IMG/VR virus record: IMGVR_UViG_3300028833_000090
Reading direction: 5' to 3' (one strand)
DNA: 64,000 nt
Origin: an uncultured virus (IMG/VR IMGVR_UViG_3300028833_000090)
Taxonomy: Duplodnaviria; Heunggongvirae; Uroviricota; Caudoviricetes
Part shown: positions 1 through 64,000 of the stretch, one piece after another
How positions within the stretch are numbered: the stretch's first letter is position 1
Layout of the letters: every line of letters starts with the position of its first letter
Translations under genes and position numbers: made by a program
The notes under the pieces: model-generated
Told to the model about the DNA's origin: nothing
The model's database searches: none
What the model saw: only the letters and a program-made list of their open reading frames with translations

Positions 1-1
1 C

Positions 2-919
2 GGAGGGTTCAAGACACCTTCTGGTACATATTACTCCTATAAAGAGTACGTACAGAAGTGTGTTGCAAATGGACAAATGGATGAACTTAATCAGATGATG
101 TCTGATTGGTTTGAAGTCTGTCCTAAATCACCCACAAAATGGGTTCAGGACCAAGACCGTACCGAAAACAGGGCAGGAGAGGAACTCGTTGTAGAGAACT
201 TCTTTAACCTCAATAATACGGATACGATTCCTGAGGGAACACTTTATATCTTCTTTGCTAATGTCTATAATGACAACGGTAATCACCCTGATAATATAAA
301 GGCTCAAATTACCATTAACGGTCGAACCACTGAGTTCGAATCTAATGGTGATTTCCGGGACGGTAATAATGTTATTGTTGCCGCTGTAATTGCAGAGGGT
401 AATAATAAGTTTAAGCTTATCACAGGTAATGAGTTATTGTCAGACACCAAATATGAAATAAAAGGTGTAGGCAATAGAACCATTAAGTCTTTGCTTCCAA
501 GCTATGTGAAAATAGCAGAAGTAACAAAGACTACAACACCTGAAGACTCTCGAGTTATATGGGGTTGTCCATGTGGTACTTTCTATCCAGTAGAGGCGGC
601 ATTTAAATCGCCTAACCACTGGCAGAAGCCTACAGTTGGTGATTTGAGTTATTTCTTCGCTATCCAAAATATGAGATGCGATCAAGAAATAAAATCTTAC
701 ACCCAGGATTCACTCTCCAAGGAGTTTACACTCTCGCTTGGAAAGCGATTTACTCAGTATCTTGCAACATTACCATCAATGGTATTGAAAGCAGATCCTA
801 ATCAGCCTCAATTGGCTGGTTTGGTTTACAACACTGCAGCATCTGATGTTGCTGTTGTAAAGTTGGGTATGCCTGACGGCAGCGATAAAGTTTACAGGGT
901 TACCTTCGGTAATGTGTAG
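2..919 (+). CDS. Hypothetical protein, 5'-truncated by window edge
   Basis: Frame of ORF 77..919 stays open back to position 2. Confidence 0.75.
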   Translation, partial: GGFKTPSGTYYSYKEYVQKCVANGQMDELNQMMSDWFEVCPKSPTKWVQDQDRTENRAGEELVVENFFNLNNTDTIPEGTLYIFFANVYNDNGNHPDNIKAQITINGRTTEFESNGDFRDGNNVIVAAVIAEGNNKFKLITGNELLSDTKYEIKGVGNRTIKSLLPSYVKIAEVTKTTTPEDSRVIWGCPCGTFYPVEAAFKSPNHWQKPTVGDLSYFFAIQNMRCDQEIKSYTQDSLSKEFTLSLGKRFTQYLATLPSMVLKADPNQPQLAGLVYNTAASDVAVVKLGMPDGSDKVYRVTFGNV

Positions 920-1013
920 ACTGACTTCATCATAAAAAACATATAGGGGCTATCTAAAAGCTTGATAGCCTCTATTTTGATATAATAAATAAAAAACTAT
1001 AAAAATATAAAAA

Positions 1014-1604
1014 ATGGAAAGAACCGAGAAAAATCTTCAGCGTCTCACGGCGCTTGCAGCACAGAATGTAATTGCTGCTGCAGAATTTGCAGGTCTTCTC
1101 TTCAGAGGCATAGACAACGAATGTCTTACCTTTAAAATGGCAGACCTTTGGAAATATGCTCGTAAGGCATCCTATGAGCCTATTGAGGAAAACAAGGTTG
1201 GCGCTAACACGTCAGTTCTTGCAAAACTCCTCAAGCAGGAGAAGGCAATCCTTGACAAGATGAATTGTCAACCCGCTGAGAACAACGATAATGATGACCT
1301 TGAGGGTTTTGTAATTATCAACAATACCAACAAGAAGGTTACAGTTGAGGATCTTCAGAAAGCCTTTGAATTGAAGGAACAGGAACTCCGAGTTGCTGTA
1401 CTTCAGTGGCTTAAATCTTGGGTTATACCTTATAAAACCCAGGAACGTCAAGAGATTGACGATGCTGAGAAGACTGCTCAAGAGAAGATTTCTAAGCAGA
1501 TTCGTAAAGACCGTCTTCTCGCCGAGAAAGAGAGAAGAGAGGCTGAAAAAGATATGGCTCTCTCTGATGAAGAGTTGGAGGAAGCTCTCAAAGAGTGTGA
1601 GTAA
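1014..1604 (+). CDS. Hypothetical protein with coiled-coil C-terminus
   Basis: 196-aa ORF, A-rich leader, charged helical tail. Confidence 0.8.
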   Translation: MERTEKNLQRLTALAAQNVIAAAEFAGLLFRGIDNECLTFKMADLWKYARKASYEPIEENKVGANTSVLAKLLKQEKAILDKMNCQPAENNDNDDLEGFVIINNTNKKVTVEDLQKAFELKEQELRVAVLQWLKSWVIPYKTQERQEIDDAEKTAQEKISKQIRKDRLLAEKERREAEKDMALSDEELEEALKECE

Positions 1605-1677
1605 TACACAACATAATAAAATATACCTAACTAATAACAAAAAATTAGTTAGGTATATTTACTTTTTATTCCGTTTG

Positions 1678-1742
1678 AAAACCTTATTTTGGAGGAGATA
1701 TAAACAGATATAAGTTTATATCTTCTTTTTATTTTTCTAGAT
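1678..1742 (+). promoter_or_regulatory. Recurrent promoter motif + leader hairpin + T-tract
   Basis: AAAACCTTA, then hairpin GGAGATATAAAC/GTTTATATCTTC, then TTTTTATTTTTCTAGAT; near-identical copy at 26940. Confidence 0.6.
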
Positions 1743-1769
1743 AATTAACTTTTTAATTTAATTTTTATT

Positions 1770-3089
1770 ATGGCATTGAAGAAATTTTCGGACCTTTCTG
1801 AGTCCGAATTTGAATCAATCTTCAAAACACCTGAAGATTGTATGAATTACCTCTGCTATTTGCAGATTAATTTATTAGTAAGTTCTAAATCAAAATGCCC
1901 AGATTGTGGGAAAGAACTTACTTTCGACACTTTGAAGATCGTAAAATCCTCAAATGGTCGCCCAATTGTTGTTCATCGTCACAAAAATGGCGCTGAATGG
2001 GGACAAGCTTTGTGCGGACATAGATTTGAAAGCTCAAAGCTGATGTTTTCCTTTACTGAGTCAGTAACTAAAAAAACTCGGAAAAGGGATGAAAAAGGCA
2101 AACCAATTCTTAAAACAGAATCAGTCACCTTTAAACCATTTGATCTTAAACTCGATAACCGAATTCTCGGTTTGTTTAAGATTACATGGGCGGTTGTAAG
2201 TAATAAAATTCCAACTAATATTCTTATTAGGAACACTGAAAGTGAGAATTGGCCTACTTACAATAAAAGAGTGGATTCAGTAATTTCTAACTACTGGGCT
2301 AATTGCGCTAAAAGTAATGGCGAAGAGGATGAAATTACTCGAGTAGAATTTCTTAATTACCTCACAACAATCTTTTCTACCGTAAAGAAATTTGGAAAAG
2401 ATTTCATGGGGGTAGTTAAATCCGATCTTATTACACCTTCTCAGAAAGAGGAAAAGGCTCCTGTTTATTCCCCTGACGTAGAAGTATACTCAGAGGAGGA
2501 TGGAAAGGAGATTCAGGAAACAAATATTCCTGCCACTCAGGGTGGTGAAGGTGATATTGCTTCTGAAAATGAATCAACTGAGGCCAAAAAGAGGGTGTAT
2601 CCTGTTGGAACCTCTCTTATGGTTAGACGGATTTATTGTCTTATCTATGATGAAATAGATAAGAATCCGGACCAGCGTGATGTACTACTCTACAAAGGAT
2701 ACCTCGCTGCAGCGGCACAAAGGTACGCCGAAGGCGATAAACAATCCTATAATAGGGTTCTTCACGAAATGCCTGGATTCGATAATTTTGACCACGTTAA
2801 AAACGTGTGTGAAAATTATCTTAACATAATAAATTCACCACTTTTAGGAGCAAAGTCTCTTTGCAATCCGAATATTAAATCGGAAGAGGAAGAATCACCT
2901 TCTGGTGAATGCAAGTTGATTTTGTCCACAGAATTGGATGAAATTTACGAGAAATCCCCGAAAAAGGATTTCAATTTAACTGAATATTTCTGGACTATCA
3001 AGGATTTTATCCAGATTGTCAAGGAATCTTTAGGTTACGAACTTAATGAAAATTTAGTTTGTAAATATTTCGAAAGCAAATTGAAATAA
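1770..3089 (+). CDS. Protein with N-terminal IS1595-type zinc-ribbon-like domain
   Basis: FESIFKTPEDCMNYL...KCPDCG resembles Zn_Tnp_IS1595; no DDE domain recognised. Confidence 0.6.
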   Translation: MALKKFSDLSESEFESIFKTPEDCMNYLCYLQINLLVSSKSKCPDCGKELTFDTLKIVKSSNGRPIVVHRHKNGAEWGQALCGHRFESSKLMFSFTESVTKKTRKRDEKGKPILKTESVTFKPFDLKLDNRILGLFKITWAVVSNKIPTNILIRNTESENWPTYNKRVDSVISNYWANCAKSNGEEDEITRVEFLNYLTTIFSTVKKFGKDFMGVVKSDLITPSQKEEKAPVYSPDVEVYSEEDGKEIQETNIPATQGGEGDIASENESTEAKKRVYPVGTSLMVRRIYCLIYDEIDKNPDQRDVLLYKGYLAAAAQRYAEGDKQSYNRVLHEMPGFDNFDHVKNVCENYLNIINSPLLGAKSLCNPNIKSEEEESPSGECKLILSTELDEIYEKSPKKDFNLTEYFWTIKDFIQIVKESLGYELNENLVCKYFESKLK

Positions 3090-3234
3090 TTTACAAATCA
3101 CAATATATAAAATAAACCATCTTTTTAGGTGGTTTATTTTTTTTTTATTCCAAAAATTCTCCCCCTCAAATTCTTACTAGAGAATAATTTTCATATAAAA
3201 ATAGAATTAATAATTAAAAATATAAATTTCAAAA

Positions 3235-6141
3235 ATGGATAAAGACAAAGACGCAGCAGCAATGGACTTTTTGAAAGATCTTACTAAATTTTTCTCAAAG
3301 ATCGGTCCTGGTTCTAAACTTTCAGCTGAGGAAAGAGAGGCTGAGTTTCAGAATTTTGCTAAAGATCAGATGTCTTCCTGGACGGAGGAACAAAGAGAGA
3401 ATTTTAGAGGCAGACTTAAGAAGAAATTCTTATCAGAGGAGTTTAGTGAGAACTTAACTGATAATTCATCTAAAGTAATTAAAAGATTGAATGCTTTAGG
3501 TGATAGTTTTATAAGTGTTCCATCGCTTATTTACGATATATTCAAAAATTCCGGTGGGTCACTTTTAGATGATTCTCCTATATTGGCTCAGGCAATATCT
3601 ACAAAGTCTCAGCAAGACTTCGAGGGGTTCTATAAGAAACTCAATGATTTAACAGCGAAACAATCTGATCTTTATGATAGTTTGGATCCTGCTAATAAAC
3701 TTTACATGCTATTTACATCTATTTCGTTTATTCAAGATTCGATTAGTGATGTAATTAGGGCATCATTGTCTACCCTTAACACTAAATTTCAGCCGAATGG
3801 TGATGCTGAAATGACTGCCGCATTATCTTCAATGATTAGTGCATTGGGTAATCATAAGTTTACTACAGAAGATCTTTTGCTTGCAGTTATCAATAAAATA
3901 GTTCATTCGGTTGCGAATAAAACTGTTAACATAGCTATTGACGTTGACCTAATTAAAGCTCTTCATGACTTTGGATTGACAGATAAAGTCATTTTAGAGG
4001 CCTGGAGAAGAGATTTCTTTAATAGAATTTCAGAAGAGGCTAAAGAATACATACCAGAAAATATGCCTCAACCACCTTCATTCGAAAGAATTACAGAGAA
4101 GGAGTTTGTAGAAGCTGGTAATGATGGATCAAGAAAAGTGGTTAACAAAAAGAAAGTTGATGTTAATCCGTCTGGTGAAAAGAAATCTGCTACGCCATAT
4201 TTGGATAGATTTGGCGTTGATCTCTGTGAGAAAGCTCGAAAGGGTGAGGTAGATCCACTTATTGGTCGTACTGAAGAGATTAACGACATGTTCAGAATAC
4301 TTTGCAACAGAAAGAAAAAATCCGTTGCATTAGTAGGTAAGGCAGGTTGTGGTAAAACTTCTTTAGTAGAGGAACTAGCAAGACTTATTGTAAGTGGTAA
4401 AGTTCCAGATAAGCTAAAGGATGTTAGGTTAGTTTCTATTCCTATTTTCAGTATAAAAGCTGGAGCCAGTCTTCGCGGTGAGCTTGAAGGTAGGTTAGAA
4501 GGAATTATAAAGGAAGTTCTATCTTCAGGACAGAAGATAATCCTTTATATGGATGAGATGCATCAATTTGGTTCTGGTGTTGATGGTAATACTATATCAG
4601 ATGTACTAAAGCCGTATCTTGCTAATGGTTCTATTACCTTAATTGGTTCTACAACTGATTCAGAGTTTAGAAGATATATTGAGAATGATAGAGCTATGGT
4701 AAGAAGGTTTAGCAAGATCATTATAGAGGAACCATCAATTGATGAAACTATTGAGATTCTCAAGAAATCTATGGATAACTATTCAACTTACCATAAAGTT
4801 CAATATCCAGATGATGTAATTGAATTTGCTGTTAAAACAAGTTCTAGATATCTCCACGATAATGCCAATCCCGATCTTTCTTTGAATATTCTTGATAGAG
4901 CAGGTTCAGCTTGTGAGCTTTCACATAAGACTGCTCATAACAAAGTTAAAAAGCAGATTAAAGCTTATGAGAAAGAACTAAAGGATCTAACTGGAAAAAG
5001 AACTACTCTAGTTTTTGAATCTGCTAATGATCCTAATAAGCTTGTTGAGATTAATGCAATCCAACCAAGAATAGAGGAATTGGAAAAGGATATAGCTAAC
5101 CTCAAAAATCCACAGAAAGCTGATAGAACAACATGGCCTGCTGTTACGATTAAAGACGTAGCCACCGTTATATCAGATGCAGCTAATGTTCCAATTGATA
5201 TTATACTTGAGCCTGAAATCGATAAGTTGGCAAAACTTAAAGAGGTAATAGGTAAGGTAGTAATAGGACAAGATCAAGCTGTCGATACAATGGCAAGAGC
5301 TTTGTGTAGGTCTTATCTCGGACTTAGAAATCCGAAGAGACCAGTAGCTTCTTTCATGTTTATCGGACCTACCGGTGTAGGTAAAACTGAATTAGCTAAG
5401 AAAACAGCTGAAATTGTTTTCGGAACAGAAGAGGCTTTCTTGAGAATTGATGGCGGTGAATATAGCCAACCTCATACTGATACAAAACTTCTTGGTGCTC
5501 CTCCATCATTCGTTGGTTTTGGTACAACTCCACCTGTGTTTGAGAAAATTAGAAAAAGACCGTATACTTTGGTGTTGGTTGATGAGGTGGAAAAAATTCA
5601 CCCTGATATAGTGAACAAGGTATTCTTGTCTATCCTCGATGAGGGTACTGTTACTATGTCTGATCAAACAGTTATCGATATGAGAAACTGTGTCATTGTA
5701 TTTACAGGTAACATCGGATCTACTTCAGCTAATAAAGTTTCATTCAACCTCAACCAGAATGAAGAAGAACAAGCTGAAGCTGTTAGAAAGGGTTACATGA
5801 GTGCAATGAAAGCATATTTCAGACCGGAGTTTTTGGGTAGGCTTACTGAAGTTGTTTGCTTTAATCAGCTTAATTCAGAGCAAATGCATTCTATTCTCGA
5901 ACTTGAAATTGAGAAGTTTAAGGATAGAACTGGAAAGTCTTTGACTTTGACAGATGCTTTAAAGGATTATCTTATATCTAAGGTAGACTTTAAACTCGGA
6001 GCTAGAAATCTCGGTGTCGTAATTCAAAAGGAGATCGAAGATAAGATAGCTGACGCTATTCTTAATAATAAGAAGCTCTATAAGAAAACAGCTATAGAAG
6101 CTGATTATAAGGATGGCGATGTAAAACTAAATTTCAAATAG
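3235..6141 (+). CDS. ClpB/ClpC-family double AAA+ ATPase with atypical N-terminal domain
   Basis: Walker A GKAGCGKT and GPTGVGKT, Walker B LYMDE and LVDEVEK, RGELEGRL, LLGAPPSFVG, FRPEFLGR, GARNL; coiled-coil middle domain. Confidence 0.93.
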   Translation: MDKDKDAAAMDFLKDLTKFFSKIGPGSKLSAEEREAEFQNFAKDQMSSWTEEQRENFRGRLKKKFLSEEFSENLTDNSSKVIKRLNALGDSFISVPSLIYDIFKNSGGSLLDDSPILAQAISTKSQQDFEGFYKKLNDLTAKQSDLYDSLDPANKLYMLFTSISFIQDSISDVIRASLSTLNTKFQPNGDAEMTAALSSMISALGNHKFTTEDLLLAVINKIVHSVANKTVNIAIDVDLIKALHDFGLTDKVILEAWRRDFFNRISEEAKEYIPENMPQPPSFERITEKEFVEAGNDGSRKVVNKKKVDVNPSGEKKSATPYLDRFGVDLCEKARKGEVDPLIGRTEEINDMFRILCNRKKKSVALVGKAGCGKTSLVEELARLIVSGKVPDKLKDVRLVSIPIFSIKAGASLRGELEGRLEGIIKEVLSSGQKIILYMDEMHQFGSGVDGNTISDVLKPYLANGSITLIGSTTDSEFRRYIENDRAMVRRFSKIIIEEPSIDETIEILKKSMDNYSTYHKVQYPDDVIEFAVKTSSRYLHDNANPDLSLNILDRAGSACELSHKTAHNKVKKQIKAYEKELKDLTGKRTTLVFESANDPNKLVEINAIQPRIEELEKDIANLKNPQKADRTTWPAVTIKDVATVISDAANVPIDIILEPEIDKLAKLKEVIGKVVIGQDQAVDTMARALCRSYLGLRNPKRPVASFMFIGPTGVGKTELAKKTAEIVFGTEEAFLRIDGGEYSQPHTDTKLLGAPPSFVGFGTTPPVFEKIRKRPYTLVLVDEVEKIHPDIVNKVFLSILDEGTVTMSDQTVIDMRNCVIVFTGNIGSTSANKVSFNLNQNEEEQAEAVRKGYMSAMKAYFRPEFLGRLTEVVCFNQLNSEQMHSILELEIEKFKDRTGKSLTLTDALKDYLISKVDFKLGARNLGVVIQKEIEDKIADAILNNKKLYKKTAIEADYKDGDVKLNFK

Positions 6142-6202
6142 AATATTACTAATTATTGAAAGTGGGGGCTACGGCCTCTACTTTCATTTTTATTATTACA
6201 AA

Positions 6203-7114
6203 ATGGAAAAGACTTATAAACAATCCGTCGTATTCCATAATTACCCCTATGGAATGTACATTAAGCTTTACAGAGGAGGATTTGATAGAAAAAATAAAAA
6301 GGGAATGGATCCCTGTTATAGAAGTGAAACTCCAGTAAATGATATGGTTAGTGGCAGAACTCCTGATCATTATCCAATAGAACGAGGGATAATACTCTCA
6401 TCAATGAATAAATATAATAACTCTATCTCTAAAGAATGGTTTATTAGGGTTGGAAAATTTTTCTTTGGAGAAGATTTTGAAGAAAAAATGGCTGATATCA
6501 AAGAGGATGAGTTTATCGCGGTTGATGGAGAATGGATGTTGGTTTTCTCTCACTGCAATGATTTAGTACTGTACAGAAAAGAAGATAATAACTTTATACC
6601 TAAAAAGGTAACTAAAGAATGTACGGAATATTCTAAATTTTACAAGACTTGGAATAATCTATATGGGTTCCGTTGTCGTAAAAATGAAAAAGGGAAATAC
6701 ACCGTAAAAGGTTATGATTTTGGTAAAGTAGGTTTTGTGTTAACTTCACCCCCTTCACATTATAGAGATTTCTTACCAGAATATGGTAAGACTGTTGAAA
6801 TGAAGAGTATGACTGAACCTTGGGGCGATTATGTTGACAGAATATACGAACTTCCACCAATAGATCTTGGAAAATCTTGGGACTATACTGATGAAGAGAA
6901 GTCCAAGTTTAAGGAGGAAGCAGATAAGATTATTCACAAAAGAAAAGAAGAAGATAAAAAGTTGGAGGAGAGAAAACATACACCAGGATACTGTGAATTA
7001 TGTGGAGAGCCAGCTGAATATGTAATAGACCCCTATGATGAAGATATAAATAATATTATTGTGTATAGATGGCTATGTCCACATTGCTTAACATCTATTG
7101 CCGGTGATATTTAA
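6203..7114 (+). CDS. Hypothetical protein with C-terminal zinc finger
   Basis: CELCG...LCPHC. Confidence 0.8.
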   Translation: MEKTYKQSVVFHNYPYGMYIKLYRGGFDRKNKKGMDPCYRSETPVNDMVSGRTPDHYPIERGIILSSMNKYNNSISKEWFIRVGKFFFGEDFEEKMADIKEDEFIAVDGEWMLVFSHCNDLVLYRKEDNNFIPKKVTKECTEYSKFYKTWNNLYGFRCRKNEKGKYTVKGYDFGKVGFVLTSPPSHYRDFLPEYGKTVEMKSMTEPWGDYVDRIYELPPIDLGKSWDYTDEEKSKFKEEADKIIHKRKEEDKKLEERKHTPGYCELCGEPAEYVIDPYDEDINNIIVYRWLCPHCLTSIAGDI

Positions 7115-7165
7115 AAAAAAAGAAATACATACAAATCTTAAATGAAATGTATGTATTTCTTTTTT
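7113..7165. terminator. Bidirectional intrinsic terminator
   Basis: A-tract AGAAATACATACA / TGTATGTATTTCT T-tract between convergent genes. Confidence 0.75.
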
Positions 7166-7302
7166 AGTCCCTCAGGGACTTCTTCCTCCCAACTCCACCC
7201 CGACAATTGTCCCGGGTCCGGTGGGTAGTCCGTTTTTATCGGAGCCAGTTAACCAGTTGGAAAACGGAATAACCTTTAAATTGTTAATATTCATGTAAAT
7301 TT

Positions 7303-7626
7303 TTATTTAGAAATTTTTTTTAAATTCTTTAAATAAATTTTTCCGCAACTAGGAGTTGCCCAGGCTCCTTTAAGATACCAACGACAACTTCTAACCCACC
7401 CGCACTCCTTAGAGTTTTTCCAGCCTGAATAGACTTTGCTCCAGTGGGTGGAGTAGCGGATAACGTAGTATCCGTTCTTGTCTTTTCCATACCAGTATTT
7501 GCTACCAGATTTGGAAGTGTAATCGGCCTTTCTATTTGGTCGCTTACAACAAGTCCAGATACCCTCAGTACTAATGAAGAAGGTGGAAAAAGCCTCCCCC
7601 TCTTCTTCTTTAGTAATTCTTGGCAT
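7303..7626 (-). CDS. Hypothetical basic, Trp-rich protein
   Basis: 107-aa ORF; DYTSKSGSKYWY...IRYSTHW. Confidence 0.75.
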   Translation of the reverse strand: MPRITKEEEGEAFSTFFISTEGIWTCCKRPNRKADYTSKSGSKYWYGKDKNGYYVIRYSTHWSKVYSGWKNSKECGWVRSCRWYLKGAWATPSCGKIYLKNLKKISK

Positions 7627-7631
7627 TTTGA

Positions 7632-8105
7632 TTACCTATTATGGTAACCGTATTTTTCCTCAATTTCCAAGAGATGCTCATAAGCTTTCCCATCGAAATC
7701 GAGATCGAAATCGTTTGTCCATTCTTGCTTTGTACCTGGGATTCTCATGAGAATCTCTCTATCGTAACTAACGAATTCGCATTCGTTAGTGTCGTTAACC
7801 TTAACGATTACAAAGTAATCGCTGTAGGGGTAACGCTTTGGGTTCCACCACGTACCCTTAGACCAAACCCATGGGCTGGACTTCATTATGTCCATGCATT
7901 TTTTATAGTCTTTAGGATATTTCAACTTAAAGTCATGTGCGGAAAGAACTTCCGTCACGGTGACAGTAAGGTGGCGTATTCTACGAAGTTTCCCATCGTG
8001 GAATGCGTGATATACTTTACCCACCTCAGGCAAGAGCCCAGCAGGGGTGAGTCCTTTTGCTCTAGGGGAAGTATATTTCCTCCAGAGTATCTTTTTGGTT
8101 TTCAT
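7632..8105 (-). CDS. Hypothetical protein
   Basis: Start MKTKK chosen downstream of leader hairpin element 8133-8190. Confidence 0.75.
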   Translation of the reverse strand: MKTKKILWRKYTSPRAKGLTPAGLLPEVGKVYHAFHDGKLRRIRHLTVTVTEVLSAHDFKLKYPKDYKKCMDIMKSSPWVWSKGTWWNPKRYPYSDYFVIVKVNDTNECEFVSYDREILMRIPGTKQEWTNDFDLDFDGKAYEHLLEIEEKYGYHNR

Positions 8106-8299
8106 ATTACTAGTAGTTTTATTGTTATTGATTTGAAAAATAAAGAGGATAAGCAAAACACGCCTATTCTCAATAATAAGGGTTTTAAAGGGAAGAAACA
8201 GTGATCTTTTAATTCTCTAAAACGTAAAAATAGGGCATCTAGAAAGCACCCAAATTCTAATAGATGATTAAAAATAAAATTTAGCGTAATTTGTGAAAT

Positions 8300-8380
8300 G
8301 CGGGTGTGACGGAATGGGTAGACGTAGCACGTTTAGAGCGTGCCGCCAAAAGCGTGGGGGTTCGAGTCCCTTCACCCGTA
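8300..8380 (+). tRNA. tRNA-Leu(TAG)
   Basis: Cloverleaf; GCACG-TTTAGAG-CGTGC, variable arm, TTCGAGT. Confidence 0.95.
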
Positions 8381-8388
8381 CAAAAACT

Positions 8389-8533
8389 GGGGTACAGTAG
8401 TAGTTAAATTGGCTGGAAGCCAGCATTTTCCTTTTTAGGAATTAGGAAGGAAAATGTACTCTGTTCGAGGTTTAAACTGTCGATTCATTATCGATAGAAG
8501 TTTTGACCTGTAGTTCGAATCCGAAGTACTCCA
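8389..8533 (+). ncRNA. Unknown multi-hairpin RNA with acceptor-like closing stem
   Basis: GGGGTAC/GTACTCC-A closure; hairpins CATTTTCCTT/AAGGAAAATG, CTGTCGAT/ATCGATAG, TTCG-AATC-CGAA. Confidence 0.55.
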
Positions 8534-8626
8534 CGATGAGCCTATGGAATCCAGGCCGTGCTAATAAGTAAATTAGATTTTATTCCCTTGATTCCAGGGT
8601 GACATATCGGAAAGACGGTAAATTGT

Positions 8627-8712
8627 GCTGGGATGGCGGAACTGGTAGACGCGGAGGTCTTAAAAATCTCTGGGCAGTAATGCCCTTGGGGGTTCGAATC
8701 CCCCTCCCAGTA
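8627..8712 (+). tRNA. tRNA-Leu(TAA)
   Basis: GAGGT-CTTAAAA-ATCTC, long variable arm. Confidence 0.95.
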
Positions 8713-8724
8713 CTATTATAAAAC

Positions 8725-8798
8725 GGTGCGTTAGTTCAGCTGGCTAGAATGCCTGCCTGTCACGCAGGAGGTCACGGGTTCGATCCCCGTACGTACCG
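8725..8798 (+). tRNA. tRNA-Asp(GTC)
   Basis: CCTGC-CTGTCAC-GCAGG. Confidence 0.95.
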
Positions 8799-8805
8799 CT
8801 ATTTT

Positions 8806-8879
8806 GGGGACATAACTCAGTGGTCCAGAGTGCCTCCCTTACAAGGAGGAAGTCGGTGGTTCGACTCCACCTGTCCCCA
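8806..8879 (+). tRNA. tRNA-Val(TAC)
   Basis: CCTCC-CTTACAA-GGAGG. Confidence 0.95.
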
Positions 8880-8897
8880 CAAAATTCTCTCTCACCT

Positions 8898-9030
8898 AGG
8901 TGGTTGGCGGAATAGGTAGACGCGCGGGGCTAACATCTCTCTGAGATCTGAACTCTGTGCCCTCGTCCTTCTTTCAGGCGACTGAATTAAGGGTAAGTAG
9001 GGCGTACAGGTTCGAATCCTGAACTGCCTA
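8898..9030 (+). ncRNA. Leu-type tRNA-like RNA with enlarged anticodon loop and variable arm
   Basis: Acceptor AGGTGGT/ACTGCCT-A, Leu D-arm GGCGGAATAGGTAGACGC, T-loop GTTCGAATC; 23-nt anticodon loop; ~47-nt variable hairpin. Confidence 0.8.
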
Positions 9031-9168
9031 GCGGAGAATTTTCTTTTTAAGAAATAAAAATAACTAATCAAATACGATTAGTTATTTTTTTTTTGTTTCT
9101 TTCAAGTATTTCAGGAGTTCCCTTGAAATTCTAAATAGTGACTGAATACTAATTAAATTGATAATAAC

Positions 9169-9537
9169 ATGTCGAAGAATTCAAAAAAGTTTTGTATAAA
9201 AAACTTCGTTGAGAAATACAAGGACTATACTTTCAAAGAAGGTGAAGATGTCATTGCATCTAATAGTATAGTTAGGGGTGATTTTTGGGCAAGAAGTACC
9301 TATAAACGTTTTGGAGGGAAGGATTCATTAAACCAAAATCATCACTATATTAATGGAGGCAGTGACTACTTCTTTTATTGCTTACCTCTAAATGAAGAAG
9401 TAATAAATTTTTGTAAAGTAAAGGGTGGTTTTGATTTGTCTTATACTCAAAATATTGTATTTCTCCCTATAGACGAATGGGAGAAATATCAAGGCCTAAT
9501 CACTGATGCTATTATGTGTTGGGATAGGTTTGAATAA
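9169..9537 (+). CDS. Hypothetical protein
   Basis: 122-aa ORF after promoter motif at ~9125. Confidence 0.75.
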   Translation: MSKNSKKFCIKNFVEKYKDYTFKEGEDVIASNSIVRGDFWARSTYKRFGGKDSLNQNHHYINGGSDYFFYCLPLNEEVINFCKVKGGFDLSYTQNIVFLPIDEWEKYQGLITDAIMCWDRFE

Positions 9538-9583
9538 TAATTAAAATAGCTAACGGTTCTTAGTTAATATTATACAGATAAAA

Positions 9584-10132
9584 ATGATAAAATATAAAGG
9601 AACAATAGAGATTAATTACAGTATTCCTCTTTTAATGTTTCCAAAAGGAAGTGAAAGTGATTCTGTAAAACTCGAGGACTTGTATGAGTGGGACAAAGAC
9701 TATGTACTCTGTGAAAAGGAGCCGGGTCAACTCTCAGGCATAGAAAACTTCTTAGAGCAGGGCTTGAATAGTCTAATAAAAGGCATTGGTGAACAGGAAG
9801 ACGTTGTTCCGGTTTTTTACCTGAACCTAAACGAACTTACCGTAAAAGAGATAAAGGTTAGTGTTAGGTATTTTGGTGGATTCTACAACGTGAAATGCAG
9901 TACAGAGTTGGAGCCAAGTCAATATATCACTATTGAAGAAACTCCTGGAAATTCTGTTAATATTACAATAGAAAATGCAATACTTAATAGGATACGTAAA
10001 TGTGTTTCTGATATTATGAGCAAGAGCGATTTAGGTACAGTAATGTATAAGGGAACTCCTTTTATTGTACGTATGGATTGCGATAACGTTGAACATACAT
10101 TTAACTTTTACAAACCACACAATAAAGAATGA
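9584..10132 (+). CDS. Hypothetical protein
   Basis: 182-aa ORF, ATGA overlap with next gene. Confidence 0.8.
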   Translation: MIKYKGTIEINYSIPLLMFPKGSESDSVKLEDLYEWDKDYVLCEKEPGQLSGIENFLEQGLNSLIKGIGEQEDVVPVFYLNLNELTVKEIKVSVRYFGGFYNVKCSTELEPSQYITIEETPGNSVNITIENAILNRIRKCVSDIMSKSDLGTVMYKGTPFIVRMDCDNVEHTFNFYKPHNKE

Positions 10133-10659
10133 AAGATTTAAATAGTTTATATAACATATCACTCTACATTCTCAATCATAATCCCTACGGCAAGAATGTG
10201 CCGATGGAATTAGGACTGTTTTCGAGAATATTATTCGATGCTAATGCATCACAGATATACTCATATGCTTCTGTAATCATTAAAGATTATTGGGAAATTG
10301 ATGAAAAGAAGGATATGATATTTCCTAAATCTTTTGAAAAGATGATCTCTTCCGATAAGTATAAAATATGGATAGAAGGAGATAAAATCTGTACCGATCA
10401 GGATGCCGACTTAGATTATTTATCAGAAGTAACCAAAGAAACTCTAGATAATCATCTAAGACTTCCTGCTGGATGTAGTTGGACTGTCGAAACTTGGTAT
10501 AGAGTTAAAATGAGTCCATCTTTTAAAAATTCTAATATATTTAAGGATAAAAAGAAAATAACTCCTCCAAATATTTTAGAGTATGTTTATAATAATGTTA
10601 AATCTTGCGTAGAGGAACAGTTTTTCCTCGACCAATCATGTGGTAATTATTATAATTAA
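10129..10659 (+). CDS. Divergent Panacea/SocA (DUF4065)-like protein
   Basis: LYILN...SRILFDAN...YASVIIKDYW...ADLDYLSE pattern; GPV motif absent. Confidence 0.45.
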   Translation: MKDLNSLYNISLYILNHNPYGKNVPMELGLFSRILFDANASQIYSYASVIIKDYWEIDEKKDMIFPKSFEKMISSDKYKIWIEGDKICTDQDADLDYLSEVTKETLDNHLRLPAGCSWTVETWYRVKMSPSFKNSNIFKDKKKITPPNILEYVYNNVKSCVEEQFFLDQSCGNYYN

Positions 10660-10673
10660 TAATACAAATAAAA

Positions 10674-11114
10674 ATGACAGAAGAAGAGAAGCAACTACTA
10701 TTAAAAGATTTATGTGCGAGGTTGCCTTATGGAATTATTCTTGATATTGACACAACGGATTGGAAAGTACCACAAGGGCATATACAATTAAAAATAGAAG
10801 GCATTGGCATTATATTTAAAGATATGTCCTTAATTGTAAATGGTTCTTATTATGGTGATAAATATAAGCCATATCTTCGTTCAATATCGAGTATGACCGA
10901 GGAAGAGAAAGAGGAACTAAGGCAAGAACACCTCAAAGATGAGAAGTTGTATGCTGAGTGTATAACAAGGTCAGAGCAGGGTGACAACTCTATGCGTGGT
11001 AAAGTCATTCCACACTTCGCAGCTGATTGGTGTAACGAACATCACTTCGATTATAGGGGTCTTATTGAAATGAACTTAGCCTTAGAAGCCCCAGAAGGTA
11101 TGTATAACAACTAA
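10674..11114 (+). CDS. Conserved phage hypothetical protein
   Basis: MTEEEKQLLLKDLCARLPYG...KPYLR..SSMTEEE, recalled from Bacteroidota phages. Confidence 0.8.
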   Translation: MTEEEKQLLLKDLCARLPYGIILDIDTTDWKVPQGHIQLKIEGIGIIFKDMSLIVNGSYYGDKYKPYLRSISSMTEEEKEELRQEHLKDEKLYAECITRSEQGDNSMRGKVIPHFAADWCNEHHFDYRGLIEMNLALEAPEGMYNN

Positions 11115-11126
11115 TAAAACTGGAAA

Positions 11127-11354
11127 ATGAGGTGTGGAATAAATCCAGAAAAATGTGAGTTTGCATCTAATATGAAAGACAGACCTAATAGTAGATGTCT
11201 TAAATATGAAGATGCAGCTGATTGTCCTAAATGTCTTAGACAAAGAAAAAGACAAAGCAAACATTCTAAACAAAAATTCATTAAGGAATGTTTGATGAAT
11301 TATGACTTTGATAACAAAAAAGTTAAAGCATATTTAAAAAGGAAGTATGATTAA
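11127..11354 (+). CDS. Small Cys-rich protein
   Basis: 75-aa ORF in operon. Confidence 0.65.
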   Translation: MRCGINPEKCEFASNMKDRPNSRCLKYEDAADCPKCLRQRKRQSKHSKQKFIKECLMNYDFDNKKVKAYLKRKYD

Positions 11355-11481
11355 ACAAAGTTGTAAGGTATGTGCACTATCTGAGTTGTCTACAAAAACA
11401 AGAATCAGGTGCAAATACTGGAATAGATGGAAAAAACACTATAATTGGTGTATAAATTTCATAAAGCGTAATAATAGATAA
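11347..11481 (+). CDS. Small Cys-rich protein (44 aa, not in ORF track)
   Basis: MIKQSCKVC...RCKYW...WCINF; fills gap between neighbours. Confidence 0.6.
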   Translation: MIKQSCKVCALSELSTKTRIRCKYWNRWKKHYNWCINFIKRNNR

Positions 11482-11488
11482 AAAATAT

Positions 11489-11884
11489 ATGACAAATAAT
11501 ATGGAAATTACTGAAGATTACGTATCCTTTGAAGTAGCAAAACTTCTTAAGGAAAAAGGATTTGATGTAAGATGTAATACGTACTACATATCAGATAATG
11601 AGATTGCAGCATTACCTATTACAAGAGATTTTAATAATCATGGTATTTACTTATCCGCTCCAACCCATCAAATGGCGATGAAGTGGTTGAGGGAAGTGCA
11701 TGGATTATTTATATCTATTGGAAATGATGACCTTGGCTATAATTGGCAAATAATGGATGTCGAGAATAGGACAGATAACGGTGACCCTACTTATCTGACA
11801 GAATCCTATGCTGGTTATAAATCTTACGAAGATGCTGTAGAAGCAGCACTCAAATATTCACTTTCAGAAAAAATTAATCTATGA
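11489..11884 (+). CDS. Conserved phage hypothetical protein
   Basis: [17 protein letters not shown]...[13 protein letters not shown]. Confidence 0.8.
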
Positions 11885-12237
11885 ACTACAAAGAATTAAT
11901 AGAGTTAATAAATAACCAACAGTTCACCGATTACGAGGAAGCTAAAGATTACATTCTTAGTAATAAATATGCTGAACCGTATTCACCCAAACTTAATCCT
12001 TTCGGGAGTTATTACTTTACACTCGATGAAGTTAATTTGGTACTGATAAAAGAATCTGGTCAGGTTAAATTAGCTAAAGCAATTTCCTCGAGTGAAGTTA
12101 AGAAGTTACGCGAGGTTACAGGACGTGGAATGATGGACTGTAAGAAAGCATTAGTTAAATCAGACGGAGATTTTGAAGAAGCCATCAAAATCCTTGAAAA
12201 GATGCCTATAATACTTGTACATAGGGTAAATGAATAG
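11881..12237 (+). CDS. Protein with EF-Ts N-terminal (UBA-like) domain at its C-terminus
   Basis: [38 protein letters not shown] matches the EF-Ts N-terminal signature. Confidence 0.85.
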
Positions 12238-12273
12238 GAAGTTCTAAAGAATAAAATAATTCTTAATAAGAGA

Positions 12274-12319
12274 AAAAAAAAAATAAAACTAGCATAAAAA
12301 CTAGTTTTATTTTTTTTTT
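12274..12319. terminator. Bidirectional terminator
   Basis: A-tract TAAAACTAG/CTAGTTTTA T-tract between convergent genes. Confidence 0.75.
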
Positions 12320-12320
12320 G

Positions 12321-12782
12321 TTATATCAAATCCCATTTAGATTTAGTTGGAATTTCTCTAAGCCACTCACTCTTTTTACGTATTTTCTCTAACTCTTCTT
12401 CTAACTTTTTATCTGCTTGCCTTTTAGCTTGACGCTTCTCTTCGTAATTTTCTTTATCTATTTTTCGAGATTGATCCCAGTCAATCTCTTTATTACGTCT
12501 ACGTTCAGATAACTCCTTATATTTGTTACGGTAGTTTTCATTAGCTGCTTCATATTCATTATGACGTCGCTCAAAAGCCCTATCTTCCTTTAAATTTTCT
12601 TCTCTTATAGCTGTTCTTTTTGTTCTTATATTTGTTAATGCTCTTCTACCCTCTCTTTTTGCATTCCATGCATGTAAATTTGCATTACTCATTCTTCTAC
12701 TCTCTGTCGGGAAGTATTCATTGCCAGCTTTCAGTACTCTATCTCCCAATAATCCGTATTGTTTAGTTCTATATACAATCAT
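12321..12782 (-). CDS. Charged coiled-coil protein with MIVYRTKQY N-terminal tag
   Basis: 153-aa ORF; shared N-terminal motif. Confidence 0.8.
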   Translation of the reverse strand: MIVYRTKQYGLLGDRVLKAGNEYFPTESRRMSNANLHAWNAKREGRRALTNIRTKRTAIREENLKEDRAFERRHNEYEAANENYRNKYKELSERRRNKEIDWDQSRKIDKENYEEKRQAKRQADKKLEEELEKIRKKSEWLREIPTKSKWDLI

Positions 12783-12923
12783 TTTTTTTTACTTTTATTA
12801 AATTTTAATTCTAGTTATATATAAGGGGGGGGAGTGAAATAATATAATAAAACCATTCTTATTTTTAGAGTTATTTTTTTTTTCTTACAAAATTCTTGTT
12901 TATAGATTAAAATGAAGATAATT

Positions 12924-13652
12924 ATGATATTATATAGAACTAAATATTTCACAACACTTACTCATTATACAACAGCTCCAGGGGCTATTCAAATAATGAG
13001 AAATGGATTTATCGATCAAAGACAGGAAAAATTACATGGATTATCATTCTTTGATATAGAAGATGATTATATACGTAATAATCCAAAGATTGATATGGTG
13101 GATTTGATAAAGTATTATAAAAGTTTGGATCCAAGAGATAAAATCTATATAAAAAAGTTAAATGAGAAGGATGATTATGGTTACGATTTGTATGATATAG
13201 ATGAAAATGCTATTGTTCATAGGACTAATTTTGGTTATCTAAAAACTAAAAATCAATATAATTCAGACCCAGCGCTAGATGCTTCTGAACATTACAATAG
13301 TTTTATTAGACATCCAGAAAATAAAAATCCTCTACCTATAGAGTTATCTCAACTCCAACATTTATCCGGTGCCTTACATAAAAACAAGAATAATGAACGT
13401 ATATATAGAATTATAACAGAATCTAAAAATAATAGAGATCTATATTCAATTAAGGGTATGCTTGAAACGAGAACCCCAGCTGTTAATATAGATAATACAA
13501 AGAATAAATTAGAAATTCCTAGAGGTATGTATAAAGCTCATAAAGATGGGTATTTAAACGATTTTAGTTTATTTAAAGAATCTGATTACAACATGAATGA
13601 CTTACCGACAAGGGAAGCCGTAGAAGATATATTAAAAAATTATGAAAGATGA
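12924..13652 (+). CDS. MILYRTKYF-tag protein, possible ADP-ribosyltransferase-like fold
   Basis: Start set at MILYRTK; LTHYTT..GA.QIMRNGFI resembles the first strand and helix of ART-fold proteins (weak). Confidence 0.7.
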   Translation: MILYRTKYFTTLTHYTTAPGAIQIMRNGFIDQRQEKLHGLSFFDIEDDYIRNNPKIDMVDLIKYYKSLDPRDKIYIKKLNEKDDYGYDLYDIDENAIVHRTNFGYLKTKNQYNSDPALDASEHYNSFIRHPENKNPLPIELSQLQHLSGALHKNKNNERIYRIITESKNNRDLYSIKGMLETRTPAVNIDNTKNKLEIPRGMYKAHKDGYLNDFSLFKESDYNMNDLPTREAVEDILKNYER

Positions 13653-14554
13653 TATTATATAGAACAAAGTATTATGGTGTAGCTGATAGTGTTCGAAAGG
13701 CAAAGGGTGAATATTTAGATAAATTATTTTTAAATGCGAAGAGGAAAAGAAATAATATTGAATGGGAGAAATGCTTAGACAATGAATGGGATGTTATAAA
13801 AGATCATTATAAAAATGAAGTCAAAAAACAACTTAAGAAAGGTGACGAACTTCAACTTGAGAGAAATCTAAAGATGAAAAATACAAGGCCTGATGAATCA
13901 GTTAGAGAAGACTTTTTCAATAAGTATTCAAGACTCGCAGAAGATAATGGTATTTCTATAGTCATTGACCCTACAATAAAAAATCCTTTTACTCGGGGTA
14001 CGGAGCTTCATCTAAAAAGCGATAAAGGAACCTCGATAGCTCACGAAATTGAACATGCATTTCAAAATAAGAACAGGGAATTACTATTACCTAAAAGTCG
14101 AAGAAGTGCTAATTACGGTATTGTAGAATCTCTAAAGAAAAATGATGATGCTACTCCTTTAATGAAAGTTTTATATAATCGAGATCAACTTCCATTAGAT
14201 TATTTAAGAGGAGCTGTTGCTAAGGAAGATGGCGCTATTACAGCTAATACAAAAAGGTTGTACCTTGATCCAAAGATTTCATTGGATTTTGTAGGGGCTT
14301 CTGAGCATACTCCATATAAATTATGGACAAGAGCTCCTTTAGGTGATACTAATACAAACAGAAACTATGCTGATCTTCTTTCAAAGAACTGGATTGATCC
14401 TGAATTATACGGCAAAATAAAAGAAAATGCTAAAAAGAAGGGTATTGATCTAGAAAAGAAAAGTAGAGTAGATAGAACACCAGGAACACCAGATGTAATA
14501 GAGAGAGTAAAAAAGTGGAATCTTGAAAAATTTGGTCATTCAAATATAAATTAG
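13649..14554 (+). CDS. MILYRTKYY-tag protein with HExxH metallopeptidase motif
   Basis: SIAHEIEH; downstream E in AKEDGA. Confidence 0.75.
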   Translation: MILYRTKYYGVADSVRKAKGEYLDKLFLNAKRKRNNIEWEKCLDNEWDVIKDHYKNEVKKQLKKGDELQLERNLKMKNTRPDESVREDFFNKYSRLAEDNGISIVIDPTIKNPFTRGTELHLKSDKGTSIAHEIEHAFQNKNRELLLPKSRRSANYGIVESLKKNDDATPLMKVLYNRDQLPLDYLRGAVAKEDGAITANTKRLYLDPKISLDFVGASEHTPYKLWTRAPLGDTNTNRNYADLLSKNWIDPELYGKIKENAKKKGIDLEKKSRVDRTPGTPDVIERVKKWNLEKFGHSNIN

Positions 14555-14617
14555 GGAGAAATTTTCCCTCAAAATTCTTAGTATTGATTAAGAGACTGTC
14601 GAATCGTAGGTCGACAC

Positions 14618-14690
14618 ACAAGGGTAGTTCAGCTGGTAGAACGCTGGTCTCCAAAACCAGTGGTCGGGAGTTCGAGTCTCTCACCTTGTG
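14618..14690 (+). tRNA. tRNA-Trp(CCA)
   Basis: CTGGT-CTCCAAA-ACCAG. Confidence 0.93.
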
Positions 14691-14729
14691 CTTTTTGATA
14701 ATGGATATATTCCATTTGATAGAAAAATG

Positions 14730-14854
14730 CTGAGATGGGTTTTTGGGTGTAGTCTTCCCTCTTCAATGACGCGAAGGTAGATCTAGAACATTGATAGATA
14801 ATAGACAAACCAGACTACAGAGACGAGTTCTGTTGACACTCAGGAAAGACTGAG
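14730..14854 (+). ncRNA. Unknown long irregular hairpin RNA
   Basis: CTGAG/CTCAG, TGTAGTCT/AGACTACA, TCAATG/CATTGA nested; 3' TCAG-GAAAGA-CTGA hairpin. Confidence 0.45.
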
Positions 14855-14859
14855 GAAAT

Positions 14860-14932
14860 GCGGGAGTAGCTCAATTGGTAGAGTATCTGCCTTCCAAGCA
14901 GAGGGTTGCGGGTTCGAGACCCGTCTCCCGCT
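14860..14932 (+). tRNA. tRNA-Gly(TCC)
   Basis: TCTGC-CTTCCAA-GCAGA. Confidence 0.95.
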
Positions 14933-14975
14933 CTTTTTACTATTAATTTAATTATTAATTTAAAAACACAACACT

Positions 14976-15230
14976 ATGACAACAAGTTTTATAACATTTA
15001 TTATGGGGATTTTCCTCATATGGTGTGTAACAGATTCAATGAATGAGACTAAGACTCTCTATGAGATTCTTCTTTCAACGGAGAAGGATGAAAATGTAAA
15101 GAGCCAGCTAACGGATCTTTATAAAAAATCAAAGAAAACTAGTATTAAGTATTTGATTATTTTTACTATTCTTCTCGTTGTTTCTCTTGCTATTTCTGTT
15201 ACGAATTTAATTGCAACATTAAGCAACTAA
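14976..15230 (+). CDS. Small two-TM membrane protein
   Basis: Hydrophobic N- and C-terminal segments. Confidence 0.75.
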   Translation: MTTSFITFIMGIFLIWCVTDSMNETKTLYEILLSTEKDENVKSQLTDLYKKSKKTSIKYLIIFTILLVVSLAISVTNLIATLSN

Positions 15231-15290
15231 TATTATATGGTGGGTGGGGAAACCTACCCACCATTTTTTATTTCATCAAATTAATTAATT

Positions 15291-15617
15291 ATGAACTACG
15301 AAGAGAATGATAAGAAAAGACGATATTATGAAGATCTGTTAAGAAAGCGTATTGATATCGTTCAAAGAAGACAGATTGGGCTTATGGATCTTGTTGACAG
15401 GCTTCAAAAAGAGGCTGGAATAACAAGAGGAGATGCTATTGTACATGAAGTTTATAAGGGAACAGATAAAATTTGGAATAAATTATCAGAAAAATCCTTA
15501 GAAAAGTTCCTTCAATATCAAGAAGCTTTAATAGATCTTGAGAATGAGACTAATAAACTCAACAAATTAAACGAAATTTTAAATAATCTTCTTGAAGAAA
15601 GAAATACAAATGACTAA
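15291..15617 (+). CDS. Hypothetical coiled-coil protein
   Basis: 108-aa ORF. Confidence 0.75.
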   Translation: MNYEENDKKRRYYEDLLRKRIDIVQRRQIGLMDLVDRLQKEAGITRGDAIVHEVYKGTDKIWNKLSEKSLEKFLQYQEALIDLENETNKLNKLNEILNNLLEERNTND

Positions 15618-16119
15618 AGAAGAAAAGATCGAGGCACTTGAGGCAGAAATGAACGAGCACTATGACAAGGCCTGGAGTTTACGTGATGAAATTGAGAAGC
15701 TTAGATTAAGTGATATTAATTTTGAGGGTAAATTCGTAGCTAGATCTGATGGTTATGGTGCCCCTTTCAATGACTATATGATTGTAAGTAGTCAACAGCT
15801 TACTGAAGTAAGAGGTAAAAAAGAGGTTTGTTTAACTGGTTTAGCATTCTATATGATGGATGGCGGTTATACGGACAGTATTGATCTATTCTTTAGAGGC
15901 GAGCATACCTGGTGGATTCCTCTGGATGATATTCTTAACCTAAAAACCAATAAAAAGTTGAAAGAAATTGATAAAGAGACTTATTTAAAGGCTGTAGGTG
16001 AGTATATAAAATCCATTCCAGCTTTCATAGATAAATGGATTAATGTTTACATTAAAAATTACGTAGAAAATGACGGAGAAAAATCTAGCTCTACTGAAGG
16101 AGAAGCTTCAAGCTTGTAA
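15610..16119 (+). CDS. Hypothetical protein, paralog of the next gene
   Basis: INFEGK..NDYMIV..VCLTGLAFY. Confidence 0.8.
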   Translation: MTKEEKIEALEAEMNEHYDKAWSLRDEIEKLRLSDINFEGKFVARSDGYGAPFNDYMIVSSQQLTEVRGKKEVCLTGLAFYMMDGGYTDSIDLFFRGEHTWWIPLDDILNLKTNKKLKEIDKETYLKAVGEYIKSIPAFIDKWINVYIKNYVENDGEKSSSTEGEASSL

Positions 16120-16513
16120 TGAACAAGCTGCTCGTTTAAAAGCTGAAATAGAAAAAGATGAGCTAAAAGGAATTAATTATGAGGGTAAGATTCTTTTTAG
16201 AAAAGATGGTACTGGAAATGATTATATGATCGTAAAACGTCAATGTAAAGATGGTGATAAAGTTTGTCTCTCTGGTTTAAATTTTTATATCAACAATTCC
16301 ACAGAAGAATTAGAAAATGCTGAGGTATTTTTTAAAGGGTGGATGACTTGGTGGTATGATCTAAACGAATTTCTTAATCTAGGTAAAGATAAAGATCATA
16401 AAGTCTTGAATAAAATAACTTTTATGAGTGAAATAAAGGGGTATCTAAAAACCCTTGAAACCTTTATAAATGATTGGATTGAAAAATTTATTTCAGAAAA
16501 TGAAATAAATTAA
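16070..16513 (+). CDS. Hypothetical protein, paralog of the previous gene
   Basis: INYEGK..NDYMIV..VCLSGLNFY. Confidence 0.8.
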   Translation: MTEKNLALLKEKLQACNEQAARLKAEIEKDELKGINYEGKILFRKDGTGNDYMIVKRQCKDGDKVCLSGLNFYINNSTEELENAEVFFKGWMTWWYDLNEFLNLGKDKDHKVLNKITFMSEIKGYLKTLETFINDWIEKFISENEIN

Positions 16514-16552
16514 TCTAATCATTTCTAGATCATATTAACGATTTCTGTTAAT

Positions 16553-16624
16553 TGACCTGTGGTGTAACGGTTAGCACCCGAGATTTTGGTTCTCGTAGTG
16601 GGGGTTCGAGTCCCTCCAGGTCAA
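16553..16624 (+). tRNA. tRNA-Gln(TTG)
   Basis: CGAGA-TTTTGGT-TCTCG. Confidence 0.95.
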
Positions 16625-16634
16625 CGCTTTCCGT

Positions 16635-16786
16635 GAGGCTGCGTAGCGCAATTTGGGTTAACTTGAGGGATAAAAGTTAATCTGGAGGCCTCCAAACGAA
16701 TGGTATAGTGGATGCTATACCGCCTGCTAGTATGAAGTAGGTTGTAGTTATCAGTCCCAAGAATCCGAGATCATACTATCGGGTTC
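16635..16786 (+). ncRNA. Unknown multi-hairpin RNA with kissing loops
   Basis: Five hairpins; loop AGTATGA complementary to loop TCATACT. Confidence 0.6.
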
Positions 16787-16799
16787 ATTTAAAATATAA

Positions 16800-16873
16800 T
16801 CTGTTATAGCTCAGTGGATAGAGCGGCTCTCAATAATTGAGAGAAGACGTGGACTCAATCTCCTCTAACAGAA
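16800..16873 (+). ncRNA. Atypical tRNA-like RNA (zipped anticodon loop, non-canonical T-loop)
   Basis: TCTGTTA/TAACAGA acceptor, normal D-arm, CTCTCAA-TAA-TTGAGAG, T-loop CTCAATC. Confidence 0.7.
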
Positions 16874-16883
16874 CATATAAATT

Positions 16884-16957
16884 GCCGATGTAGCTCAGCT
16901 GGCCAGAGCGGCTGATTTGTAATCAGCGGGTCGTGGGTTCAAATCCCTCCGTCGGCT
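16884..16957 (+). tRNA. tRNA-Thr(TGT)
   Basis: GCTGA-TTTGTAA-TCAGC. Confidence 0.95.
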
Positions 16958-16989
16958 CTATTTTTAACTAAATTAAAATTAAAATTAAA

Positions 16990-17136
16990 ATGATCAATAA
17001 GTTTTTATTACTAATTACCATCTTTTCAGATAGAATAGATAAATTCTTATGTGATAATTATTGGACTGTAATGTCTGTTATGGTTATCCTATTTGTAATT
17101 GCAGTAATAATTATCTCTAAGAATCCTAAAAAATAG
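16990..17136 (+). CDS. Small membrane protein (48 aa)
   Basis: MINKFLL...VMSVMVILFVIAVIIISKNPKK. Confidence 0.55.
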   Translation: MINKFLLLITIFSDRIDKFLCDNYWTVMSVMVILFVIAVIIISKNPKK

Positions 17137-17200
17137 GAGTAATAAAAAACACATTTTAAATCTTTCAATACATTTTTAACAATTAAAAAAACATATACAT

Positions 17201-17275
17201 GACAGGGTGGCTGAGAGGTCCAAAGCAACGGTCTGCAAAACCGTACAACCGTGGGTTCGAATCCCACCCCTGTCT
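17201..17275 (+). tRNA. tRNA-Cys(GCA)
   Basis: ACGGT-CTGCAAA-ACCGT; U73. Confidence 0.93.
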
Positions 17276-17281
17276 CATTAT

Positions 17282-17496
17282 AAATCACTACAAGTAGGTT
17301 TGTCATACCTTGCAATTATCTCTTCTTACAATAAGCCAGTTCTCAAATTCTAGAAAGTATGCTAACGCATACATCGGGCTATGTGGGGAGTCTCCTCATA
17401 AGCTAAATAGAAACTGCAGAAATTCTATTTAGTGAAACAGGAGATAGTAAGGTCATAGGTAATGAGAATACAGTATGATCTAAGAAGTAGTGATTT
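17282..17496 (+). ncRNA. Unknown ~215-nt structured RNA
   Basis: Terminal AAATCACTAC/GTAGTGATTT, nested helices, three internal hairpins. Confidence 0.6.
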
Positions 17497-17512
17497 TTTA
17501 GGAAATAAAAAC

Positions 17513-17586
<74 letters not shown>

Positions 17587-17599
17587 CAAATATTAAAAC

Positions 17600-17673
17600 G
17601 GGAATGTAGCTCAGTTGGTTAGAGCAATGTGCTGTTAACACATGGGCCGTGGGTTCGAATCCCTCCTTTCCCG
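17600..17673 (+). tRNA. tRNA-Asn(GTT)
   Basis: ATGTG-CTGTTAA-CACAT. Confidence 0.93.
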
Positions 17674-17716
17674 CAACGTCCTAATTACCTAGAGCTATAA
17701 AGGTGAAGCTCTTAAT

Positions 17717-17801
17717 GGGGAAGCGGCTACGATGGTGGAGTGGCGGCGGACTGTAAATCCGTTACATTGATACGCAGTAGGTTCGAATCCTACCTTCCCC
17801 A
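17717..17801 (+). tRNA. tRNA-Tyr(GTA)
   Basis: GCGGA-CTGTAAA-TCCGT, long variable region; C at position 8. Confidence 0.9.
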
Positions 17802-17827
17802 CACATAAGTTTATAATTTTTTGGTAA

Positions 17828-17901
17828 GCGCCAGTAACTCAGTTGGCTAGAGTACGATACTTTTAATATCGGAGTCCCGAGTTCGAATCTCGGCTGGCGC
17901 A
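17828..17901 (+). tRNA. tRNA-Lys(TTT)
   Basis: CGATA-CTTTTAA-TATCG. Confidence 0.95.
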
Positions 17902-17908
17902 CAAACTT

Positions 17909-17996
17909 GGAGAGTTGGCAGAGTGGACGAATGCAGCGGTTTGCTAAACCGTCGACCGCGAAGAGCGGTCCACAGGTTCGAATCCTGTACTCTCCG
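17909..17996 (+). tRNA. tRNA-Ser(GCT)
   Basis: GCGGT-TTGCTAA-ACCGT, long variable arm, G73. Confidence 0.95.
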
Positions 17997-18026
17997 CATT
18001 ATTTTCCACTAATAAAAAAAAACAAA

Positions 18027-18197
18027 ATGGCAAAGAAAAAAATTTATATCAATGACGGAAAAGATTTTACCGACTATGTAGAAGACGCAGTTGATAAGGT
18101 CGAGGAAACAATCACTAGCATTCCAGATAAATGCGAGAAAGTGGTTGACAAGGTGGAAGATGCAGTGGATCGTTTCATTGACTTCTTCACGATTTAG
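18027..18197 (+). CDS. Small acidic amphipathic repeat protein (56 aa)
   Basis: MAKKK...VEDAVDKVE...VDKVEDAVD. Confidence 0.7.
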   Translation: MAKKKIYINDGKDFTDYVEDAVDKVEETITSIPDKCEKVVDKVEDAVDRFIDFFTI

Positions 18198-18212
18198 AGG
18201 CACATCTTTACA

Positions 18213-18286
18213 GGGCCTGTAATTCAGTTGGTCAGAAAGCTCGCCTCATAAGCAAGTAGTCGGGGGTTCAAGTCCCTCCAGGCCCA
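18213..18286 (+). tRNA. tRNA(CAT), probably Ile2
   Basis: CAT anticodon with GGGCCTG Ile-type acceptor. Confidence 0.85.
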
Positions 18287-18292
18287 CAAAAG

Positions 18293-18402
18293 ACACACCA
18301 GTAGATGCGTAATCCGAAAGGAGATAAACATCCGGGGGTTCGAATCCCTCACCTGCCTGAATGGGCAGGTTGGCAGAGCGGTTGATTGCAATGCAGGTGT
18401 GT
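18293..18402 (+). ncRNA. Circularly permuted tRNA mimic (YrlA/Y-RNA-like topology)
   Basis: T-arm, then 3' acceptor strand, loop, 5' acceptor strand, then D-arm; ends pair as ACACACC/GGTGTGT. Confidence 0.8.
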
Positions 18403-18451
18403 ATTTTTTATAGGTTATTAGGACCAAGAAATCACCTTTCTTGGTCAATTT

Positions 18452-18525
18452 GGGTCTGGTAGCTCAGCTGGTAGAGCGTCTGAATGAAAATCAGAAGGTC
18501 ACTGGTTCAAATCCAGTCCGACCCA
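18452..18525 (+). tRNA. tRNA-Phe(GAA), bulged acceptor stem
   Basis: TCTGA-ATGAAAA-TCAGA; GGGTC(T)GG/CCGACCC. Confidence 0.85.
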
Positions 18526-18616
18526 CTTTTCATACTAGGTTATATAGTTATCGTCTTCCAAACTAAGATTGAGATGGTCTATATGTAATTACTTATCCGG
18601 AGAGTCCCTAGTAATT

Positions 18617-18689
18617 GGGGAGGTAGCACTGGTGGTCAGTGCACTGGACTGAAAATCCAGCCAAGAAGGTTCGACTCCTTCCCTTCCCA
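18617..18689 (+). tRNA. tRNA-Phe(GAA), second divergent copy
   Basis: CTGGA-CTGAAAA-TCCAG. Confidence 0.9.
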
Positions 18690-18935
18690 CAATTTATTAC
18701 TAATCATTGCTGATTAGTAATTTTTTTTTTGCTCATGAAATATGTTGTTATGAAAATAAAACCCTAAATATGTGATTAAAATTCACTCACATCAATGAAT
18801 AAGATTATTATGAGTGAAATTAATGATTGGATTACAAAAGCCGGTAAAATTCTTACGAAAGATGAAATAGTATTATTTTTTGTTAGTTATGTTATACCGT
18901 CTTGAATTATATTAAAGATAAGAGGGATTAACGTA

Positions 18936-19082
18936 ATGGAAACTATAGCTTTATATTTTAAAGCAATTAAATCTGTTCTTGAAGAAGGAGGACTAAATGC
19001 TTGGTTATTATTAATTCTCTTTGGAATAATAATAGGATTTATTATCTGGCTTTTAATTTGGCTTCTTTTTAAGAAAGATTAA
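18936..19082 (+). CDS. Small membrane protein (48 aa)
   Basis: WLLLILFGIIIGFIIWLLIWLLFKKD. Confidence 0.65.
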   Translation: METIALYFKAIKSVLEEGGLNAWLLLILFGIIIGFIIWLLIWLLFKKD

Positions 19083-19091
19083 AGACAAACG

Positions 19092-19244
19092 AATACTTGG
19101 TAGCCCGAGGAAGTCTGGGAATTCGGGGTAATAGAGCAGTCAAGTGGAATGACATAGTGACTAAATTGAAGTGCCAGTTTTTAGAATTGGATATACCAGA
19201 TGATAGCGAAGGTCACTCGATTCTTGAATAAATTATCAAGTATT
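19092..19244 (+). ncRNA. Unknown ~150-nt structured RNA
   Basis: Terminal AATACTTGGTA/TATCAAGTATT; internal AGTGACT/GGTCACT and TCTGG/CCAGA. Confidence 0.5.
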
Positions 19245-19280
19245 AGTTTTTAAATAAAACACAATAAAATTAAAATAATT

Positions 19281-19460
19281 ATGGTATATACATCGGTGTA
19301 TCAAGCCTCTCAAAATCTAAACAATGTAATAAAAGATATTTTGAGTAGTGGTTATCCAATTTATCTCTCAGTAGATGGAAAGGAGGTAACTTTAAACAAT
19401 AAAAATACAAAAGTAGAGGTCGGAAGTGAAGAAGACCTTGAAATTAAGATAAAAGAGTAA
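19281..19460 (+). CDS. Hypothetical protein (59 aa)
   Basis: MVYTSVYQ...EIKIKE, A-rich leader. Confidence 0.65.
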   Translation: MVYTSVYQASQNLNNVIKDILSSGYPIYLSVDGKEVTLNNKNTKVEVGSEEDLEIKIKE

Positions 19461-19472
19461 AAAAAATACAAT

Positions 19473-20185
19473 GACGTGCTGGTAAGGGAAAGATCTAAAA
19501 AATCTAACCCCAAATACGGCATCTTGAATTTAACGGAATGTGGGTACGGCCTGGCGTAGGCTCTTTATAAAAGCTGTACACTAAGACCTGACGGGGTATA
19601 ATTAATAAATCAAATATATGTAGACTTATCTCTCACACCTAGTGCAGGGTAGCGTGAGAACTTATCTAGTCTCCGTGAGGATGTAAGTCCCAGCCCTACA
19701 CTGGAGTGGAGCTGTTCTATAACCCGGGTTATAGGTGATATTACTAATCACGTAAGTTGATTTTTTATTATTTCGGAGATCTCAATAAATTTATGACTAA
19801 ATATAATCTCGAAAGGGTTTCCACGCGATCTTGAAAAGACCGCGTGAGAATAAAAGGCAATGTCGGTTATAATTAATCATGCCGAGATACCCCATTTTGA
19901 ATCCAGGAGAATAAGAGATTGTATTGTATTGATCATAATAAGTTCAGTAGAGTCTATAAAGCTCGAGATTACTTGCTGATTATTGAGATTCGTGTCTATT
20001 TCGCTTACTCGTGTAGTTAGTGAAAGTCACTTATTCAGTAAAAGTGTCTGGTGGCTATCACGGTAAATAACAGGTCCTAAATGGAATGTCTGATACCGAT
20101 AAAAAATAAAGGAAGGTTATTTGCGCGATTACCCCTTTATTTGGTAGTCCCTGTATTTGGTGCTAATAACACATATCAGCATGTC
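19473..20185 (+). ncRNA. Large (~713 nt) structured RNA of unknown class
   Basis: No ORF of 60 aa or more; 12-bp terminal helix and several long-range helices; next to tRNA-Arg. Confidence 0.7.
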
Positions 20186-20203
20186 TGCGTATTTAATATA
20201 AAA

Positions 20204-20277
20204 GGTCCCTTAGCTCAACGGACTAGAGCAACAGCCTTCTAAGCTGTGGGTTGAAGGTTCGAATCCTTCAGGGATCA
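20204..20277 (+). tRNA. tRNA-Arg(TCT)
   Basis: ACAGC-CTTCTAA-GCTGT. Confidence 0.95.
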
Positions 20278-20357
20278 CTCGGATTGTCATTTTTTGCTAG
20301 AAGCATGAATCATTTTTGTCATGCTTCTAGTTTTTATTTTTACACACAATTAATATT

Positions 20358-22184
20358 ATGGAAAATAATCAAAATCAATTAAATTTATTTCAGAAATTAT
20401 TCGGTATTTTTATGTCGGGTGTCAATAGCCGTATACCAATTAGAAGTAATATTTATAATAAAAAGGGTTATTCAGCTATTGGTTCTACCGGTAATAAATT
20501 ATTTGAGGTAGATAGAAAATCACCACTATTAGGTAATGCTAACGCATCTAATCTAATCTCAGGTTATTACGAAAGGGTACTTGAATTAAAAGGATATCAA
20601 TTGCTCGATATAACAAAATTAGCTACAAACTTTTTTTCCGATTATATCGTGAACTTTCTATCTGATGAAGGTGGTGGTAGTCAGATTGTTTCAATTATGA
20701 ATGAAGATGGTACTAATAACCAGCAAGTAACTGATCGTATAAATCAAATTTTAACAAAAGATATTAAAATATTTGATTATATTAGAAATCATATACAGGA
20801 TTTTGTATTCTATGGCCAGTACTATTCTATGCTCGTTTCAAGTAGAGATGATACAGGACACTTAAAATTTAGAATAGAAGAGTTAGTAGATCCCGTATCT
20901 GTTATTCAAAAGAGAAAAAGAAAAACAGATGGAAGCGGTGAAATGGAAGATTTATTTTTAGCTAAGGGTGAAGGTGGTATCATTGTAGAAATACCTAAGA
21001 AAGAAATCATATATTTAGCTAATCATGATCTTCGACTCTTGAATGACCTCGCAGATAAAGTGGAGTATAATAGTGGTCTTAGAGCGAGAAAAGATAAGAA
21101 TGATCCATTAACTAGCTTCTTGAAACCAGAGTCTAGTAACGGTAAACCCAAACATTATACTCCTAATTTTCAAGACAATAAAAAAGTTATTTTAAAGGAT
21201 GGAGTATCTGTAACAGATCCAAAAGATGGTAAAGCCAATAGAGACAGAGTACTTATCAAAGAATCCTATACTACATCAGAGCCTTTGTTCTACTCTTTAC
21301 TGTTGAAGGTAAAAGAGCTAGTTATTAAGGAGTTGCTAGTGTCATTGATTTCTTTACGTGATTTGTCTAGTGTTCAGATATTCTTATTACAATTCGATAA
21401 GAATATTCCTCTAGAAGCTGCAACTGAACTCTGTAAAAGAGCAGCTAAATTGACTAATAATACGAATGATTTAGCTAGTTTCTTGACATCTCAGTTTGAT
21501 GTTATATCATTTATTGAGAATACACTAACTCAAGGTACTAAATTTGTACCTGATTATGGTGGATCTTTATCTGCAAAGAATCCTATGCTTCCGCTTGATA
21601 AGTTAAGTGATAAGTATATAGAGATTATGCAAACATTGGATCAATGTAGAGCAGCTATATTAGGCCCTCTTGGTTTGCCTGTTACTTTAACGGATTCCAC
21701 TTCTGGTTCAAAATGGCAAGTATTACAGCAATCTGAACGTGCTAATTCAAGAGTTGCTAGTTTCTTGGATGGTATAAAGAGTTCTGTTACCGATTTAGTA
21801 TGTAATCTTTATGAAATTATTTATTCAGATAAACTAGACCCAAGTTTAGTTAAGTTACATATTAGTGAGAAGACTTCAGTTGAATATAACAACCAGATTA
21901 ACCAGTCAGAATCAATTAACGGTCTTCTCCAGAGCATTAATAATATCCTTCAAGGAGCATTACAGATGCTAGATATGGGAGCTCCTTATCTTGATCCAAA
22001 GAATTATTTGACTTATATTCAGAATTTGATTAGAGATATAGACCCGAATACGGAGAGTATAATTAATGAAAAATCTATTGAACTATACTTGCAAGTGGTT
22101 AATGCTAAACTTGCTCAACAATTTGAACAGTATGGACTAGATCCTTCAATACTTCAACAAGACGATAATCAACAACAGCAATAA
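20358..22184 (+). CDS. Putative portal protein
   Basis: 608 aa; helical layout with IFDYIRNHIQDFVFYGQYY and ILGPLGLP, reminiscent of T4-gp20-like portals; by eye only. Confidence 0.5.
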   Translation: MENNQNQLNLFQKLFGIFMSGVNSRIPIRSNIYNKKGYSAIGSTGNKLFEVDRKSPLLGNANASNLISGYYERVLELKGYQLLDITKLATNFFSDYIVNFLSDEGGGSQIVSIMNEDGTNNQQVTDRINQILTKDIKIFDYIRNHIQDFVFYGQYYSMLVSSRDDTGHLKFRIEELVDPVSVIQKRKRKTDGSGEMEDLFLAKGEGGIIVEIPKKEIIYLANHDLRLLNDLADKVEYNSGLRARKDKNDPLTSFLKPESSNGKPKHYTPNFQDNKKVILKDGVSVTDPKDGKANRDRVLIKESYTTSEPLFYSLLLKVKELVIKELLVSLISLRDLSSVQIFLLQFDKNIPLEAATELCKRAAKLTNNTNDLASFLTSQFDVISFIENTLTQGTKFVPDYGGSLSAKNPMLPLDKLSDKYIEIMQTLDQCRAAILGPLGLPVTLTDSTSGSKWQVLQQSERANSRVASFLDGIKSSVTDLVCNLYEIIYSDKLDPSLVKLHISEKTSVEYNNQINQSESINGLLQSINNILQGALQMLDMGAPYLDPKNYLTYIQNLIRDIDPNTESIINEKSIELYLQVVNAKLAQQFEQYGLDPSILQQDDNQQQQ

Positions 22185-22230
22185 AAAAAGAATTAGATAA
22201 GATTTAAATCTTATCTAATTCTTTTAATTT

Positions 22231-24549
22231 TTATTTCTCAAAATCAAATCCGTATAATTCGTTTTCTTTTATATCGAATTTGTCAATCCAATCTAACTCG
22301 GTTCCTTTAAATACGCCATTAGTTTTGTATCCTTTATAAAGAACTGATGCTGTCCAATTGAAGATTACGTTATAAACTTCATTAACATCATCTTGATTTT
22401 TAAAGAATTCTTCTGCAAAAGCGGTAGGTGTACCGGTTATTACGATACCCCTTAATTCGTAATTATCGGCTATCTTTTCTAGTGTCTGATTTAATTTGCT
22501 TATTACATTGAAGAAGCTTTGTGTATCAGACTTAACCATATCCGTTAATGTTTTTGCATAATCTGAATTAAAGCAACCTGATGTGTAGTTCAAACTTTCG
22601 TAACACATATTAACTATGTAGTTAAACGACAGGTTAGATAGATCACCAAAGATTAAATTTAAAAACTGTAGTGTTTGTGTAGTATAACTATAAAAATCCG
22701 TGCTTTTACTTATTTTTGATTGTTTAAACTTAGTTGTAGGTGGATTCTTCGTTAGGCTATCTAATATAGCTTTTAAATCTTTTATATTAGATATGCCCGA
22801 AATCTGATATTGAGAAGTTGCTGAATTAAGCCTCTCCGTTACAGCGAGAGTTCTGAAGAATATCATACTTGTTGCTACGTGAATAATATTCTTCAATGAA
22901 TTTAAAATAGCTTTCTTTATATCCGGATTTTTATCATAAACCTCAGGTGTAATCCAAGCTAAAAATGGTAAGCCATTGCTACAAAATGGCTTTAATCTTC
23001 TATTTATATTAATAGTGCTATCTTCAGATATTTTAAATTCTTGTCCGTTATTGCGAAATTCTTCAATAGTTTTTTCAGTAATTTTATTAAAGAAATCGTC
23101 CATCACAAAATCACTCCCTTCAAATAACTCTCCTAAATCAATCAATGGAAGTTGAGGTTCCATTTCTGAATTGAGGATAGTTATGAGTGATGATGAATGT
23201 ATTGAATAATGACCACACTCATCCAAATCTTTCTGATGGAAATAATTAGGATGAAGAGTGTTTTGGCATTTCTTATTAATTACGTTAATTAATTCAGGTA
23301 TAAACGTATCTGTTACGTAATTAATAAATTTGTCTTTTGTGTTTAACTTATCTTCTTCTATTGCGTAAATTCCAGAATTATTATCGTCAAATTTAGCTAA
23401 TTGGCCTAAGTTATAAAATATATGAATGGCTGTTTTTTTGGCTAAATCACAACCAGATCCTCCAGAAGCATTTGTTCTAGATTTTCTGTCAGTCATCGCC
23501 GATGGTAATCTATAGAGAATAGAAGTACCTAATGCACAACAATTTTTATCCCCATATCTATAACCACACTTTTCATCAAAAACAAAATCAGGTTTATCCT
23601 TAACAATTACTTTTCCTAAATAAACAGCTTGAGCTTCAGCATTAAAGCCTTTTGGATCTTTAACGTAAGAACTGGTTATTTTTGATGGTATGGTATATAT
23701 ATGACCTATAACTAAATCATCTAGGTTTGTTATAAAATTACTTCTATCTAATATTCTTTCACTCTTTTTTAATATTCTACTAAAGTCGGGGTTTTTAGAT
23801 AATCTCTCAAACTCGGATTCACTAATAACACTATAGTAGTAATCTTTCAGATTAAAAAGAGTTAATTGAGTTTCTCTATACCTATCATGAACGTATACAG
23901 CAGATGCTGGGACGTTAGACTTTTTATAGAATCTAAAACTTTCTGTGCATTTTCCACCTGAAATTAACGACGTATTATAAATTACATCATTAATATTACA
24001 AGAGCTAAATATTACAGCGGATTTTCTCTTTATTCCATTAGATACTGTTGTATCCAAATCTTTTAAATCATTGCAATCGATTTCTAGTAATAAAGCTTCC
24101 TCCATCCACGTCTCATATAAATATTCTTTATTAAAATTCGGAATATTTAATTTAATATTTTCATTTTTAATCTCTTTTACCGTTATTAAATCTGGTAAAT
24201 TAGAATTCTTTTTAAGAAATTCTTTTCCATTAATACTAACGTAAGTCACACCACAGCCTCTAAGAAGAATTGAAATAATTTTTTCTATATTCTTACTTAA
24301 GTTAGAGTACTGTACTTCATCCATAATTAATCCGGGAGTATAATAAATATTATCTCTATCATTAGATGGATGAGTCAGGGAAAAACCTGAAAAAATATTC
24401 TTTTTATTGGAAACTCCATTCTTGTTATCACACATGATTTCTATAACTTTATCAAACCAAAGATCTGATATAGTTACGTAATATAATTTACTGGGGAACA
24501 TATCAAATTCTCCAGTAATAGTATTTGTTAACTTAGAAATTCTGCGCAT
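22231..24549 (-). CDS. Large hypothetical protein, GHxY/YLG paralog family
   Basis: 772 aa; LVIGHIY...VYLGKV. Confidence 0.85.
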   Translation of the reverse strand: MRRISKLTNTITGEFDMFPSKLYYVTISDLWFDKVIEIMCDNKNGVSNKKNIFSGFSLTHPSNDRDNIYYTPGLIMDEVQYSNLSKNIEKIISILLRGCGVTYVSINGKEFLKKNSNLPDLITVKEIKNENIKLNIPNFNKEYLYETWMEEALLLEIDCNDLKDLDTTVSNGIKRKSAVIFSSCNINDVIYNTSLISGGKCTESFRFYKKSNVPASAVYVHDRYRETQLTLFNLKDYYYSVISESEFERLSKNPDFSRILKKSERILDRSNFITNLDDLVIGHIYTIPSKITSSYVKDPKGFNAEAQAVYLGKVIVKDKPDFVFDEKCGYRYGDKNCCALGTSILYRLPSAMTDRKSRTNASGGSGCDLAKKTAIHIFYNLGQLAKFDDNNSGIYAIEEDKLNTKDKFINYVTDTFIPELINVINKKCQNTLHPNYFHQKDLDECGHYSIHSSSLITILNSEMEPQLPLIDLGELFEGSDFVMDDFFNKITEKTIEEFRNNGQEFKISEDSTININRRLKPFCSNGLPFLAWITPEVYDKNPDIKKAILNSLKNIIHVATSMIFFRTLAVTERLNSATSQYQISGISNIKDLKAILDSLTKNPPTTKFKQSKISKSTDFYSYTTQTLQFLNLIFGDLSNLSFNYIVNMCYESLNYTSGCFNSDYAKTLTDMVKSDTQSFFNVISKLNQTLEKIADNYELRGIVITGTPTAFAEEFFKNQDDVNEVYNVIFNWTASVLYKGYKTNGVFKGTELDWIDKFDIKENELYGFDFEK

Positions 24550-26504
24550 TTTTTAAAATCAGATTCAGTTATTTTATATTTTTTAATGGTATCAAAAATA
24601 CCATTATTTCTATATACTATATCGTCTTTCTGTGCTCCCTTACTCAGTTCATCAACAATGAGCCCTTTAAGGGTTTTCTTGCATGAGAAGATATCTGAAT
24701 TACCAGGCATTGCTGCCCAGAAAACTTGAAGACTATCGTTCAACCTTTTAAGTAATCCATCTTTAATCGATGTATACTCAGGTGCAAATACATTCTTATT
24801 AAATCTAGTCGTGTATTTACTATTAACAATATAGTTAGAACAATCTATACAGTAAAGATATAGAACTTTTAATATTAAATCCGTTAAATTAGATTTGAGG
24901 TTATCAAAAGTAATTGGATCTAATTGATTTAATTCTTCTTCGCTGAAAAGATTATAAGAATCAAGATTAACTACTCCAGATCCGCAATATCCGTAAATTG
25001 GACTTCCATCTGGTGCTGCTATGTATTGTGTAAGTCTCTTAAAAGTAATTTCTTTATCCTTACCCTCAACTTTGAGCATAATATTTTTCATGAATTTCTT
25101 TACAGGAGACTTTATTTTAACATATTCACCTAAATCGGTTATTTCTGTATAAATGTGATATCCAGCGGGTTTATCTTTATCAGTTACGGTTTTCTTAAAT
25201 CTTTCACTCTGATCTAATTGTAAATCGAATGAATGATTTCTCCTATCACTGGTTAATTCAGTTGCTGGTAAAACTATATATCTTGCATATGCATTACTAC
25301 TACCTTTAATAGTTGAAAAAACTTCCGCTAAATGATTTGCATATTCTTCTTCAGTCATTGAGTCACCAGACTCAACAATTGATTTTAATAGTAAATTATC
25401 ATCTGGAATATAACTCCTATTTACTAGTGAGAAAACATCTACTGGACAATTAATACACATGCATGCTGACATACCTGGTCTGTATGTTGAAACTTCACCT
25501 AATCTTGCTGATAAGGTTTTATCTTTAGTCCATTCGTTTATCTCAGGCATATCATAGATATCAGTAAATAAACCTCTCTTTATTAAACTATTACGTGTTG
25601 TTATCGTATATCTTCCTAAATCTATTCTACCAAGATACAATAGATCATGAAAACTCATTCCATAGTAATAATCAGTACCTCTGAGCAATGAGTAAGAAGA
25701 TTTTTCCTGAAATCTATATATGTGTCCAGGTTTGTACTCTTCGCCAGCTAAGACCTTATTAGAACTATTTTCCCCAAGCTTTATTGCTAATCTAAGCGTT
25801 GTATCCTTTTCTGATTGGTAATAGCTTTCTGGAATAAATTCTATTCTAGAACTAATATACAGCGAGGGACTACCAACATTACTCACAGTAGGAGATATTA
25901 TTCTTACTGATTCTGAACTTTGTCCATATATTAATGGCTTTTTGAATGTACTCAAAAAACAGTTAAGAAAATTCATTTTTACAAGAGTCACTATATAAAC
26001 GTTAGGATAATCTTGTAAATCATATTCACATTTCGCAAATATTTTATCTCTAAGTTCAGGATGCGATAGTTGAACAACGAAATAATCTTCAGTAGAGACT
26101 GAAGATCCACCAGAATCAGGGGAATCGCAGCCAGTACAATAAACATCCTGTCTGGTTAGTATTTCCTCTATACGCCAACCCTCATTTTTTAGGTCAATAG
26201 ATTGTAAGTTATAACAACAAGACCTAGCTAGTTGCGCCATTAGATTATTACTACTCGTAGTCTTTTTCTTTACTAGTTCAAAAAATGATTTATCAACAGG
26301 ATTAATATAAATACAGATCATATCATCCTTTTTAATAAATACATCATCGCTATTTCTTAACGACAAACTAGTTTTTTTCAAGAAATCACTCATCTGTTTT
26401 TTCCTATCTGATATGTAATCTTCTAGGACTTTTTTAGTTGATGGAACTAAAACTGTTACAGTTTCTGGTATAAATGATGTTCCACTTGTAAGTTCTGATA
26501 TCAT
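24528..26504 (-). CDS. Large hypothetical protein, GHxY/YLG paralog family
   Basis: Start MISEL; YKPGHIY...LYLGRI. Confidence 0.85.
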   Translation of the reverse strand: MISELTSGTSFIPETVTVLVPSTKKVLEDYISDRKKQMSDFLKKTSLSLRNSDDVFIKKDDMICIYINPVDKSFFELVKKKTTSSNNLMAQLARSCCYNLQSIDLKNEGWRIEEILTRQDVYCTGCDSPDSGGSSVSTEDYFVVQLSHPELRDKIFAKCEYDLQDYPNVYIVTLVKMNFLNCFLSTFKKPLIYGQSSESVRIISPTVSNVGSPSLYISSRIEFIPESYYQSEKDTTLRLAIKLGENSSNKVLAGEEYKPGHIYRFQEKSSYSLLRGTDYYYGMSFHDLLYLGRIDLGRYTITTRNSLIKRGLFTDIYDMPEINEWTKDKTLSARLGEVSTYRPGMSACMCINCPVDVFSLVNRSYIPDDNLLLKSIVESGDSMTEEEYANHLAEVFSTIKGSSNAYARYIVLPATELTSDRRNHSFDLQLDQSERFKKTVTDKDKPAGYHIYTEITDLGEYVKIKSPVKKFMKNIMLKVEGKDKEITFKRLTQYIAAPDGSPIYGYCGSGVVNLDSYNLFSEEELNQLDPITFDNLKSNLTDLILKVLYLYCIDCSNYIVNSKYTTRFNKNVFAPEYTSIKDGLLKRLNDSLQVFWAAMPGNSDIFSCKKTLKGLIVDELSKGAQKDDIVYRNNGIFDTIKKYKITESDFKKCAEFLS

Positions 26505-26600
26505 ACTTATATAATTTATCTTTGCTAAAACGTTATTTATCAACTGTAAGAATTTCAAGCTCTAATTAATAACAAACTAAATATTTAAATACTTGATAAT

Positions 26601-26921
26601 ATGGCTGTTATGACAAAAAAAGAATTAAGAGAGGATATTAAAACCTTTCTTAAATTATTAGGGAAGAGAATAGCGGTAATTTTTAATACAGCATTCTTAT
26701 TTTACATTATGACGGATATATTTAATATTATATCCACAAGAGGTAATCTTAGTTTTCAGGATTTCTTTACGAATTCAGAAAAAGGAAAGTATTGGCTATT
26801 AACTATTGTTTTTAGTGTACTTTCTGGTTATTTTCATCCAGAGAGATTCAAATCAATTGATTGGTTTTGGATCATTATATTCTGGGTTTTAACTTTAACC
26901 GGATTCTGCATTGTTTATTAA
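26601..26921 (+). CDS. Three-TM membrane protein
   Basis: Three hydrophobic segments. Confidence 0.75.
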   Translation: MAVMTKKELREDIKTFLKLLGKRIAVIFNTAFLFYIMTDIFNIISTRGNLSFQDFFTNSEKGKYWLLTIVFSVLSGYFHPERFKSIDWFWIIIFWVLTLTGFCIVY

Positions 26922-26939
26922 AGAGTATAGAAAGCCGTT

Positions 26940-27000
26940 AAATCCTTAATTATGAGAAGATATAAACAGAATAAGTTTATATCTTCTTTTTATTTTTCAA
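26940..27000 (+). promoter_or_regulatory. Promoter motif + leader hairpin + T-tract
   Basis: AAATCCTTAATTATGA; AGAAGATATAAAC/GTTTATATCTTCT; TTTTATTTTTC. Confidence 0.6.
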
Positions 27001-27033
27001 AATATCAATAACTAATTTATATTATTATTTATT

Positions 27034-28014
27034 ATGGCACAACTCAATTCTAAGCTTGCTGTATTCCCAGAGGAAATTGGCAGGCAGTGCAAGTCTCGAG
27101 ACTTTTCTAAACTCCCGAAACGAATTAGTCTTTTTAAATTGGTAAAAGTTATTACCAATGGTAAAACTGGTAGCTACCCTAGAATGAGTAGGTACAAAAG
27201 GAATGAATTCAAATCATTCCTCACGAGAATGCGTGAAGCATTTGGATCGGACGTTAAGTTTGACGGCAGATATTTCGTATTCTCGAGGGAGATTACGGCT
27301 GACGAATGGATCAAGGCTACAAAAGCTAATGTTCCATTCTACGGACGTGGTTCTAGGAATTATGGAGAGCCTGCTCTTCGTGATTCTATTAACAGAATTC
27401 TCGATTATGTAATTGAGAATGATGAAAGTGTAATAACGATTGATCAACTTAATCTTATTACACTCGGCACAAACTGTGCTTCGCTCGTAAGCGATTCCGG
27501 ACTGAAGTATGGTAAAGAGAGCTTCCAGTCATTCCAAGTTTTGTTTGACAAACTTGGTTTGAAAGCCACGGTAAAAGAAACAAGGTCGATCTTTGCTGAA
27601 GCTCTGGTAGAAGAAATGCCGGAGTATTACAAGAGAGATTGGTCATCTTTTACCTCTACTCAATTGATCCTTGAGTACAAGGACATTGAGCAAGTAAAGA
27701 AAGCAAAAGAAAACCTCAAAGAAATGAAAATTCTCGGGGGTTATTTTCGTAAGAAAATTGTAATGTCAGCCGAAGATGGCAAGAACGTTACAATTAATGT
27801 AACTGCTAAAATGGTAAGGGAGGCTACAAAGAAGGCTGAACTTATCTGCCACGACGTGGATGCAGTTAAACAGGTTTTGATAGAGAATCAAATCTATCAA
27901 AATACATTTAAGCTTGCTGAACAAATAAAAGAGAAGCTTGAGGAGAAAGTTAAGCTTCTTGAAAAACAGCAAGCTGAGCTTGAAAATTACATTACAGCTG
28001 TTACCAATTCATAA
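27034..28014 (+). CDS. Hypothetical protein
   Basis: 326-aa ORF. Confidence 0.85.
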   Translation: MAQLNSKLAVFPEEIGRQCKSRDFSKLPKRISLFKLVKVITNGKTGSYPRMSRYKRNEFKSFLTRMREAFGSDVKFDGRYFVFSREITADEWIKATKANVPFYGRGSRNYGEPALRDSINRILDYVIENDESVITIDQLNLITLGTNCASLVSDSGLKYGKESFQSFQVLFDKLGLKATVKETRSIFAEALVEEMPEYYKRDWSSFTSTQLILEYKDIEQVKKAKENLKEMKILGGYFRKKIVMSAEDGKNVTINVTAKMVREATKKAELICHDVDAVKQVLIENQIYQNTFKLAEQIKEKLEEKVKLLEKQQAELENYITAVTNS

Positions 28015-28086
28015 TAGCTGTAATTCAAAATAAAAAAAAGAAAGACGAAATTTTATAATCGTCTTTCTTTTTTTATTCATCATAAA

Positions 28087-28347
28087 CTACTTCTTTTTCT
28101 TTTTTGGAATAGGAGTAGTTCTTTTTTGTGTTGTATTAATTCTGCGAACAATACGTCCTTGTGATAAATCATATGCGGATATTGATACTTCGACTTTATC
28201 ACCTACCGTCACATTTATCTTGGCATTAGTCATTCTACCAGATACCGTACAAGTGCATTCATGTCCGTTTGCTAATTGGACTTGAAATTTACCGTAACCA
28301 TGTGTAGCAACAACATCACCTTCTTTTATTATCTCGGTATTTTTCAT
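28087..28347 (-). CDS. infA: Translation initiation factor IF-1
   Basis: EGDVV...FQVQLANG...VSGRM...I.VTVGDKVEVSISAYDLSQGRIV.R. Confidence 0.93.
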   Translation of the reverse strand: MKNTEIIKEGDVVATHGYGKFQVQLANGHECTCTVSGRMTNAKINVTVGDKVEVSISAYDLSQGRIVRRINTTQKRTTPIPKKKKK

Positions 28348-28349
28348 TT

Positions 28350-30161
28350 CTATTCAGATTTTTTCTCCTCAGTTGATGGGTAATTATCCACATCAATTGA
28401 GATTTGAGTCTTATAGAATTTTCTACTGAGAATATTTGCTTTTAGTGTATCTGAAATATTCTCCTTTCCGAGATAATTCTTAATGTCGTTATAAGTAATT
28501 ACCATATTGGCTCTAATTATCTTACCAACTGTAGCCTTATCATACGGATTCTTAACTATATTATAGTTTTGAACTCCTATACCATTAAATATAATAGCAT
28601 TATTTACCATTTCACCAATTACTTTTGCGAGTTCATCACCATAAGTAATATTAGTGTCACCGGGCAGTTTAACACCATTCTTAAATACATCTTCATCTAC
28701 TTTTAGATTACAAATGATAGGTGTATTCGCGATATAAGGTATATTAGAATAATTAACATAACGATCATAATTCTCCCAGTTAGCAAATATAAAGGATGTT
28801 TGATCCTTTACTTCATTCCTAACTTTTGTAAACAAATCATTAAAGTTAACAATATGTGAATTTAGGTAACTTAGTGCTGTTTCATAAGAGTTACTATGCT
28901 TTAGTAGTCTGCTAATGAATAGAGCAGATTTCTTAATCACAGAAATAGACTCTATTGGGAGATCGTATGAAATTGAAGGATTTAGTAGATCGGGATCGAA
29001 TAGTATAAATTCCTTTAACCTCTCTTCAAGAACCCTCTTAAGTAATTCAGTAATTTCTGGAACTACGTCTTCAGTTGAGGGATTCTTTAGTGAAGATAGG
29101 TATAACAAATTCTCAACTACATCTCCATATTGACAAGATTCGCAGTTTAGAATTGAAGGAACTGATTCCCTATGCTTAAATTCACCAAATCCGAACGCTT
29201 TAACTGTATTCTCAGCTAATTTATTTAGGTCAAGGGGATTATTGTTAATCTCATCCTCACTAAATACTTTATCTATTTCAAAAGCAGGATATACTTCAGT
29301 TGTAGGAATCATCTGAATTGAATAATCATTAAGATCATCATATATATCAATGAACCTATCGTTTAGTGACTTAAAGTCCGAACAGTTATCCTTTATCGTG
29401 AAATAAACACTACAAAAATCCGAAGTAATAGAATCGAAAGTTACATAAGGGTTATTGGTATTGTTTAAAATATCAACAACTGATTTTACGAAACTACATT
29501 CATTATTCGGTTTCTTTGTAGCCTTTTCTGCATCTAAACCTTCTTTAAGAAGTTTATTAGCATCCCCACCTATATCATATTTACCTATAATAGTAAACTG
29601 ATTACCAAGTGAATCAACGTACTTATGACCTAGCTTCCAACTCTTTGTTCTCTTTGAGCCAAAAGCCGCAGCTGTAGAGAATATCATATACTTACTTCCG
29701 TTTTTCAGAGCGGATTTGTATACATCACCAAGATCTCTGTTTAAGAAAAATGGGACTCCTATGCATTTTTGATTAAATGCTACACAAACCCCATCATAAC
29801 TATCATCAGATTGTTTTGTAGATAACCTGGATAATTCAGCTAAACAGTTATAAAAATATGTAGATGATCTTGTATCAATAAAATCAAATACGCACTCCAA
29901 CCAAGCTCCTTTACCAACATTGCTTGATGAAATTAAGTATCTATCACCATCAATTTTAAACTTAATGTTAAAATTTGCTATTGTCTTTGTACTCGTTGAG
30001 GAAAGACAATTTTTTACACCATTACCTTTCAGATTATCACAATAGGCTTTAGTTACCTTTGGAACATCCCAATCTGGCGTAATTACAACTTTATTATCAG
30101 GTCCTATATATACTACAAGACTCTGTGGTACAAACAAATCGTTCTTTAATTCGTTAATCAT
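28350..30161 (-). CDS. Large hypothetical protein, GHxY paralog family
   Basis: MINEL..FVPQSLVVY; WKLGHKY...IIGKY. Confidence 0.85.
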   Translation of the reverse strand: MINELKNDLFVPQSLVVYIGPDNKVVITPDWDVPKVTKAYCDNLKGNGVKNCLSSTSTKTIANFNIKFKIDGDRYLISSSNVGKGAWLECVFDFIDTRSSTYFYNCLAELSRLSTKQSDDSYDGVCVAFNQKCIGVPFFLNRDLGDVYKSALKNGSKYMIFSTAAAFGSKRTKSWKLGHKYVDSLGNQFTIIGKYDIGGDANKLLKEGLDAEKATKKPNNECSFVKSVVDILNNTNNPYVTFDSITSDFCSVYFTIKDNCSDFKSLNDRFIDIYDDLNDYSIQMIPTTEVYPAFEIDKVFSEDEINNNPLDLNKLAENTVKAFGFGEFKHRESVPSILNCESCQYGDVVENLLYLSSLKNPSTEDVVPEITELLKRVLEERLKEFILFDPDLLNPSISYDLPIESISVIKKSALFISRLLKHSNSYETALSYLNSHIVNFNDLFTKVRNEVKDQTSFIFANWENYDRYVNYSNIPYIANTPIICNLKVDEDVFKNGVKLPGDTNITYGDELAKVIGEMVNNAIIFNGIGVQNYNIVKNPYDKATVGKIIRANMVITYNDIKNYLGKENISDTLKANILSRKFYKTQISIDVDNYPSTEEKKSE

Positions 30162-30712
30162 AACTTTTTATTTAGTTCGTTTGTTATTTTTATTTTACTT
30201 TTTACTGAGTTAAATTTAAATTTGGTACATCCCTTTAATACCTCTATAGCCAAAGTTCGTCCTCTTTCTAAGGATATCTTTAAATCTTTTACTACTTCTG
30301 GAAATCGATTTTTTATTTCATCAACTCCAAGATTCATTGTATTGTCCTTTTGGAGAATCTTATCTACCTCAGAATCAATATCTTCCTCCTCTATGAGAGT
30401 TACGAGGGCTTGGTCATACTTTCTTTGTTTTACGTTAGGGTTTAATAATCCCCTACAAATAAACAGATGACCATTACTTATTTTAACCGCCTCACTTAAT
30501 TGGGGAATTTCCAGACATTCTCTATTAAATCGAATTTCTACAAATTCTTCTAAAGAATTACATACTTCTTTATCTACTATATTAGAAGTGCGGGTAGCCG
30601 AGACATAACCCTGATCATACTCAGATAATGTTGTATTTACTCGGCTAGCCGCTGCCTTCAATGCCGCAACTAATTCGCTACTTAGCTTACTTGGATCCTT
30701 TCGTCTTCCCAT
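30158..30712 (-). CDS. Hypothetical protein
   Basis: 184-aa ORF, coupled to neighbours. Confidence 0.8.
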   Translation of the reverse strand: MGRRKDPSKLSSELVAALKAAASRVNTTLSEYDQGYVSATRTSNIVDKEVCNSLEEFVEIRFNRECLEIPQLSEAVKISNGHLFICRGLLNPNVKQRKYDQALVTLIEEEDIDSEVDKILQKDNTMNLGVDEIKNRFPEVVKDLKISLERGRTLAIEVLKGCTKFKFNSVKSKIKITNELNKKL

Positions 30713-31390
30713 TTACAAAGTTTCTATTACAGGGTTTAGTCCTAATATGTTTTTAATAAACACTACTTTATTTACAATAACATTCATGTCGTATGGTGTT
30801 ATTGTAAATTCTTTCAACAGAATTCTGTTATTATCTTTAACAGTGAAGTCAATCTTTTGGTCAGGGTATAGACTATTTTCTATTACATAATCACCGTCTC
30901 CTATTGAAGGATTGTTTATGTATAACATATTATAAGAATAATCTAGTTTGCCTGAAATAAGAACTCTAGATTTATGAGAAACATTATGAATGAATTTAGT
31001 TACAGTAGGTTTCTTAAAAACCCTCCAATTACCAAGATATAGTTGTTTATCACTATTCTCAACTAACTGTTTCCTGATATCATTCTCACAATCTTTAAAT
31101 CTATTTTCAAGATAAAATCCATTAATTAAATCGATTTTATCTGTTGATCGAGAACCATATCTACTGTATTCTCTTGTGTTTTTAAAAAGAGATACTGGAA
31201 TGTTCTCATTATTTATCTCTAGCATTAAATAATTAATGCCGTTTGAAAGATCTCGTATAGTTATTGAACCAGCCGGAACAGTTGATTTAATCACTGCAAA
31301 TTCAGTGTTTAGTAAAACCACACTACGATCTTTCAAAGGATCTTTAATCTCTTTACGATATATATCAAATGTTATTGGAAATATTTTCAT
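30713..31390 (-). CDS. Hypothetical protein
   Basis: 225-aa ORF. Confidence 0.8.
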   Translation of the reverse strand: MKIFPITFDIYRKEIKDPLKDRSVVLLNTEFAVIKSTVPAGSITIRDLSNGINYLMLEINNENIPVSLFKNTREYSRYGSRSTDKIDLINGFYLENRFKDCENDIRKQLVENSDKQLYLGNWRVFKKPTVTKFIHNVSHKSRVLISGKLDYSYNMLYINNPSIGDGDYVIENSLYPDQKIDFTVKDNNRILLKEFTITPYDMNVIVNKVVFIKNILGLNPVIETL

Positions 31391-31393
31391 TTG

Positions 31394-33118
31394 TTATTCA
31401 CAAGTACAATAGTTAATATAAACAGGATTAGAATAAATTAGCCTATTAATCCAGTCATTGCCCATAACTTTTTGACAGCAATCGAGTACTGTACAAATAT
31501 AGTTATGTTCATTATCTTCTAATGAATCTTTATATTTGTTCATTAGTGGAAGTAACTCAGAGAATCTGAACCAGTAATACTGAATACCATTTACCTCAGC
31601 TTTTTCAAAGTACTTAGAATTAGTTACATCGGCTAATTTAGCGAGTTCAGGGTATTTTCCACCGAAAACAGTACCTAAATCAGTTAAATAAGTATCTAAT
31701 GCTCCTTGAATTCCAGCCGAAATTTCTGGATCATCTACTTTACCTGAATCAATGTCCTCTAAAGTTATATTCCTCATGCTATAAGCGCGAGCTTCATCCT
31801 TTAGGGAAAGAATAATACTCTTCATTAAATCCTTTCTCTTCTGTTCGTCGTCACTTACAGCTGTAATTCTGTTAACAAGAATATATCTTCCGTCAAAACT
31901 GTTGATAGAACTTGTCTTTACAGAACAAGAGAAGTATACTTTACTGCCATCGAATCTAACACCGAAATTATAAGATCTATCTTTACAATCAATGTTTTTG
32001 TATCGAGTCTCTATCACGGGACAGTTCAATGTATAATCGAATACTGTTACCGGACTATTAACCCAACCTTCTACATCTAATTGATAATCGTATAATGTTA
32101 ATCCCGTATCTTTATCAATAGTTTTTATAAATTCTGAATCAACTGATCTTGTCATATTGAATGAGTTTTCAGCTACATCAGAGAATAAAGAAACCTCAGA
32201 AGAGAGTTGAGCCCTAATCAATTTAGCATCACTAGGAGATGATTTACCCATATAATCTTTTATTAACATGTCACAGGTTAGCGTTACATTCTCATCAGCA
32301 ACTTTATCTAACACTATACCATGTTTAACAAGACTATCATAAACCTCACAATTACTACCTTCTGATACTGGGTAAATTTCTGAATACTGTCCTAAAATGA
32401 AATCTGCTAATGTTTCATCATTTTCTAGCACATTCTTTTCCATGTAATCAGAATTACTTGCAGATACTGTATCAACTACAATAAAATCATCCGTATCTAA
32501 CCTACGCTCTTTTACCATAGTTTCATAATAATCATTACTATCTCCCGGATCTATTAAACCTGCATTAACTAGCGTTGTAAATATTACATCAGGGTCAATT
32601 GTATTAATTGATAGAAAAGTATCAACTACTCTATCAAAAGTAAATACAACATCATCAAGACGAAAATATCTTAACAACAATAACCTAAGAGGCTTAACAG
32701 ATTCTACATAATACTTAATTAATAATCTTTTAGATTCTTCTAATTCCTTTTTGTTATGAAATTTGAAGATTCTTGCTAGATATATTGAATTACTATATGG
32801 ATTTACGTCGTAAATCAAAAGAGATAATGCATAATTAATTTTCTCAATGATTGTATAGTGATCACTAGAAAAGTAAAAACCTCTCTTACTATCATAATCA
32901 TCCTCATTAGCATTATTAACATAGAGTACATTATTTATTACCCTACATTCAAGCTGAGGGTAATCATGAATATCTAATTTATCTGGTAGTTTCCTTTGGG
33001 AAAGAATGCATACGTGGTCAGAAGAAGAATTACCATGTCTGGTTCTCCATCTAACCTTCATACCCGGTATATACTCAATACCAAGCTCCTTTAAGTAATT
33101 TTTAATAATATTTATCAT
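31394..33118 (-). CDS. Hypothetical protein
   Basis: 574-aa ORF. Confidence 0.85.
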   Translation of the reverse strand: MINIIKNYLKELGIEYIPGMKVRWRTRHGNSSSDHVCILSQRKLPDKLDIHDYPQLECRVINNVLYVNNANEDDYDSKRGFYFSSDHYTIIEKINYALSLLIYDVNPYSNSIYLARIFKFHNKKELEESKRLLIKYYVESVKPLRLLLLRYFRLDDVVFTFDRVVDTFLSINTIDPDVIFTTLVNAGLIDPGDSNDYYETMVKERRLDTDDFIVVDTVSASNSDYMEKNVLENDETLADFILGQYSEIYPVSEGSNCEVYDSLVKHGIVLDKVADENVTLTCDMLIKDYMGKSSPSDAKLIRAQLSSEVSLFSDVAENSFNMTRSVDSEFIKTIDKDTGLTLYDYQLDVEGWVNSPVTVFDYTLNCPVIETRYKNIDCKDRSYNFGVRFDGSKVYFSCSVKTSSINSFDGRYILVNRITAVSDDEQKRKDLMKSIILSLKDEARAYSMRNITLEDIDSGKVDDPEISAGIQGALDTYLTDLGTVFGGKYPELAKLADVTNSKYFEKAEVNGIQYYWFRFSELLPLMNKYKDSLEDNEHNYICTVLDCCQKVMGNDWINRLIYSNPVYINYCTCE

Positions 33119-33306
33119 AATTTTGGAATTTTTTACTGGTTTATACCATTTGTAAGAAAATCAAGGTTTCCTGTTATCAATAACTGAAAGCCTTATTAAT
33201 GAAAGCTTATTATAAAGCTTTACTTGAGAATATTTAAACTGACAAAGTTTAGATATTCTCTTTTAATTTTCTAGATTTATTAACTAATAAAAACTACTTT
33301 CATACT

Positions 33307-35097
33307 ATGAAACAGGAAAATCAGTTCAAGGCTGACCTTTTCAAGGAAAACTTGAAGAAAACCTTGAACTTCTTCAAACCGTTATTTAGCGATCTCGGTT
33401 TGAAGATCTGGATGATACTGGCTGCTATGGCACTGGTATCGGCTAGTTCAACCATAATGATCTGGTTGAACGGTCATCAGGTAGATCTTCTTACTAATGT
33501 AAGAGAGAATATTAATGAGGAGATAATAATGATTATTATCATCTTCGTATTCTACTCTTCTAAGAAGATCTTCTCGTCGCTGCTGGATTATGCATTCAGT
33601 ATGCAGATGAGAAAGAGCTGGGTTAAGTTTCAGCTCGCTCTGATAGCAGATATCCTGCTTGGAAGAGTCGAAATGTACGCCGATAAAGGATCGGAAGATA
33701 TTCGTAACAGAGTATCTAGCGGTTCTGAAATTCGGAATGCAATTCGATGGATCCCACAGGGATTATCATCTATCATTTGTGGTATCGTAGCAATGGTATG
33801 GTCCACAAGTGCTAGCTTGGTGTTCTTAATCATCAATGTCTTAGACATCGCCTTCAATTGGTGGATTGTCCTCAAGACAGAGCCTAAGAACATTAAGATC
33901 GGTAATAGGCATGCCGACTGGAGTTCCAAAAAAGGCGGAATAATCAAAGATGCTCTTGAGCAATTCTTTGATATCCATCTTCAGGGAACCGAAAAATCGG
34001 TTATGAACCGAATAAGGTGGGCAGCTAAATTGGATCTCAAAGGTGCAGATTTGGAATGCACCCTTGAGAAAAAGTTCAGAATAATATGCGGAATCGAGAA
34101 TTCAATCGTTCTTGTATTATTCTACATCCTTGGCATATATCTAGTATATACAGGGGAGTTATCAATCGGTTTTTACACCATGATAATTCTCTCAAGAGGA
34201 TACGTAGATGATGCTAGCGACGCGATCCAGTCATTTATTGCCTGGACACTTCCCAAACTTACCGTAGCAGCTGAGCGTATTGACGCCCTGAGAGCTTACG
34301 GTAAGCAAGAATATGGATGGTGTAACCTTGAAAGTGATGCAATTCATCACATCGAGATAAAAAATCTGAAATATTCTTACAATAACGAAGGAACTGACGA
34401 AAAGACATTGGTTCTAGATGGTGTATCAATGAGTCTCTTTGTTGGTAAAACATACGCTATTGTGGGTAGGAGCGGCAGTGGCAAGACTACACTAGCTAAA
34501 TGTCTTACAAGACTGCATGAACTGCAAGAGGGTAAGATATTAATTAATGGTAGGATTGAGATGAAGGAGATTGACAGAGACACACTTCCTAGAATAATAG
34601 GAATGGTTTCTCAGAGATCCAACGTCTTTAATGGGACCATTAGAGATCAATTTTCAGATCTTCCAAACTATTCCTATGAAAGGATGGTAGAAGCTTTGAA
34701 AATTGTAGGTCTGTGGGACGATATCATATCTAAACCGAAAGGTGTTGACACCAAAATCGGTGAGAAAGGTATGAAATTGTCTGGTGGCCAAGTTCAAAGG
34801 CTGGCAATAGCTATTGTTCTAATGCAGGATCCAAAAATCCTGATTATGGACGAGGCTACCTCAGCTCAGGACTCCGCAACTCAGGCTGAGATTTATAACA
34901 ACCTTCGTAAAAGCGGATGGCTGAAGCGTAAGATTGTTATAATCATTGCACATCGTCTTTCAACAATCTCCAATGCTGACGAAATCTTCGTTCTTGGAGA
35001 TGAAGGTAAACTTGTTGGTTCTGGTAACCATACAAGCTTACTCGAAACATGTGATTATTACAAGAAGCTCGTAAAAGAAGAAAAGGGCAACCTGTAA
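33307..35097 (+). CDS. ABC exporter, fused TMD-NBD (MsbA/MdlB type)
   Basis: N-terminal TM helices; GRSGSGKT, Q-loop VSQ, LSGGQ, ILIMDEATSA, IAHRLSTI. Confidence 0.93.
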   Translation: MKQENQFKADLFKENLKKTLNFFKPLFSDLGLKIWMILAAMALVSASSTIMIWLNGHQVDLLTNVRENINEEIIMIIIIFVFYSSKKIFSSLLDYAFSMQMRKSWVKFQLALIADILLGRVEMYADKGSEDIRNRVSSGSEIRNAIRWIPQGLSSIICGIVAMVWSTSASLVFLIINVLDIAFNWWIVLKTEPKNIKIGNRHADWSSKKGGIIKDALEQFFDIHLQGTEKSVMNRIRWAAKLDLKGADLECTLEKKFRIICGIENSIVLVLFYILGIYLVYTGELSIGFYTMIILSRGYVDDASDAIQSFIAWTLPKLTVAAERIDALRAYGKQEYGWCNLESDAIHHIEIKNLKYSYNNEGTDEKTLVLDGVSMSLFVGKTYAIVGRSGSGKTTLAKCLTRLHELQEGKILINGRIEMKEIDRDTLPRIIGMVSQRSNVFNGTIRDQFSDLPNYSYERMVEALKIVGLWDDIISKPKGVDTKIGEKGMKLSGGQVQRLAIAIVLMQDPKILIMDEATSAQDSATQAEIYNNLRKSGWLKRKIVIIIAHRLSTISNADEIFVLGDEGKLVGSGNHTSLLETCDYYKKLVKEEKGNL

Positions 35098-35265
35098 TAT
35101 AATTAGAACTCAATCGTTGAAATATATGGTTGGGTTCTTTTTTTTTTGTTCTTGAAATAATACTTTTGCTCATATTTTCCTATTCAATCCTTATGATTGA
35201 GCTTAAGGGATTAGAGCTATTTAAAGTTAATCCTATTATTGTTTAATTTTCCTAAAAAATAGAGA

Positions 35266-35997
35266 ATGGAAAATACAAATCAAAAGATGGATAGTTTGTA
35301 CGGTAAAATCTATCCTTTCTATCTTGAAAATAACCGTCTATCTAATTACCTCGTATACCAGGTTTATTCACCAGGTATCGATAATTCTACTAATCCTTAT
35401 TTATCGCTTAAGTTGATTAGTGAAAATCTTCCCTTTAACAGCAAGAAAGATAAGATTCCGACAAGAGAAGAACTTATGACTTATAAGTTAAACGACTTGA
35501 AGATCTTTAATTACAGCGTTAAAGATAATGAATCATCAACAGGAGTCGAACTAGGTAATGCAGCAATGGACTCTGTTAGTGAAATGCTGAAGAAATTTAA
35601 AGCGGAGTCTGCATCAGACTTTAAGATTTATCAAGATAAACCAGGAGAATTTCCGAGGTTTACCTTTAATAAATATACTAACGATCCTCAAAAGAGCGTT
35701 ATTATATATCTCAGAAATTCAATTAGATGGACTAAATATAAATTTGCACCAGGTAGTTTAATCGATGTACTTTGGACTCCTGATACATTTGTAGTATTTA
35801 AGATAGAAGGTACAGATACTGAGATGTGGCTAACCCCACAATCAATGTATAAACTTAGTGATTTTGATCTAAAAAATCCTATGTCCGTCAAGAATATTAA
35901 CTTCACATCAGAGGTTTTCTCTAGAGAGAAATCTAAAATTAGCGACTTTAATAATGCTATAAAGTTGCTTGAGTGGAAATCCTTTGATAGGAAGTAG
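35266..35997 (+). CDS. Hypothetical protein
   Basis: 243-aa ORF. Confidence 0.8.
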   Translation: MENTNQKMDSLYGKIYPFYLENNRLSNYLVYQVYSPGIDNSTNPYLSLKLISENLPFNSKKDKIPTREELMTYKLNDLKIFNYSVKDNESSTGVELGNAAMDSVSEMLKKFKAESASDFKIYQDKPGEFPRFTFNKYTNDPQKSVIIYLRNSIRWTKYKFAPGSLIDVLWTPDTFVVFKIEGTDTEMWLTPQSMYKLSDFDLKNPMSVKNINFTSEVFSREKSKISDFNNAIKLLEWKSFDRK

Positions 35998-36065
35998 ATT
36001 ACAGACTAAAAAAGAAAATAGAAGAACTTATTTAAATAAGTTCTTCTATTTTTTATTCTTCCTTC

Positions 36066-38351
36066 TTAATCTAAATTATTTTCAAATTTAGAAAGAATTT
36101 TCATAAACCAATTCTTTTTCTGTTTCTCAGGTTCAGATTTAGCTTTTTTCTTGAGAATATCTAAGTAAGTATCGTCAGACTTGTTTCTACTTTCAAGCTT
36201 CTCATGTACCTCCTTTTGAAATTCATCCCCTAATTTCGAATTTTCACTGGTAAAGTCCCATATACATCTTTCCAATTCTTTTTCAGTATAAGAACCTTTT
36301 TCAGCAAGATGACTAGCAATCCAAGCAATCATAGGAGAGTATTTATCTATTTTCTCTTCTACATATTTTTTGATTTCTACAACATTCTCCTGAATCTTGT
36401 TCATTATCTCAGGATCATCAAATCCAAGTGGGACACCATCAGGTCTTTCCCCTCTACCAAATGCTATAGGAGTTAAATAACCTTCTTTAAAATACGCATA
36501 GGAAATTTCATTCCAGATCGTTTTTATATCACTACTACTCCCAAGAGAGCATAATTCTTTTGGAAGTACTTTTCTTTCTGCTATCCAACCACCCATAGCG
36601 ATTTTAATATCAGAAATGGTTGAGTCAATATTAGATAAACATCTTCTTTTAATGTCATCAATATTTCTCATACAGAAACCTCCACCATCTGCAGATGAGG
36701 TAGTTATAATGCTAGATGGAAGTTTACCTGTTTCAAGAGCAGTCATTACAGCATGACCTAACTCATGAACTGCTTTTAGGTATCTGTTAGGATCATTCTT
36801 AGGGTTTCTTAATTTACCTAAACAAAGCGGATAAGTAATATCTTTCTCCTTAGAATTACCTTGATCATCCGAAATCTTAATATGGATAGTCGCGTTATCA
36901 CATTTAAACTCTGGATCATCCGATTTAAGCTCTATATCAGCCTTATTAAATTTCCAATTAAGGTTGCTTTCTTTTAGACCATTTATTTCACCAAAGACAA
37001 ACCCAAAGGCTGAAACTGTAGAAAGAACTGGTCTAATTCCCTGTGTCGGAAATACTCCTTCATAATAAAGAAGATCAAGAATATTAGGTGAATAATTAAT
37101 CACCATATTAGAGCTAATAGAGAAACAAGCTACATCATTTTCCCAGTATCTCTTAATAATCTGTTTAAAAGTATCTTTAGAAAATGCTGGATAAATGATA
37201 TAGTTATTACCGAATCTGGCTAACTGTTCTGACCTGAATCTTGCCAAAAGAGCATGCTTAACATCATTTACATTAACATCCTTTGTAAGTCTGTGAAATA
37301 CATCAGCATCTACATCAGGATCCAAATCTTTCGACATACTAAAAGCTTCATCGAGGTTACCAATCAAGAAAATGACTGATTTCCTGAAGCTGATATGATG
37401 AGGAGAATTTATAAACTTGATTATATCTTCAAAAGTATCACAATACTCCCTTAATGTCTGTTTCTTTGTTATTGATGTTAAAAACTGTTCAACTTTGTTA
37501 GGAGTTGACAACTCATTAAGAGCAGATCTCATGTCTTCCCTAACCCTGAACGGAGCCATTGAAAGAGTTACAGTATCCTCATCTTCTGGATCTTTATTAG
37601 GAACAATCTCAAATGTAAGATCCATTATTCTTTCAAATGATTTTTCAGAATCTTGATAAAAAGAATTTAACTCATTAATAGGTTTGTACTCTTTTTCCTC
37701 ATTTTCTGATCTAGTTAAATTTTTTCTTTGATCTGAAACAAATTTTAACTTTATTAAGGTATCAACAACGCCTTTGTCTGTTGTTAATGCATTCTCAACA
37801 ATTGCATCAGGGTGATAAGGAAGTACATACTTCGTTAATACCTGAAGACATTTTTCATAACGCGCCTTATCACTAGCTCCAGTAGGAATGTAATCTACAT
37901 AACCGTTATCAATGATTTTATAAAGTTCATTGAATTCCGAGTCTTGTTCATTACCATCCTCATCTTTTGTTCTGAGTTGCTGAATTTCATCAATTATCAA
38001 AATTGAATCTTCAGGGACATCAGTTATTGATTTAAAGTTATCCCAATCAGCAAAACCTAAGCTTTGAAGAAGTACCTTAGCTGGCCTGGTGTCACTACTT
38101 GATTTTGTACTAACTCCAATAGGTACGTTTGTAGTACGATCCTGTAGGTTTAGTAATTCAATCATTCTTGTAATGACAGAAGTCTTACCTACACCTGTCA
38201 TACCAAAAATAGGCACAACGATAGGTCTGACAATATTATCGTTCCAAGAAGCCATGATATTGATGAGTTTATCGATTATTTCATCAATACCGATAAATTC
38301 TGATTTTAATTGAGCACTTACTTGCTCTAATTTGGCTTTAGGTATATTCAT
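36066..38351 (-). CDS. Soluble AAA+ ATPase fused to M41 (FtsH-type) peptidase
   Basis: GMTGVGKT, LIIDE, FRSEQLARFG; AVHELGHA...MGGWIAE...GSSSD. Confidence 0.85.
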   Translation of the reverse strand: MNIPKAKLEQVSAQLKSEFIGIDEIIDKLINIMASWNDNIVRPIVVPIFGMTGVGKTSVITRMIELLNLQDRTTNVPIGVSTKSSSDTRPAKVLLQSLGFADWDNFKSITDVPEDSILIIDEIQQLRTKDEDGNEQDSEFNELYKIIDNGYVDYIPTGASDKARYEKCLQVLTKYVLPYHPDAIVENALTTDKGVVDTLIKLKFVSDQRKNLTRSENEEKEYKPINELNSFYQDSEKSFERIMDLTFEIVPNKDPEDEDTVTLSMAPFRVREDMRSALNELSTPNKVEQFLTSITKKQTLREYCDTFEDIIKFINSPHHISFRKSVIFLIGNLDEAFSMSKDLDPDVDADVFHRLTKDVNVNDVKHALLARFRSEQLARFGNNYIIYPAFSKDTFKQIIKRYWENDVACFSISSNMVINYSPNILDLLYYEGVFPTQGIRPVLSTVSAFGFVFGEINGLKESNLNWKFNKADIELKSDDPEFKCDNATIHIKISDDQGNSKEKDITYPLCLGKLRNPKNDPNRYLKAVHELGHAVMTALETGKLPSSIITTSSADGGGFCMRNIDDIKRRCLSNIDSTISDIKIAMGGWIAERKVLPKELCSLGSSSDIKTIWNEISYAYFKEGYLTPIAFGRGERPDGVPLGFDDPEIMNKIQENVVEIKKYVEEKIDKYSPMIAWIASHLAEKGSYTEKELERCIWDFTSENSKLGDEFQKEVHEKLESRNKSDDTYLDILKKKAKSEPEKQKKNWFMKILSKFENNLD

Positions 38352-38366
38352 AATATTTATATGATA

Positions 38367-38783
38367 TTAAACTAAGTTTCTAAAAAGATCCATAACATCG
38401 TTTCTTAATTCTGCTCCTGTTATGAATGTTATTGTGTATTGTCCTGGGAATAGTTCATTATTTGTAGGTAATTGACATAAATCTGTACCACCCACATTAA
38501 TAGATCTACTTTCCGTGACAACATAAGGATTATCTTCTTTATTCGTTTTTACCATAGTAAACTTATAAGAAGGTCCTTTTATTACTATTCCTGTTTTATC
38601 TTCATTAGTTTTATTTTGTTCAGATATATAATGATACTCTACCTGAACCTGATCTTTTGCTTCTGTAATAAATCTTTGAAGATAAAATGCCTCTATATTC
38701 AAATCATCTCTTTTAGAGTATTCTACGATTTTTTCGTAGAGAGGCTCCCCTGAACTTAAAAATAGATTAAATTTTTCTGACAT
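38367..38783 (-). CDS. Hypothetical protein
   Basis: 138-aa ORF. Confidence 0.75.
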   Translation of the reverse strand: MSEKFNLFLSSGEPLYEKIVEYSKRDDLNIEAFYLQRFITEAKDQVQVEYHYISEQNKTNEDKTGIVIKGPSYKFTMVKTNKEDNPYVVTESRSINVGGTDLCQLPTNNELFPGQYTITFITGAELRNDVMDLFRNLV

Positions 38784-38897
38784 TTTTTATACTTTTTTAT
38801 TCCTTTATTAGATTTTTAAGGGTTATTCTTCTAATTTATTAAATTTCGATAAAACCGTTAAATACTTATTATTGAAAATTTAATTAATAAAAATAAA

Positions 38898-39272
38898 ATG
38901 TATAAATTAAAAATACCAAAAATAGAAGAGGACAAGGTTGAACTCTATTACGAAGACAAGCTTGTTGGGTACGTTAATTTAGTACAAGCATTAACTATCA
39001 GAAATGATATAAAAAAGTATATCAGAAAAACAGGAGATCGATCAATATTAGATAAAATCTATCTAATAGGTCACGAATATTCAATTCACAATAATATGGG
39101 TAAGAATAAAGTAAAAATTACTCTAAATAATAATTGTGACTTTAGCACTAACTGCTGGGAATTTGGTCAAGTAGGTAGACTAGCTTGTGAATTTATTCAA
39201 TTAGAGAAAGAGGATAGAAAATGCGCAGCCTCAAAGCCATCATCGAAGCCAACGACAACGGCGAAACCTTGA
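38898..39272 (+). CDS. Hypothetical protein
   Basis: 124-aa ORF. Confidence 0.75.
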   Translation: MYKLKIPKIEEDKVELYYEDKLVGYVNLVQALTIRNDIKKYIRKTGDRSILDKIYLIGHEYSIHNNMGKNKVKITLNNNCDFSTNCWEFGQVGRLACEFIQLEKEDRKCAASKPSSKPTTTAKP

Positions 39273-39457
39273 CAGATGATGAACTATTAGTCCTTATAGA
39301 TAATCTCTGTAAGACTAATGAACTAGCTCTTAAAAAATCTCTTCTACTTCCTCAACTTTTTAACGAAGAGGATTTAGATAGACAACGAAAATCACTAGGA
39401 CTTCTTTTAGACTTGAAAAACAATTTAATAAGAAAAAGAAATGAAACTAAGAACTAA
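39221..39457 (+). CDS. Hypothetical protein
   Basis: 78-aa ORF in operon. Confidence 0.7.
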   Translation: MRSLKAIIEANDNGETLTDDELLVLIDNLCKTNELALKKSLLLPQLFNEEDLDRQRKSLGLLLDLKNNLIRKRNETKN

Positions 39458-39668
39458 ATTTATGAGGATGTCCGGTTTTGGTCATCTTTGTTTATTGCCT
39501 CACATAGATATTTCGATGAGCTATTCAATGCCTACTATAATATTTGAGTGGTGGGTATTTAGATTCGATCTCGAAATCTGGGCTAAATTACCAAATTGGG
39601 TGATGAAAATTTGGGATGTAATAACTCTTAATATACTTGATAATAAGTCAAATGATGGAGAAGATTGA
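39441..39668 (+). CDS. Hypothetical protein
   Basis: 75-aa ORF in operon. Confidence 0.7.
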   Translation: MKLRTKFMRMSGFGHLCLLPHIDISMSYSMPTIIFEWWVFRFDLEIWAKLPNWVMKIWDVITLNILDNKSNDGED

Positions 39669-40146
39669 TACTGCTCGAGTAATTAAGCGTGGTAAAGAGA
39701 TGCTTGATTTATATCGGTGCGTATATAAAGAGCCCGTTATTAATAGAGTTCGTTTGCTTGATTTTTCTGGGTTCTATACTTGGGCTGGAATAACTGGTAA
39801 ACTCAAAAACTTCAATGAAAAATTAGAAAATGATGAGGATCGCATAGACTTTATCAGAGATATAGAAATAGGGTTGCGTATTTATTACGAAACCGAAGTA
39901 ACACCGATCTTAGATGGTAATTATGACCTTCTCTTATCTTTTCCATATACTCCGGGGTCAATGTTGGGTATGTTTGCCAGAGATTTCAATCAAACTCAGG
40001 TATATGGACCTTCTACTGTAGAAGCTGTTAAGATGGGATGGATGAAGTTCGATATTCATGATGAAACAGATACAAGCGGATATGGTAGAGCAATTTCTAA
40101 AATAAAACAAGATTTTTCAGATATATTTCAAGATTACTTGAAATAA
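39652..40146 (+). CDS. Hypothetical protein
   Basis: ATG start MMEKID. Confidence 0.75.
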   Translation: MMEKIDTARVIKRGKEMLDLYRCVYKEPVINRVRLLDFSGFYTWAGITGKLKNFNEKLENDEDRIDFIRDIEIGLRIYYETEVTPILDGNYDLLLSFPYTPGSMLGMFARDFNQTQVYGPSTVEAVKMGWMKFDIHDETDTSGYGRAISKIKQDFSDIFQDYLK

Positions 40147-40200
40147 AAAAAAATAGATAATGATACGTAAAAAATATCATTATCTATTTTTCATTTTACA

Positions 40201-40443
40201 CTAAATATAATCTGTTAGCATAAAATGAAATTTATCATTTTCGAAGTAGATTTGACCACAATCAGTGTAGTGGGTAAATCCAGCTTCTTTCATTTTAGCT
40301 ATGAAGGAGTTTACAAGATCTTCAAACTTCTCCATAGCTTTGTCTATATCTTCGTAGGTGAGACCTTCATCAACCATTTGTTGGTTGAAGTCAGTGCCTT
40401 CTTCTCAATATAGATCGACTGTAATTGGACTAATATTTAACAT
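40201..40443 (-). pseudogene. 80-codon acidic ORF interrupted by in-frame TGA at codon 13 (or a short gene from an internal ATG)
   Basis: MLNISPITVDLY*EEGTDFNQQMVDEG...; TGA at 40405-40407. Confidence 0.5.
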
Positions 40444-41497
40444 CAACTGATTCGTTGAAATTAAATAATTCCTTCTCTCCCCAGATCTGCTCAGGTTCGA
40501 GTTCATCATCACATCCCATGTCATTTACAAATGATGTGTTATATGAATACTTGTTGAAGTAAGCATTTCTTTTAACAAGTTTACAAGACTCATTAAGTTT
40601 AGTAATTACCTCAGCAGGTATGTGATCAGGTATAACTGTAGTCTTAGCCGCGAGTTCCTCAAGCTTATTTTTCTTTTCAATAAGCATTTCAAGAAGCTCG
40701 TTGGCTGAGTATTTATTGTTATACTTTATTTCTTTAAGCCAATTAGCATCAATACCTTCTCGATTGATTCTTAAAGGTATGATTGAACCAGCTTTTTCGG
40801 ACTCTTCAATACACTGGATACAGGTATTATAGACTCTAAATGCATGTTGAACATGCTTAGAATTCCTTACCTCTCCAGTTTTGAGGTCCATATCACTTTT
40901 TACAACCTCACCATCCCATTGTTTGGATTTATGGTTGTAATAAATAAATCCCTTCGTATTATTGAAGGTATCTTTTGAGATGAATTTCTCTGGATGAATA
41001 AAGATCCACCAAAGATAAATACTAGGAGTTCTTTTCATCTCATTAACAAAGTGGGGTAAGTGAGCGACTTGACCTCTTTTTCGGTTATTGTCGTAGTACT
41101 CTACTTTATTAAGAATAGCTGACCTATCAGTTGGATTATCAAGCTTAACAATGTCATCAAACTTAATAATATCAGTAGGGTCAGTTATTGGATTACGATA
41201 AACGCCTCCTGCAAGAAGTACGTGTATCATTTCAACTGCTTCCCAGTTTCCTTTAGAAAGCAGTTCACGGAAACGATCAAGACCATAAGATACGTGGTCA
41301 TTTCCAGCTAAAGATGCCTTATCCTCAGTTAATTCAGGATAATCCATCCATTCGGGATTAAAATGGATACCTTTTGTATCAGTATCCGAATTTTCGCTGC
41401 TGGTTCCTTGAGTTCTGGAACCAGCTTCCAGCATAGCTACCGCATTACCCCATACATGTTCGTGGAATTCTTCGGTAGTTTTGTATTCTACTGTCAT
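40430..41497 (-). CDS. Pol-beta-type nucleotidyltransferase (phage Nuc-transf/NrdC.11-like)
   Basis: AGSRTQGTSSENSDTDTKGI; later KHVQHAFRV. Confidence 0.85.
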   Translation of the reverse strand: MTVEYKTTEEFHEHVWGNAVAMLEAGSRTQGTSSENSDTDTKGIHFNPEWMDYPELTEDKASLAGNDHVSYGLDRFRELLSKGNWEAVEMIHVLLAGGVYRNPITDPTDIIKFDDIVKLDNPTDRSAILNKVEYYDNNRKRGQVAHLPHFVNEMKRTPSIYLWWIFIHPEKFISKDTFNNTKGFIYYNHKSKQWDGEVVKSDMDLKTGEVRNSKHVQHAFRVYNTCIQCIEESEKAGSIIPLRINREGIDANWLKEIKYNNKYSANELLEMLIEKKNKLEELAAKTTVIPDHIPAEVITKLNESCKLVKRNAYFNKYSYNTSFVNDMGCDDELEPEQIWGEKELFNFNESVDVKY

Positions 41498-41583
41498 AAT
41501 GTTGTAAGTTTTTAAAAAGTTAATAAATCGTGAAAAATAAAAAGGAGGGAATATAAACTTAACTGTTTATATTCCCTTCAATA

Positions 41584-41847
41584 TTAAGGGTTTAAAGGGT
41601 CAGTTACAGGCAATTCACTTCGTAACCAACAAACAACACCTTCAATATTCCAGCCACCAGGACCAAAAACTTCTGCATCTGACCTTGGATCGGGTCTATG
41701 AGCTATTACAGGTTTAGCTAAACCATTAGGATATACCAGCATAGCTACAACTTCAACATCATAGTCAGGTAATTCCTCATCACCTAAAGCACTAATCCAC
41801 TGAATGGATTTTGCTTTTTTATTTTTTCTTTTATGGATTTCATACAT
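41584..41847 (-). CDS. Hypothetical protein, DUF551-like (WIS...LP); possibly 3' part of a frameshifted gene
   Basis: QWISALGDEELPD...VVCWL. Confidence 0.6.
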   Translation of the reverse strand: MYEIHKRKNKKAKSIQWISALGDEELPDYDVEVVAMLVYPNGLAKPVIAHRPDPRSDAEVFGPGGWNIEGVVCWLRSELPVTDPLNP

Positions 41848-42051
41848 AATCCAGATTACTAAAAGAATAATTGGTGATAATATTAGCGTAATAGAACTTA
41901 TTACAAAGAATACTATACTACCTATAAATACTGTATAAGTGTATTAATAAACGATTTCGGTTTAAACGAATAAGTATCACTTATTGATATTTCGTCATCT
42001 TCGAAATATTTTAGTTCAAAGTTAAATAAATCAAGTAATGTTTCCATTTTA

Positions 42052-42666
42052 TTACTCATTTAATAATTCAATAAAGTGATTTTCCATGTTAAAAAGAATT
42101 CTAATATCTTCATTTCTTCCTCCATTTTTAAGAAAGTTTAATGTAGATCTTAGACAATTTTCGTTATACCCCTCTGTTGGAATATAAACCAATTTTGCTC
42201 GAATAACTCCTCCTCCGCCGTCGTCACATATTAAAAAGAGTATATAAACACCTGGTATAAGTTTATCTGCTCTATTGGATAAATATACCCTCTTAAAACA
42301 GAACTTATTTCCATTTTCTTTCCTCATATCCTGACGAAGGATCCAAGCAAAACTACAATAAGCTTGAGCTAATCCGGCAGGAGACCGGAATAATCTAAAG
42401 CTATCACTTCTTCGCGTAATTTTCATGCGGTGAGTATGTCTCTGTTCTCCGCCCTCAGCAATAAAAATATTATCACCAAGAGAAATATTTGACCATGAGA
42501 ACAGCAAACAAGCTGCGAATTGATTAACCTCATTACTCGTAATAAAAGTATTGGAGTATGAACTTCCATCCAATTCTAGCGTAATTACCTCAGATACAGT
42601 ATGAGATAATCCTGGTATTTTCTGAAATATCTCAGAGTCAATAGTATAAATGTATCTACCTGTCAT
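42052..42666 (-). CDS. Hypothetical protein
   Basis: 204-aa ORF after leader-hairpin element 42691-42767. Confidence 0.8.
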   Translation of the reverse strand: MTGRYIYTIDSEIFQKIPGLSHTVSEVITLELDGSSYSNTFITSNEVNQFAACLLFSWSNISLGDNIFIAEGGEQRHTHRMKITRRSDSFRLFRSPAGLAQAYCSFAWILRQDMRKENGNKFCFKRVYLSNRADKLIPGVYILFLICDDGGGGVIRAKLVYIPTEGYNENCLRSTLNFLKNGGRNEDIRILFNMENHFIELLNE

Positions 42667-42780
42667 TTTTTGTAGTTTTATAATTAATTAATATCTAGAA
42701 AAATAAATTGAAGAAAATATAAGTATGTTATTATTATATTTTCTTCTTATATTAGATTTTTAAGGGAGCAAAAAAAAACA

Positions 42781-43580
42781 ACCCTGAGACTATCGGGTTG
42801 TAATGAGTTCATTTTCTGAGGTTGGCCCCAGTCAGTCACACGTATATTTCTACACGTAGAGCTCAATGGCAGTTTGATAAGGCTCAAACCTAAACCTTTA
42901 CTTTTACGCTAATAATTTCACCTTTCGCACCTAGTCGCCCTGGAAAGGCGTGCAGGAGATCCCTCCCCTTACCATGATGTTAATCCGCTACTCTTCAGCT
43001 ACTTTCCTCGCGGTACTCGTAACTGCCCCCATTTTGCAGAGGGATAAGCCATTTTTTGCATAAAAGTGTGGTCACACTTTTGCTTTTTAAAGGAAATTCA
43101 TTAATTTTCTTTTTTGTGATTCCGGAAATAGCCATCCGGTAGCGGCATTGAGAGTGTGGTGACCACTTTTTGTAGTTCTCTCCCTTTTGAGGAAAGCCCA
43201 CTACGACACTCTCTAAGACGACCTTTTGCATCAGTCATCTCTTTAACAGCATCTTATCAAGTTTGGTTAGTTTACTTGATCTCAACTGTTAATGATACAC
43301 GCACTTGGTTGCTTATGCCTCGTACATAGTATCTCCGTGATTATACAGAGCTATTTCTAGCTCCTGCTCCCATTTCAGGAAGCTACACCCATCTTTTCGA
43401 ACTCTTTGGGGATTCGAACCTTCCCCAGATGAATGCAGTCATCATCGTTCCCTTCAATAGCTAGCTATTTTCATAGCTAGTGGCGATCCTTGCCGGGGTC
43501 ACCATTTATGCCCATTGCTGGGTTTATCCTTTGATTCAGTCGCTGAGGGCACGGCTGCCAGAATGTTTCCACTCTGGTAA
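42781..43580 (-). ncRNA. GOLLD-like large structured RNA (~800 nt)
   Basis: ORF-poor and richer in GC; downstream of tRNA-Pro and tRNA-Met; many hairpins, GTGGTCAC/GTGACCAC long-range pair, 3' AGTCTCAGGGT then T-tract. Confidence 0.6.
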
Positions 43581-43712
43581 TTTTTTTGTAGTTTTATTTT
43601 TTTTGTTCTCTTTTAAGAAATACAGGTCTTTTGAACCGACCTTTTTTCAGTAAAAAAGAAAACCCACTCGTCTCTGAGCTAACAGACTACGAGTGGGAAA
43701 AACTACTTCGTG

Positions 43713-43785
<73 letters not shown>

Positions 43786-43809
43786 ATATTTATTTTTTTA
43801 TTTCTTTAG

Positions 43810-43882
43810 TCGGGGTGGCCAGGCTCGAACTGACGACCTCAGCGTCCCAAACGCCGCGCGCTACCAACTGCGCTACACCCCG
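43810..43882 (-). tRNA. tRNA-Pro(TGG)
   Basis: CGGCG-TTTGGGA-CGCTG. Confidence 0.95.
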
Positions 43883-43986
43883 AAATAAATATTAATTAGT
43901 TTTTCTTTATTGTGTCGTATATAAGGATTTTGGTCCTTTTTAACCTCCCTATTTTTATTTCAATAAAATAAAAAAAGAAGAAGATT

Positions 43987-45012
43987 TTACTCTCCTTCTT
44001 TATAATCCAAAAATTTATTTCTTTCTTCTCTTCTTCTTTCGTTTTCTTCCTTTATTCTATCACCCTTTCTCTTAGCTCTTAATCCACTAGCTAGATATCC
44101 AAGACCACTAGCTGCTGTATTAGCTGCTATATCCAGATTTCTATTACTAGCATAAGTATTATAAGCAGCCTTTAGAGATTCCTTGCTTTGATTCAAATAC
44201 TTATCACTAGCTCCAAGTCCTTTTAACAGTTTCATAGCTTCTTTTGAAGCTACTTTTTCATGGTGAGTTCTTACAAAGGGTAACGCTATACCAAGAGCGG
44301 GTGCTATTAAACTAGCCTTTCTTAATTTAACATCGCCAGTATCTTCATCCACTTTAAATCCAGTAGCACCAGTAGCAACGCCAGGTATCATATGCATTCC
44401 GACTCTAGCAGCTATCTTCCCTGTTGAATCTTTTCCATCTCTACCTACCCTAAAAATATCTTTATGACCTGCCCTTTGGGTAATTTTAGGAAGTAATCCT
44501 GCTCTGTCTTTTTCTATGTTATAATGACCAAATTCATGGGCGACAACAGCAGCAGATGCATTTCTACCTTCAGCAATTTTATAGGGTTTTCCTCCAAATT
44601 TTTCCTGTTTGTAATCATCTATTGCTTTCTTTATATAATCTTCTGGAGGATTATCTATACCAGATTTTTTACACTCTTTAATTAGATGCTCTCTTAACTC
44701 CTTTTCATTAAACCTACTAAAAACGGATTGATCGCTATTTAATCTACGAGTGTGATGGAGTTCGTCTATGGAATTTATTTTATCATTTAACTTTCCCCAT
44801 AACTCTCTATCTTCTGGAGATTTTCTTAGATTAGAGTCTAATTTTGTAATCTTTTCTATTAACTTATTATTTCTTAATCTATTAAATGTATCAGCAGCAA
44901 GGGCAGCACCACCAGCTCCGAGTCCAGATAGACCATAAGTTAGTGCATTAGAACCTAAATCACTTTTCTTTTTATCTTCATCAGAATAATATCTTGTTAA
45001 CTTAAATATCAT
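43987..45012 (-). CDS. MIFKLTRYYS-tag protein with HExxH metallopeptidase motif and Gly/Ala hydrophobic segments
   Basis: VVAHEFGH...HEKVAS. Confidence 0.8.
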   Translation of the reverse strand: MIFKLTRYYSDEDKKKSDLGSNALTYGLSGLGAGGAALAADTFNRLRNNKLIEKITKLDSNLRKSPEDRELWGKLNDKINSIDELHHTRRLNSDQSVFSRFNEKELREHLIKECKKSGIDNPPEDYIKKAIDDYKQEKFGGKPYKIAEGRNASAAVVAHEFGHYNIEKDRAGLLPKITQRAGHKDIFRVGRDGKDSTGKIAARVGMHMIPGVATGATGFKVDEDTGDVKLRKASLIAPALGIALPFVRTHHEKVASKEAMKLLKGLGASDKYLNQSKESLKAAYNTYASNRNLDIAANTAASGLGYLASGLRAKRKGDRIKEENERRREERNKFLDYKEGE

Positions 45013-45092
45013 AGTCTATTTTAATTTTTATTATATACAGAAATAAGAAAAATGAAGAAAAAAAATAGACCCCACCATTGCGTTGGAGTCTA

Positions 45093-45405
45093 TTTCCGGG
45101 TAAATTGTGTTCTGTTTTATGGTATTTATCGGTTACTTTTCGCCTGATATAAAACAGCAACCTAAGCGGGATTCCCTTACTAGCATCCGTTATAGCCTGT
45201 TACAGAACCTATTACTACACATTAGAATCAGCAAATACCAGCCAGTCCTTTTTGTGATTTTACTTAGGCATGCAGAACTACCTATAGACTACTCACCTTT
45301 CGGCTTCTTTGTATGTTTTACAATTCTGTCCCTATAGCGACCTCTTAAACCAATAACGTTAGCCTAGACTCCCTACCATTTTTCTAGGCAATATTACTGG
45401 AAACA
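45093..45405 (-). ncRNA. Unknown ~310-nt structured RNA followed by terminator
   Basis: Minus strand: GCCTAGA/TCTAGGC, CCTAAG/CTTAGG, CTGTTTTA/TAAAACAG, GGTATTT/AAATACC; terminator 45061-45094. Confidence 0.5.
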
Positions 45406-45624
45406 TTAAAATTCTTTATCTCCGATCTTAATCACGTAACCCAATGAGTGAATGAGCTTGGAATATGTATTTACTGTCGGGCATATTTTCTGGTTTTCAA
45501 TTCTAGAAATGTAAGATTTATTACCTACTTCAGCCCTTTTAGCTAATTCCTCCTGGGTTACGTTTTTGTCCTCTCTTGCTTTTTTGAGAACAGATCCGTA
45601 ATTTTGATCAGTAATAGTTATCAT
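45406..45624 (-). CDS. XRE-family HTH regulator
   Basis: LKKAREDKNVTQEELAKR...SYISRIEN. Confidence 0.9.
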   Translation of the reverse strand: MITITDQNYGSVLKKAREDKNVTQEELAKRAEVGNKSYISRIENQKICPTVNTYSKLIHSLGYVIKIGDKEF

Positions 45625-45638
45625 TTTTTATTAATTTA

Positions 45639-46004
45639 TTAGTTAATAAATTTAATGCCGTAAGCACAGCCTTTTTTAACGAGTTCGAACTGACCTTGAA
45701 TAACCCCAAAGCTCATGTTCTTCACAACATTATCAAAGTCTGAGAATAATACGTCATAGCTAAATTCGTTTTTATCTTTAAAAACGAATTGAATTCCTGA
45801 TGTTGATCTCTTATTTACATAGTCAAATTTTAAAGTGAGATTTAAGATGCTACCAACTGGTAAGTAAGTAGTATCTTTCTCTCGTTCTGCATCAGTTTTC
45901 TTGTCATAGAATCCAAGGTTTATCAGATTATCTCTGCTCGACCTGAATTCTACTATCTGACCTTTATAAACTCTAACTGTGTACGGATACGGATTGTCCG
46001 ACAT
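45639..46004 (-). CDS. Hypothetical protein
   Basis: 121-aa ORF. Confidence 0.75.
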   Translation of the reverse strand: MSDNPYPYTVRVYKGQIVEFRSSRDNLINLGFYDKKTDAEREKDTTYLPVGSILNLTLKFDYVNKRSTSGIQFVFKDKNEFSYDVLFSDFDNVVKNMSFGVIQGQFELVKKGCAYGIKFIN

Positions 46005-46608
46005 TTATGTTAAGTTTTAAAAGTTCATCAGCATCAATATAGTCAATCATAAAGTTTTCAGCCGTTTTGAGGTCTGAGTCTGAAAATTGACCAGGAAAAC
46101 CAGAAGCATCACCAATCATAATCATATTTTGATTAGGAATTAAGTGCTTACCGGTTTTTTCAACATACATAGCAAGACATTTCTGAAGCATGCCTGTGTT
46201 AGGTTTTCTACAGGGATCTTCCTTGTCTTCTGTTGCCGAGTATTCACCGTAAACGTGAATCTTCAACCTAATTGAAATCATATTACAAATGGTTTCAAGT
46301 TTCTTTTTGAATTCCTCTTCCTTTACAAATCCTCGTGAAATACCGCCTTGATTGGATACGATAAAAAGGTAAATAGGATCAAAAACTTCTGCGATCTTAT
46401 CTATAACGTCTTCCCTTAAAACCCAATCATCTACATTCTTTGGGAATACATTACCTGATTTGGTTTTGATAAGAGTACCGTCTAGATCAGCAAAAACTAT
46501 TGTTCTTCTTAAATAATCAAGAGGGTTATTGTACCGGATCAGTTTACCATCCTCTTCAAAGATCAACCCATCAAGGGGGTGGATCATATCATGCTTTATG
46601 TGTATCAT
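45973..46608 (-). CDS. HAD-IIIA phosphatase (PNKP 3'-phosphatase-like)
   Basis: DLDGTLI, VSNQGG, RKPNTGM, MIGDASG..SDSD. Confidence 0.92.
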   Translation of the reverse strand: MIHIKHDMIHPLDGLIFEEDGKLIRYNNPLDYLRRTIVFADLDGTLIKTKSGNVFPKNVDDWVLREDVIDKIAEVFDPIYLFIVSNQGGISRGFVKEEEFKKKLETICNMISIRLKIHVYGEYSATEDKEDPCRKPNTGMLQKCLAMYVEKTGKHLIPNQNMIMIGDASGFPGQFSDSDLKTAENFMIDYIDADELLKLNINVGQSVSVHS

Positions 46609-46636
46609 ATTCTAACTAATTTAATGTTATTAGTAT

Positions 46637-47170
46637 CTATTCTTTAAAGAAATCAATACACTTAAGGTTAATCTGTTTAAGAATCTCTTTATATTCAAGA
46701 GTCTTCCAATTTTCTCTTATTGAATACAAATTAACCCTATGTAGCTTCTCATCGTTGTCCAAGTAGAATAATTTTAACTCTACGACTGAATGAGGATAAC
46801 CATCGTCTGTACAATCAGCTACTAATCCTTTATAACACAAATACTGTACGATAAGACCTGTAGATGATTCAAGATATTCTTCAGTAGCTTCTACCTCTCC
46901 TTCTACTATTCCATAGGATTCTTCATCTGGACCATCATACTCAGTTAAGTGATTTCCGAACACTTCAGCATGACCATCGAATCCTTTGAAGGAAGGTGGA
47001 GTTGTTACAAAAGCTAATACATTAAGTAATGTATCATCATTGAAAAATTCCTCTTCTGTCATAATAATGAGCTTAGAAGAGAAATCAGCGTCATTCATAT
47101 CCCATGTTATATGTCCGAAAACATGACAGCAGAGTCTATGTGCGCTCTTTAAAAATTTTTCTTTTTCCAT
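46637..47170 (-). CDS. Hypothetical protein
   Basis: 177-aa ORF. Confidence 0.8.
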   Translation of the reverse strand: MEKEKFLKSAHRLCCHVFGHITWDMNDADFSSKLIIMTEEEFFNDDTLLNVLAFVTTPPSFKGFDGHAEVFGNHLTEYDGPDEESYGIVEGEVEATEEYLESSTGLIVQYLCYKGLVADCTDDGYPHSVVELKLFYLDNDEKLHRVNLYSIRENWKTLEYKEILKQINLKCIDFFKE

Positions 47171-47173
47171 TTT

Positions 47174-47914
47174 TTAAATGCTTGAATTATAATCAAAATG
47201 TTTGTACTCGGTTATGTACGGCCCGGTATAAATCCATCCTTTTTCTACTTCTTTTGGTTTCCAAGAAGATGGATAATCCCAAACTAAACCCATTTCATGA
47301 CCGAAACAGTTAACAATATCATTATTATAAAGTCTCTTTTTCTTTGACTCATAATAATTTTTTACTCTTTCCATTGAGGGATAGCTTGATTTAGCTCTCT
47401 CATATTTATCGCAAATTAACCTAGCAAGCTTAAATGCGTTTTTTAGGTTTCTTAAATATGAAAAATTCGTATCATCCATCCACCATTTAAATCCGAGATT
47501 ATGAACTGTGTCTATGTATTTTTCAATTAAATCGAAAAAATCAACCCAATTCATTAATTTTTCATCCAATCCTGGATTGCCGTCAACAAACCCAACTACT
47601 TCATCATCAGTTACTTTATTAAGAAAATAATTTAGTGTTTCATTGCTAAACTTATCCTCATTGGAGTAATCAATAAATGGCATAAATGGGTATGTATACT
47701 CGGACAATTGTTTAGTACCTTCGAGAATATAGTAGAAAAGTTTATTTATTTCTTCTACATTCGTATCCTCTCCCTTAGTACTCTCTAACACTTTTATCAA
47801 CTCACTGTATTTAGTGATTGGTAAAAATGGAGTCATAACTACACTGGGATCGCTTTCGCGTGTATAAAATAACTCTGAAAAGGTAATGAAATCTTTTAAC
47901 GTTTTTAATTCCAT
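47174..47914 (-). CDS. Hypothetical protein
   Basis: 246-aa ORF. Confidence 0.8.
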   Translation of the reverse strand: MELKTLKDFITFSELFYTRESDPSVVMTPFLPITKYSELIKVLESTKGEDTNVEEINKLFYYILEGTKQLSEYTYPFMPFIDYSNEDKFSNETLNYFLNKVTDDEVVGFVDGNPGLDEKLMNWVDFFDLIEKYIDTVHNLGFKWWMDDTNFSYLRNLKNAFKLARLICDKYERAKSSYPSMERVKNYYESKKKRLYNNDIVNCFGHEMGLVWDYPSSWKPKEVEKGWIYTGPYITEYKHFDYNSSI

Positions 47915-47925
47915 TCTATTTTTTT

Positions 47926-48570
47926 TTAATTAAAATAATGTTTTACTAAAAAGGGTTCTAGATCACCGACCTGGGATGGAAAGCTAGATAATTCATTAGC
48001 AGCTTTCCGCGTTAACTCTACCATATCTTTGTCAGAGTTAGATTCAGATAGGAGAAAAACTGCTTCACGAAGTGACTTTACAGTTCTTACCTGAATTTTT
48101 ATCATATTCCCCACCTCAGCTCTTTCATCACATTTTTCACCCTCTTTAATGAAAGATTCGTTTAAATTGTTCAGCAGTTTATAAAAACTTTCTAACAATT
48201 TAAAATATTTAATAACATGATTTGTTATTGAATTCTCATCATTTAATTCTTTCGAGTACCATTCCTCTATTAAATTAAATTTATTCCAAGATATGGATCC
48301 AATAAATCCACGCAAACACCCAAAGATTTTCATGTATCTCCCTAATTCCGTTGTACTACTAACTACAGCTTCATTAGCCAGAAAATTATTATATCTTACT
48401 AATGTATTGTGATCAATTACTAAGGTATCCTCTGTTAGTAACTGATCGGTAACTTTCTGAAGAGATTCAAATGTTTTATTAATCTCTTCAGGGGTATTTA
48501 TCTTATCACAGTTACTGATTGTTTCGTCAAATACTGTGATGAAATTTTTTACTTTATTATCTTTTTCCAT
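47926..48570 (-). CDS. Hypothetical protein
   Basis: 214-aa ORF after leader-hairpin element. Confidence 0.8.
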   Translation of the reverse strand: MEKDNKVKNFITVFDETISNCDKINTPEEINKTFESLQKVTDQLLTEDTLVIDHNTLVRYNNFLANEAVVSSTTELGRYMKIFGCLRGFIGSISWNKFNLIEEWYSKELNDENSITNHVIKYFKLLESFYKLLNNLNESFIKEGEKCDERAEVGNMIKIQVRTVKSLREAVFLLSESNSDKDMVELTRKAANELSSFPSQVGDLEPFLVKHYFN

Positions 48571-48673
48571 TTTAGTTTTTTTTTGTTATTATTAATATCA
48601 TGAAAAATAAAAAATGAGTAATAATGCTTTTATACATTATTACTCACCTCAATTTCTAGGTTTTTAGACTTTA

Positions 48674-49186
48674 TCATAGTTTCGTTATTGTTGCATTTTT
48701 CCAAAGATTACCTCTTTTTCTCACACCAGTTAAGATATCAACAGATCTCTTATAACGTTTATTCATACAATCATGAATTACATATTTTCCAGTAAAAGAA
48801 GGATTATTTGGTATGTTAATAAATACTGAATCTCCATACCTAAATGGACCTCCATTTCTTTTAAGCATATCCTGTGATACGGCTATAAACTTAATAGAAT
48901 CTCTGTTTAGTGCTACAGTATCAATATGAGTTCCATCTGCTGTTATCAAAGGATTTCCCCAACATTGTTTGGGGTCTACTCTATAAATTGTAGCATACAT
49001 TAATTTTATAGTGTTTTCATTGATGTAATGTTCTGCTAGAATTTCCTTTGGCTTTTCTTTTACCTTTCTTGATGTTACTACTGTCACTGATTCTGTTACT
49101 GATTGAATTTCTACTAAGAGATTTTTCTCATCCACAATTGATCCTTGAAAAAATAACAAGAACAAAATTAATAAAAGTTTTCTCAT
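48674..49186 (-). CDS. Secreted 3D-domain (MltA-like) putative murein hydrolase
   Basis: Signal-like N-terminus; TADGT, IAVSQD, IHDCM...VDIL. Confidence 0.8.
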   Translation of the reverse strand: MRKLLLILFLLFFQGSIVDEKNLLVEIQSVTESVTVVTSRKVKEKPKEILAEHYINENTIKLMYATIYRVDPKQCWGNPLITADGTHIDTVALNRDSIKFIAVSQDMLKRNGGPFRYGDSVFINIPNNPSFTGKYVIHDCMNKRYKRSVDILTGVRKRGNLWKNATITKL

Positions 49187-49303
49187 ATTTTAAAATTTAT
49201 AGGAGTAATTTTTTAAAGAGGACCCCATGCAACCTCTAAAAATAAAGAAACACCTATAGTCTCTTCATAACGTACTATAGGTGTTTGTAACTTTTTTTAA
49301 TAT

Positions 49304-50377
49304 CTAATAATTAAGCAGAACGTTTGTATCCAAAAAATCAATACTACAAGCATCCGCAATTGACTTATCTGTTGAACCATATCCATTAGCTCCTCCATTT
49401 GCACCAAGAAATACAACATCACTTAGTGAATAACGATTATTTGTAGCTGTAAATATTCTATTTATCTCTTGAGCTATTAGATTTGAGGTATAACGATGAT
49501 CATTATTAGGAGTTAAAAGGAATTGGCAATAGCGACTATCTGATATTGTATGTTTCATAAATGTCATAACACACATTCTCAAATAATCTATTACACAAGC
49601 CATATCTCTAGATTGGTCCGATGGTCTTTTCTCATTCAAAGATGTACTACATACCCAACCTCTAACTATTTCATTAGGTACTAATACATAAATAACATCT
49701 GCAGTTATCTTACTCATTTTAAACAAAACTTCCTTCCTCACATAAACATCCGTCAGATCGGATGGAGTTCTATTAATATATGTTAATCTTCCATTATTAA
49801 ATGAGCTAAAACTACATATAATTGTATCAATGAGACTGCAAAAGACTATTTTCTTTGGAATTGTCTGAATATTATTATTGGGTTTGGAATTATTTACACT
49901 CCAACTACCCCAACCACTACCAGTTCCTGGACTATTATTAAATGCATTAAAGGAGTTGTTATTTCCTCCCCAAGACCAACCAGCTGAATTGTTGTTATTG
50001 TTATTACCCCAACCACTATAATTATTGTTATTGTTACTACCCCAAATAGAACTTGACGGTGGAATGTAACTATTATTCTGGTTGCTTGTGAATCCAAAAT
50101 TTCCAGGATTCCAATTATTAGTTTGCTGTTGTTGGGCTGATGGTGGACCAAGAATAGATCCAGTAGAACCACTACCTGTTGCAGGTGTAGTAGGGTTACC
50201 AAACGGTAATGTTGCAGTAGGCATTTGTTGTTGCTTATTTAATTCTTTTTCCTCCTCTAATTTATCATCCATTCCAGGTGATATATCTTCAAAATCAATA
50301 ATATCATCGTCAGAATCATCTGTAGTATTATCGACTACTGTTGTTGAGACTCCGAATTCGTCTTCGCTTCCAAGCAT
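49304..50377 (-). CDS. Low-complexity N/G/S/W domain fused to degenerate HAD/PNKP-like domain
   Basis: IVFCSLIDTII...VFLGA.G..G..STDK..A....IDFLD parallels 45973..46608 but lacks DxD. Confidence 0.75.
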   Translation of the reverse strand: MLGSEDEFGVSTTVVDNTTDDSDDDIIDFEDISPGMDDKLEEEKELNKQQQMPTATLPFGNPTTPATGSGSTGSILGPPSAQQQQTNNWNPGNFGFTSNQNNSYIPPSSSIWGSNNNNNYSGWGNNNNNNSAGWSWGGNNNSFNAFNNSPGTGSGWGSWSVNNSKPNNNIQTIPKKIVFCSLIDTIICSFSSFNNGRLTYINRTPSDLTDVYVRKEVLFKMSKITADVIYVLVPNEIVRGWVCSTSLNEKRPSDQSRDMACVIDYLRMCVMTFMKHTISDSRYCQFLLTPNNDHRYTSNLIAQEINRIFTATNNRYSLSDVVFLGANGGANGYGSTDKSIADACSIDFLDTNVLLNY

Positions 50378-51093
50378 TTTTTCCTCTTGTAATAATCGTT
50401 AATATTCCCCAATCTATACTTTATTTTAGATTTTCCAAAAATCCCCTGACATTCACTTAAAATTTGTGAAAAATCCTCGTTATTCAGAGATTTAAGTACT
50501 ATTTCTTTTAAAAAAGTATATTGTGTGAGTCCTTTGTCTATCCAGATGTTAATTCCATCTGAGAAAACAAAGTCAACCAAATCAGAATTAACTATATCAT
50601 ATATAGCAACACTGATTCCCTTCTTATTATCATAAGAACTAGGTACAATATCTACTACTACTTTAAAATAAAAATAGGAAGTAATTAACCTAATTCTCTC
50701 ATCTGGCAAAAGACTGCTAAATTTGTCCTCAGAAGAACCACGAATAGGTTCATCTACTTCAGGATCCCATGAAAATCCATTTCCATATTCATATTGATAT
50801 CTACTTCTAATAAAATCATATGAACATTTTTGATTAACCAATCGTACTTCTTTATTGAAGTCATGAGATTCCTTTATAACAAATTCATTAAAATATTTTT
50901 TAATAGATTCATGATTGAAGGGCATCTCCCCTAGTTGATTAACTAATTGCTTAGCCTTTTTTATAGCATAATTTAATTCTCTCTTATATTCCTCTTCATC
51001 TAAAATAGCTTTTGGACGATTACGTCGAGTAACATATTCATTCTCAGCACTCTGAACAGGAATAGGAACTACTGTTGTTTTGAGTTTTGGCAT
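50335..51093 (-). CDS. Hypothetical protein
   Basis: 252-aa ORF. Confidence 0.8.
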   Translation of the reverse strand: MPKLKTTVVPIPVQSAENEYVTRRNRPKAILDEEEYKRELNYAIKKAKQLVNQLGEMPFNHESIKKYFNEFVIKESHDFNKEVRLVNQKCSYDFIRSRYQYEYGNGFSWDPEVDEPIRGSSEDKFSSLLPDERIRLITSYFYFKVVVDIVPSSYDNKKGISVAIYDIVNSDLVDFVFSDGINIWIDKGLTQYTFLKEIVLKSLNNEDFSQILSECQGIFGKSKIKYRLGNINDYYKRKKCLEAKTNSESQQQ

Positions 51094-51206
51094 ATAAATC
51101 TGTTTTAATTATTATTTATATTCTTCATAACTTAGAATTTGAAGGTGTAAAATAAAAAGAGTATTGAATATATTTTAATTTATTTCTATATTCAATACTC
51201 ATCTAA

Positions 51207-51638
51207 TTAGTTAACTAAATAACATCTACCCAACTCTTCAATTGAAGTATAATAATTCTTCTTATCTGCTTCGTTAAGATCAACTTTATCCTCTGGAATT
51301 CGAGCATTTTTAGAATGTATATACTTCAAAAATGATGCTTCAACAAAATCAATCCCTGGTGTATTTGTTAATACGTAAATACATTTTCCATAACCCCCCA
51401 TAATAATTTTAAAGAGCATGTATGGAATAATACTTGCTGCTGAAACATTATTCTTAGTAGTTAAATCCAATACTTCGACCGGTCCTATACAATCCTTCTT
51501 CTTAATTGTACCATGAGTCGGTGAAATGTTGTAATTAATGTTCAAAGATGAATCACTTAACGCATACACCTTTGATACCAAGGGCTTCTCATCAACTGAG
51601 TTATTAGCCCTTTCACAAGTTAATTTAAATAATTTCAT
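51207..51638 (-). CDS. Hypothetical protein
   Basis: 143-aa ORF. Confidence 0.75.
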   Translation of the reverse strand: MKLFKLTCERANNSVDEKPLVSKVYALSDSSLNINYNISPTHGTIKKKDCIGPVEVLDLTTKNNVSAASIIPYMLFKIIMGGYGKCIYVLTNTPGIDFVEASFLKYIHSKNARIPEDKVDLNEADKKNYYTSIEELGRCYLVN

Positions 51639-51738
51639 TTTATTGTGTTTTTAATTAATATTTAACGTAGATAAGATTTTTAGTGCGTATAAAATCCTAA
51701 ACTCTTATTACTGATTAACTAAAAAATATAAAAATACC

Positions 51739-51951
51739 ATGAATAGAATAATTCACTACTTATTTGCAACAGCAAAAACAATACAGCTATTATTTGTATT
51801 GTTACTTACCTCCATATTGTATCTCATTTGCTTAAATAATGCAGATTTTAATCAACGATGGCAATTTGAATCTTGTAATTTTTCAGATTTATACCCAGAA
51901 GGTGATAAAAACATCCTTGAGACTGTAAAAAAATTTTGGAGGTTTAAATAA
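51739..51951 (+). CDS. Small membrane protein
   Basis: One TM segment; promoter motif at ~51698. Confidence 0.65.
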   Translation: MNRIIHYLFATAKTIQLLFVLLLTSILYLICLNNADFNQRWQFESCNFSDLYPEGDKNILETVKKFWRFK

Positions 51952-52070
51952 GCTCAAATCCTTGATATTGAGAGAGTAATAATGTATAAAAGCATTGTTA
52001 CTCTCTATATTTTCTTTGCTAACAAAACACAATTAACAAATTTTTAATTTTAATTAAAACTACACAAAAA

Positions 52071-52469
52071 ATGGCAACATCGAAGACTAACGCTGCTGAA
52101 GAGGCAGCAAAGAAGGCAGCAGAAGCAGCTGCCGCAGCACAGAACAACGCAACAGAAACTCCCGCAGCTCCTGCAGCAGTAGCAACAACACCTGCTACAC
52201 CTGCACCCGCACAGCCGAAGACTCCCCTTTACAAGAGGCCGGGATTTTGGCTCGGAGTAGGCGGCGTAGTAGCCATCGCAACCGCTTTTGGTGCTGGCTA
52301 CAAACGAGGTGAGAAGGCTGGCCGTGAGGCAGCCTTGGCAGAAGAGGAAGAAGACAAGATCGCCAACGCAATCGGCGCAGGCATCGCTTCCGCTAACGAC
52401 CACAACAGTGGTAATGGTGGCAACTCCAACTCTGGCAGCAACAGTCGTGACAACAACCGTCGTGGTTAA
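52071..52469 (+). CDS. Ala/Pro-rich single-TM protein
   Basis: FWLGVGGVVAIATAFGAGY TM; biased codon usage; own promoter and terminator. Confidence 0.85.
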   Translation: MATSKTNAAEEAAKKAAEAAAAAQNNATETPAAPAAVATTPATPAPAQPKTPLYKRPGFWLGVGGVVAIATAFGAGYKRGEKAGREAALAEEEEDKIANAIGAGIASANDHNSGNGGNSNSGSNSRDNNRRG

Positions 52470-52541
52470 TGACAATTAACCACCTAAGAAAAAAAATCAG
52501 ATACTTTTTAATAGTATCTGATTTTTTTTTATTTCCTAAAA

Positions 52542-53162
52542 TTAGCTCAATTTAGTCCAATCATCTTCAACAAGCTGATCAGAATATTTCTTAATTAGCT
52601 CCTTTTGAGCTTCTTCGGGATTCTTTTGTAATATGCAGTAAACGGCTGCATATTCGTCCTTATTTTCAACTGGATCTATTATCTTAATATCGAATTTACA
52701 TGTACCAGTTTGAGGGTTGATGCTCAAATACTGATCATAATTCTTTATTAAGATAAATCTACGATTGGCTTGTAATGCTGCTGTAGATTCCTTTTTCAAA
52801 TTCTCAAAGGAGTAGCCCTCTAGTGGGATAAATTCTGAATGAGCCATCATGTACCCAACCGCTGTAGATTGAAATTCCTGTAAGAAAGTTACTAGTGTGT
52901 TCGCAACCTCTTGACACATCATCTGAAGATTTTCCTCAGAGTATCTATCACCATAAGATAATTTAACCTCGATAAAATCATTACTACCGAGCATTGGTGA
53001 TGATGCAATAGGAAAATCCTCTACAGTTAATACTGGATTATCAATCTTAGATAAAACTTTAGTCTTAGCTAAATTAATGAAATTCTTTTTGAATTTTTCG
53101 AATATAGAATTTCTCTTAAGATACATGGATATACATCCATTTTTAACCGCAATTGTTATCAT
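52542..53162 (-). CDS. Hypothetical protein
   Basis: 206-aa ORF. Confidence 0.8.
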   Translation of the reverse strand: MITIAVKNGCISMYLKRNSIFEKFKKNFINLAKTKVLSKIDNPVLTVEDFPIASSPMLGSNDFIEVKLSYGDRYSEENLQMMCQEVANTLVTFLQEFQSTAVGYMMAHSEFIPLEGYSFENLKKESTAALQANRRFILIKNYDQYLSINPQTGTCKFDIKIIDPVENKDEYAAVYCILQKNPEEAQKELIKKYSDQLVEDDWTKLS

Positions 53163-53286
53163 AGTTTATAAGTAATTATTGATTCTTTTTTATATAAAAT
53201 ATAACCCTTTATTTTTCAAGTTTAAGATTTTTGGGGGTATTTAATTCCTTAAATGTGCACTGAAAATAATTAAATAGCAGAAAATT

Positions 53287-53838
53287 ATGTCTTTATATCT
53301 AATTAGAACATTTGGAAGAAACGCAAAGAAAACAGCATTAAAAGTCGGCTATACTAGCGATTTAAAGAATAGAATTGATTCCTATAAATACCACAATCCA
53401 TTCTCAGAATTGATTTCTACGAGAGAAGGTAGTAATTTAGATGAAGTAAGAGTTCATTCATATCTTAAATCATTAGGTTATAAGTTAGATTTACTTAATG
53501 AATGGTTTAAAGATGTTGATGATGTCATTCAGTTATTTCATAAGCCTTTTGAAACAATGAATGGAGTAATTTGGAAAAATAGAGATAACTTATTCACTAT
53601 AAACGATTTTAAAAGTGAAAATATAATGAATAAGTTATATGAAGAATTGAAATTAATACAGAATCCAGTAGGAGGTTGGAAAGATGTTTTTCATCTTCCT
53701 AAATCAAAAGTAGATAAAGATTGGAATTTTGTTCAATTCAATCGTTGTGTTAGAAATTTTAGATTAACTGATGATATTGATTATAAGAAAAAAATATACA
53801 TTGATTTTTACGTCAATGTATATTTTTTGTTGCATTAA
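53287..53838 (+). CDS. GIY-YIG-like (T5orf172/MUG113) protein
   Basis: LYLI...LKVGYT..L.NR...Y...NP...E..VH...EWF. Confidence 0.8.
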   Translation: MSLYLIRTFGRNAKKTALKVGYTSDLKNRIDSYKYHNPFSELISTREGSNLDEVRVHSYLKSLGYKLDLLNEWFKDVDDVIQLFHKPFETMNGVIWKNRDNLFTINDFKSENIMNKLYEELKLIQNPVGGWKDVFHLPKSKVDKDWNFVQFNRCVRNFRLTDDIDYKKKIYIDFYVNVYFLLH

Positions 53839-54551
53839 AAACCTGCATTTTTCAATGCAACAAACAGAGGGTTACTTTCATGTTTAATCCTCTTCTCTTC
53901 TTTTTGCTTCTTCTTCTCTGATTCCTTAAAGCAAAAAGACCAAACATCTTTCTTTTTTCTGAGAAAGAATAATATTACTTCTTCAGTAATATTCCCTTTA
54001 TGACCATAACAGTCATCCCAGATTTTTCTGTGCTGTTTTTGCAGCCATAGTAAATCTGAGCAGACTTTCAGTATGTTCTGAAAGGGACTCCATACCCTCG
54101 AAAGCTCTCTCAAGGATATTTCTGATTGACAATATCTCCAACCTTTTGAATCAGGTTCGGATGGTGATAATGCCTTACACATAGTCGGTCTATCTTCCCA
54201 AGAGAGCAGACAACCAGTGCTTGACCAGTGACAGCAACTCTTATCGCCAGATGCTGGTAATATCACTTTATTACAACACCAATCACGACCGGCTAGTTCT
54301 TCTTCAGAAAGTGGATCATACTCTCCGAAGAAATTGTAACTGCTTGGTTTCCCAATACCTTCAAGTATTCGGTATTTAGTTTCCAAACAATTCGGAAATA
54401 ACGCATCTAAAATTTTTGCGTTATTTTCATCTTGACCTTCTTCCAAGCCAAGCTGCTCAGGGAAATAAGCCCCGGGCATACGGAGGCAACATTCACCTCC
54501 ACAACGAGCACAAATACTCTTGCACTCGTTGTTTTTAATATCTTTTATCAT
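53835..54551 (-). CDS. CxxCxxCC (YkgJ-like) Zn/Fe-S protein
   Basis: CARCGGECC...CCHW...GCLL.WEDRPTMC. Confidence 0.8.
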   Translation of the reverse strand: MIKDIKNNECKSICARCGGECCLRMPGAYFPEQLGLEEGQDENNAKILDALFPNCLETKYRILEGIGKPSSYNFFGEYDPLSEEELAGRDWCCNKVILPASGDKSCCHWSSTGCLLSWEDRPTMCKALSPSEPDSKGWRYCQSEISLRELSRVWSPFQNILKVCSDLLWLQKQHRKIWDDCYGHKGNITEEVILFFLRKKKDVWSFCFKESEKKKQKEEKRIKHESNPLFVALKNAGF

Positions 54552-54734
54552 AATATTTTTTTATTAATGTTAATGATTTGAAAAATAAAAAGAAGATAGC
54601 AAAGCACGCTTATCTTCTTCAATATTAAGGGTTTAAAGGAAAAAGAAATGGGAGGAAGAAAAAAAAAATCGTAACCCAAAAGGTTACGATTTTTTTTTTA
54701 ATAGAGTTGTGTGTGTCGTGCGTTGAATCGTCGG

Positions 54735-55220
54735 TTAGTCGAAGCTTAGCTTCTTTACAAAACGACGCACCGGCTTCTTGCGGAACTTTAGGTCAGAGAT
54801 CTGTGCGTTAAGATCAGAGATCTGGTTGTCGATTTTCTGGTTCTCTGTCTCGTCAGCCTCGGCCTGCGCCTTGGCTTCCGCTTCTGCGGCCTTTGCGTCT
54901 TCCTCCTTGGCGGACTTGTAGAGGTCAACCGTAGATTTGAAAAACGCAATAGCGTTGTGAAGAATCGACCTGAAGGGGAACTGGGCAACCAGAACCCTTT
55001 TAATCTTAGGTTCTACTTCTTCGTCTCCGGCTCCGGAGTCGGAATCAGAGTTACCAGCAACCAAGGCATATGTCTTAATATTGCCTTTTTTGTCAGTGGT
55101 TATTTCACCACTGAAAACTGTGTACTCCTCCTTTTCTGAGTCTGTGGCAACATCGTTACCACAAGCGGCAATGAAGCCCTCGAACGTGTCGAGCGTGTTC
55201 TTTACGAATTCAGTATTCAT
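54735..55220 (-). CDS. Hypothetical protein, probably highly expressed
   Basis: GC-richer biased codons; own promoter and terminator. Confidence 0.8.
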   Translation of the reverse strand: MNTEFVKNTLDTFEGFIAACGNDVATDSEKEEYTVFSGEITTDKKGNIKTYALVAGNSDSDSGAGDEEVEPKIKRVLVAQFPFRSILHNAIAFFKSTVDLYKSAKEEDAKAAEAEAKAQAEADETENQKIDNQISDLNAQISDLKFRKKPVRRFVKKLSFD

Positions 55221-55420
55221 ATTGTTGTAGTTTTTTAGTTAAATAATGAATTATTTGTGTTCATATGTAAGGGTATCAGGCATTTAGAAACGTATTTTCA
55301 TATATCCAAAAATATGGCCATCTTTACCTTTATTTATGTTTTTTTTTATATTTTTTGTTCATATAAAAGCTATTAAGCACCTATAGGTATAATTTTCATA
55401 TACTTATAGGTGCTTAATAT

Positions 55421-55828
55421 TTAATCCATTTTTATGATTAATTTATTTAAATCACAAATAGGTAAACTTACTATCGTATCCGTATTTTTATCTACTCTAA
55501 TAAAATCAGAATAGTCAAGTGTGTAAATAAACAATTGATCCGTAGATCCTTTTATTTGAAGCCTAACTAAGTAAGAAACATTTTCGGAATCATTATCGCC
55601 ATCACTACGAATAACATATTCATTTTCATCGTCTATAAAAACATCGGGGGTATTATAAATTTTCTCATCATAAGAAATCGTAATACAACCATTATCATCC
55701 GAGTCTAAATTTATCCCGTATTTATCAGATAGATAATGTAAATCTACGAAATTACTACGACAATTATCAAATTTAAACTGGCCTATAAATTCCATTTTAG
55801 GCCCCTCTACCCAATCTCTTTTTATCAT
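55421..55828 (-). CDS. Hypothetical protein
   Basis: 135-aa ORF. Confidence 0.75.
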   Translation of the reverse strand: MIKRDWVEGPKMEFIGQFKFDNCRSNFVDLHYLSDKYGINLDSDDNGCITISYDEKIYNTPDVFIDDENEYVIRSDGDNDSENVSYLVRLQIKGSTDQLFIYTLDYSDFIRVDKNTDTIVSLPICDLNKLIIKMD

Positions 55829-55898
55829 TTCTTTCCTTTATTACATCCGATTATTAGAATAGTAATCGCTATTATAGCGGCAATAAATAATACTATAA

Positions 55899-56624
55899 TC
55901 ATTTTAGTAATACTTTGAATTCACCGTCAGAATAATCAATAGTTACTTCATTCACTCTAGAACTATCGAAAGGATTTTCGTATCCAAGAATCTTTTCTAC
56001 GAATTTATATATATCAGTGGAATATACTATAGATGTGCTTAGAAGCTTTTCCAAGTGAGAGCATATATTCTTTATACGTTCTTCCTTGGTTACGTTAGGC
56101 TCTGGACATAAATAATTATCACTGTAATAAACCGATTTATTTAAGTCAGTTAAATAATTTCGTCTCTCAAATAATTTATGATTATCTAACAGTTCCACGG
56201 GATGTTTATTATCCCCATCACAAATTAATACTTCAACCTTAGAACAGTAGGTCTTTACTTTTGTAATAGAGATACTCATAGTAACATTACCTCTTGTTGA
56301 GTCGAATGTTATTATTTCAGCACGATCAGTTGATTTTGCCCCTAATTTACTTTTTTTGAACTTAACTTTGTGATCTATAGTTCTTGTAAGTAAATCATCT
56401 GTGCTTGATGAGCCTAATTTATTTATTGTATTCAATAAACGTTTAGCGTTAAATCTAGCTCCATCAGCTTCTGTATACCAGGAAACATTTATAAGAAAAT
56501 AATCTAGTATATCCTTACAAATGTCAAAATCATCTTTATCCTGTTTATATTCGGATCTCAATGATTCAATATCTTGTCGTGCTTTGTAAACACTATCTGC
56601 TGCAGTTATTGTTATTTTGCTCAT
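55899..56624 (-). CDS. Hypothetical protein
   Basis: 241-aa ORF. Confidence 0.8.
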   Translation of the reverse strand: MSKITITAADSVYKARQDIESLRSEYKQDKDDFDICKDILDYFLINVSWYTEADGARFNAKRLLNTINKLGSSSTDDLLTRTIDHKVKFKKSKLGAKSTDRAEIITFDSTRGNVTMSISITKVKTYCSKVEVLICDGDNKHPVELLDNHKLFERRNYLTDLNKSVYYSDNYLCPEPNVTKEERIKNICSHLEKLLSTSIVYSTDIYKFVEKILGYENPFDSSRVNEVTIDYSDGEFKVLLK

Positions 56625-56629
56625 AATAT

Positions 56630-57475
56630 TTATATTTTTATCATTTTAGGATTATTATTCTCAATTATAAACGCATATTTTGTATTTATTATACTAAGCA
56701 CTCTAGCTACCCTTCCGAATGCATCTATAAAAATTCCTGAATCAATATTTAAAAGAGTCCAATGTTCAAAAAGATCATTAATCTGTTTTAACTCTCTTTC
56801 TTTTAGCTCATAAAATATTGGTTCTCTCTTAATTCTCTCTAAATCAATACTAGTTTCTAGAGTTCTCATGGATGAAGTTATAGATCTAAAGTAATCATGA
56901 ATTGGTGAAACAACCTTATCTACCTTCTCAATCCAATCATCTTTAGAACTTATCTGTATTGAGTTAGAAAAATCCGATAAATCCTGTATTTCTATAATCG
57001 GAAAGTATTCAGAATCTAGCTTAATTCTTAATACCAGCGAACCAATAGAACCAACTATACCGAGTGAACCCCTACCTGATATAGAATCAAACTCATCACA
57101 GGTTATGAATTCATCAAATAATGGTTCATTTACGTATGGGGTGTAATATTTATCACCTTCTTGGAAAAGATTCTTGCTATTTATTTTATTGATATTTAGC
57201 ATTTCTAGGTGATAACTACATACCTCAAAGTATTGATCCTCTTTTTCTCTTTCAGAAAATGAATTATAACTTGGATAGAGTGAGCTGAACGATTGTCCCT
57301 CACTTCCAAATTCTTCTGAAAGAGTTTTAATTACCTGATCCCTTACAAATTTATTTCTATTCTCCTCTTTTAATTTGAGCAGAATAGGCAATAAGCTATT
57401 CATAAATTGTCCGAAATTTGTACTATCGTACTTTCTATCGTAATTAGGCGTAATAATTATAGGTACTACTTCCAT
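56630..57475 (-). CDS. Hypothetical protein
   Basis: 281-aa ORF. Confidence 0.8.
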   Translation of the reverse strand: MEVVPIIITPNYDRKYDSTNFGQFMNSLLPILLKLKEENRNKFVRDQVIKTLSEEFGSEGQSFSSLYPSYNSFSEREKEDQYFEVCSYHLEMLNINKINSKNLFQEGDKYYTPYVNEPLFDEFITCDEFDSISGRGSLGIVGSIGSLVLRIKLDSEYFPIIEIQDLSDFSNSIQISSKDDWIEKVDKVVSPIHDYFRSITSSMRTLETSIDLERIKREPIFYELKERELKQINDLFEHWTLLNIDSGIFIDAFGRVARVLSIINTKYAFIIENNNPKMIKI

Positions 57476-58359
57476 TCGAATATTATATTATCGTTATTAT
57501 CAATACCAAACGTTAGAGTCGGTAAAGAGTTAGTTACACTCTTTATTGTCTTTATCGCTGAGTAAATCAAATCATTTAATCTATTTAATAGATAAATATA
57601 TTCCTCTGAATAAAAAATTCTAGTTTGATAATTTTTCATTGAATCATTTATACTATTTTCAATAACTTGAAGATACTTCTGATAATCTTTTGTAGCGTCT
57701 ACGGCACCTCCCCAATCCAAACTATAACCGTAAGTAAATCCAAGCTGTTCTAACTCACTTTTCCAGTTATCCTTTGTAAAACAGATGGATTTGTTCTTCC
57801 CAGAATTATCCACTAATAGAATGTCAAAACTTGGGTATTTAATGCCATTAACTTTACACATGTCAATAGATAAATTAACATTTCCTATCTTCCACATACC
57901 ATTAATTATACTTTTATTCCAGAAAGTATGAGGATCACGAAAATAATTCTTAAGATTATCTTCATTCTTTCTATAACTAATTAACGATACTTTTGCTTCT
58001 TTAAAGAATGTGTCAGAAACCGTATCTAGTTTCCTTGCTGTAGATGGGTCTCTTTTTGTATACGTTGGTATGTGTTGATTAAATTTATTAAATTCAGTTT
58101 TAAAGTATGTATAAATTTCAGGCTTATAAATAACCTGTTCATTCGCATAAAAACCAAACTTAATAAAAAATCTATCTATAAAAGCTAATGCTTTATAGAA
58201 ATCGTTTTTGAAATACTTAGTTTTCTTAAATAGTTCATTAAATACCCTCCAAATTTCCCCAATTCTTGCATTTTGTAATGCTTTATCAGGATTCTTTGTA
58301 GGGTATTTTAGAGATGATTCATTCTCGTAAACTTTTAAGTTTATTTGATCTCTAATCAT
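57466..58359 (-). CDS. Hypothetical protein
   Basis: 297-aa ORF. Confidence 0.8.
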   Translation of the reverse strand: MIRDQINLKVYENESSLKYPTKNPDKALQNARIGEIWRVFNELFKKTKYFKNDFYKALAFIDRFFIKFGFYANEQVIYKPEIYTYFKTEFNKFNQHIPTYTKRDPSTARKLDTVSDTFFKEAKVSLISYRKNEDNLKNYFRDPHTFWNKSIINGMWKIGNVNLSIDMCKVNGIKYPSFDILLVDNSGKNKSICFTKDNWKSELEQLGFTYGYSLDWGGAVDATKDYQKYLQVIENSINDSMKNYQTRIFYSEEYIYLLNRLNDLIYSAIKTIKSVTNSLPTLTFGIDNNDNIIFEWK

Positions 58360-58487
58360 ATTTAGTTAATTTTATTTAATTAATATTCAGTAATAAAGAA
58401 ATCACCGGTCCTTGAAATTACAAAAATGGAGTTGAATAATGACAAAAGTCTTAATGATAGGAATCTTAAAATATAAATATAAATATT

Positions 58488-59063
58488 ATGCAGAATTTAA
58501 ATGATAGAATAATGGTTCTTTATCCTGGGGATCAATTACCTCAGATGACGACAGATGCAATTAAAATATATTTAGCTGGAACAATGGATTTTGGATCACA
58601 AGAAAACGATTGGCAGACAAAATTTGCCAATGGTGTAGTTCAACTAACTGACCCAATTAAGGGTATATTAATGTACAAAACTACAAGATTTGTAATTTTT
58701 AATCCCCACGTACCGCCACAGAATCAAGAAGCACCAGATTTGAATAATCCAGAATTTGTTCAAACAATGCAATGGAGAATGCAAATGCAGGATATGGCTG
58801 ATATTGTTTTTGTCAATATCATGAATAAATCAAAATCTCCAGTACCTATTCTTGAATTTGGATCTAATTTAAGATCTGGTAAGATGATTGTTAGATGTGG
58901 AGAACAGCACATAATGTATTCTCAAATTCGTCTGTATTGTGAGAAATATAATGTTCCTCTTCTAAACGGAACAGCTAATGTTAAGGATATTTTGTTGATG
59001 ATGGGTAGTTTCGTATCTAAATTCCAACAAGATAATCCACAGAATCCAGGATTACCAAGTTAA
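58488..59063 (+). CDS. Nucleoside 2-deoxyribosyltransferase-like protein
   Basis: KIYLAGTM...WQ...IFNP...QW....ADIV...SPVPILEFG. Confidence 0.8.
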   Translation: MQNLNDRIMVLYPGDQLPQMTTDAIKIYLAGTMDFGSQENDWQTKFANGVVQLTDPIKGILMYKTTRFVIFNPHVPPQNQEAPDLNNPEFVQTMQWRMQMQDMADIVFVNIMNKSKSPVPILEFGSNLRSGKMIVRCGEQHIMYSQIRLYCEKYNVPLLNGTANVKDILLMMGSFVSKFQQDNPQNPGLPS

Positions 59064-59087
59064 TAATAATTAAAAACATAAAATAAA

Positions 59088-59648
59088 ATGGAATTAATAA
59101 AATACATATTTAGGTTACTTTGGAGGAAAATAAAGTCTATTTTTGAAATTGAGTCAGAACGTAAATCACCTGAAATAGTCAATGAAGCTATAGATCCTAT
59201 TTCTCCAGAAGCGATAAATTCTTCACTATCCTTTGTAGATCCAGAAAATCCTGTTTTTGTGAATTTAAAAAAGATAGTTACAGAGTCCGGTATTGATAAT
59301 TTAACGGATTTGGTTAATTTCTTCACAATTTGTTACGAAAATAGACTAAAACCTAACTGGTGTGAAGAAACGATTTTAGGATTAAAAGATAATAATAGAA
59401 AATTAAACACAGCTGGAAAAATGAATTTTATACTACTTAATCAAGCATTAGAAGCATTTTTCTTAAATATGGGCTGTAAAATTGACCAAACGGATGAGGG
59501 TAAGCGTGATTTGAAGAAGGCTATTACTTGGACTATAACAGAAATGACTGATAAATGGATTGATTTTATCTCACGCGATACACTAGCTAATGCTGTTAGT
59601 TTAATTTTCAGAGAAAGGAATAAGAAAGAATGGGAAGTTTTAGATTAA
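59088..59648 (+). CDS. Hypothetical protein, paralog of 60090..60485
   Basis: GIDNLTDLVNFF...DKWIDF. Confidence 0.8.
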   Translation: MELIKYIFRLLWRKIKSIFEIESERKSPEIVNEAIDPISPEAINSSLSFVDPENPVFVNLKKIVTESGIDNLTDLVNFFTICYENRLKPNWCEETILGLKDNNRKLNTAGKMNFILLNQALEAFFLNMGCKIDQTDEGKRDLKKAITWTITEMTDKWIDFISRDTLANAVSLIFRERNKKEWEVLD

Positions 59649-59947
59649 AAAGAAAAACATTTGGACTTTTAGGAGGACCAGTAGAAGCGATGCACGCTAA
59701 AAAAGCAATGCAAATGGATGCTCTTAAGCACGGAGAAATAGGTTCATTTATAAAACAAGGATTTATACAAACCCCAGGCGCTGCTCAAAAATATCTAGAC
59801 AGAAACCCTGGCTCAAAATATTCGAGTGTTATAAAGGACATGTATGGGAAACGGGTAACCGTACCCTCTACAAACGCATCTATGGCTATGGATGCACCCG
59901 CAGGTCCTAGCATTGGCGGAACTGGAGCAGGTGTTGGAGGATACTAA
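59630..59947 (+). CDS. Small protein with MGSFRLKRKTFG tag variant
   Basis: N-terminus resembles MIVYRTKQYGLLG of 12321..12782. Confidence 0.75.
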   Translation: MGSFRLKRKTFGLLGGPVEAMHAKKAMQMDALKHGEIGSFIKQGFIQTPGAAQKYLDRNPGSKYSSVIKDMYGKRVTVPSTNASMAMDAPAGPSIGGTGAGVGGY

Positions 59948-60089
59948 ATAATATTGAATCCTTACCGGTTTTTTATGTGTTTTTTACCGGACGGATTCCT
60001 TTGATGGACAGGATGCGCACCTGTCCATCTATTTTTTTTTACTCCTTCAAACTCTAATTAACGATATTAACTAAAAAATTACTTATATC

Positions 60090-60485
60090 ATGGAATTATA
60101 TAACATATTTAAGTCATGCGGGGTTACTAATCTCACGGACTTGATTGACTTGTTTAATCTGATATATCTGAATAGAAAAGGTACATCAGAAAGCACCATT
60201 ATAGATCAATATAATGATAACAGAAAGGTTGAAGATATGATATCTCAGCCTGAGGAGGAGCACTCAATTAAGCCAAGACTCCTCTACAAAATACTGAGAA
60301 CTTTCTTCCAAGGAAAAGGATTGAAGGTTCACAGTACAGATTATGGCACAAAGACTTCAGAAATGGATGACCAAGATTTGGATTCTGTCATAAACTACCT
60401 GTTTACCGCCCTTGGTGATAAATGGGATGAGTTTTCTAAAACAGAAAATCACAGAGATGCTTGTTCATTGATTTTCCCTATGTAA
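60090..60485 (+). CDS. Hypothetical protein, paralog of 59088..59648
   Basis: GVTNLTDLIDLF...DKWDEF. Confidence 0.8.
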   Translation: MELYNIFKSCGVTNLTDLIDLFNLIYLNRKGTSESTIIDQYNDNRKVEDMISQPEEEHSIKPRLLYKILRTFFQGKGLKVHSTDYGTKTSEMDDQDLDSVINYLFTALGDKWDEFSKTENHRDACSLIFPM

Positions 60486-60589
60486 CAGGCTGAAATTCTT
60501 ATATAAGAAGAAAGTATAGATGTAAAAAGTCTATATTTTCTTCATTTATTTTTCTAGATATTAATTAACTAATTAAATTTTTTATTATT

Positions 60590-61762
60590 ATGGCAACAAA
60601 AAAATTTTCCGCCAAGAACATCACGTTCAAGGCTAAAAGAATTAACAGCTACGTCGACAAAGACTACGTGGCTGAGATGTCGTTAGCGGCAGCTAATGAC
60701 TATGTTTCTGACCCCAACAATGTAGTTGATGTCAGAAAGCACAATTTCTTCGTACTCCAAGATGAAGAAATTCCAGTTCAGCGATATATGTTGAACGAGT
60801 TAAAAGATCCTAAAGCTATCGAGCTTAGGATCCGTCAGGGACATAATGGTAAGGTTTCTCTTCTTACAAGGAGGAGCAACGTTAAGTCCATTATGACTAC
60901 TAAACGTGTAAGGATTACTTGGATGTTCGACAAAAACAGTCAGTTTAAGTCAATCCTCGTCATTAACGCTCAGCCAGAGCGTGAAGACAACCCTCAACTT
61001 TATTACTCGGAATTCTGTCCGAATAAAGAAGTTGAAGATGAGAGCGGTAACAAGACAATGCCGTACTTGACCTGGGAACAGGATCAAATTATGGATTGGT
61101 TTATGGATAAATCCAAAAACCGTGGATGCGTACTTGCTGTATCGGACGAGGAGTTTGATAAGTCAGCACCGTGGATCCGTGGCGATAAATTCTTCTATCC
61201 TGAAGAAGAGGAAAAGGAGGAAGAATTTGCGGAACCTGACGTAACCGAATTTATCGGTCACGAAAAGGAAGTTGCAAACTTCATTGCTTACTGTTACTGT
61301 TATGGTGAAGGTCGACCCTTTACCTATAACAGATGTGATGAAGTTGTAGAAGATAACCCAGGTATAGTAACTGAGGAAAATCTTCAGCAACTTACATCAG
61401 ACTATGAGGACCGTTACTCATGGAATGATGAATCTGCTATTGTTGCGGATATAGTTCGCAATAATAAAGAAGCATTTCTGGACGTATTAAGTATGATAGG
61501 TTCAGTAATGTGTTGCATATTCCAAAATGCAACAGAGGATCCTCACCTTCACGGAGAGTCGTTTGAAGATGAAGATGAGGAAGAGTGCTTCCAAGAGGAT
61601 GGCCCAGAACTTAATGCCGAAGAAGGTTTCAAGAAATGGGTAGAAGACCTTGACGGTGGGTGCTATTCCGAAACCTACAAGTCGGTTATTGAAAGAATAA
61701 CTGAGAATCTACAAGATTCAGATTGCATTATTGAGAACTGGTTCGGCTGGCTCTTCGAGTAA
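60590..61762 (+). CDS. Hypothetical protein with acidic C-terminal half
   Basis: 390-aa ORF after leader-hairpin element 60493-60560. Confidence 0.85.
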   Translation: MATKKFSAKNITFKAKRINSYVDKDYVAEMSLAAANDYVSDPNNVVDVRKHNFFVLQDEEIPVQRYMLNELKDPKAIELRIRQGHNGKVSLLTRRSNVKSIMTTKRVRITWMFDKNSQFKSILVINAQPEREDNPQLYYSEFCPNKEVEDESGNKTMPYLTWEQDQIMDWFMDKSKNRGCVLAVSDEEFDKSAPWIRGDKFFYPEEEEKEEEFAEPDVTEFIGHEKEVANFIAYCYCYGEGRPFTYNRCDEVVEDNPGIVTEENLQQLTSDYEDRYSWNDESAIVADIVRNNKEAFLDVLSMIGSVMCCIFQNATEDPHLHGESFEDEDEEECFQEDGPELNAEEGFKKWVEDLDGGCYSETYKSVIERITENLQDSDCIIENWFGWLFE

Positions 61763-61763
61763 T

Positions 61764-62126
61764 ATGGAAGAATTGCTTAAATTTTATGAAGCGATGATGA
61801 AACTTCGCTTCGGAACAGGCTTTTCTGCTTGGATTATTACAACTGCTTGTAATAATTGTGGTTATAATGTTATTGAGACGAACGATCTCAAAGAGGACAT
61901 TAACCAAGCAACCGCGTTTATTAAAACCCCCACCGGACATATCGGAGTGCGGGTTCATAACGCACAGTCATTTACGGCAAGGTTTATTCCGAGTAAATGC
62001 TGCTATCCAGGTATGCATGATGAATATGAAGTATCATATTCACTAAAACCGGGACAGATAGTAGAATCCGCTGACAGAGACAGCGGAATAGTAATAAATA
62101 CTAATACTACACCCTTTCTCAACTAA
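61764..62126 (+). CDS. Hypothetical protein
   Basis: ATG start MEELL just after previous stop. Confidence 0.75.
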   Translation: MEELLKFYEAMMKLRFGTGFSAWIITTACNNCGYNVIETNDLKEDINQATAFIKTPTGHIGVRVHNAQSFTARFIPSKCCYPGMHDEYEVSYSLKPGQIVESADRDSGIVINTNTTPFLN

Positions 62127-62311
62127 TAGAAGGGAGGTAGTATTACCAAAATATAGAAAGCTCAAAAAGCTTTCTATATTTTTTTTTTGCTCCCTCTAAA
62201 TTAATGAAAGAGAATAAGGTAAGGTTGAATTTCTTATAACTGAACTTGACAGATCAGCTCTATAGCTGATTAATAATATAGAATTTTCATTAATAACTAC
62301 ATAATTTAAAT

Positions 62312-63664
62312 ATGGCTAAAAAGAAAAAAGTTGATTTAACACCAACACAGGTTGTTGATAATCCTCCTATTGATGTTGCAGTAGGGGAGTTAATGGCTAG
62401 AAACTTTAATGAGTTTAGTAGATATGCTATTAATCACAGAGCGGTTCCTGTTTTGTATGATGGCTGTAAAGATTCTTATAGAAGATTGTTATGGGCAGCT
62501 ATATTAATGTATAAAGCCGGAACACTCTCACCAGCAGAAACTCTCGTAAAATCTGTAGCAAGATGGCATCCCCACTCAGTAGATGGCTTGGATGGTACTA
62601 TGGCATTGTTTGTTCATTCAGGGGTATTTGTTGGAGAAGGAGCTTTTGGTGGTGTAAATATAGCAGACGGTGAAATGGATCCTTGCGCTGCTCTTAGGTA
62701 CCTCCATATTGGGTTATCCCCAACCTATCATAAGTTGTTAGCAGATTTAATGAAGGAAGTACCAATGGTTGAGTCACCTGTTGGTGAACCAGAACCTCTA
62801 TTTATACCTTTCCCTCTACCTTTATCCTGCTGTTTGAAATCTGACGTTATGGGTCTATCTTCTGTAAGAACAGTCATTCCATCGTTTGAACCTTGGTCTT
62901 TGTATCAGGCTTATGTTAATGATGATCCTAATTTATTGAAGGTTAATTCAAATATTAATATTGATTATGCTAACAGTAATCTAAAGGATATTTGGGAAAA
63001 GGGTAAAGGAAAGATTACGTATTATTATAACGTAACCCCAGTGAATAATGGTGTATTATTTGAGGGGGATACTTGGAAGTTTGTTCCGAACTGGAACAAT
63101 GAAAAATATCAGAGATTATTAGAGGATGGTAAAATCTATCAACAGGATTTAACTGATATTAATGGACCAAAAGCTTTTATTGGGGTTGTTCCAGGGGCTA
63201 GAGGTATAACTCAAAATGATGTAATAGACTTGGCTAAGGAAATGTACTTTACCACAATCAATTACCAAATTATGATTACATCTGATGAGTCAGCTAAGCC
63301 TATTCCATTGAAGGTTTGGATTGATATAGTTTTCAAGAATTACGTTGATTTGTTAATAAAAGCAAACAACAGAAAGATTGAAGAGTGTAAGTTTGACATT
63401 AGTGTTCAAGAAGCTATTCCAGATTTCAGTAATTACGTTCTTAATGTTAACCCGAAGGCAACTGATCAAGAAATCGCTAAAGCAATGGGTTATACTCCTG
63501 AAATGATAAAAGCTCTAAATGGTAAAACATTAGCTACATTAAGGAAGAACTCAGAGAACAAGGAGATGATGAAATCAATCATGGATAGTTTGCAAAAGAG
63601 ATTAAATAATTTAATGTCATTCGATCCAATAAAAACAGCGGAAGAAATTATAAAACAGATGTAA
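62312..63664 (+). CDS. Type IIA DNA topoisomerase subunit A (T4 gp52/GyrA-ParC-like, no CTD)
   Basis: HRAVP..YDGCK..YRRLL, WHPH, GEGAFG, catalytic AALRY, EP..IP. Confidence 0.88.
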   Translation: MAKKKKVDLTPTQVVDNPPIDVAVGELMARNFNEFSRYAINHRAVPVLYDGCKDSYRRLLWAAILMYKAGTLSPAETLVKSVARWHPHSVDGLDGTMALFVHSGVFVGEGAFGGVNIADGEMDPCAALRYLHIGLSPTYHKLLADLMKEVPMVESPVGEPEPLFIPFPLPLSCCLKSDVMGLSSVRTVIPSFEPWSLYQAYVNDDPNLLKVNSNINIDYANSNLKDIWEKGKGKITYYYNVTPVNNGVLFEGDTWKFVPNWNNEKYQRLLEDGKIYQQDLTDINGPKAFIGVVPGARGITQNDVIDLAKEMYFTTINYQIMITSDESAKPIPLKVWIDIVFKNYVDLLIKANNRKIEECKFDISVQEAIPDFSNYVLNVNPKATDQEIAKAMGYTPEMIKALNGKTLATLRKNSENKEMMKSIMDSLQKRLNNLMSFDPIKTAEEIIKQM

Positions 63665-63666
63665 TT

Positions 63667-64000
63667 ATGATTTATTTAAGTGGATTAGACTCAATCATAG
63701 AATCAATTTATCTCAGTGATTTAATAAGTACTCAAATTGGTAAGGCACAGATTTTTGTTAACCCAAACCAGAGATTAAAGTACCTAACCAACAAAACTAT
63801 TATAATAACGAATAATGATTATTCGGTTGATTACATTAATCAATTAGTGGATGGTGGTAATAAAGTCATTTCTAGAGTTTATTTTAATACGGATAAGGTT
63901 GAAATTCAACCATATATTATCCGTATTAATGATAAAATCAGATTTAACGGTAGAGAAATTACTGAAGATAGCATAGAAAAGATAGATGATATTCTCCTGA
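63667..64000 (+). CDS. Hypothetical protein, 3'-truncated by window edge
   Basis: MIYLSGLDSII... open towards window end. Confidence 0.65.
   Translation, partial: MIYLSGLDSIIESIYLSDLISTQIGKAQIFVNPNQRLKYLTNKTIIITNNDYSVDYINQLVDGGNKVISRVYFNTDKVEIQPYIIRINDKIRFNGREITEDSIEKIDDILL

Follow-up and report, generated by a model that had tools for sequence, protein, structure and literature searches.

The DNA stretch at 19461-20203 of the window (i.e., of the whole 64,000-nt sequence that was analyzed) is very likely a non-coding RNA (ncRNA) gene on the plus strand. Its product, referred to as the candidate RNA, is credibly an orphan large phage RNA of the GOLLD and ROOL kind that is a member of neither family, with a putative fold and a putative function. 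As our main reading, to which we assign a probability of roughly 0.6, we propose that it is a lineage-specific large ncRNA gene that is co-regulated with the GOLLD RNA of the same phage. The features of the locus and of the GOLLD-type RNA are the following.

19417-19472, plus strand: upstream element, aligned with the region before the GOLLD-type RNA
19473-20185, plus strand: 713-nt core of the candidate RNA, bounded by a 12-bp terminal helix
19464-20194, plus strand: core plus an outer 6-bp helix in the predicted fold
20204-20278, plus strand: tRNA-Arg (anticodon UCU), identified by ARAGORN and as Rfam tRNA with 69 bits
20297-20342, plus strand: terminator-like hairpin (perfect 12-bp stem, 10-nt loop) followed by a T-run
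42781-43213, minus strand: conserved 3′ domain of the GOLLD-type RNA (RF02032, 91.6 bits, E 2.4e-24)

The window is an AT-rich piece (33.6% G+C) of an uncultured jumbo phage from sheep rumen. It carries 20 tRNA genes according to ARAGORN, mostly within an array at 8300-20278. The original prediction had placed the stretch directly before a tRNA-Arg gene, and tRNA-Arg(UCU) indeed occupies 20204-20278, beginning 9 nt past the end of the extended terminal helix (20194). The terminator-like hairpin that follows was overlooked by a simple terminator scan, the loop limit of which was 8 nt; downstream of it, at 20358, starts the gene for a 608-aa protein. Annotation of the neighborhood was largely silent, as none of 10 proteins matched PHROGs and none of 14 had a real Pfam match. 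Look-alikes of the 608-aa protein in the Atlas include T4 gp20-type portal clusters, and we treat a portal-like nature of this protein as a lead only. The closest relative on record is G001, an IMG/VR contig of 210 kb with a completeness rating of 56%.

The gene-free stretch comprises about 720 bases (19461-20203), and the largest ORF overlapping it encodes 53 aa. If TAG is read as Q, the longest frame reaches 62 aa; under code 4, only a minus-strand frame of 183 aa opens, which includes four TGA codons. Strains differ within 19461-20203 by indels of −1 (19529), +1 (after 19562), −2 (19597-98), −1 (19823), and +8 nt (after 19954). These indels break any reading frame and the stretch is therefore non-coding, in agreement with its earlier description as ORF-free. 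The G+C content amounts to 0.36-0.43 across 19400-20300 compared to 0.26-0.34 in the flanking genes. A 59-aa ORF lies upstream, and its end is overlapped by the upstream element; it differs from G001 by seven synonymous and five non-synonymous codon changes and, judged by this pattern, looks like a real gene.

The GOLLD-like RNA that had been proposed at 42781 matched RF02032 with 91.6 bits, a score lower than the gathering threshold of 150; the match comprises the full model (positions 1-416 of 416), with the conserved blocks in place. The whole GOLLD-type RNA extends roughly over 42775-43590 on the minus strand, and its homologue in G001 scores 88.2 bits. Both whole-window Rfam scans missed this RNA and a 1-kb scan found it, demonstrating that the speed filters are costly in sensitivity. 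The candidate RNA had been described as unlike the RNA at 42781, and BLAST shows no similarity between the two. A link between the two RNAs by sequence or complementarity was rejected. What both loci have in common lies upstream of the RNAs, and the relevant features are listed here.

19417-19438, plus strand: hairpin AGGTC..GACCT, 5 bp, within the upstream element
19444-19472, plus strand: promoter-like TTAAGA-17-TACAAT, sigma-70-like, within the upstream element
19451-19457, plus strand: AAAAGAG, within the upstream element
19459-19468, plus strand: A-run followed by TA, within the upstream element
43595-43614, minus strand: the only other copy of the upstream motif (AAAAGAGAACAAAAAAAATA), closely preceding the GOLLD-type RNA

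The AGGTC..GACCT hairpin, AAAAGAG, and an A-run ending in TA are present at both loci, and at both the distance from the motif to the first internal hairpin is 18 nt. The 64-kb window contains two exact copies of the pattern AAAAGAG-N1-4-AAAAAAATA, compared to 0.02 expected, and none of 100 shuffles reached two; these statistics are weakened by the post hoc definition of the motif from these two copies. In the 210 kb of G001, there are again two exact copies, both at the homologous places, and a reversed-pattern control gave none. As the additional 150 kb of G001 were not used in choosing the motif, the replication there is independent. Allowing two mismatches yielded about ten more A-rich sites, so that the exact form alone is specific. 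The −10 box of the promoter-like sequence (19467-19472), if used, would have transcription begin near 19479 and cut off part of the 12-bp helix, and contigs from two RNA runs begin upstream of this predicted start (X4 at 19392, X11 at 19351). The 5′ end of the candidate RNA is placed only within 19351-19479, and this uncertainty extends to the terminal helix.

Comparison with G001 revealed 11 differences among 686 positions of the candidate RNA outside a variable hairpin, corresponding to 98.4% identity. The neighboring genes for the 608-aa and a 772-aa protein differ at 110 of 1827 and 140 of 2319 positions, respectively (together 250/4146), i.e., the candidate RNA has about four times fewer changes than the two large genes (Fisher p = 1.3e-7). 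For the small neighbors, the counts are 13/180 (59-aa ORF) and 5/75 (tRNA-Arg). Some 150-nt coding bins are likewise 99% identical to G001, and the low divergence of the RNA could partly be due to recent recombination.

The variable hairpin at 19822-19846 behaves differently from the remainder of the RNA, with 16 of 35 aligned positions differing from G001. At the same place, G001 has another 7-bp stem, ACAATCT/AGATTGT, so that a hairpin is retained (−6.1 kcal/mol); its stability was reached by only 35 of 2000 permuted controls. A mixed haplotype was found in the RNA run X11, where the window-type hairpin is combined with G001-type flanking variants, and we conclude that the two hairpin alleles recombine. 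This hairpin swap is the only clear compensatory signal in the candidate RNA. Among the other variants, 19988 A>G converts U-A to U.G in the 10-bp helix 19779-88/19980-89, 19859 A>G would give G.U in an alternative helix (19856-62/19878-83) that was spotted by eye, and the 8-nt insertion of X11 sits at a predicted hairpin loop. The substitutions at 19505, 19680, 20049, and 20115 disrupt predicted MFE pairs. When pooled, the natural variants changed the MFE by −1.9, compared with −0.2 ± 4.6 for type-matched random changes; of the 120 random sets, 37% had an MFE as low as or lower than that of the natural variants. The relatives are strains of about 97% identity, among which the swapped hairpin is the sole case of covariation.

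Sequencing runs provided information on occurrence in RNA libraries. Among the runs listed, 24 contain the stretch, 6 of which are metatranscriptomes, and near-identical sequence is found in sheep, goat, and bovine gut runs. Contigs of three RNA runs (X4, X7, and X11) and one goat DNA run (X8) were placed on 18300-21300. RNA-library contigs cover 19392-19734 and 19705-20230 in X4, 19476-19778, 19756-19907, and 19951-20198 in X7, and 19351-20071 in X11; they are uninformative on strand, ends, and abundance, and such libraries can contain DNA. In the single run X7, the outer contig ends (19476 and 20198) lie only a few bases away from the termini predicted for the RNA, a hint that they mark these termini. 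From the 821-nt contig of X4, just 343 nt match the window, to 19392, and farther upstream that strain differs. On the flanks (18704-19208 and ~20730-21300), RNA-run contigs are absent and the DNA run X8 is present, and these gaps carry no evidential weight. The strand is indicated by the sequence itself. On the minus strand, A.C mismatches would take the place of the G.U pairs in the terminal helix and in the helix 19800-10/19915-25, and the MFE of the plus strand is 12 kcal/mol below that of the minus strand. Further pointers to the plus strand are the 19988 A>G variant, which gives U.G, and the location of the tRNAs and the terminator, all on the plus strand.

The structural elements under consideration combine those of the original prediction, each of which was found in place with its proposed sequence, and others from the predicted fold.

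19473-19484 with 20174-20185, plus strand: terminal helix GACGTGCTGGTA / TATCAGCATGTC, 12 bp including two G.U
19464-19469 with 20189-20194, plus strand: outer helix AAAUAC / GUAUUU, 6 bp, predicted fold
19511-19518 with 20152-20159, plus strand: inner helix, 8 bp, predicted fold
19779-19788 with 19980-19989, plus strand: long-range helix ATCTCAATAA / TTATTGAGAT, a perfect 10-bp inverted repeat
19800-19810 with 19915-19925, plus strand: long-range helix AATATAATCTC / GAGATTGTATT, 11 bp including one U.G
19593-19599 with 19887-19893, plus strand: crossing match GGGGTAT / ATACCCC, 7 bp
19717-19734, plus strand: local hairpin formed by the perfect 18-nt palindrome CTATAACCCGGGTTATAG, with a self-complementary tip
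19822-19827 with 19841-19846, plus strand: variable local hairpin with a CACGCG/CGCGTG stem and an inner TCTT/AAGA stem
20104-20112 with 20134-20142, plus strand: local hairpin

The 12-bp terminal helix is present in both the MFE and the MEA fold, with a mean pair probability of 0.99. Chance levels for the helices were taken from 150 dinucleotide shuffles of the candidate RNA. A helix of at least 12 bp (Watson-Crick plus G.U) occurred anywhere in the stretch in 82% of them, but just 2 of the 150 had one that links the initial 40 nt to the final 40 nt. The terminal helix thus stands out by joining the ends, whereas its length alone is ordinary. Both long-range helices of the original prediction do exist, yet 16% of the shuffles contained one or more long-range Watson-Crick helices of at least 10 bp. 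Similarly, all of the local hairpins could be traced, but the number of local perfect stems is at chance (9 versus 9.2 expected for at least 6 bp; 3 versus 2.35 for at least 7 bp). The 7-bp match crosses both long-range helices (19779-88/19980-89 and 19800-10/19915-25); since the longest Watson-Crick helix per shuffle averaged 8.9 bp, it is unremarkable in size, and the pseudoknot that the original prediction read from it is a putative one. The palindrome at 19717-19734 is among four perfect ones of at least 16 nt in the 64-kb window and is unchanged in G001. MFE z-scores of the stretch were −2.75 on the plus and −4.39 on the minus strand from 60 shuffles, and −3.08 and −7.01, respectively, from 20 shuffles. 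For coding sequences of equal length used as controls, the values were −0.09, −3.74, and −0.20, and one of these three beats the −2.75 of the candidate RNA. Taken singly, most of the listed helices are of chance quality, and only the end-to-end placing of the 12-bp helix is unusual; an exceptional fold is weakly supported by the sequence.

The earlier analysis could not assign the candidate RNA to a family, and this assessment held; the new large ncRNA class that it suggested is a putative one, known from strains of about 97% identity. An Rfam scan of 19300-20350 (1051 nt, lax filters) revealed no ncRNA family at E ≤ 10 for the candidate RNA. Its sole matches were the tRNA-Arg and two plastid UTR families on the opposite strand of the tRNA (E 0.75 and 2). 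A scan of the same size recovered GOLLD at 42781-43213 and served as positive control. At E ≤ 10, neither the GOLLD model (RF02032) nor the ROOL model (RF03087, 574 positions) matched at 19300-20350. When applied to 20 records including G001, the ROOL model matched none of them (0/20), in a search that had no positive-control match. A group I or group II intron was rejected as well, as no intron family was found at E ≤ 10, the flanking ORF has its own stop, and the tRNA-Arg is intact.

The distribution of the candidate RNA is narrow. A blastn search over 50,697 phage records matched the tRNA-Arg part only. Using the 608-aa neighbor, 20 IMG/VR loci were recovered, 19 of them distant with 54-61% aa identity. 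For these 19 loci, blastn, nhmmer, and covariance models gave no match to the candidate RNA anywhere in the contigs, and the GOLLD and ROOL models had no match either (the ROOL search again being one without a positive-control match). Their syntenic place is taken by other genes or by an unrelated AT-rich gap, without tRNA or RNA. A complete relative of 353 kb (G018) has six tRNAs and carries neither the candidate RNA nor a GOLLD-type RNA. A role at the portal resembling that of phi29 pRNA was also considered and is unsupported, as relatives with the same 608-aa gene lack the RNA. Covariance models of two parts, R1 (19628-19756) and R2 (20048-20162), identified only G001 among G001-G020, with E values of at least 0.17 for the others. 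Seven RNA motifs searched in IMG/VR returned G001 only, plus one chance match (L031). One motif yielded 21 loci in JGI metagenome contigs, none of which extends to a real match, and 19 loci in GTDB genomes, none of which extends. Beyond about 97% identity, no relative was thus detected by BLAST, nhmmer, covariance models, or motif scans, and the collection of homologs that the original prediction had envisaged came down to G001 and near-identical (~97%) strains. The tRNA island, the GOLLD RNA, and the candidate RNA look like accessory cargo of one lineage.

Under the main reading, the shared upstream element (19417-19472), which also precedes the GOLLD-type RNA, would mark the transcription start, either at the element or a short distance ahead of it. 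A transcript comprising an RNA of about 715-740 nt and tRNA-Arg(UCU) would then be made as one plus-strand unit, extending through to the hairpin at 20297-20342. RNase P cleavage at the 5′ end of the tRNA, a general step of tRNA processing, would take place at 20204 and free the 3′ end of the candidate RNA. Base pairing between its two ends (19464-19484 with 20174-20194) would then close a fold of several domains, and the product would act in trans as a structural RNA that biologically belongs with GOLLD and ROOL. In this scheme, the precise ends of the candidate RNA, its release by RNase P, its global fold, and any function are inferred.

Other explanations of the stretch need to be weighed against this reading. 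It might be a transcribed spacer or the long 5′ leader of a tRNA-Arg precursor, degraded after RNase P cleavage and functionless. This would fit a location inside the tRNA array, immediately 5′ of tRNA-Arg, as well as thermodynamic and helix statistics near chance, several strain changes that disrupt predicted pairs, and a natural-variant MFE test without signal. However, a spacer is expected to drift at least as much as synonymous sites, and the stretch changes at about a quarter of the rate of the neighboring genes. Retention of the hairpin through a complete stem swap, an upstream motif common only to the stretch and the GOLLD-type RNA, a G+C content raised as in tRNAs, and the contigs of three RNA libraries spanning nearly all of the stretch are further arguments against a spacer, and we consider this explanation unlikely. 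Conservation as such fits a function of the DNA as well as of the RNA. The stretch could act at the DNA level, for example in the initiation of replication, in packaging, or in regulation ahead of head-morphogenesis genes, with proteins binding to the inverted repeats. It lies just upstream of the 608-aa protein with its T4 gp20-type look-alikes (a lead only), and its 18-nt perfect palindrome is one of four of at least 16 nt in 64 kb. Nevertheless, we regard a DNA-level element as quite improbable: the stretch contains no iterons or direct-repeat arrays, its G+C content is above that of the surroundings whereas origins are typically AT-rich, and the G.U asymmetry favors one strand. Moreover, RNA-library contigs map to it, a bona fide RNA gene has the same upstream motif, and it is absent from 19 relatives having the homologous 608-aa gene.

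A very diverged member of a known family (ROOL, GOLLD in its variable 5′ part, a group I or II intron lacking an ORF, or some other Rfam family) would occupy the niche in which ROOL and GOLLD are found, that is, in a rumen phage beside tRNAs (PMC5737381 and PMC12286853, in the portions available to us). The GOLLD of the window is itself under the gathering cut-off and was overlooked by whole-window scans, which points to large divergence in this phage lineage. On the other hand, no family was detected at E ≤ 10 in the lax 1051-nt scan, and the ROOL model, in its search without a positive-control match, failed on all 20 records including G001, which has a homologue of the candidate RNA. The GOLLD model matches only the other locus, and the stretch has no similarity to the GOLLD found there; furthermore, there is no interrupted gene, as an intron would need. 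The odds of such a hidden relationship thus appear low. A decayed or recoded protein-coding gene is highly improbable. It could only be sought in the 183-aa minus-strand frame under code 4, but with code 11 the neighboring genes read as long open frames, and the frame would need four TGA read-throughs and contains the strain indels of −2, −1, and +8. In addition, the stretch changes less than coding genes, which is the opposite of what a pseudogene would show.

A more far-reaching possibility, at present rather doubtful, is that the candidate RNA founds a third kind of large 'ornate' phage RNA, which would work together with GOLLD and may self-assemble via its hairpin tips, with one dedicated upstream signal turning on two unrelated giant RNAs. 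Self-complementary tips, i.e., CCCGGG at 19723 in the 18-nt palindrome and a GCGCG loop at 20122, may act as assembly contacts. If the ornate-RNA reading is true, the swappable hairpin (19822-19846) would serve as an arm for specificity or spacing. GOLLD and ROOL belong to the largest RNAs of bacteria and phages for which no function is known, and both were recently shown to be RNA-only cages. A single phage in which one rare upstream signal precedes both a GOLLD-type RNA and an unrelated large RNA offers an experimental handle. It also raises the questions of whether the two RNAs are made together, whether they act together, and how many unrelated large RNAs inhabit the tRNA-island niche.

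GOLLD and ROOL are large phage and prophage RNAs near tRNA islands, with a function that is not known, and form RNA-only cages via kissing loops and A-minor contacts (PMC5737381 and PMC12286853, both according to the accessible parts of the text). The original prediction had stated that giant phage ncRNAs such as GOLLD and ROOL sit beside tRNAs, and the same parts of these two sources agree. Another large RNA class in rumen jumbo phages is not described in the portion of the literature that was available. The setting of the candidate RNA is GOLLD-like in that it is tRNA-adjacent and has relatives in IMG/VR classed as viral. Like GOLLD, a large phage RNA of about 0.7-0.8 kb beside tRNA genes, it neighbors a tRNA gene; however, the GOLLD of the window lies downstream of tRNA-Pro and tRNA-Met, whereas the candidate RNA lies upstream of tRNA-Arg. 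GOLLD forms a homo-oligomeric 14-mer cage, as stated in the accessible part of PMC12286853. With ROOL, the candidate RNA shares the rumen, a phage-borne location near tRNA islands, and a comparable size (0.6-0.7 kb for ROOL), and multi-stem junctions are predicted in it. ROOL has few highly conserved nucleotides, as far as the available portion of PMC5737381 describes it; the candidate RNA differs in being known from a predicted fold and one lineage. Kissing-loop bridges hold the cages of ROOL and GOLLD, and the palindromic tips of the candidate RNA would resemble them.

In a strain represented in X4, a rumen RNA-library run, the large RNA (19461–20203, +) and its upstream element (19417–19472, +) are preceded by different DNA, with the junction at about 19392. 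The match of an 821-nt X4 contig to the window was confined to 19734 down to 19392, with unlike sequence beyond. Judging by this strain, the large RNA and its upstream element behave as if they formed a movable cassette. The element, which is common to both large RNAs of the window, overlaps the final 14 codons of a small ORF. Compared with the nearest relative (G001), this ORF carries seven synonymous and five non-synonymous codon changes, and is therefore probably a real small gene. The following features flank the large RNA:

19281–19460, +, 59-aa ORF with codon changes relative to G001
20358–22184, +, gene for a 608-aa protein
22186–22225, perfect palindrome of 40 nt

The palindrome separates the convergent genes for the 608-aa and a 772-aa protein, and is likely a bidirectional terminator. 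A second perfect palindrome was found elsewhere (36015–36052, 38 nt). For neighbouring proteins (20358–22184 and 9000–33000), Pfam searches gave a real match in none of 14 and PHROG searches a match in none of 10; T4 gp20-type portal clusters were among the Atlas look-alikes of the 608-aa protein.

Two matches to the Rfam tRNA model lacked an ARAGORN call:

16800–16873, tRNA-like gene of 74 nt (41 bits)
8898–9030, match of 133 nt (29.6 bits), possibly a tRNA that contains an intron or is unusual in some other way

The complete 353-kb relative (G018) contains an ORF-free gap unrelated to the large RNA:

G018:C1:161638–162700, 1063 nt, G+C 0.40

Its folded-looking sequence is flanked on both sides by coding-like pieces, and the gap may be an intron.

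The other large RNA of the window was identified by its match to the GOLLD covariance model RF02032:

42775–43590, minus strand, GOLLD-type RNA

tRNA-Pro and tRNA-Met lie upstream of it. Nine clustered changes relative to G001 (42814–42843) fall within one of its hairpins, and may represent a further stem swap, like the replacement of the variable hairpin (19822–19846) by a different stem in G001. The RNA was detected only in scans of ≤1 kb and was missed by both whole-window scans; its score of 91.6 bits is below the RF02032 gathering score of 150, with the full model spanned.
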